A DNA stretch of 64,000 bases from the human T2T-CHM13v2.0 reference genome, Homo sapiens: NCBI RefSeq assembly GCF_009914755.1, contig NC_060936.1; one strand, 5' to 3'. The notes below the pieces were generated by a model, which was not told the DNA's origin, ran no database searches, and saw only the letters and a program-made list of their open reading frames with translations. Made by a program: the position numbers and the translations under genes. Below, in pieces: positions 1 to 64,000 of the stretch. Position 1 is the stretch's first letter, and every line of letters starts with the position of its first letter.

Positions 1-444
1 AGCGACAATTTCCCTATATTACGCTCCATTTTTCATTTGTTACTTGTTCAGATAATGAAATGAATATAAAAAGAGTGCCATGTTTTAATGCTTCATAGCT
101 TACAAAGTTATTTCAGAGATCTCATCTCACTTGTTCCTCAGAATAGCTTGGTGAGAATGAACAAATTAAACTACTTTGTAGCTCGCCAACGTCTCTTATT
201 TTATGAGATACATATGCTCTTACATTGTTCTATGCCTTTTGTACACCTAGCTCTCAAAATGAAATGTCTTAACCCCTCTGCCATATGAAATGCTCCTTAG
301 CAACCTTAAAGACTCAGCTAAAAAGTTATGTTTTATACAAAAGCCTTTTACTGCCTAATTTACTAGGCAGTAAATTAGGAAAACTCTCACCTTGGTCTTG
401 ACCCAATCCTGTATCACAACACTTAACAATTAAAAACAACAACC

Positions 445-745
<301 letters not shown>

Positions 746-2459
746 CCAACAACAACCCACATTCACTAAGGTGCTTACTAAAAGTCAATAAGCACTTTTA
801 TTATTTTATTAATTTATGTAATGTTCCTATTAATCCTAAGAGGTAAGTGGGTATAATAATATTTCTTAGCAGGAGAGTAAACAGACTCTCAGAGGCTTAG
901 TGTCACAGCCAGTAAGTGGCAAAGCTGAGATTTAAGAATGCCTGTGACTACTGCACTATACTGTTCTTATCAATATACCACTTTGCAATGCAGTGGTAAT
1001 ACAAGCGATATAATAACTACTGGCCAAATGTGGCTCCCACTTTGGCATGTGAGCGTCTTAGAACTGGGACTGGTGAAAAAGGAGAGCAATGGAGAAAAGC
1101 GATGAAGGATGAGACCCAAAAAAATCTCTGTCTCTTCCAATGACCTATATTATATTGTAGTGACTGTAGATAAGCAATATAATTTTGTTTAGAATTTATA
1201 AGGAAACAGTTAATTGAGCTGTTTAAATGTCAGAAGTTATTTTTGTTAAAAACTAGGAAGAAAGTTTCTTCAATTTTTCCATTATGTTTTTAAGTTTTCA
1301 AGGCTAGTAATTATAAAACACTGGTTTAAACCTGAAAACCTTGACATTAACACAAAAGCAATTATCTTTTCCATCCATTATATATTACAATGTTACCTAT
1401 CCACGTTGATACTACCTGTGACCCACAAAAGCTGCCCAGGACATTTCATGTAATAGCCTTCAAATGACCAAGTAAAGAGATTCCAAATTCAAAGCACTTG
1501 AAAATCACCACTGTCAATAATTATGGTTTACCAAAGACATGGGGTAAGGAGGGGTGAGAGAAGTAGATAGTGAGGATAATAAGAAAAGGCAGATGCAACT
1601 GTGGGCTTGCACTGACTGGTGACCAAATCCCAAACAGAGAAACCCTTTGGGAAAAACAAAACAAAACTGCAAAGTGTTAAATTTATGTAAGGCATTATTA
1701 AGATTAGTAGAAGGTCTTATTATTCCCTAATAAGAAATGTTCCAATTCTAACACAATAAAATAATCTTGATTCTATGTATTAATCATAAAATAGCCACAG
1801 GACTTCTTTCAATAATGTGCACGTGTGAATATACATACACACAACACACACAAAATGTGTGCTAGAGTATTTGACTGTACATTTCAGCTATCAATATCAA
1901 ATCATGTCCTTTATTAATAGCTTAATGTTTGAGAAACACATAATAACACTGATCATCAACACTCACTGCTTGCAAACTGCTACTCTACATATCCTGGTCA
2001 GCTTCCAAGAGATAGAAGGTAAGCTCTGGGTTCAAAGAAATTAAAAATCAAACAGAGGGACAAAGGCAAAACTAAATTATGTAGAAGTTTTCTACGTGTA
2101 GTTTGACAGGATATAAAAGGGGCGCAAGGATCTAGAGGTTTACTAGGGAAAAGCACAGCTATGAAAGATTATATTTTAAACATCAATCAACACCAAGAGT
2201 TGATGGGGAAAGGGGCAATGGTAAACTGGTATAATTACTTTGGAAAATAGCTGGAGGTCATCTAGTAAATCTGAGCACGTGTCTGCCCTACAGGACAGGA
2301 ATTTCACTTCGAGTATCTAACATAGAGAAATTCTTGTACTAATGCATAAGATTTATATATGAATGTTCATAGCTATAATATTTGAATATTTGTAGTAGCA
2401 AGAAAAATAAAAAATAGAAAGTATACATGGACCATTTCTCCTCCACACCAAAGTATAAT

Positions 2460-3410
2460 ACAGTTGTCATGAAGAAAAGTACTCATGTGATTGAGTTATA
2501 CTGAACTAGCCACACTTTTTTTTTTATGAAACACCACTTTTACTAGAAAGACCGACAGACTATTAATATTCGGACTTGAGTAGGAAGGGAATCTGTCACT
2601 TTAAAGAATAGAATTGATAGTATTTGTTGCCAGTGATAAAACTCAAGCTTTCAAATACAGCTTAGAATTTTGGAAAACATGTATCCACCACCATGAGCTT
2701 GACAGCTTCCTCATATTTAAAGCCTAATCTGAGATTGATGGTGATATTGACAAATGTGACTGTTTTTATATTGTACAATAAAATGTATCAAAATTTGGAA
2801 GATCTGAGTAACTCAGTGAACCAATATTTTCCACATGACTAATGCATGATCTTATAAAATCACGCACAGGAAAAGATCCACTCAAAAGGCAAGATAGATC
2901 AAATTTTAATGTTACAGTGTACAAAAAGTCCACTGACTCGGTTTCAGATTCCACATTGTAACTAACTTTTAAGACACTATTATCAAATTTGAGCACAGTG
3001 TCAAATAAAGAAAGCCACAATTATCTGAAAAAGTATTAAAATATTCCTTCCTTTTCCAACTACATATCTGTATGAGACTAAATTTTCTTCATATACTTCA
3101 ACCATATACTACAATAGATTTAATGTAAAGGCAGATATGAGAATCTACCTGTCCTATATTAAGCTAGACATTAAAGAGGTTTCCAAAAATGTGAAACATC
3201 ACAACTATTCTTGCTGAATTCTTTTGTTTTAGAAAATGGTCATTTTTCATAAGAAATGCTATTTATGTTAATATTTAATGAGTTAATGTTTTTTAAATAA
3301 ATTAATATTTTTAAATTACTTTTAAATTTCGATATGACAAGTGTCCATAGATATAACCTCACCCAAAAATGGCTCTTTGGAGTCCTTAATCATTTTGAGA
3401 ATGTAAAAAG
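2460..3410. mobile_element. Charlie1-like hAT transposon remnant
   Basis: AGTATTTGTTGCCAGTGATAAAA...TTAGAATTTTGGAAAAC...CCATGAGCTTGACAGCTTCC resembles Charlie1 consensus. Confidence 0.65.
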
Positions 3411-3424
3411 AAGTGCTTGCCAAG

Positions 3425-3680
3425 GGCAGCAAATTACCCTGAAACTTCATGGCAGCAAATTACCCTGAAACTTCATGGCAGCAGCCTAAAACAATATCTA
3501 TTATATCATATAGTTTTTGAGGGTCAGGAATCTAGAAGTGGCTTAACTGGGTGATTTCACCTCAGGGTCTCTCATGAGGTTATAGTAAGCTGCTGGCCAG
3601 AGCTACAGTTTCTGAAAACTTGACTAGGATTGGAGCATCTACTTTCAAGCTCATACACATGGCTGTTGGCAGGAGGTTTA
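3425..3680. mobile_element. MaLR (MLT1) LTR fragment with a 26-bp tandem duplication
   Basis: GGGTCAGGAATCT..GTGGCTTAACTGGGTG..CTCAGGGTCTCTCATGAGGTT motifs. Confidence 0.6.
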
Positions 3681-3924
3681 ATATTTATAGCTAATTATAT
3701 TTCTCTTTATTCCCTTATGCCCTATTTTTTTCTTTCTTGACTTTTTCCTTATTATATTTCACGAAAATGTTAAGTTATTACAACTTAACCAACACATTCA
3801 CATCTCTGAATAAAAGGGTTTCATAACTCTCTACTGCCCCACCACCAAAAAAGTAAAGACAAAGGGAAAAAGTATTAATATTAGTACCTCCCCTAACCCC
3901 AAACAAAATACTATATGTTGCTCT

Positions 3925-5960
<2,036 letters not shown>

Positions 5961-6067
5961 AAATAAGTCACATTGTACTATGCCAATATATTTTTTAAAG
6001 TATGTAAGATTAATATTTAAAATACATAAAATCAATTTGCTATTATATATAGCTTTAAAATTCTCAC

Positions 6068-6184
6068 CTGATTTTTTTGTGTTAATTCATTAACTGAACT
6101 TTTCAGTTTTTGTAGTTCCTGTACATATACAGCAACTTCCTGGGGGCCTTTGGCAAGTTCACTCCTTAGCTGGCTTATTGTGGC
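6068..6184 (-). CDS. EEA1: EEA1 coding exon 10 (ATISQLRSELAKGPQEVAVYVQELQKLKSSVNELTQKNQ)
   Basis: (ttttg)n ttag| acceptor, CAG|gtgaga donor; 117 nt, phase 0/0. Confidence 0.96.
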
Positions 6185-6769
6185 CTAACAAAACAAAACA
6201 AAACAAAAATTAAAGCAAACTAAATTGTTTAAAAGATAAAAAAAATGAAAGTATATAAAGGTTTTAAGAAAACAAATTTTTTGTTGTTGGAATTTTCAAT
6301 TTTGTTCTTTATCCTACCACCTATACTGCCACATTATGCTTTTTTCGGCTTACGACAAATTTTTACAATTTAACTAAGATGCATAACTTCATTTATTTAG
6401 TAATACATAAAATGAAAATCTGGCATCCTACTTTAAGTTTCTGAAGTATCAAATTGCAAACCTAAATTTACTGGTTCTTAAACTCTATACTTCAATCTTC
6501 CAGAATTTAAAGATAATATGCCAGTTATATCTACATTTCCTCCCAACTTCTATAGCATAAAATTATCCTTTTACTTTAAGACATGTATATACAAACATGC
6601 AACACAGAGCTTGATATTAGTGAATCATCTTTCTAAATTGTAAAGAAAATATCTTTGTCCAAAGAAGTTACCAAGCTGAAGTTATACACAGCTTCCTTAA
6701 GCTAGATCACTATATGGTCAGGTATAACCGTCAGGCATGAACTTGCTTTAGTGCATTTTAATTATTATT

Positions 6770-7053
6770 ATTTTTTTTTATACAGGGTCTTGCTCTGTCA
6801 CCCAGGCTTGAGTGAAGTGGTACGATCACAGCTCACTGTAGCTCTGAGCCTCCCCGCTTCAAGCAATCCTCCCACATCAGCCTCTCAAGTAGCTAGGGCT
6901 ACAGGTGTGTGCCATCACGCCCAGCTAATTTTTTTATTTTCTGTTGAGACAGGGTCTTACTATGTTGCCTAGGCTGGTCCCCAACTCCTGGGCTCAAGCG
7001 ACTCTCCCACTACGGCCTCCTGGGATTACAGCCATGAGCCACTGAGCCCAGCC
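6770..7053 (-). mobile_element. Alu (AluJ-like)
   Basis: Diverged reverse Alu. Confidence 0.85.
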
Positions 7054-10000
7054 CATTTTAATATTTTAAAAAATGTGAAAATCACTTTTTATTACTAAAG
7101 CAACAGTTTGATCATTTAAAAATAATATAAGACAAAGACAGGTAAGCAAAGATCTTGGAAATAATAAATTTCGAATACATAAAAGCTGAACCATTACAGA
7201 GAAAGACGAAGTATTTTTTTTTAAGTATGGTCTGCTGCAAATGACATTGACAAAATAACTTTCTATTATATTAATATTTCTAATATTGCTTATCGGCTTT
7301 ACTTTCCACTTTATTTATAAAGTTACAATCATTTCCAGTGTCTATTTCTTTATTACTGAATAAACTTTATAATATGAATAAGATACAAGTTTTAAATTTT
7401 TTCTTAATACTTATACTTATTCATATCATATATTACAAATGAGTGCTTTCATCTTCAAGGGAGAAATCTCAGAAGGCTACTAACTTATCACGGCAACAAT
7501 GCTATTATTTAAGAGATCATTGGCTGATCTTCTTTTGGAAACCCTTCCAGAGTGTGTGGAACTTATTTTTTTAAGGGATTCTCAGTGGTGGTGTATCCTC
7601 ATCCATTTTATGGTGGCTTTGATTCTAAGTTTTGGAAACCACCAAGTTTATAGGCAAGGTAAGTGACTGAACTGAAAGATCAAACACTTGGGCTTATTTT
7701 ATTTTAATAATTATTTTATTTAATAACCATTTTATTTTAATAACTTGGGCTTATTTTAAAAATCAGAAGGTAAGCGATTGGACTGAATGATCAAATTCTT
7801 GGGCTTATTTTAATAACCATAAATTAACAAAATTAGTTTTTTTAGTGTGTTCCAGATGGGCTAAAAGTCAATGAAAATAAGTTTCAAAAATGCTTTTAGG
7901 AATGGAATATGTCTGAGATATGTGCATGGCCTGACCTTTTTGGGAAAACATTCACTTAAAAGTACAAATTCTGATGCAATGAAAGGCAATCTGTAACATT
8001 ACCATATTGTTACACCTTATACACAGTGCTTCAGTATCATATGTAACAGCTGATATGTTAATATATACATAATCTTATACAATTCAAAGAAGAAAATGTT
8101 GAAATATTCATGTATTTTCAACTACACTCAAGTTAAAGGCCTACCCTAAAACCATCTGTCTTAAACTGAACATGTAACCTTGAAATGGATTTAGCTACTG
8201 TGAGTTTATTTCAAATTACTATTTCTAATAATTTTGAATCCCAAAATTATTTTGTTAGTAGGGTAACAATTTGACTATTTTAACTCACTATGTTTTAATC
8301 ATATAGCAAAAATGCCAATTTATTACAAAATAAAATATCACATTTAAATCCCTACTTGTAAATATCTTATCAAAAAAATTTGCACAGGTTCCTGGCACAT
8401 AACGCACAGAAATAATAACAGTATATATTAAAATGCAAATTATGTGTATATCTCATTAAATATCATGATTTCATATTGAAGTTCATAAAATTTATTAAGC
8501 CAAGTGTAAGGTCTATCTTGCTGATAAATTCCAACATGTAGAAATAAGAATTTCTAGTAAGAATAAGAATAGAATTTTCCTTATTAAATAAGGAAAATGT
8601 AAAGCAAACACACTCCAAAATATCCTATTTTAGAGCTTTTTTGTATCCTATTTTATAGCTTTTAGATATGCTCTTACTGTATAAGGTTAACAACTAAAAA
8701 ACTGGACATTAAGTGTATCATTTACACTTTGTACAACAAATTTGGATATTGTGAAAACTAAAATTTTTATATAGATAAATTCCAGCACTTGAAACTTTAA
8801 AATTTACTCAAGGGGACAATAAGGAAAGATTTGGGAAGACTTATACATCCAGAGGCCAACTTTAGTTATGAAGAAGAGGAGTGAGGAGAGTGAATTCTGG
8901 AAAGGCTTCCCCTTTTCTATTGCACATTATGAATCATTAATCTTTTACAATAATCACATATTATGTTTATATTTGGGGAAAAAATAAAGATTAAAGACAG
9001 ACAATAATTACAAAAGACAAAAAGTAAATACATTCCCTCTTCAGATATCACTATGGGTGAAGTTCAAAGATCTCTATTCATACTGACCTTCTTCTCTAAT
9101 AGGCCAAGATTGTATGTGCCTTGGACTTTAACCTTCTCCTGGGAATCCTAGCTCCCACTGCTTAACTCTGACTCTTGCTTATTTCATTCTTCTCACACAT
9201 ATCCTCCATGAGATCTTCCCCGACAACTCTAAAACTGTTCTAAAGTATTCCCACTTCCACTACCGCCCATATGCACTTTATTTTTCTTCCTCGCAGCCCT
9301 TATTATTACCTAGCTTTCTATCATGATTCAGTGTACTTGTACAGTCTGTTGTTTGATTTCCACAAAGGATTAAGCCTTATGGGAGCAAGCATTCTGTCTT
9401 ATTCAGTATTTTAATCCCCACACCTAAAGTAGTCCCTGACACTTGGAAGACCCAAAAAGACTCACTAAAGGAATGAGTAATTATACCTCCAAAGAGATAA
9501 TAGATATTTATTTCCAAGGAAACAATATATTAGATCCTATAAAAAGTTTGCACTTCCTTGGTTTTCTGAAATGTTATTGAATTCAATACTGAATTTTTAC
9601 TAAAAAACTTTACAAAATAAGGAAAGATATTTCAAGCAAACATCCTGCTGGTGCATTAGAATTAAAATTATTGTTTTAATATGCTACAACTATAAGTAAA
9701 TAATCATTTTAAAATGGTTGAAGCTATGCATGATTAGCAAAACAAAAATGAGCATGTCTTCAAAGCTCTAAGATTGCCTTAAAACATAAAATTGCCATAT
9801 AACAATTGAAGGTGACACATTAAGGGTATTATTAATATTAAAAAGCCTCCCAAAATCACATTACCTCAAGTTTAAGCATCTCCATTAGAAAGCAGAAAAA
9901 GTAATAACAAAATGGTGGATGAAAGGTGGCAGACAAGACTGACAAAAGTACACACTGAGTACATAATTAAAATGACCAAACATGCCTACACATCTAGTCT

Positions 10001-10555
10001 CTTAAAGAAGCATACTTTAAAAGATATTTAAATACTTTCATAGCTATGCATGGGTATAATCATACTTATTCCATATCTACATGAACATTTTAGCACTTAA
10101 AACTGGGATTCAATGAGTTTATTTGGAAAAAAGTAAAATTCTTTAAAAATCATTTCCATTAAATACTACACCAAATATAAGTTGATTACAGCTTAGATAT
10201 TTTCAATAATGTAGATTTGTATAAATATACTTTTTAACCTTTAAATCCTCAATTTCCAATCCATAAAACAGCCAATTATCTATAAAGAATTTTCAAATGC
10301 TTTAGAATGAGATATTTTCTATATGCCTTCAAAAATACCCAGGCAAAAAGAAGTCAATGAATTCATAAGGTATGCATTCAATGAAAATAATAAACACAAG
10401 GACATACATAGTTAATAATGTACACCAGATTATGTATCTTCAGCCCCAACTAGGTATACTAGTCAAATAAACATTTATTTGAGCTAAATGTTAAAACACA
10501 TATTCCTAAAATTGCCATTAATTTTGTTTGAAATAAATGTTTACTTGAGATTTTA

Positions 10556-10858
<303 letters not shown>

Positions 10859-12303
10859 TTAAAAATAAATTTTTAGCTTCTTTAATTCCTTTGTATGTGT
10901 TTTGTTTCTGATGCCAATATTTAGGTTTGGTAAAAACAGCAACATCCATAATAAAAATTGTTGTATTAAGTCCTATAATTCACTAACATACTTAATTGAA
11001 AATAACTAGAATTGAATTTTAATAAATTAATAAAACGTCATATATTCAGATTAAGGAAAAGCTAAAAAACAAATGCAGTTATAAACAAATAAATGAGATG
11101 AAGTAATTAGTAATTTTTTTCATATGGAAATGGTATGACACAACTCAAAAGTATTTTAAGCTATTACCCAATACAAATATTACAACACACAATATGGCAA
11201 AATTAGAAAAGTAATTAACAATAAGTTTTAGGACAAGATTAATAGCACAAATTTACTTAAAAGGCAATCATCAGACCACCTAAATTAGGAGACAACATAA
11301 TAAAAAGGGAATGACACAGGCTTTGGACAAAACCTGAGTTCCAACCCTAGCTTTTATATTAGGTGTGACCTTGAACAATTTACTTAATCTCATTGCCTCT
11401 CAGATTCCTCACATGTAAAACATACTTAATAGTTAACTTACAGGGTTATAAGAAACAAATGCGACCACGTTTTAAGTGCCTAACATAGTATCCAAAACCT
11501 ACTGGTGCTCAAAAGAGTAAGAGTTTGTTTCTAATAATAATATTATTCTGACTCTTAAGTTACCATTTCCTAAAGTTATTCAAAATATTTTAACATAGCC
11601 AAGGTCTCATTCATCACTACATATCTATTAATTAAATAGGTAATAAGTATTATTATTTTATTAAAAATATAATGAAATATTAAATCACCTATTCAGTTAC
11701 TCAGCACAAATAAGTTCCTTTCTAAATTTATTTCCAAATACTTGAAAAGATAAATTTTTATGAAAATTTAAATGAAGACACGAAGAACTGATTTCTAAGC
11801 CATTTTCCTTCTTTCCTAGAAATACCTTTTCTAGAAAAAAAAAAAAAATCACCATTTCTTACAAAGCCCTGTTTGCAGGAGGAGACGATGGAGGGAGACA
11901 CTAAATTCTTTCACCTCCCTATCTTGCATAACTCTAGTCATAGAATGGGTGTGGTGACTCACATCTTTAATACCAACACTTTGGGAAACTAAGGCAGAAG
12001 GATCTGCTTGAGGCCAGGAGGTCAAGACCAGCCTAAGCAACATAGCAAGACCCCATCTCTACCAAAAATAATTTGTTAAATAAAGAAAAACAAAAAAACT
12101 CTAATCATAGCTTTTTCATCTTAAATGACTTATTCTCCTTAGATATAAAGGTATTTTAATCTACAATAGAAATATAAATTCATAAAACACTAAAAATTCT
12201 TAAATAAGAATTTATTAGAGTAACTCTTAAATATTACTTAGAAATGAGTAATTCTTAAATTAGAGTAACTCCTAAATGTTACTTAGAAATGTCTTCCCAT
12301 TAG

Positions 12304-12626
<323 letters not shown>

Positions 12627-14010
12627 GTATTTTTTTTAAATGCAAGTAAACATGTAAATTTATTTTCCTTGTTAATGTTCTATTTGTTTAAAAAGTATAT
12701 GCATAACTCCAAAACTTGCAGCTGGAATAAGTCAGAGAGGACTCAACTTTAAAATACATATTCCTAAAACTGACATTAATTTGGTTCTGTTTTAGTCACC
12801 ATAATACATTTATTTTAAAATTTCAAATAGCATTTAAGATATTTTTTAATCAAAAGAGAGTGTATGTTTTTTTAATTTGAGAAATACCAATAGGCAGACA
12901 TATCTAAACAAAAATAGTTCTTACTGATACAAAGAAATAAATGACTGGGTTCACCCTGGTTTAGGTATTTTGACATTAACATCTGAATAGCACTTTTCCT
13001 CATGAGACTTCTTTGATTCAGCCTCTCCTTGATTTCACATTTGTACTTATAGATTTATCATTGTCTTCTGCTGATTAATAATACCAGTAGGACAAGAGCT
13101 TTTAACTGGCTTCAGTAAGTTCATGAACCACCTGAAATTGTTTGAAAATTTTTGGAATTAAGTGTTATTGGGCTACAAAGTGTCAATTTTGGAAAAACTG
13201 CATCCAAATATCATAAGTTAGAGAGTGTAGTGTTAGGCATCATAAGGCCTTACATGCCTATGTGTGTTATATCCACAAACTTTCACCATCTCTTCCCATA
13301 AGATAAAGAAAGATTTTTAAAAATGAATTAGACATGGGTTATCTATAATACTTATACCCCAAAGCTTGATGACATGTTATATTTGTGAATAGAGTGGCTT
13401 TTAGATCACCAGTTACAAAACTCTAAGGAAGAGATTCAAATTAAAATGTTACGGTAACAACTTTTTAAACTGAAAATATGAAAATCAGAGGTCTACTTTA
13501 CATAAGGGAGCTTAAAGACTACAAATAACAGTAGTCATAACAAAATGTCTCCTATAATAAAGTAAAAAGGACAAAGGCTAGGATTTTTAAGCACATTTAT
13601 GTATTATACATCTTAGAGTTTATTAAATGCTGACATATTATACAAGGGATTTACAGGCCAAAGTCATGTCATGTAAGAAATAGTAGAAGAACTGAAAATG
13701 TTTATCTTGGAAGAGAAATACTCCGAATAAATATGAGCAGTCTTCAAATACCTCATGTGGAAAGAGGAACAATTTATTCTGTGTAATTCCTAAGGACAGA
13801 ACCAGAACCAGCGCATGTAAATTACAGGGAAACAAATGTCAGCTCAATAAAATAGACTTAGGAAGAAATATGCACACCGTACACCACCTAGCAAGGATTG
13901 TGGATCACTTAGCAGGGTTGGCATAAAGGGAAGTTTTGGACTGAATTTAGACTAGTTCAAGACTTCTTTCAAATTCATAATTCAAAGTCCATCAATTAGA
14001 AATAAGCTTA

Positions 14011-14364
<354 letters not shown>

Positions 14365-14715
14365 CTAAACAAAATTGGTAATATAATTGTAGAAAATGCT
14401 ATCATTCTTCCTTTAAAGTCAATTACCATTTATCAACCAACCTTGAGTAAATTTAACCTTAAATATCATGTCAACAATATATATATTAAACAGAATAATA
14501 ATCTTTATGCAAATATTCCTGAGTGTCTAGCTTTATAAAGCAAAACATACTGAGAGACCACATTGACTATAAACAAATATTATTCAGATCAAAAATGAAA
14601 GAAAGACAAATATTTTGATAGGCCACTCAGAAAAATCTCAAATCCTGGCTTCACTCAATAGTATACACTACACAAGCTAATATGAATCACATTTAAGTAC
14701 AATGAACTTCATTAC

Positions 14716-14871
14716 CTCTGAGCTAGCATATTGTGACTGCAATTTTTTGCATTCATCTTTGAGTTTTTCAGATTCTCGCTCACGTTCCAAGGTCATGTTA
14801 TCCATTAGTGTTTGAACTTGGACCAGTTCTTTCTTTAGCACGGCAACATCTTCTATACCAGGTCTCTGAAG
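14716..14871 (-). CDS. EEA1: EEA1 coding exon 9 (LQRPGIEDVAVLKKELVQVQTLMDNMTLERERESEKLKDECKKLQSQYASSE)
   Basis: tttcacag| acceptor, GAG|gtaatg donor; 156 nt, phase 0/0. Confidence 0.96.
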
Positions 14872-15779
14872 CTGTGAAACAACACATTTTAATTAAAAAT
14901 TAAAGTGAAAAACTAAAATAATACACATTTTTAGAATCATTTCACTACAAAGGAATCAAAAGGGAAACAATCATCAATATCAATTTTTAGACTTCAAACA
15001 TTGAACACTGATATCTTCTCCCACAATAAGCCACTTCCTCTTCCCATCCTACCTCATATTTAATAGTATTAATACTCAAGGTGCTGTATAGTAAATTCAC
15101 AATTATCTTTACTACTTTATTTGTTTTCCTTCCCTTCACAAACTACATCTATTGGTCATAACAGTGACTTGAAAATGCTACATTCCTTCTTTTTCTATCC
15201 TACAAAACTGATAATAAAAATGAAGGAGCAAATGAAAGCATAGAGTTTGCTCCAGGTTGGATGTAGTTAATTTATATATTTATTGAGAGCTAAATAAAGG
15301 AAAGAAAGTCAAGGACAGATCCAAGATTATTAAGTCTTGGGAGAGTATTAGAGATGTATGGTTCCAATAACAGAAATACAGTAATGAGGAAACATGATTA
15401 CTTTGATTTTATACTTGTTGAATTTGAAATTAAAGCTAGAAATTCAACACAAAGTACCCTAAAAGCAGATGGATTTATAAAACAAACATGCAAGAGAAGA
15501 CCAGGATCAGAGATGCAGATATGAAAACTACTAAAATGACAGATGATATTTAGATAGAAACAACAAAAATGTTAAGGTAGTAAGTTACGTATCATAACAT
15601 TCCATTTTTATTTTAAAAATCATATACAGAATATATATGCAGGTGGTAGAATATAGGGAATTGCTTATTTCCTGATTTCACTCAAATTATATTTTTAAAC
15701 ATTTTCCTTCAGGGTATGTATTTTATTTTTAATTTAGAAAGGTATAAGAGTACATCTCAATAAATAATTCCTAAATTAC

Positions 15780-15901
15780 CAGTTCCGTCTTCAGATCTTG
15801 AATTACAGTTGCCTCTTTGTTTAATTCTTCTGTCAGACGTGTCACTTTTTGTTCAGCAGCTTCTCGAAGACTCCTTTCTTCATCATACTTTGACTTTATA
15901 T
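15780..15901 (-). CDS. EEA1: EEA1 coding exon 8 (DIKSKYDEERSLREAAEQKVTRLTEELNKEATVIQDLKTEL)
   Basis: taattag| acceptor, CTG|gtaatt donor; 122 nt, phase 1/0. Confidence 0.96.
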
Positions 15902-16516
15902 CTAATTAAAGATAGTTATATAAATATTAGTTTAAGGGGAGGACAGTTTTATAAGTTTCCATATATTACTCTGCATATCTGTATATCACTCTAATTCAAA
16001 TTCACATTCCTTAGATAACCATAAATATATACAGTAAATTTATACTTCTAATTACATGAAATGAACTTAAAATTAACTGTCTACATAAATTCCACTCAAC
16101 ATTAAGTTAATAATTAGCATTTTAATGTACTTAATCACATATTTTACCTAAAAGCACATGTTAAAAACATATATATGTAATAGTATAACCAAGTGTTACA
16201 TTTATACTACATTATTTACTTCACTTCTTTAAAATGTTCCTTTTTAATCTTTAAGCATGCCACAGAAGAAAATGTATCTTCTCTAAATTTCAAGAAGAAT
16301 CTACAAAGAAACACCAGTCCTTTGAAGGCAGGCAGCTAGAGGACAAACAAAATAATTTACATAGCAACTCTGAAATCATTAAATTCCATTAATCACCATT
16401 GGAAGTCTATCACAAATGCTTTAACACACTAAAATACTATATTTATTGCTAGGGTATATAATGGCAAAAAGGTAATGAGATTGATTTATTGGCTAAAAAA
16501 TTCTAACTCAATTTAC

Positions 16517-16630
16517 CTGCAATTTCAGTAGCAAGTTGGGCTGCTTTCTGTTCAAATAAGTCTTTCATTTGCTTAATATTAAAATTTTCTGTTTGGGCTT
16601 CTTCTAATTGCTGTTCCAAAGACTGTAGTT
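16517..16630 (-). CDS. EEA1: EEA1 coding exon 7 (ELQSLEQQLEEAQTENFNIKQMKDLFEQKAAQLATEIA)
   Basis: tttgtag| acceptor, CAG|gtaaat donor; 114 nt, phase 1/1. Confidence 0.96.
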
Positions 16631-17519
16631 CTACAAAAAAGTGTCGCAGTTATTCAAATACCATGTTAATTACATATGCTAAATTGTTATTACTTATATT
16701 TATTACAGTTGTAAAGATGATCAACTTAAGTTTATTATCCAATTACAAGTAGTATTTTGACACTTCAAGAAATTAAGTATATCTGCTTCACTTAAGGTAC
16801 AAATCATAATTTACAAACATACACTACAAATGAAATGAATATTTAGAATCACTGCTAAATAATCTATAAATATTTTATTACAAGTTATTTTGATTTCACA
16901 TTTCACAGTTATTTTCCCATATCCATCAAATGACCAAAAAGGAATACACCCCTTATCTTTTTTTTAAGAGATGGGGTCTCGCTATGTTACGGAGGCTGAT
17001 CTTAAATTCCTGGGTTCAAGCCATCCTCCCCTATCAGTATCCCAAAGTGTTGGGATTATAGGCATGAGCCACCAAGCCTGGCTCAAAAAGGAAAACATTC
17101 TGCTCCTCTGATAAAATTAGTTATAAAGCGGGATGTTGGAAATGGTTAAGATCTCAAGGCCTTTTAATTCATTAAAGTATGCAGTCAACTCCTAATACTT
17201 CATCATAAAGAAAATAAACTATCTTACTCTTAATATAGACTTAAAATTTCATTAAACAACCATATTAATGTAATATTCCAGAAGTTTCTTACTTCAAAAT
17301 ATAATGAACTAAAAAAACTAAACTTTTAGTTAACTGATTAAATTATGAAGTTCACATGTAACTCTCTACACCTAGAATATGACCATTATCTTCACTGTTT
17401 TAGAGTCATAAAGCATAACCATGAAACAAAATTCATTTGGCAGGCATCAAAGAAAAAGAAAGGAAAACAAATAAGAAGAAAAAGAAAACTGACAAAATAT
17501 CTGCTTTAAGTAAAGTTAC

Positions 17520-17559
17520 CTGCTGATGAATCAGTCACCAACCCATCAGGTTTGGCCTC
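17520..17559 (-). CDS. EEA1: EEA1 coding exon 6 (EAKPDGLVTDSSA)
   Basis: aattgag| acceptor, CAG|gtaact donor; 40 nt, phase 0/1. Confidence 0.94.
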
Positions 17560-18752
17560 CTCAATTAAAACAAAAGACATAAACAAATGAATTAAAAGGA
17601 AAAGATAATACTGTTAAAATGGTCAATGTTAAAAAATCTCTGAAAGTCACTTTCTTTCAGGTAAGTAGTAAGATTTTGGTGAAAATTTAAATTTGGTGGT
17701 TTCCGTTCTTCCAGATCTGTAAGAGACCAGCAGGCAGACTAGCCTAATGATCTAACTTCAGTTTATTAGTTCTAACATAGATTTTTTTGTATGTTAATAT
17801 ATATGAAGTTATTATGGTCATCTTAAATTCCATGAATTCAGTAATAAATAAATAGCACAATTATTGTAATTATAAATATAGATTCTAAAACAAATACTTA
17901 AGTCAACTGGCAACATTCAATCGTATTAGTATGTAGCTTTGAAATAACTTCTAACACTAACATAGTTTGCTACATGGATGCTACATATTTTGCTGTCATA
18001 AGAACTTGGAGTGTTATCCCCCTCCGCTCAAGCATGTAATACCTGTTAGACCCCATATGTGAGAACTTGGAATGAACTTCTCCTCTCTTCAGTAGTATTA
18101 CATCAGACCTTATCATACCGCAGATCTGAGCTACTGACCTCAACTACTGGACTTCAAAATACATATTAACCAAAGAGTTTGAAAGATACTTTGAAAGCTT
18201 AGGCCATGGCAGGCTGCACTTTTTCAGCTGCTTTCTTTGAGACTGGCAGCTCATGCTGCAATAGGGCCATATCCTATTGGCCTTAGAGCTTTGAGTCTCG
18301 GCAGCCAACACCTACATCTCCTCTAGCAGCAGGAGATCCCCATTGTCTGGGATCTCCACTGTTTTGGATGCCATCTCTCCAGAGAGACTGCTCATAAAAA
18401 AAGGTACACCTCAACCCTTTTAGACTTTACTTTTCACAAAAGCCTGCTTCCATCCTGAGAAAGTGACTAGACTTTAATAATTTTGGAACTCACCCACTAT
18501 ATGGTTAATATACCTCATCTATTGATATTCCCTGTAAGATTTGTTCATGTTATTTCTCCCCCTTTTAAGCACTGTGAACCGAAGAAAATCTCTCTTTGGC
18601 AATAAACCATGCAATTCATGAAATCATACTTCAAATCATGCTTCTTATTACAATCAAACAGAACACCTATAATAGTTGAACATTTGCATTAGTTAAAACA
18701 TGCTATCAAGCTATCACTACTAAAACTTGCATTAGTTAAAACATCCTATCAC

Positions 18753-19055
18753 GGCCGGGCGCGGTGGCTCACGCCTGTAATCCCAGCACTTTGGGAGGCC
18801 GAGACGGACGGATCACGAGGTCAGGAGATCGAGACCATCCTGGCTAATATGGTGAAACCCCGTCTCTACTAAAAATACAAAAAATTAGCCGGCCTGATGG
18901 CGGACGTGCCTGTAGTCCCAGCTACTAGGAAGGCTGAGGCAGGAGAATGCTGTGAACACGGGAGGCGGAGCTTGCAGTGAGCCGAGATCGCGCGCCACTG
19001 CACTCCAGCCTGGGTGACAGAGCGAGACTCTGTCTCAAAAAAAAAAAAAAAAAAA
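18753..19055 (+). mobile_element. AluY
   Basis: GGATCACGAGGTCAGGAGATCGAGACCATCCTGGCTAA and GGAGCTTGCAGTGAG diagnostics; CpG-rich. Confidence 0.9.
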
Positions 19056-20370
19056 TGCTATCAAACTATCACTACTAAAAAAATTGGCTTTATAAGCATA
19101 AATTTTTAATTCAGGACAAGTCAACTTTAAAAGAAGCAGAAATAACAGATTCCATAAGGCTTAATTTGTCACATGTATTAGGAACAAAATAATATACTAC
19201 CTTGGCATTATTTTTATATTTTAAAGAATTATACCCATCTGAAAGAGTTTAATAAGGCATTTCCTAGTATATCTGACTTTTTGTTTCTCTATACATTGAA
19301 CTAAGACATACTGATTGCTAAGAACCTTAAGTATTTAAAATATATTTTCCCCAAAAGGTAAATTTCCTGCCAAGGTAACTTACATCTTGCACTGTGGAAA
19401 AGTTATTTAAGTGTATTAAATGTGAAATAGTCATCTCAAATGCAGTAAACAATTTCCACTCTGCTTTCAGATACAGAAAAGAATACAGCCCATACTCAAT
19501 TAATTATTAATGGCATCTATATAAAACATGAGTAAATGAGTTATAAGTAATTTGGATTACTAAAAACTCCTTTAATGTTAACAGAATCACCAATTAGAAA
19601 AGCTGAGTAGTAATAAGACTGATTATCTTGTCATTTATTTATTTGTTTTTGTCTTTTTCAGTCCAACTGCCAATTCTTGGTGCAAAGGCTTTAAAAAGCA
19701 AACAAGCCTCACTGAAAGTCACAATATGCCAAGATAACATGCAAAGGGATTATTAATTACTTTACAAAAATATTAGAACTATTGCTGAAGGGTAACTACT
19801 TTTATTCTTACAAATGATGACTATGGTAAAATTATTTGGTAAAACTTCGTTAATCTTTGATTCTTCCTATAATTTCAGAATAAAATCAATATAATTTCAG
19901 CATAAAAATCATAATTAAGGCATTTACTTAGAAAATACACTAAACTATATAGAATCTAAGACATCAAAAAAATCCTATTCAAAGAGAACCACTTTTGATA
20001 CTGCAGTGATTTTCTTCTGTTTTTCTCTATGTATTATTTTTATGTAAAGTCATACAGAATATGAGTGTGTGTGCATGTATGTACAAATACACATTTTTTA
20101 GTTTTTTAAAAACTTAACATTGTTAATAGAACAGGTTTCCCAGTTTTCAATCTTCACTAACATAATACATAATATTACTAGCTATTTATAGCTAGTAATA
20201 TCTCTTTCCCTACCAATATACACTTTAGTCATTATCAATTTGTCAGAAACTTAAATGCTTTGAAGACTCACTACTGTTTGAACCTATTTTTTTTAACCAT
20301 TTAGGTATATTACAAAACATTAGGATAATACAGCCTGGTATAAAAAAAAACAACATATAGATACCTGATT

Positions 20371-20663
20371 CTTTTTTTTTTTTTTTTTTTTTTGAGGCAG
20401 AGTCTTGCTCTGTTGCCCAGGCTGGAGAGCAGTGGTGAGATCACAGCTCACCACAGCCCTGAAATCCAGAGGTCAAGTGAATCTCCCATCTCAGCCTCTC
20501 AAGTAGCTGGGACCACAGGCACATGGCACCACACTCAGCTAATTTTTAAATTTTTTGTAGAGACAGGGGTCTCCCTGTGTTGCCCAGGCTGGTCTCGAAC
20601 TCCTGGCTCAAGCAACTCTCTCGCCTCAGCCTCCCAAAGTGCTGGGATTACAGGCGTGGGCCC
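20371..20663 (-). mobile_element. Alu (AluJ-like)
   Basis: Reverse Alu. Confidence 0.85.
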
Positions 20664-20878
20664 ATCCAGTAACTCATTTTTAATGGAACACCTTTAAAAA
20701 AATTACATCTTCACTCCTCATACATTTGTTTGCATTCATCAGAATTCAACACAGAGAAACAAATTAGGAAGTTATTTATATCAGGCCGCCACCTGCTTGC
20801 AAAAAGGTATTAAGTTTAGTTTTCAACAATAAAAATAAACAACTAATAAACATGCTTTAAGTAGTTAAAAGCAATTAC

Positions 20879-20944
20879 TTGCTGCTGCAGCCCTTGATAT
20901 TTTTCTAATTCCTTCTTTAATTCTTCCGAGTACCATTTTTCTTC
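20879..20944 (-). CDS. EEA1: EEA1 coding exon 5 (EEKWYSEELKKELEKYQGLQQQ)
   Basis: ttattag| acceptor, CAA|gtaatt donor; 66 nt; separated from exon 4 by a 90-nt intron. Confidence 0.96.
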
Positions 20945-21034
20945 CTAATAAAAAAGATTTTTAATTAGTAAATTTAAAAAGAGGTATTATCTGAAACACT
21001 GAAAATAAAAAGGTATAACAATTTTTATTCTTAC

Positions 21035-21089
21035 CTTAAGTGAAGCCTGTAGGTCTTGGACCTCTTGTCTGAGCAGTGTTACATCATCT
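21035..21089 (-). CDS. EEA1: EEA1 coding exon 4 (DDVTLLRQEVQDLQASLK)
   Basis: tttag| acceptor, AAG|gtaaga donor; 55 nt, phase 2/0. Confidence 0.96.
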
Positions 21090-21540
21090 CTAAATAAAAA
21101 TGGGAGGAAGGAATTAATAGTCAATGTCCTTTAATTAACAAACTGGTCTTAAGAAATCATGGCTAGTAATTGTATATTAATATTATAGTTTTTTCAATTC
21201 AAAAAAAAACTACGGAAGATTTTATCTATAATAGCATATATATAAATCCCTCAGAAAAACGATTTTATTCCTAAAGCTTACTGTTTATAAATGGAAAAAA
21301 CATTTTCTCATGGAAATAATCATATAACTGACTGTCAAGTGCCCAAGCCAAGAGGCAAAATGTCTCCCATTAATTTACTAACAATAAGCATCAATGGCTT
21401 CCTATTGTAGTTAGCATAAAATCTAAACTCATTAACATGGACTACAAAATATACATAATCTAGTCATTGCCTTATCACTCTCCCCTTCATTCATTTAGCT
21501 CTATCAACATTGGCTTCCATCTTTCATACTGAGAAAAAGC

Positions 21541-24500
21541 CCTGGTTCACTCCGCACCACCCTTGGTTACGCCCTGATACTGCGCACTGAGTAGAATGCC
21601 GTCTGCAACTTGCGCATTTCGCAGCTGCCATCTTGCCGCTGCTCCTTCTCAACGCCACTTCCACTCACTGCCACCAACACCAACATGAACGGGAGCTCAA
21701 CAGCTTCCACTAGGTGTTCATTGAGAAGGGCACATTCCTCTTCACCTCAGAGTTGGTGGGGGAAGGCCCACCCAGATAAGATCTGTGACCAGATCAGTGA
21801 GGCTGTCCTTGATGCCCACCTTCAACAAAATCCTGATGCCAAAGTAGCTTGTGAAACTGTTGCTAAAACTGGAATGATCCTTCTTGCACGTGAAATTACA
21901 TCCAGAGCTGCTGTTGACTAACAGAAAATGCTTCGTGAAGCTATTAAACACATTGGATATGATGATTCTTCCAAAGGGTTTGACTACAAGACTTGTAATG
22001 TGCTGGTAGCCTTGGTGCAACAGTCACCAGATATTTCTGAAGGTGTTCATCTTGACAGAAATGAAGAAGACATTGGTGTTGGAGACCAGGGCTTGATGTT
22101 TGGCTACGCCACTGATGAAACTGAGGAGTGTATGTAGGCCTTTAACCATTGTCTTAGCATACAAGCTTAAAGCCAAACTGGCAGAACTACGCCATAATGG
22201 CACTTTGCCTTGGTTATGCCCTGATTCTACAACTCAAGTTACTGTGCACTATATGCAGGATTGAGGTGCTATGCTTCCCATCAGAGTCCACACAATTGTT
22301 ATATCTGTTTGGCATGATGAAGAGGTTCGTCTTGGTGAGATGAGGGATGCCCTAAAGGAGAAAGTCATCAAAGCCATTGTGCCTGCAAAATACCTTGATG
22401 AGGATACAATCTACCACCTATAGCCAAGTGGCAGACTTGTTATTGGTGTGCCTCGGGGTGATGCTGGTTTGTATGACTGGACAGAAAACCATTATGGACA
22501 CTTACAGAGGTTGGGGTGTTCATGGAGGAGGTGCCTTTGAGGAAGGGATTATACTAAGATCAACCGTTCAGCTGCCTATGCTGCTCATTCAGTGGCAAAA
22601 TCCCTTGTTAAAGGAGGTCTGTGCAGAACGGTTCTTGTTCAGGTCTCTTATTCTATTGGAGTTTCTCATCCATTATCTATCTCTGTTTTCCATTATAGTA
22701 CCTCTCAGAAGAGTGAGAGGGAGCTACTAGAGATTATAAAGAAGAATTTTGATCTCCACCCTAGGGTCATTGTCAGGGATCTGGATCTGAAGAAGCCAAT
22801 TTATCAGAGGACTGCAGCCTATGGCCACTTTGGTAGGGACAGCTTCCCATGGGAAGTGCCCAAAAAGCTTAAATATTGAAAGTTTTCATCTTTTTTCCCC
22901 ATACTTGTTGGCAAAGGCAACAGAGAAGCCTTCAAGCTCTGAGGGAAAGGGCCTTCCTTCCTAAATTTTCCTGTCCTGTTTCAGCACCTGATCAGTTGTA
23001 GTCACTCTAGTCAATGACATGAATTTTAGCTTTTGTGGGTAAGTTGGGCTTGCTATTCTGTCCGTAGGTGTTTTGTTTATCAATAATGAATTTAGTGAGC
23101 ATAGGTGATCCATGTAACTGCCTAGAAACAACACTGTAGTAAATAATCTTCGGTGTTTTGTTGGGCTTGCTATTCTGTCCCTAGGTGTTTTGTTTACCAT
23201 TGTAATGAATTTACTGAGCACAGGTGATCCATGTAGCTGCCTAGAAACAACACTGTAGTAAATAATGCTTTGAAATTGAACATTTGTGCCCTACCCAACG
23301 CTCCAAAGTCCTAATTGCGTTGACTTTCCCACACCAGATGCTGAAAATGTCCACATAAAGTACTTGTAGTTCCGCTTATAGCCTCTGCCTGGCAATGCCA
23401 CAGCCCTGTCAGCATGAATTTGTAATATCTTGAGCTCTATTATGAATGTGAAGCCTTCCCCTTATCCTCCCTGTAACTTGATCCATTTCTAATTATGAGC
23501 TCTTTGTCAGGGTGTGTTCCCTATCTGATCAGTCTTGTATGTAACGCAAGTTCCCAGTTGGAGCTCTAGCCTGACATCAAAAAAAGGCAGTTACCATTAA
23601 ACCATCTCCCTGGTGCTTACGCTCTTAATTGCCACCTCTTTAACAGCACCAAATCAAAATCTCTCCACTTTCAGCTGTATTTTGGAGGACATACACGCAA
23701 GGTTTTAATTTAGTAAACCAATCCTATGCATGGTTTCAGCACTAGCCACACCTCACCAACTCCTAGCTCTAGAAAAAAAGGCACCTGGCATCTTTGTGAT
23801 GCCATACAGGGAAGTCACAGGCCAGTACCTGAGGGTCTGAAGGTTGCACACTTTAGTACCAGATAACGTTTTTTTTTCTTTATAAGAAAGCCTGAGTACT
23901 CCACACTGCACAATAATGCCTCCCAGGGTTTTAGTTTTGTTTTATTTTCAAAACCAGATCCAATGAGCTTTCTCAACAGCTGGTGTAGCTACAGAGAAGT
24001 CAGCTTCCTTCAGAAAGCAGTGTTTTTGGCGGGGAGGAGGAAATCCCTTCATACTTGAACATTTTCTAATTGCTTATTTATTGTATTCTGGGGTATGGCC
24101 TTAAGTACAGTGAAGCTATCACCTCAAATGGCAGCTTTAAAAAAATTTTTTTTCTCTCAATACCATGATTACCATGATTCCTTTAACATGTTTCCAGCAT
24201 TCCTAGGTAGGCCAAGGTGTCCTACAGAAAAACCTTGGGTTTGACCTACAGGGGGTTTGGCTGGTGTTAACAGAAGGGAGGGCAGAGCTGGTGTGGCTGG
24301 CCATGGAGAAAGCTGACTTAGCTGGTGTGATACAGAGAAGCCAGCTTGTTTACATGCTTATTCCATGACTGCTTGCCCTAAGCAGAAAGTGCCTTTCAGG
24401 ATCTATTTTTGGAGGTTCATTATATATGTCTGGTTCTCAATTCCAACAGTTTAATGAAGATCTAAATAACATGCTAGGTTCTACCTTAAAAAAAAAAAAG
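21541..24500 (+). pseudogene. Processed pseudogene of MAT2A (S-adenosylmethionine synthase II alpha) with 5'UTR, CDS remnant 21685-22879, full 3'UTR and poly(A)
   Basis: Intronless; fragments [59 protein letters not shown]; frameshift just after the ATG and several in-frame stops; 3'UTR with TACAGAGAA hairpins; A-tail from ~24488. Confidence 0.95.
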
Positions 24501-24563
24501 AAGACAAAGAAGAAGAGGAGGAGGAGGAGGAAGAGGAAGAAGAAAAAGAGGAGCAGCAGCAGC
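24500..24563 (+). repeat. Mixed GAA/GAG/GCA trinucleotide repeat adjoining the MAT2A retrocopy poly(A) tail
   Basis: Directly follows the A-run at 24488-24499. Confidence 0.8.
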
Positions 24564-24780
24564 TCTGTAAATAGGGGGGAAATACACACAACACACACAA
24601 AACACTGCTTATTTCTGTTCCTTTGGGTATGACATGCTCTTTCCTGTCTCAGAAGCTTCTCACATTCTGTTCCCCTCACCTAAGGGTCAAACTGACAAAG
24701 AATGGTGAACTGACCATTCTAAGCCCTTCTGCAGGAGAGAGATTTCATGAGAAAACATCATTATAAAGAATTATTATTCT

Positions 24781-25070
24781 GGCCGGGCACGGTGGCTCAC
24801 ACCTGTAATCCCAGCACTTGGGAAGGCCGAGGCGGGCAGATCACCTGAGGTCAGGAGTTCGAGACCAGCCTGACCAACATGGAGAAACCCCATCTCTACT
24901 AAAAATACAAAATTAGCCGGGCGTGGTGGCGCATGCCTGTATTGCCAGCTACTCAGGAGGCTGAAGCAGGAGAATCGCTTGGACCCAGGAGGTATCGGTT
25001 GCGGTGAGCCGAGATTGTGCCATTGCACTCCAGCCTGGGCAACAAGTACAAAACTCAGTCTCAAAAAAAA
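24781..25070 (+). mobile_element. Alu (AluSp/Sq-like), target-site duplication AATTATTATTCT
   Basis: Alu consensus and flanking direct repeat. Confidence 0.9.
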
Positions 25071-25922
25071 ATTATTATTCTGGATGTCAGGAACATATCT
25101 TCCCCTGCTGGATTCAAATTCATCCTACAGATATACTCAAACAAGTACAAATGGTATCTCCAAAGGAACTTTGTGATGTCATAAGTATGCAAAACATGAG
25201 AAATAACCTGAATAGTCATCAACCAAAGAATGAGAAAATTCCATGCTATCATTAAAAAGATAAGATAGCTCTATCTACCTTGATATGAAAGAATCCATAA
25301 GATACAGAGAGAAACAAAAGATACAGAACAACGTAGAATTGCTATCTTTTATATAATTACATATATTTATATATTTATTTATATGTACATAGATATAAGC
25401 ATATGAATATATAAGCATAGAATATCTCTGGAAGAATACGTAAGAAATTGATGAAAAAAAGAGGCTAGGGAAAAAGGGGTGGCAAGCGCTCAATTTTCAC
25501 CATAAACTTTTTTGAACCATCTGAATTTTGTACTATGTACATCTACATATGTACATTTAAAGATCTAGCCTAAAAAAGCTCACTAATGCATCAAACTTCA
25601 AATATTTGATTGATGTTGATGAAATTCGCATATAAGCTGATGAACAGAAGGCTTTAAAGCAAAAAGGTTTCATGACCCACCTGAGTCATGTGGACTTTTG
25701 ATCTAAAAGACATAGCCTGCTCATAGTCACATGTCATCCACAGTGTTATAGTGGAGTAGAATGTAATTGTCAGAAACTGAGGTGTAGGAAAATGGGAAGA
25801 AGAGATACAATACAATAAAAACGGAAACGCATGCAGTAACTATTCCGTAAGCAATGAGAAGCCTGCAAAAATTACTACTTAGAGCAATGCCAATCAAATT
25901 TGCATTTTAAGAATATTATTCT

Positions 25923-26210
25923 GGCCAGGCGCAGTGACTCAGGCCTGCAATCCTAACACTTTGGCAGGTTGAGGTGGGAGAATTCCTTGAGGACTTCTTG
26001 AGGTTCTTGAACAACATAGTGAGACACTGTCCCAAAAAGAAAAAAAAAGTAAAAATTAGCCAGGCATGTTGGTCCATGCCTGTAGTCCCAGTTACTTGGG
26101 AGGCTGAGGCACGAGGATTACTTGAGACCAGGAGTTGGAGGCTACAGTAAGCTATGACTATACCAGCCTGGAAAACAGAGCAAGATCCTATCTCTAAAAA
26201 AAAAAGAAAA
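25923..26210 (+). mobile_element. Alu (AluJ-like), target-site duplication AAGAATATTATTCT
   Basis: Diverged Alu and flanking direct repeat. Confidence 0.85.
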
Positions 26211-26781
26211 AAGAATATTATTCTGGCAGCAATATGGAGAATTGGAGGAGTACAAGACTAAAGATAGAGAGCCAACTATAAATATGAAAAAACATTTCTG
26301 AGTGAGATTTAAGGCCTAAAATAAACTATAACAGTAAAAATGTAAAAGAATATATGCTGTTAAGGAAACAGAATTAACTAAACTTTATGATAAATCAGAT
26401 GCGGGTAGGAGGAGCAGATGTGTAAAAATGATCACACCTACTTTCCTGGCTTTACTAACTGGGTGGACAGATAATGACACCATTCTCCAGAAGAAGTAAT
26501 AGTAGACAAGCAGTAGGTTTAGAAGAAAACAGAAAAAACTCTGTTTTCAAAATGTCAATGATGAGGTGCCTCCAGAACATCTGAGGGAAGATACCTAATA
26601 GGCAAGTTGGGAGATAATTCTAGGTTGGAGATATGGTTTAGGAGGAAGTTATGGATGTAGATATTACCCTAGGTAGATCATACAGAGAAAGAGCAGCATA
26701 CAAAACAGATCAAGAAAAAATTATCACAATGGTATGTCATCTCAGAAGAGTAGAAGGAAGGAGAACTGGCACAGCCAAATT

Positions 26782-27312
26782 TTGCAGTGGTTGTTGCAGA
26801 TACTCTACAGAGATGACTACAATCAAGTTCTTCCTTTCCTATACTAATCCACTAAAAGACAAAGTTTATCTTCAGGCCTCATGAATCTGACTTGGCACTA
26901 TGACTACTTTATCCAATAGAATGGCAGAAGTGATGCTCTGACACTTTTGAATCAAGCCTAAAGAAGATTGGCAGCTTCTGCTTCTTTCCTCTTGGAACAT
27001 ACTACCTTAGAACGAACTACCAGCTTGTGAGGAAGTCCAAGCAGCCACATAAAGAGGCCCACATGAAAGAGAATTGAAGCCTTTGGCATAAAGCCCCAGA
27101 TGAGCTCCCAGCTGGCATCCAACACAGACTTCCAGCCATGAATGTGAGGCCATTTTGAACCTTCTGGTCTTCCTACAACCCCAGTCTCCCTCACTTAAAG
27201 CAAAAGAATCATGCAGTCAATTCAAAGAATCATGAGAATTCATAAACTGTTATAGTTTTAAACCACTATGTTCTTTGGGTAGATTGTCAGACAGTAATAG
27301 ATAATCAAAACA
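26782..27312. mobile_element. MaLR (MLT1E/F-like) LTR
   Basis: CCAATAGAATGGCAGAAGTGATG...GAGGAAGTCCAAGCAGCCACA...GTAATAGATAATCAAAACA. Confidence 0.6.
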
Positions 27313-28468
27313 GAGGTCAAGCAAAATAAGAACTGAAAATAATCCAGGTTACTGTTGGTCTTCAGAGCCATAGCCAGAGAATGGTAGGGCAGAAGTCAGG
27401 CTTCAATTAACTAAAACACTAAATGAAAAGTTAAGAAGAACAAGGGTAGACCGTGGATGCTTTTATGTTAAAAGTTCATATACTGGACACAGTCTAATTC
27501 ATAGTTGAAACACAACTCTATTAAATTGATATTAAATATAAGAACATTTATAATATAATTTAACTACATGTTTTTAATGTATTTCCTAACAAATGACAAA
27601 AGAATAGTAGCCAAAATTATTAATTCACACATAAAAATACCCGAGAGCATTAGCAGTCATATTAAAAAGGAAGATCCATTCTTCCCAAAAGCACTGGTTT
27701 TCCCACATATTTTAATACAGTAAAATGGCCATGTTTTATAGTTCTACATTATCTATCAACCACAAAGTTTATATGGTTATCATATTTTCCTTTATGTAGT
27801 ATTCTTTGTGTTACAGCAGATTAATCAACCAGTAAGTTTTTTTTTAGGAAAGCATAAAAATACTTTTTTACAAGTACAATGAAGTGAAACTTTTATGCCC
27901 TCAGTGGGGATAAAAGACAAGAGTTCTCTCCAATAGCAGAAGAAATGCAAAGTTATATCATTGAATGCTATTCTAAGTAGTTATATTTTAGTTTACTTTT
28001 ACTTCTTAAAATGGCCAAGAAAAATTACCAGGAAACACAATGTGTACGTATGCTTATTGCTATACTGGTGATTATAAATGGAAATTTTTAAATTTTAAAT
28101 TAAAAATTAAATTTTAATTGTTGGCTAAATTTATTATTTTAACAACTTACTATAAAGTCATCTAAGCAAATCGTATCATCTTATATTACACACAATATGC
28201 TAAATATAATTTAATCTTCTTTTGCTAACTCACAATCTTCATTAAAAACATAACCTATGTACCGTATTGTAGTTGCTGGCATAGATAGTTACTGGTCAAG
28301 GATTGAATAGTTTTTAACAATAGTGGAGGAAGGATATGCTAAATGATGACAGATTTAAATTAAATAATACAAAAAGGTTACTATTTTCATAAGCTAATTA
28401 ATCATGATTAAACGACGATACCACATGCATATTCCATAACATTATACTTCAAAATTATCATACCGTAC

Positions 28469-28596
28469 CGCTTCAAAGCAAGATTAGACTCTCCTCCGTG
28501 ACCTGAGTCATTACCAGCATCATGAACAGCTTCATAATGTTTGAAAAGTTCATCAGCAGATCCAAGAGATTTCATACACTGGGGACATATGAAACC
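28469..28596 (-). CDS. EEA1: EEA1 coding exon 3, Rab5-binding C2H2 zinc finger (GFICPQCMKSLGSADELFKHYEAVHDAGNDSGHGGESNLALKR)
   Basis: ttctatag| acceptor, CG|gtacgg donor; 128 nt, phase 0/2; translation matches EEA1. Confidence 0.97.
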
Positions 28597-29319
28597 CTAT
28601 AGAAAGGGGCAGAAAAAAGTTTCAAAATAGTATTTAATATCGTGAAATAACAATTTGCATATTATTAAATATCACCAAATGTCTGAATCATACCAATGGT
28701 GCCATTAGGTAAATTTTATCTTATGGTATTAATCCCAAATTCTAGTATCATGCAAAGATACTTCATTGTCTATTCTAGTTGAAGTTTACAAAATACAAAG
28801 AAAGCCCTTGCAACCATCTTTTATTTTTAGGTCAGATAAATTAATAGCTGGAGTACCCAAGTCTAATCTGAAAAGTTAGTTCTAATATAGATTAGTTGAG
28901 AAGATTTGCCATCATATCCTTCCTTTCTCTAGCTATCCTCATTAGTAAAATAATATCTGTTCCAATCTACTTCATAGGAATGCTATGAAAAAAAAAAAAA
29001 GAAGATGAACCACTGAGGGGGAAAAAAAGTAATTCATAATCACCACAGAGTTTGGATATCTACAATGATAACAAGTTTTCTAGTCAGTAAATGTCCTTGC
29101 TAACCTACGGCTAACACAGTAAAGGCCTAAAATTAATGTGTAGCCCCATAAAATATAAAAAACAAACATAACTACATAACTAATCTCAAAATTATTATAT
29201 GGTTAAAACTACCAACTAGAGTACTATGTTAAAGATGCTGATAAAGATCCATGTTTTACAAATTTTAGGTTGCAATTCATTAATGAATTATGAAATCAAC
29301 TTACTGGGTTGCAACTTTT

Positions 29320-29810
29320 ATTTTTTTATTTTATTTTATTTTATTTTATTTTATTTTGAGAATGAGTCTCGCTCCGTCACCCAGGCTGAAGTGCAATGGT
29401 GCAATCTTGGCTCACTGCAAACCTCCACCTCCTGGGTTCAAGCGATTTTCCCTGCCTCAGCCTCCCGAGGAGCTGGGATTACAGGCACCCGCCACCGCGC
29501 CCAGCTAATATTTGTGTGTTTTTAGTAGAGATGGGGTTTCGCCATGTTGGCCCGGTGGTCTCGAACTCCTGACCTCAGGTGATCCACCCGCCTCGGCCTC
29601 CCAAAGCATTGGGATTACAGGCATGAGCCACCATGCCCAGCCGGGTGTGGTGGCACACACGTGTAGTCCCAGCTACTCAGGAGGCTGAAGTAGGAGAATT
29701 GCTTGAACCTGGGAGGTGGAGGTTGCAGTGAGCCAAGATCATGTCACTGTACTCCAGCCTGGGTGACAGAGCAAGACTCCTTCTCAAAAAAAAAAAAAAA
29801 AAAAAAAAGA
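29320..29810. mobile_element. Minus-strand Alu fused head-on to a plus-strand Alu right arm
   Basis: ...GAGCCACCATGCCCAG|CCGGGTGTGGTGGCAC... junction at ~29640. Confidence 0.88.
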
Positions 29811-32800
29811 ATATTTGTAGTCATTCATTAAATCAAAGATTTTTTTAAAATAGTAATTAGCAAAATCATGATAAAGTTATTACACATACAATTCTGCTAA
29901 TTAAAGGTAGCAAGAAATAAACTTGTTTTGCTTCCATCAAGTACACCACAATTCTAAAATTCCCCTCTATTAGAGATACAAAAATAAAATGGAATGTGTG
30001 TGGCAGTGGTGCTTCGGCACTGTAAGCAACAAGTAAATATATTATAACTTTGAAGGTTCTATGGAAAGTAAGTTTTATTAGAATGTACAGCTTTTACATA
30101 TAAGAATGGTCATCCTCTCTTGATTCTATTAAAAAAAAAAAATACAATTCCCTTTAAAGATCACTGTTCCCCAGGGCTCTCTCATTGACCTCCTCCTCTT
30201 CTGACTCAGCATTCTCCCAGGTATATAACAATGCAATGGTTTTAGCTATCACTGACATGCTGATGACTCCCAAATCCATCTATCTAGCCAATAACTCACT
30301 CCAGAATTCTTCTGGATCTTTAACAACATATATCTCTACCTGCATCCCACAGGCATCTCAAATACAACAAATGCAAGACTCATTTTCCAAACCTCCTTTT
30401 CTCATCAACGCCCACCTTTCACCTAAACTAGAAACCTAAAAATTTGGCTAAACTACTCACTACTCTCCCTCTCACTCATTTCTAATAAAACATTAAGCAT
30501 AAACATTTCTCCTTTCCATCTTCTCATCTCCATCCTCATTGCAGCTGCTCGTGTTCGGATACTCAGTATCTCTTGTCCACACTCTGCAATAACATTAGAA
30601 ACAGTGCTCCTATATCCAGTCTTCCCTCTTCCTAATTAATCTTCCACAGAGCTGCCAGAGGAATCTTTCTAAAATAGATTCTTCAATATCCTTCAGCAAA
30701 CTTTATCATCAATATGGCATACAAGGTTCTGCATAACCATTCCCCTAACAACCTATGCAGTCTGATCTCCAGACACTCCCTCACCATACTTCAACAATAC
30801 TAAAATACCTGCGTTTCCCTGAGCACGCCATCATACTTCAAATTTCTGTGCCTTTGCGTATACTGCTTTTTCCCTCCAGGAGCACCCTCATTAGCTTGTC
30901 AAGTTCCTATACTCACTGTAATACACAGCATATTGGATTTTTTTCATCCATATTTCCATAATGGCCACAGGTGGTACTTTAAACATACTATATTTTTCTA
31001 TATTGTATATTTATTCACTGAAATATGAATGAACATGGCAGTGCAAAAATTGGCCAAAAAAAAGAAGATCTTTAATAGCTTACAGATTATAAAATCTTCT
31101 AAGGGAGAAAATGAGCTAAGCAATAAGTACTCTGAGCACGTAAAAACTAAAAATAAATAAATAAAAAAACTGCTCCTTGAATGCTGATGCCAAAAAATGT
31201 ACATCCTCATTTATTATTTGTGCACATTATGTGGCAGAATCAAGGCTCACTGTTTATTGGGGATACTGATATGTAGACAAATATTACCATACAATGCTAT
31301 ATAATACAATTATATATAAAGAATTACAGGAACACAGGAGAAGTATCCAACTCCACCTGTGGCAGCAGTTAATACTTTACAAAAATACATATACACATAC
31401 ATATTATATATGTGTCTCATCTCCATCCTCATTGCAGCTGCATAGTGTATGTGTGTGTGAGAGAGAGAGAGACACAGTCACTGGAATTCAGTACGAAAGA
31501 ATAAATAGGAGTTTACCTGGCAGAGAGAAAAGCATTCTAAGCAAATGGAGGAGCATAAACAAAGGTGCAGGAAACACTATGAATAGTCATGTTACATTTA
31601 GGAAACAGAAGGCTTCTAGGTGTGTTCTGATCACAGAGCCAGAATGAAGGGCAGGGGCACAACAGGTGATAAATGCAATAATCTCCTATGAAACTCCTGA
31701 AATGAGCAAACGGTAGTATTGAGGATGTGCCTCTGGACATCAGAATACAGTAATGCCATTAGGCTCCAGAGATATGGTACTCAACATTGTCTTCTGAATG
31801 AATGAATGCTCCCAGTCAGGATGTTAGTCTAGCTGCTGTTATTCTCTTTTTCTTCAAAACCATCTGTTGGCATTCTTAGATCTCCTACCCACTGTTGTAC
31901 AACACTAGTAGATATGCCTTTAGTGCAACAGTACATGTACCCATATAATGTTTAGCCTGTCATTTCTCTTTTGTGTCTCAACTTCTGCTAATAACTAGAA
32001 AGCAAATGAAAAAGTGTTCCTCGGAGAAGCTACATCCCTATTACACGATTTAATCTTCACAACTGTGGCTTTTTGACTATTGGCTCCACTTTCAGGTTTG
32101 GGCTCCAGATACCTAAGTGTGCCAGAAAGCTAATGATCACACTGAGGTATGCCATACCTTCTTACAACTTCCAAAAATTACCAGATTAATACCCTGAAAT
32201 AAATGATTCATTCCTAATGAGAAATTTCAGAAATCAGTAACATACATTTCATTATAGAAATATTCCACATAAGTGAATTTTCCATGTGATTAAGATTTCC
32301 TTGTTTAAATAAAACTTAAATTTGGGGACATTTCTAATAAAAATAAATCTTTCTAAAATACATATAATTCCGCACCTTCTCAAATAGATGATATTAAACC
32401 TTTGTCTAATACCTCCAAGACATAAATATTTATCACTGAAAAGATGTCTTCTACCCTATTAATTCTGGCAAGCCTCTTTAATTCTTATATCCACATTTTA
32501 TAGTTTGCCTGCTCTGTATTTCAACAGTCATTACTAAAAATTCTTAGCATACTAGCTCTGGGAATGCTAACTTGCAATAAATGGGATGGGTAGATTAAAA
32601 AAAAAAGTTTATTAAAACCCATCATTCATTTAAAATAAAAGTATAATGAGTTTAGAATGAGTGCCTCAGGGATGTCCCATGAACAGATCGCATGACCTTT
32701 AGTTCATGGACTTTGAAAACCAATTTGATATAAGAGACTCCTCTATTTTTTTCTAAATGATGTCCAAGGGGATCGAGGTTGCTAGATAGATAAATTCCAG

Positions 32801-33052
32801 AGAAAGGCTGTTAGCTAACAATAACACACTAAAACTAGCCAGCTACATTTATTTCCCTTAGTCATTTCAAATTTGTCACCAACTTCCAAAAAACACAATT
32901 TACTTAAGATTTAAAACAATATATTCAATACTTCCAGAGTTTGGTTATCTGTAATCCTTTCTCATATCCACTGCAACTAAGAACTTACCTTAACTGGAAC
33001 TTAAGGTACTCCTGTTGTACCAAGTATCCTTTTAGTTAAAAGAAAAAGCCCT

Positions 33053-33498
<446 letters not shown>

Positions 33499-34289
33499 CT
33501 AACCAGATTTTCAAGAATCTTTTATGCCTCCAGCTTTGCTTGCACTGCTTCAGCCAGTTTAACTGGTATCATCCTACATGCACCCATTTTCTCCACCACA
33601 GTTAAAATCTCTGGTTTAACTGTCCTCCTATAAAGTTTTTCCTGAGTTCCTCTTATGCTGAATTAGCCACTGCACTTTTTGCAAATAATACCTATCATAG
33701 AAACCTCCTGGGGTAGAGATTGTACCTTATTCACCTATTATCTCCCTCACCTGCCAAAATATCTGCCACATAAAAGGTACTCCATTAATGTGTCAAATAA
33801 CTAAATGTTGTTAAGAATCCTTTCTTATATACATAATTACCTCATAGAAAAAAGTAATTTTTGGTCTTTCTGGTGCAAAAGGTTGCATTATTTTATAAGA
33901 TTTATAAAATATTTTTTAAAAGCTATGTTTCCTTTGTTTTTGGAATACCATAGTGATTTTCAAAGAAAACACATTATCAGGATCATCTGAGAAATTCTTT
34001 TCAGCCTGAAAATGGGCAGCGCTTCCCCTAACTTGCTCCCCTCCTCAGCCTTTGTTACGTGCAGCCTCAGATACTGGGAAATACTGAGAAATATTTTCGG
34101 ACTGATCCACTGTTACTTATGAGAGTATGTCATTCTGTCACCTTCCTCAAGTCTAGGGGTGTTAAAACAAAAATTGAGACAGTCTGAGATTCAAGTTCTA
34201 ACGCTGTATATTTTCCTGAATAGGGACAATAACTGTTTATATGCAAAGTCTTTTTCCTTTTTTTTTTTTGGCGGTGGTGGGGCAGGGAC

Positions 34290-34604
34290 GGGACAGAGTC
34301 TCACTCTGTTGCCCAGGCTGGAGTGCACAGGCATGATCTCGGCTCACTACAACCCCTGCCTCCCATGTTCAAGCGATTCTTGTGCCTCAGCCTTCCCTGT
34401 AGCTAGAATTACAGGCACATGCCACCACACCCAGCTAGTTTTTGTATTTTTAGTAGAGACAGGGTTTCACCATGTTGGCCAGGCTGGTCTCAAACTCCTG
34501 ACCTCAGTGGTCAGGCTGGTCTCAAACTCCTGACCTCAAGTGATCTGCCCACCTCAGCCTCCCAAAGTGCTAGGATTACAGGCGTGAGCCACAGTGCCCA
34601 GCCT
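34290..34604 (-). mobile_element. Alu (AluS) with internal ~32-bp duplication
   Basis: Reverse Alu; CAGGCTGGTCTCAAACTCCTGACCTCA occurs twice. Confidence 0.88.
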
Positions 34605-35003
34605 CAAAGTCCTTTTTCTAAGTAAGAGCAAAGTATTTTATACTAAAGCATTTTAATACATCCATTAATGAAACATTAACAAAATAATAAAAATATAACT
34701 TACCAATGTTGGAATAATATTCACTTAATATTTTGATTTCATGGCAAAATTGATACAAAATATTAACTTAAATTTCTGTATTTATTTACAAATTCACAAA
34801 AAGACAGCTGCAAACAGGAAGAGAAACCACGCAGACTTCCCAAGAGCCTCTTTTCCTTATTGAAACTTCCTTTAAGCATGCATAATTAAAGCAATCCATA
34901 TTCCCTTGTAGCATAAAAAGTTAAGCAACACCGAGGCAAGGAAAAACCAGCTATTTTGAGCAACCCAAAACCAAGCTGCTAAAACAAAATATACAGGACC
35001 CAC

Positions 35004-35129
35004 AGTAACACTGGAGTCATTAAGAAGTTCCTGTCCTCTTGTTTCATTTTCATCGTGCACTTTCTGGTAATGCTCCAATAAATCAATAGCAGTTATACAT
35101 CTTTTCATACATAAGGGGCAGATGAAACC
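35004..35129 (-). CDS. EEA1: Putative alternative (cassette) EEA1 exon encoding a duplicated C2H2 zinc finger GFICPLCMKRCITAIDLLEHYQKVHDENETRGQELLNDSSVT
   Basis: tatttcacag|GGTTTC acceptor at the same codon position as exon 3; ACT|gtgggt donor; 126 nt, phase 0/0, no stop; C-x2-C-x12-H-x4-H; 15 of the first 26 aa identical to the exon 3 finger. Confidence 0.7.
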
Positions 35130-35328
35130 CTGTGAAATAACAACTTTTAGAAAAATATACAGAAAAATATTTTTATAAAACAAGACAATGCAAATAGAAA
35201 TAACAAGAAAATAACTAGTGTATCTCTTCTGGTATACGTAAGGAAAATTTTCAAGTGGTAACTGTACAAAAGGTGAAAATCTATCCAAAGTAGGACTTCT
35301 AAAATTAGTTCCCATCCTTATGCTATAA

Positions 35329-35943
<615 letters not shown>

Positions 35944-36180
35944 GAGATCAAGAAATTACTGGCAAGTATAACAAATACTTTTATGTCATATAATGTGTTC
36001 AACAAAGAAGTTCTCTTTGAAAGTAATTTAATGAAAGTAATTTTTAGTCTTTACTATATTCCACTAGGTTGAGATCCCATTCTTCCCCACACCCATAATT
36101 CCCAGCAGATGATTCTTCCTTGTAATTTTCTGAGCCAAATAAAACCATCTTCAAACAGTATTTTAAATTACATATACCTA

Positions 36181-36560
<380 letters not shown>

Positions 36561-37480
36561 GAATAATAGGATGAGAGACTAGAATTGAAAGCATCAGGGA
36601 GAAAGTAAATAAAATGAAGACAGCAATAAGCATGAAATGTTATAACATCATGAGTGTCAGTGTCAAAAATAGATGTGGACTTGGGTCTTGGGTCTCAACC
36701 AATGCCTGATTATATGACCTTAAGGAAATCACTTTGCTTTGCTTAAATGTCCTTATCTATAAAATGGGGCTAATACTAGCACCTATTCTTCTAGAGTTTT
36801 TGTGTATATAAAATACTAAATACAGTGCTTGAGATATTGTAAGTGCTCAACGAATATGAATTGTCATTAGATGTACGCTTAAAGATGAAAGGGAAAGACT
36901 GAGAGACTAGATGAAAAGATAGCAATTAAAAACCTAGATTACTCAGCAAGGCCAAGGAAATGAAGTAATGAGAATATGAAGAAGAAAGTTTATGAAAGGA
37001 TAGACAATTATAGTAAAGAATGGGGAGATATGACTTTAATATTTCAGGTGAAACTATTGTGCCTGATGATACAGTAGAAGGTACTGCCATGGAATTAAGT
37101 AGCAAGAAAAGAGATACGAAAGATCATTGACATTGACAACATTAAGGAACTGGGAGGTTAAAATGTTCCTTGAGTTATCAAAGTCACTTAGAATAGCAAG
37201 GAGAGAGAGGAAGACTGAAAACAGATGCCAGATGGGAAGCAAGACAGGGTAGCAATTAAGAGCTAGGCTTGGGCTTGAATCCTGGATTCATATCACTCTT
37301 AGTAGCTATGAGACCTTCAATTGCCTCATCTGTTAAGTGGAATAACAATAACACCTACTTCATATGAATCTCATGACAATTAAATAAGATAATACATGCA
37401 ATGCATTTATCATTGTACCTGGTACAAAGAAAACATTCAGTAAATGTTAGCTATCATTACTTTAATTATTCCTTTTGTTA

Positions 37481-38387
<907 letters not shown>

Positions 38388-38764
38388 TAACTGTGGTTAA
38401 CAGTGAAATATTGTATATCACAAAATAGCTAAAAGACAGCCTTTTGAATGCTCTCACCACAAAGAAATGATACATGAATAAGGTGATGGATACACTACAC
38501 TGATCGGATTATTATACAACATACATATGTATTGAACATCAAAATGTAACCCACAAATAGGTGTAAATAAAATGTGTCAATTTAAAAAGTAAACAAATTT
38601 TTTTAAGTAATATACGATTTTTTAAAAATCACATGGGCATGTGATTACTATGTTCTAGCTGTTGTGGTATGGTGCTAAGAATACAATGATAAATAAGACA
38701 AGGTCTTCACCCTCAAGAAGCTTACAGCCTCTCTGAAAAAGTTACCCAAAAAAATGACATTTTA

Positions 38765-41840
<3,076 letters not shown>

Positions 41841-42169
41841 TTAAAAATTAAATTTCCATACAGCTACCTTTGGAAAAAACAAAAACAAAAAACAAAAAAG
41901 GTGGGGGAACGGACTGAAGATATATCTGGGGGCTAAAATGAATAGGACTTATCATGTACTGAATATGGTGGATGAGGAAAAGGAAGAATCAAGTTTACTC
42001 TGAAATCCTGAGCTTCAATATCTGAGATTTTCTACAATTTTCAGCTTTCTGAGACAGCTAAAAGAATAGCAAGTTGAATGTTGGGGTAGGAAAGACTGGA
42101 GGGCAAGAATTTAGCTTAAACAATAAATTTAGGACAAATATTAAATTTAAAATGCATATTAAAGTCCTA

Positions 42170-43322
42170 AGCTTCCACCTTAAGAATCTAGAAAAAAGAT
42201 GAGCAAACTAAATCCAAAGTAAGTAGATGGAGGAAATTAAATATAAAAGCAGAAACCAATAAAAGAGGAAAGCAAAACACAGAGAAAATTAACAAAGTCA
42301 AAAGTTGGCTACCTTAAAAATTAATAAATGGATAAACTAATAGGAATAATTAGGAAAGAAAGAAAAGGATAAAATATTTTATCTCTTACCAAAATCATGG
42401 GATATCACTACAGATGCTATAGACATTTATGCCAATAAATTCAACACATTAGATGAAACAACAGATTCCTTAAAAACACAATTCACCAAAACTGACTCAA
42501 AAAGAAACAGAGAATCTGAGTAATAATCAATACACTTCCCAAAAAGAAAGCTCCAAGCCCAGATGGTTTTACTAGTGAATTCTAGCAAACATTCAAGGTA
42601 TACCTCCCTAATTTATGAGGCCAGGAAAACCCAGATACCAAAACCTGATACAAACATTTCAAAAAAGAAAATTACAGACTGATATCCCTCATGACCAAAT
42701 GAAAAGGTCCCCCAAAAATACATAAACAAATGAAATCTAGCAGTATACAGGCTGAGCACCCATTATCTGAAATGCTTGAGACACTTTTGGATTCTGGATT
42801 TTTTTTTTTTTTTTGTATTTTGGAATATTTACATGATACTTACCAGTTGGACATCCTAATCCAAAAAAATCCAAAATCTGAAATGAACATCATTTCGGCA
42901 CTCAAGTTTGGAATTTTGCAGCATTTCGGATTTTGAATTTTCAGATTAGGGATGCTCCACCTGTATTAAAATAGTAACAACACAGCAAGACCAAGTGGAG
43001 CTTATCCTAGAAACAAGAGTAGATCAACATTCAAAAATCAATGTAAATCTTCACAGTAACGGAAAGAGAAAATCATATTATCATCTCAATAGATGTGGGA
43101 AAAGCATTTGGCAATATTCAAAATTCATTCAAAGGGAAGGGGGAGGGGAAAAGAAGGGAGAGAGGGAGGGAGGGAAGGGGAAAAGCTCTCAGAAAACTAG
43201 AAAGCATCCTTAAGCTGATCAGAAAAAAACCCATGGCTACCATCATTCTCAGTGGTAAAAACCTTAAATGCTATTCCCTAAGTTCACAAAGTAAAATACT
43301 TACTCTCCCCAATTCTATTTAA
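42170..43322 (+). mobile_element. Old L1M ORF2 fragment
   Basis: A-rich; CCAGATGGTTTTACTAGTGAATTCTA and ATCATCTCAATAGATG motifs typical of L1 ORF2. Confidence 0.7.
42748..42963. mobile_element. Tigger4a/MER46-like MITE inserted in L1
   Basis: TA-flanked termini CAGGCTGAGCACCC...GGGATGCTCCACCTG. Confidence 0.75.
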
Positions 43323-43325
43323 TAT

Positions 43326-43832
43326 TTGACCCAAATTAAGGCCCAATATTGTGTGCTGCCTTGACATCTGGTGAAAGTGGGAGGGCCTCAAATGGCCTAA
43401 CCAGAAGTTTGCCTCCCCATTCTCCTCCCACAGATAAGGCTGCCTACTCAAACAGCCCTTCTGATCACAGGGACCAGGCACAGTCCCTGCTTATCCCTAC
43501 GTAGTGGGTTTCCCATGTCCTGGTCCCCTGCCAGCCCACAGACTTATCCAAACAATCCAATCATATCCTTCTTTAGGAACCAGAAGGCACCCCAGACTCT
43601 TGATACTACCAAGCCTGCCTCCTACAGCCCCTGGTTGTTCATTTTGTTCCCAAATGTAATCTACATGTAGCCATGCATGGCATGTAGTGTCCTACTCCCC
43701 TAGGCTGTAAACATAAAACAAACTGCTGTTGATCTCAACTGTCCAGTGTCACGTGTTACATGTTCAGCCATTCCCATAACCTGGGGCAAAATCCCTCCTT
43801 CACTACACAGTAAATAGGAGGCAATGAAAACA
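43326..43832 (+). mobile_element. Solo LTR (possibly LTR47-like, ERVL)
   Basis: GC-richer ~500-bp block with LTR-like sequence (GTGCTGCCTTGACATCTGGTGAAA); family recalled from memory. Confidence 0.5.
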
Positions 43833-43904
43833 CTGGCAAATGCAAATGACTTGCACCCAGTATAAAGGAGTCTCACAATTCAATAATAAAAAGACAATCC
43901 AATG

Positions 43905-46003
<2,099 letters not shown>

Positions 46004-46005
46004 TC

Positions 46006-47225
46006 TTTTTTTTTTTTTCCACTTTTATTTTAGATTCAGAGGGTGTATGTGCAGGTTTGTTACCTGGGTATATTGCATGATGCTGAGCTTTGGGGTACAA
46101 ATGATCTTGTCACCCAGGTACTAAGTATAGTACCCAACAGTCGGATTTTCAACCACTGCCCACCCCCTTCCCTTCTCATTCTAGTAGTCTCCAGTTTCTG
46201 TTGTTGCCATCTTTATGTCCATGAGTACCCAATGTTTAGCTCCCATTTATAAGTGAGAACAAGCAGTATCTGGTTTTCTGTTCCTGTGTTAATTTGCTTG
46301 GGATAATAGCCTCTAGCTGCATCAGTATTGCTACAAAGAATATGATTTTGTTATTTTTATGCCTGTGTGGTATTCTGTGGTATATATGTACCATTTCTTT
46401 TTTTTATCCAATCCACCATTGATGGGCACATAGTCCGATTCCATTTATTTGCTATTGTGAATAGTGCTGTAATGAACATACAAATGCGCATGTCTTTTTG
46501 GTAGAACAGTTTGTTTTGTTCAGATATATACTCAGTAATGGATTACTGGGTTGAATGGTAGTCCTGTTTTAAGTTCTTTAAATCTCGAAACTGCTTTCCA
46601 CAGTGGCTGAACTAATTTACATTCCCACCAACAATGTATAAGCATTCTCTTTTCTCTGCAGCCTCACCAACATTTGTTTTTTAATATTTTAATAACAGCC
46701 ATTCTAACTGGTGTGAGATGGTATCTCATTGCGGTTTTGATTTGCATTTCTCTGATGATTAGAGATATGGACCATTTTGTCACGTTTCTTGGCCATTTGT
46801 ATGTCTTCTGAGAAGTGTCTGTTCGTGTCTTTTGACCATTTTTTAATGGGGCTTTTTGCTTGTTCAATTGTTAAAGTTTCTTACAGATTCTGGATATTAG
46901 ACCTTTGATATCTGCAAACTTGGCTGCACAGTTTGCAAATATTTTCTCCCATTCTGCAGGCTATCTCTTAACTCTGTCGATAGTTTCTTTCACTGTGCAG
47001 AGGCTCTTTAATTAGTCCGGCTTGTCAATTTTTGATTTTGTTGCAATTGCTTTTGAGGACTTAGTTATAAATTCTCTCCCGACACTAATGTCCAGAATGA
47101 TGTTTCCTAGGTTTTCTTCTAAAATTCTTATAGTTTAAGGTCTTACATTTAAATCTTTAATCTATTTTGAGCTAAATTTTTTATATGGTGAAAGGTAGGG
47201 AATCCAGTTTCATTTTTCTGCATAA
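46006..47225 (-). mobile_element. 5'-truncated L1 (older L1PA/L1PB type), 3' end
   Basis: Poly-T then ACTTTTATTTTAGATTCAG...; ORF2 C-terminal remnant ([19 protein letters not shown]). Confidence 0.85.
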
Positions 47226-47287
47226 GCCACATGATTTTCTTAATAATATTTTCTTTTCTCTATCTTACTTTATCGTAAGAATACAGT

Positions 47288-48651
<1,364 letters not shown>

Positions 48652-49267
48652 AAGAATACTGTATATAATATATATATAACATGCAAAATATGTGTGAATC
48701 AACTGTTTATATTATAGGTAAGGCTTCTGGTCAACAATAGGCTATTAGTAGTTAAATTTTTGGGGAGTCAAAAGTTATACATGAATTTCAGCTGCACAGG
48801 AGGTTGGCACTCAAATTGTTCAAGGGTCAACTACACGCTATAAAATATAAAATATTATATAAATAGAACCAAAGTTAGCTTTCACCCTGAATATTTCTTT
48901 AATGTCCTGGAGACCATGATATTTCCAATTTAACTTAGAAGCTGTTAAAGGCACAATGTTAAAACCTACAGCTTGTCCAAAGTAGGAAGCCAAAGTCAAT
49001 GTAAAGGTAAAAAGGAAACAAACCTCAGAGAGACAGAGACAGAGACCAACCAAGACCTTGTCTGTACCTTAGTATTGGTGGCATATGGAAAAAACAATTT
49101 CCCCTGAGAATCCATAACCACTAATAGCCCTCAATTAGATTAGCAGTCAGAATGTATGCTATTGTATAATCTGAAGAATTTCAAGCTCAGAACTTAATTT
49201 ACGGCAGTCCCCAGTTAACAGCACCTCTCTAATGTTCCCCAGTTAACGGCACCTCTCTAATGTTCCC

Positions 49268-49447
49268 ATCCACTAAGTGGAAGTGGATCATGACAAAGTT
49301 TTTCATCCTTGTTGTCTCTGAGTAGGCTGAAAAGCAAGAGAAAGAAGTGGAATGGGTCTTGCTGTCTCAGAGGTGGCAGAGGTGGAAGAAAATTCACATA
49401 TAAGTGGACCTGCGCAGTTCAAACCTGTGTTGTTCAAGTGTCGGCTG
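49268..49447 (-). mobile_element. Second Tigger2a fragment (5' end), inverted relative to the first
   Basis: Reverse complement resembles 45449-45620 (GTGGGTCCACTT...CCACCTCTGC..CTGAGACAGCAAGACC). Confidence 0.75.
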
Positions 49448-49964
49448 TAATAACATATATGTAATACATAATGCTGAGCAAATCCTCGCTGCAAGAACAT
49501 CGACATAGCCCACAAAGAGTTTCCACTAGAAAAGTTCCAAGGAACATAAATTCACAATCGAAAAAAATTCACAAAATACACAAGAGAAAAAGCCACAAGC
49601 CATTACGAGTGACATCCAACAGAAAGAACTGGCAACAGAGTCAAACCTATAAAGTTTCAAATACTATAATGCTATAAACATTACCAGACAGAAAATATAG
49701 AATAATCATATTTGAATGTTTTAATAAATAAAAGGGAAGCTTGAAAATTAAAGCAAAGAACAAGGAACTAAGAAAAAGAAAGATCAAATTTGAAAAAAAA
49801 AAAAAACAATCAGAACTAGCTGGACATGGTGGCACATGCCTATAATCTCAGCTACTCAAGAGGCTGAGGTGGGAGGAATGCTTGAGCCCAGAAGTTCAAG
49901 GCTGCAGTAAAAGCTATGATTGCACCACTGCACTCCAGTCTGGGTGACAGAGCAAGATCCTGTG

Positions 49965-50317
49965 GAAAAAAAGAAGAGGCGAGGAGAGGGGAGGGGAGGG
50001 GAGGGGAGGGGTGGAGAGAGGAGAAGGGAAGAGAAAGGAACGGCCAGGAGGGGACTGGAGGGGAGAGGAGGGGAAAGGAGGGGAGGAGAGGGGAGGGGAG
50101 GGGAAGGGAAGAGAAAGGAAGGGATGGGAGGGGAGGGAGAGGAGGGGAGGGAAGGGGAAGGGAGGGGAGAGAAGGGAGGGGAGGGGAGAGAAGGGAAGGG
50201 AGGGGAGGAAAGGGAAAGAGAGAGGAGGGGAGGGGGAAGGGGGAAGGGGAGAAGGGGGAAAGGGAGGAAGAAAGGAAGGAAGGAAAGAAGGAAGGAAGGA
50301 AAAAAGAAAAAGAAAAG
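49965..50317 (+). repeat. Long polypurine (GGGGA/GGAA/GA-rich) low-complexity tract grown from an Alu tail
   Basis: ~350 nt almost only G/A between an Alu right arm (49818-49965) and an AluY (50318-50640). Confidence 0.92.
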
Positions 50318-53547
<3,230 letters not shown>

Positions 53548-55227
53548 CTAATCAAAACAAAGCTGGGGTTATTCCACTACTATTAAACACCAATTCATCA
53601 AAAAGATATAACAGATCTAAGTAGATAAAATATGAAGCCAGTGACTGTAAACAGCATATTAGAGAAGTTTGGCTCTGAAGGAAAGCAAATAACACATGGT
53701 ACCTGAAGACGGGATTTCAAGTCAAAGAAAGAGTTTTTGGTCTTGGTTTTATTCATTTTTGATTTTTTGGTGTTCTTTTCTTATTTGTTTTCATATGAAT
53801 CATATTGAACAAATTTGTATGTTATTGGGAATTATATGAAGTAGAGGTAAAAAGTGAAGTAGCAGGAGGGAGAGAGGATAAATTAAAAATGAAAAAGAAT
53901 GGAATCCACAGAACAAGAGAAAGGACTGAAATTTTATAAAAAGGACTTTTTTTCAGTGTAATAAAGTAAGAGGAAACAGGTATGGTATAGGTATGATAAA
54001 ATAAGAACATTTATCTAATGGTTCCTATTTTCTCAGTTATATATACGGTGACTGAGAGAAGGTTAAAAAGAGACAGATTTCAAAACAAAGAAGGTACAAA
54101 ATAACTATCTCAGAAAGTAGGAAGTTAATCCTACTAATATGATATTAACAGTATTGCCAGGCACTGCTCAATACCAATACCCATTGGAATTGTTTTTTGG
54201 TGTTGTTCTGATTGAGGTCAACTAAATTATTACTAGATTCCTTTCAGTTCATCATATTATGAACACAGTTTAGAACATTTTTCTTAAAGACATTTACTGA
54301 AACTTGTTCTTAATAAAGTCCAGCTGATAGTTTTCCTCCCCTCTCGCAAATCTGTAAAATCTTACTATGGTTAAAATACATACACATGGAGACAAAAAAT
54401 AAACACATGGTCAGAGAGAGACAAAACAGAATGATGAATGGACAGAAAGAGGACATATCCAGAAACGTATGCACAATACACAGACTCATCAACCAAGAGG
54501 TGGAGAAGAGGATAGCAGAGAAAAAAAGACTGGGTAAGGACTACAGCTAGGCCTTCAAAGGGGCAACTGACAAAAACTATCAGAGCAAAATTTGAGCATC
54601 TTCATCTCTTCGTGGCAGTATTATGGGTGAGTGTTATGTTCTTCACATTCCTTATCTCCTTTTTCTATAATCATCCAATATTACTTATTTATTAAAAATA
54701 ATATTAATGCAACTAAAGCTGACTTTTCAAATTTTTGGAATTTTTTTACTTATTTACAATAATTTCTTCATTTTTAATATAATGTATTTATATTTAATAT
54801 AATGTCTTTAATATCAAAGACAAAAGTCCTTACAAAGTCATACATGAAGACAGTAAATAATATGTAAATTTTATAGATAACCCAATTTTTCCTTAGTCCA
54901 ATAACAGTTCATGACAGTACACACACATAAATAGATACTAATTAACCTGTAATTCTTTATAAACAGACGTTTTAAAATCTTCAGTGAGATGACATTAGCA
55001 TTAAAGACAAATTGGCAATATTATTTTTCAGAGTCTTAATGTACACTTTCTCAGTCTCACAACTAGGCACAGGCATATAGCTACAAGTATGTTTCAAAAG
55101 TCACATTCCAACTTTTACAAGAAAAACTTGTGAGAACTTTTCCTATACAAATCACCAATCGTTACACCAAATATTTGCTCATTTTCCCTTAATATTGAAT
55201 TTTATTGCCAAGTTATTATTTTCATAC

Positions 55228-55320
55228 CTCTGAAGAGCTTTCATTATTGACGTCCACTGTGTTTATAGGAGTTGCTGATGAATCTAAATCAGAACCTTGA
55301 GAGCCAACTCTCCCAGGAGT
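55228..55320 (-). CDS. EEA1: EEA1 coding exon 2 (TPGRVGSQGSDLDSSATPINTVDVNNESSSE, aa ~9-39)
   Basis: Manual translation matches the EEA1 N-terminus; ttccag| acceptor and GAG|gtatga donor; 93 nt, phase 0/0. Confidence 0.97.
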
Positions 55321-55618
55321 CTGGAACACAAACAGTAGGGAGGAAAAAAAAACAAAGCAGACATTAACAATATATTCATCGGCCATTTAATAATCTAAAC
55401 CTTTTCACATAAGAAAAGTAGATGTCTTTACAATAATAACAGTACTAACAGTATCATTTATGGAAGAGTGTACCTAATGCTGTATCAAAATCTCTATATA
55501 TGCATTTCTCTCATTTTAAGTCACTTTAAACAAAATGTATACAACACTTTACAAAGTCTTCAAGTCACCTTCACAAAACATCATATTTAATCAAAATGAC
55601 ATCTCTTAAGACAGGTAA

Positions 55619-56541
<923 letters not shown>

Positions 56542-57468
56542 TGATTCAAGTGGTGCAAAAAAGACCAATGCAGCCCAAGTTATCAAGTCCCCATCACCTA
56601 CCACTCAAACCAATCATTACCATCCAGCTCCAATACTTGATATGACACCATCAGAGACACATTTTGGAGGGTTAAAGGTCTTTTCCCCCTGTACCATTTA
56701 TCACTTAGCATTATCATTCATTAAAATCTAGGTGTTACTTTTATATCAAATTGCTTTTTGGATGAATCTGAAACCTAGTAAAACACTGGGTAAAAAGAGA
56801 TTTAGAGCACAAAAACTGACTCAATAATACTCATCAAAAATATATATGGTATATGCTAGCATTATCCACACTTTACAAATGAGGGAACCAAGGCATAGAG
56901 ACTAAGTAAATTGCCCAAGGTCAGATGGGTAATAAATGAAAGAAGGGATTTTAATTAGAGCAGTGTGGCTCTTAATCACTAACCAATACTGCTTCTCTGT
57001 TAGACATCTCCACTGAAATGCCCCTCAATCACCCAAGATTCAAAACACCTCACTACATATTTGCCTCAACATGTGAACATCCTGTACATCACTACTAAAT
57101 GTTCAACCTAAATCCAAATAAGGATGAATTCATAATGCTATATTCATCAAAATGATTATAAAAACTATATACAATGGAAAAATATACACAGTATGATTTA
57201 AATTATATATAAAAACTACTGATATAAGAAAAAAGATTAAAAAGAAATATTCTAAAATTCAAATAATGATTTCTGTAGCAAGACAGGAATCTTCATTTTT
57301 ATTTTTTTCAGTTTTCATTTTGCTACTTTTTTTTTCAGAATTTTAGATCCATACTTGAATTGCTTTTATCTTGAAAAAAATGTTTTATGTTAAAGATAAG
57401 CAAACCTCCAGTTTAATAGCCAGCATTCCTTTTTTTTTCCTCATGCAGATACTTTGCACATTTATTTA

Positions 57469-61625
<4,157 letters not shown>

Positions 61626-61940
61626 TATACAAGTATGCCTATATACTTGTATAATTTTTATATAAATCAGGAAACTAGAACAAGTACAAAATAACAACCA
61701 GTAATTAAAGCTACAGAGAAATTCCCAAACTCTTCTCAAACATACTTCCTCAAAGAAGGGTATAAGATTAAACTTTTATTTTATATTCTGGATAGAGTAT
61801 TAACCTAGCATGCCATGACAAAGGGGAAATAAAATGATCTTGAACCTTTTTTAAAGTACTTATGTTCTTTAGGATTCTCAGAAGAACTCAGGGTTCTGTG
61901 AGGTTCTGTCAACTAAAGAATGACAAAGAAGGAACATTAT

Positions 61941-62438
<498 letters not shown>

Positions 62439-64000
62439 TATGTTTCAATAAAGATGGCTAGAGAACATCAGAGGCACACTTCAGAAAGAGACAGGTATCT
62501 TACTCATGAGTGAAAAAAAAAAAAAACCACAAACATTGTTTAGAGATGGAGGAGGCAATAACTGTATCCTGTCCAAGAATAGTAGCAACCACCACACCAA
62601 GGCTTATCCAAAACAGGTAGAAAGTGGCAGAATTTCAATAAAGTACTAAAGATGAAGAATGCAAAATGAATCTCTGGCCAAAGGCAAAAAAAAAAAAAAT
62701 GAGAGGAGCTGGATATGAGGGGTCTCCATTTGGTTGTCGATACCAGGAGACAGTACCCACTACCCGAAATGATGAAATTGTAAGGCTTTCATCCTCAGAG
62801 AAGTCAGAGAAGGTTAAGCCAACTGAATACATGAGTGAAATAAACATGAATTTTAGATACCACCAATCTAGATCAAATCTCACTTCAGCCTAACTTCAAT
62901 TTGCTACAGGCTTTAGAGAGGCTGCACTTTATTGCCAGGTCTTGGAGCCTGAGCACTACCTCCTGCCTCAGCGTGGTCGCTGACCCTTCTTCTGGGAGGT
63001 TTCCACTTTCTAGACAAGCAGACAAAGCTTGTGAAATAATCAAAGCAGTGATGCCAAGGATGTCATGGCAGAAGGCCTGGGTTCCTGAGTCACTGAGAGC
63101 TCAGAGGGCTGGATTTGACATTCCTGATGCATTACACAGGCACATTCATCCTGCTGACACTGTAATCTGTCCTCATTGGGAAAGTTAGGATCATCTTCCT
63201 GGGCACTGAATAGGGTCAGCTTTTAATCTGGTCTCTTCACTTTGTAGTGGGACAAAAGGTGTTGGAAGAATTAGGGGAGAGGGTGCAGTGGGCCTCTACT
63301 TTCTCCTTCCTCTTGCTCGTTCTCATTTTCTTTGTCCTTACAATCTTCCTAAAATGCCTATGCTTTTTTGGAAGTTGATCTAGCTTTCTTTTCTGGACTG
63401 GAGGCACAGCAGGATATTGTGAAACCTCAGCCACATGACTCTTGGGTGTCTCCTCCAATGGCTCTGATAATGATTCCAAACTTCTCTTCAGAGGGTGAAC
63501 TTCCATTCTCCCTTGGGTGGAATTTATCTTCCACATCTTGAGTATTTGGTGATGAACGTTCAAGTCTTTAGTGACATGTTTGGGAGACTGGAGATTCCTA
63601 AAGTCTGTCACTGAGGACTTTTTTTTTAAAACCTACTATGCTGATCCTAGCCAGCTTTGCAGAAACAAGGAATCACAACAAAAGGGACCAAAAGTCAAAT
63701 GATATTTTTAAAATGGTAGTTAGCACCCTGACTGTTTCCAATGACGTATCCTTAGCTATCACAGATACAGGAGATATACTCATTTCAGATTTCTCCCCTC
63801 GACTTATCTAAAGGCATTCAATGGCCTTCAGAAATAAAGTCCTCAAGTTGTTCTTAACCTAGGGAATCTCAGATTTCCTAGTATAGTATGGAAGAGCAGG
63901 CCTCAGTCTCTACAGTCCCTTTAAATTTTCCCAAAATCTAACATTCTAAAACTGTCTAAATTTATCCAGAGTATGTCTTTACTGTGTGTTTTTTTTTTAC

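What the first reader, a model, noticed from the sequence alone, without database searches (positions are those of the whole stretch)
35004..35129. Cryptic duplicated zinc-finger exon: candidate tandem double-C2H2 EEA1 isoform
Seen: 6.4 kb upstream (in transcript order) of exon 3 lies a paralogous exon. It starts at the identical acceptor position (cacag|GGTTTC vs tatag|GGTTTC) and reads GFICPLCMKRCITAIDLLEHYQKVHD vs exon 3 GFICPQCMKSLGSADELFKHYEAVHD. Spacing C-x2-C-x12-H-x4-H is the same and 15/26 residues are identical. Conserved residues often use different synonymous codons (ATC/ATA, TGC/TGT, TTA/CTT, TAC/TAT, GTG/GTT, CAC/CAT), the pattern expected from an old duplication under purifying selection. 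A donor ACT|gtgggt gives exactly 126 nt, phase 0/0. It therefore fits in frame between exon 2 (ends phase 0) and exon 3 (starts phase 0) and adds 42 aa. It cannot replace exon 3 (phase 0/2): joining it to exon 4 reads AGA TGA. Established: the EEA1 N-terminal C2H2 finger binds Rab5-GTP (and Rab22) via the E39/F41/I42/P44/M47 surface, and this drives endosome tethering; the canonical protein has only one such finger. Inference: inclusion gives two tandem fingers. The new one inherits E39 and keeps F, I, P and M, while the old one is preceded by DSSVT instead of SSSE. This could change Rab avidity, Rab specificity or tether mechanics. It may exist among predicted (XM-type) transcripts, but I know of no functional description.
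Basis: partly seen in the sequence, partly recalled or inferred. Interest (0 to 1): 0.9.

Follow-up and report, generated by a model that had tools for sequence, protein, structure and literature searches.

The report
Conserved second zinc-finger exon of EEA1
Human EEA1, the standard early-endosome tether, has an intact, already annotated but unstudied optional exon that would place a second Rab5-type zinc finger in front of the known one, and this exon is conserved from skates to humans.

Summary
Window 35004-35129 (-) is a 126-nt open exon with AG and GT borders. It encodes a C-x2-C-x12-H-x4-H finger that shares 15/26 residues with EEA1 exon 3, six of them through different synonymous codons.

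It is not cryptic. The annotation supplied with the finding already lists it as an exon of another RefSeq EEA1 transcript.

It is old and still coding:
- Open orthologues were found in 15 further mammal-like genomic ORFs.
- One RNA-like mammalian contig joins exon 2 to it (P0010).
- One bird-like spliced sequence carries both fingers in frame (P0019).
- NCBI models of a skate and a bichir carry both fingers.
- All vertebrate copies form one clade, support 99/98.
- EEA1-like proteins of a coral, a snail, an annelid and four unnamed records also have two N-terminal fingers.

The model folds like the Rab5-bound EEA1 finger of PDB 3MJH. It keeps the residues matching F41 and I42, whose mutation impairs Rab5 binding (PMC10397212).

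Use of the donor in human RNA, tissue pattern and Rab binding were not testable here. Nine literature searches found no description of the isoform.

Verdict: a real, conserved, frame-preserving cassette exon of unknown function; moderately interesting.

The parts
35004..35129 (-). Alternative cassette exon of EEA1. It is 126 nt, phase 0/0, and encodes a second EEA1-type C2H2 finger (residues 1-26) plus a 16-residue linker.
   Evidence: Sequence and translation. Paralogy to exon 3. Orthologues. Fold. The hub table lists it as an exon of another RefSeq transcript.
35130..35152 (-). Acceptor region. The pyrimidine tract is 10/18 Py, the weakest (tied with exon 9) of the 10 exons compared. It ends in cacag. 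It holds the 12-mer (35132-35143) that recurs only once in the window, before exon 3.
   Evidence: The in-frame reading LKVVISQ of this stretch is kept in 8 of the 9 genomic rows that cover it; P0013 differs.
34998..35003 (-). Donor GTGGGT after ACT. It matches the MAG|GTRAGT consensus at 6/9 positions and has no G at -1.
   Evidence: Its in-frame reading V-G is invariant in all 11 sequences and is also present in P0029, P0032 and P0045.
34781..35003 (-). Conserved intron block after the exon. The first 54 nt are about as conserved as the exon. After that the reading frame is lost between species. The block ends at an AATAAA (34781-34786) 218 nt after the donor.
   Evidence: One search finds no unusual RNA fold.
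28469..28596 (-). Canonical exon 3, the paralogue, which encodes the known Rab5-binding finger.
55228..55320 (-). Exon 2. It ends in phase 0 with ...SSSE and is the upstream splice partner of the new exon.
   Evidence: The junction is seen in P0010 and P0019.
28642..28653 (-). Second and only other copy of the 12-mer found before the new exon's acceptor. It lies 46-57 nt upstream of exon 3.
   Evidence: 2 matches in the window, 0.02 expected, 0 of 100 shuffles with 2.

Best explanation
Window 35004-35129 (-) is a genuine, evolutionarily maintained, frame-preserving alternative cassette exon of EEA1. It is an old tandem duplicate of the finger exon (exon 3).

When spliced between exons 2 and 3 it adds 42 residues. 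These form a second EEA1-type C2H2 finger and a flexible linker, placed in front of the known Rab5-binding finger. Each chain of the EEA1 dimer would then carry two fingers like beads on a string.

What is shown: the exon structure, its age, its coding conservation, its fold, and the existence of tandem-finger sequences in other vertebrates and in invertebrate EEA1-like proteins.

What is inferred: the extra finger binds a GTP-bound Rab, most likely Rab5 because the F-I-C-P...M face is kept. This would raise avidity or change the capture geometry of the tether. Its weak, conserved splice sites and conserved flanking intron would make inclusion regulated and usually low.
For: Anatomy:
- AG and GT borders, 126 nt, no stop, in frame with exon 2 and exon 3.
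- It cannot replace exon 3.

Paralogy:
- 15/26 identical residues, with synonymous sites saturated (pS 0.75, pN 0.28).
- BLASTP E 1e-12.

Conservation:
- All 11 hits are 79-100% identical open copies.
- adds more distant copies (P0017, P0022-26, P0029, P0032, P0035, P0045).
- G, F, I, C, P, C, L, H, H are invariant in 11 of 11 vertebrate copies compared.
- None of the 15 mammal-like genomic ORFs compared with the human ORF shows a frame shift inside residues 8-42 of the exon. The frame is lost in the intron just after the donor in 4 of them (P0013, P0023, P0024, P0025).
- The spacing between the two fingers is 41, 43 and 43 residues in the spliced models of bird-like P0019, skate and bichir. 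It would be 42 in human (exon length).

Splicing elsewhere:
- P0010 joins exon 1, exon 2 and this exon.
- P0019 joins exon 2, this exon and exon 3 in frame.
- NCBI isoforms of Rhinoraja longicauda (P0057, P0060) and Polypterus senegalus (P0059) carry both fingers. That is 3 of the 33 hits; 29 have one finger and 1 has none.

One origin: the vertebrate copies form one clade, support 99/98.

Design recurs: 7 of the 11 new hits have two N-terminal fingers, and 5 of these 7 carry a FYVE domain.

Fold:
- AlphaFold gives a beta-beta-alpha finger, pLDDT 91-93 over residues 1-20.
- The best PDB matches are 3mjh_D and 3mjh_B, rmsd 0.6-0.8 A over 25-27 columns.
- P0019 models as two fingers joined by a low-confidence linker, pTM 0.29.

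Function lead: F41A/I42A in the known finger impairs Rab5 binding (PMC10397212, passages read). Both residues are kept in the new finger.

Annotation: the hub table lists the exon in another RefSeq transcript.
Against: - No human RNA or peptide evidence could be examined here.
- In mammals the donor was not seen in use. The one RNA-like mammalian contig (P0010) reads 15 codons into the intron.
- No mammalian protein with both fingers was among the 11 candidates. This is weak evidence, because the database is clustered at 90% identity.
- Within mammals the exon peptide is no better conserved than the first 54 nt of the intron (430/525 against 181/259 in-frame identities). In P0017 it is less conserved (25/35 against 16/18). 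So part of the mammalian conservation may be non-coding.
- The new finger evolves faster than the canonical one: human against skate 13/25 versus 19/25.
- Four positions have no residue in common between the two finger clades. These include a charge reversal at the position of K58, so Rab5 binding cannot be assumed.
- The hits are subject to ascertainment: only open copies can be found by a protein search.
- dN/dS among orthologues could not be computed, because no orthologous DNA was available.
Confidence: 0.78

Rival explanations
1. In mammals the exon acts mainly as a composite terminal or otherwise unproductive exon. Exon 2 is spliced to it, the weak donor is not used, and the transcript reads into the conserved intron and ends at the AATAAA 218 nt downstream. 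The product would be a short mRNA encoding the N-terminus, the extra finger and a non-conserved tail. That product could be a free Rab-binding fragment or just a way to lower EEA1 output. This rival can coexist with the best explanation.
For: - P0010 is spliced at exon 2 and the new exon but continues 15 codons past the donor.
- The donor lacks G at -1.
- The conserved block reaches the AATAAA at 34781-34786.
- The read-through frame stays open for 42 more codons in human.
Against: - A single contig may be a pre-mRNA or an assembly mix.
- The read-through frame is not conserved: it shifts or stops at different places.
- Use of the poly(A) site was not tested.
- The donor's V-G reading is invariant, which argues that the donor is used.
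- The bird-like, skate and bichir sequences use it.
- The hub coordinates end the exon exactly at the donor.
Confidence: 0.15
2. In mammals the block is conserved chiefly as a non-coding element, such as a splicing regulator or an enhancer in intron 2. The finger reading frame would then be a relic that is carried along and rarely or never translated.
For: - The first 54 intronic nt are as conserved as the exon.
- A 12-mer is shared with the intron before exon 3.
- YGCY motifs occur 6 times against 2.24 expected in the 200 nt after the exon (22 of 2000 shuffles reach this). This was a post hoc test.
- No human expression data were examined.
Against: - A relic would not keep all four zinc ligands, the GFICP face and an open frame from skate to human.
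- No frame shifts occur in the exon, but they do occur directly after it.
- Synonymous sites between the paralogues are saturated while pN is 0.28.
- Spliced tandem sequences exist.
Confidence: 0.05
3. It is a dead duplicated pseudo-exon, or a chance open frame.
Against: as set out under the best explanation, plus the RefSeq listing in the hub table.
Confidence: 0.02

Closest known systems
N-terminal C2H2 finger of human EEA1 (exon 3; PDB 3MJH, complex with Rab5A)
   Same: - Same ligand spacing.
- Same start GFICPxCMK, including the residues matching F41, I42, P44 and M47.
- Same exon start and phase.
- It is the best sequence hit and the best fold hit.
   Different: - 10 of the 25 finger residues differ in human.
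- Four positions share no residue between the two clades: the positions of L/H50, D/E54, K/R58 and A/V/L62.
- It evolves faster.
- It is optional rather than constitutive.
- Its Rab binding is untested.
Two-finger N-termini of invertebrate EEA1-like proteins (Pocillopora damicornis P0086, Bradybaena similaris P0081, Ridgeia piscesae P0088 and unnamed records)
   Same: - Two GF[IL]CPxC fingers 35-40 residues apart after a short basic N-terminus.
- These are followed by a coiled coil and, in the full-length records, a C-terminal FYVE domain.
   Different: - Whether finger 1 there is optional is unknown.
- The tree groups both vertebrate fingers together (96/84), which favours a separate vertebrate duplication.
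- Orthology by position is not rejected (AU p 0.089).
- Only 25 columns were available.
N-terminal C2H2 finger of Rabenosyn-5 (the gene name is recalled, not shown by a call)
   Same: A GFLCPLC finger directly after the start codon, on chr3. It is the best match to P0010 in the genome outside the new exon and exon 2 (E 0.49; ORF).
   Different: It is a different gene with a single finger, and the similarity is weak. PMC7036122 (passages) lists a C2H2 finger among Rabenosyn-5 domains.
EEA1 poison cassette exon of Kovalak et al. 2021 (PMC8091538)
   Same: It is also an unannotated, conserved alternative splicing event in EEA1.
   Different: - It is not this exon.
- The three EEA1 events in supplementary file 1 lie at hg38 92799087-92826165.
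- Their 3' splice-site 15-mer maps to G000:C12:92798710, about 15 kb outside the window.
- The present exon preserves the frame, so it is not a poison exon.

Membership tests
EEA1-type Rab-binding C2H2 zinc finger | Zinc ligands with spacing C-x2-C-x12-H-x4-H | tested here: met
   The ligands are invariant in 11 of 11 vertebrate copies.
EEA1-type Rab-binding C2H2 zinc finger | Beta-beta-alpha fold that superposes on the solved EEA1 finger | tested here: met
   - pLDDT 91-93 over residues 1-20.
- the top hits are 3mjh_D and 3mjh_B, rmsd 0.6-0.8 A, probability 0.99.
- The E-values of 0.15-0.18 are not significant for so short a domain.
EEA1-type Rab-binding C2H2 zinc finger | Residues matching F41 and I42, whose mutation impairs Rab5 binding, are present | tested here: met
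The role of F41A/I42A comes from PMC10397212 (passages).
EEA1-type Rab-binding C2H2 zinc finger | Binds GTP-bound Rab5 | not testable with these tools
   No Rab5 sequence could be obtained for a complex prediction. This needs a bench assay.
Frame-preserving alternative cassette exon | AG and GT borders, length a multiple of 3, no stop, in frame with both neighbouring exons | tested here: met
Frame-preserving alternative cassette exon | Both junctions present in RNA of this species | not testable with these tools
   No human RNA data were available; only the hub's RefSeq listing. In other species, the exon 2 junction is seen in P0010 and both junctions in P0019.
Frame-preserving alternative cassette exon | Orthologous exon and splice sites conserved | tested here: met
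   This rests on protein-level reading only, because no orthologous DNA was available.
Poison (NMD) cassette exon | Inclusion introduces a stop or shifts the frame | tested here: not met
   126 nt with no stop.
Mutually exclusive exon pair with exon 3 | Either exon alone keeps the frame | tested here: not met
   The exons are 126 and 128 nt. Exon 4 read in phase 0 starts R*.

The most novel reading that the evidence does not exclude
The double finger is the ancestral metazoan form of the EEA1 N-terminus, and the textbook single-finger mammalian protein is a derived splice form. The retained first finger has fixed differences from the canonical one, namely an acidic residue in place of K/R58, a non-acidic residue in place of D/E54, and an aromatic or Cys residue in place of L/H50. 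It would therefore recognise a different partner, or the same Rab in a different way. The tandem isoform would then be a tether with altered capture or collapse behaviour, used in particular tissues.
Probability: 0.25. Interest if true: 0.75.

Novelty: new variant of a known kind. Interest (0 to 1): 0.55.

Why it matters
EEA1 is the standard early-endosome marker and the model long coiled-coil tether. Its mechanism has been worked out on the single-finger form: Rab5 binding at the N-terminal finger, followed by collapse of the coil.

An optional second finger has been kept for the whole history of jawed vertebrates and is mirrored by two-finger proteins in corals, molluscs and annelids. This suggests that part of the tether's biology has not been examined. 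Open questions include four rather than two Rab sites per dimer, a site 42 residues further from the coil, and a possibly different specificity.

The isoform is cheap to test with junction counts, isoform-specific knock-out, and ITC on the three finger constructs.

The exon itself is already in RefSeq. What is new is the evolutionary depth and the lack of any functional study, not the discovery of the sequence.

Tried and rejected
- **Kovalak 2021 poison exon.** It is a different place in the gene.
- **Retrocopy.** I looked for a processed EEA1 copy carrying the exon 2 to new exon junction. A whole-genome search with P0010 gave only exon 2, the new exon, exon 3 and one chr3 finger.
- **RNA gene or RNA structure as the reason for intron conservation.** Rfam gives only Alu-type hits on either side, at 34288-34602 and 35494-35942. 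The fold z-score is 0.33.
- **Orthology of the new finger with invertebrate finger 1.** The free tree does not support it. The constrained tree is 17.35 log-likelihood units worse, AU p 0.089, so it is not rejected. Only 25 columns were available, and several long branches were flagged by the program.
- **dN/dS among orthologues.** This was not possible. The hits are proteins only, and no collection with vertebrate DNA was open.
- **Primary structure paper for the Rab5 contact list (PMC2890723).** It is not held.
- **Literature.** Nine searches found no description of an EEA1 isoform, exon or second C2H2 finger. One search found 0 papers for six phrases such as 'EEA1 isoforms' and 'EEA1 splicing'. 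One search found 3 papers that hold the phrase 'endosome antigen 1 isoform'; I saw only the search listing.
- **Limits of the literature search.** Subscription journals and most supplementary tables were not searchable. Exon-level tables of splicing atlases may well list this exon.
- **Not used.** Complex prediction and the protein-atlas search.

Full report
**1. The observation**

- On the minus strand, window 35004-35129 follows ...gttgttatttcacag and is followed by gtgggt.
- It is 126 nt long and reads without a stop as the 42 residues kept as P0001.
- Canonical exon 3 (28469-28596, 128 nt) starts with the same GGTTTC after tatag.
- Exon 2 (55228-55320, 93 nt) ends ...SSSE in phase 0.
- Exon 4 read in phase 0 begins R*. 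So the new exon can only be added before exon 3. It cannot replace it.

A codon-by-codon comparison gives these figures.
- Nucleotide identity is 49/78, with the third position least conserved (13/26).
- pS is 0.75, which is saturated, and pN is 0.28.
- BLASTP of the two peptides gives E 1e-12.

The exon lies between two Alu-type repeats and is not repeat-derived itself (hub mask list).

The word 'cryptic' does not hold. The RefSeq table handed over with the finding lists 35004-35129 as an exon of another EEA1 transcript.

**2. What it encodes**
- Among all solved structures, the closest sequence to P0001 is the EEA1 finger crystallised with Rab5A (3mjh_B, E 6.2e-6).
- Pfam gives only sub-threshold C2H2 matches for both the new and the canonical exon, as expected for single fingers.
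- AlphaFold2 on an alignment of 17 sequences gives a beta-hairpin plus helix, with pLDDT 91-93 over residues 1-20 and a poorly defined tail.
- Foldseek ranks 3mjh_D and 3mjh_B first: rmsd 0.6-0.8 A over 25-27 columns, probability 0.99. The E-values of 0.15-0.18 are not significant for so small a domain.
- In canonical numbering the exon would supply G40-F41-I42-C43-P44...M47 again.
- F41A/I42A is the mutant used as Rab5-binding-deficient EEA1 (PMC10397212, passages read).

**3. Relatives elsewhere**

A word-indexed search of 5.8 billion proteins with P0001 returned 11 candidates. All 11 were hits, 79-100% identical.
- Ten are prokaryote-style ORF calls across orthologous genomic DNA. They read through the acceptor and the donor.
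- The eleventh, P0010, is different. It reads exon 1, exon 2 and the new exon in one frame, then continues 15 codons into the intron. This is RNA-like evidence that the acceptor is used in a non-human mammal. It also shows that the donor was not used in that molecule.

The exhaustive HMMER search added more distant genomic copies and P0019.
- P0019 is a 123-residue sequence in which exon 1, exon 2, the new finger and the canonical finger follow each other in frame.
- Its canonical part closely resembles bird EEA1 models.

A search with P0019 among longer proteins gave 33 hits.
- By a ligand-pattern count, 3 carry two N-terminal fingers, 29 carry one, and 1 starts inside the finger.
- The three with two fingers are Rhinoraja longicauda isoforms X3 and X6 and Polypterus senegalus isoform X2.
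- So the exon predates the split of cartilaginous and bony fishes, and NCBI's pipelines already model tandem-finger isoforms.

**4. Evidence that it is coding, and where that evidence is thin**
- Across 11 vertebrate copies, G, F, I, C, P, C, L, H and H are invariant.
- The distance between the two fingers is 41 residues in the bird-like sequence and 43 in skate and bichir. It would be 42 in human, so length changes kept the frame.
- Among the 15 mammal-like genomic ORFs compared with the human one, none has lost frame within residues 8-42 of the exon. Four lose it within a few codons after the donor (P0013, P0023, P0024, P0025), and most lose it later: 67/284 identities in codons 19-42 after the donor.
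- The human read-through frame itself is shifted relative to other mammals in the stretch after QNS, and it regains register later. This is the behaviour of conserved non-coding DNA.

Against a simple coding story:
- The first 54 intronic nt are nearly as conserved as the exon (181/259 against 430/525). In P0017 they are more conserved (16/18 against 25/35).
- Protein searches can only find open copies, so the sample is biased.
- I had no orthologous DNA, so no dN/dS or PhyloCSF test was possible.

The deep conservation from skate to human is the strongest argument for translation. For mammals alone the case is good but not closed.

**5. Splice sites and surroundings**
- Compared with the nine constitutive exons in the window, the donor ACT|GTGGGT matches the consensus at 6/9 positions. 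The range for the others is 5-8. It lacks G at -1.
- The acceptor has the poorest pyrimidine tract, 10/18, tied with exon 9.
- Both sites are conserved. The in-frame readings SQ before the exon and VG after it are invariant or nearly so.
- Weak but conserved sites with conserved flanks are the usual signature of a regulated exon (general knowledge, not tested here).
- The conserved block runs at least to an AATAAA at 34781-34786, 218 nt after the donor.
- YGCY motifs are mildly enriched in the 200 nt after the exon: 6 against 2.24, with 22 of 2000 shuffles reaching 6. This was a post hoc test.
- The RNA has no unusual predicted stability (z 0.33).
- A 12-mer ending 2 nt before the acceptor AG occurs only once more in the 64 kb, 46-57 nt upstream of exon 3 (0.02 expected). 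I cannot explain this.

**6. Origin**

A profile of four two-finger N-termini found 31 proteins. Of the 11 new ones:
- Seven have two N-terminal fingers: Bradybaena similaris, Pocillopora damicornis, Ridgeia piscesae and four unnamed records. Five of these seven carry a FYVE domain.
- One (Pomacea canaliculata) has a second finger-like stretch without the last His in the model.
- One is an unrelated three-finger protein.
- Two are single-finger teleost models.

So a two-finger N-terminus is common in EEA1-like proteins outside vertebrates.

A tree was built from 37 fingers over only 25 columns. Long branches were flagged and the bootstrap had not settled.
- It puts all vertebrate copies of the new finger in one clade (99/98).
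- It puts both vertebrate fingers together against the invertebrate ones (96/84). This favours a duplication on the vertebrate stem.
- Forcing all first-position fingers together costs 17.35 log-likelihood units (AU p 0.089). The ancestral-double-finger reading is therefore disfavoured but not rejected.

**7. How it most likely works**

Shown:
- The exon is a conserved, in-frame, optional exon that encodes an EEA1-type finger and a linker.
- In P0019 the two fingers model as independent units joined by a low-confidence linker (pTM 0.29).

Inferred:
- In the parallel EEA1 dimer the tandem form would present four fingers instead of two. The extra pair would sit 42 residues further from the coiled coil.
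- Because the F-I-C-P...M face is intact, binding of Rab5-GTP is the most likely activity. I put this at about 45%.
- It would raise avidity for Rab5-positive vesicles, or change how binding is passed to the coil.

Reasons for caution:
- The new finger evolves faster than the canonical one: human against skate 13/25 versus 19/25.
- It differs at four positions with no shared residue between the clades. These include an acidic residue where the canonical finger has K/R58. A changed partner is therefore possible.

A non-exclusive rival is that mammals often use the exon without its donor. That would produce a truncated transcript ending at the downstream AATAAA (P0010; confidence 0.15).

**8. 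What is known**
- Nine full-text searches found no paper that describes an EEA1 isoform, an alternative EEA1 exon or a second C2H2 finger. One search returned 0 papers for six phrases.
- The one published unannotated EEA1 splicing event is the conserved alternative 3' splice site and poison cassette exon of PMC8091538 (section 9 and supplementary file 1 read). It lies outside this window.
- Subscription papers and most supplementary tables were not searchable. Splicing atlases may list the exon.

**9. Verdict**
- The exon is already in RefSeq, so it is not a discovery of sequence.
- Its age, the recurrence of the two-finger design, and the absence of any functional work on a much-used protein make it a worthwhile, moderately interesting lead (interest 0.55).

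Noticed in passing
window 35132-35143 (-) and 28642-28653 (-): An identical 12-mer sits just before the new exon's acceptor and 46-57 nt before exon 3's acceptor. These are the only two copies in the window (0.02 expected). This is unexpected for introns of a duplication older than jawed vertebrates.
   Followed up: partly
window 34781-35003 (-): The intron after the exon is conserved among mammal-like sequences for at least about 220 nt, and the first 54 nt are as conserved as the exon. The block ends at an AATAAA. YGCY motifs are mildly enriched.
   Followed up: partly
L002 (G000:C3:15098250-15098650), ORF 22-324 (-): An ORF starts with a Met followed by a GFLCPLC C2H2 finger. In the genome it is the best match to P0010 outside the new exon and exon 2, and it scores above EEA1's own exon 3 (E 0.49 against 1.72). 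I recall it as the N-terminus of Rabenosyn-5, but no call named it.
   Followed up: partly
P0015 (3179 aa, unnamed record): This protein has 38 matched stretches to the new finger, spaced every 83 residues where listed (E 8.9e-87). The repeat is a near-identical CPLC...H finger. Several other unnamed proteins carry 3-9 such fingers (P0016, P0018, P0021, P0034).
   Followed up: no
G000:C12 about 92776700-92803800, outside the window: PMC8091538 supplementary file 1 lists an unannotated 41-nt EEA1 cassette exon and a conserved alternative 3' splice site further down the gene (hg38 92799087-92826165). The offset to this assembly is about -22.4 kb.
   Followed up: partly
window 35004-35129 codons 37-39 and 28469-28596 codons 29-31: Both exon tails contain the same N-D-S (AAT GAC TCN), offset by 8 codons. 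It may be a remnant of homology in the linker, or it may be chance.
   Followed up: no
window 34288-34602 and 35494-35942: Alu-type repeats bracket the conserved block. They appear as sub-threshold Metazoa_SRP and mir-1268-like Rfam matches.
   Followed up: no
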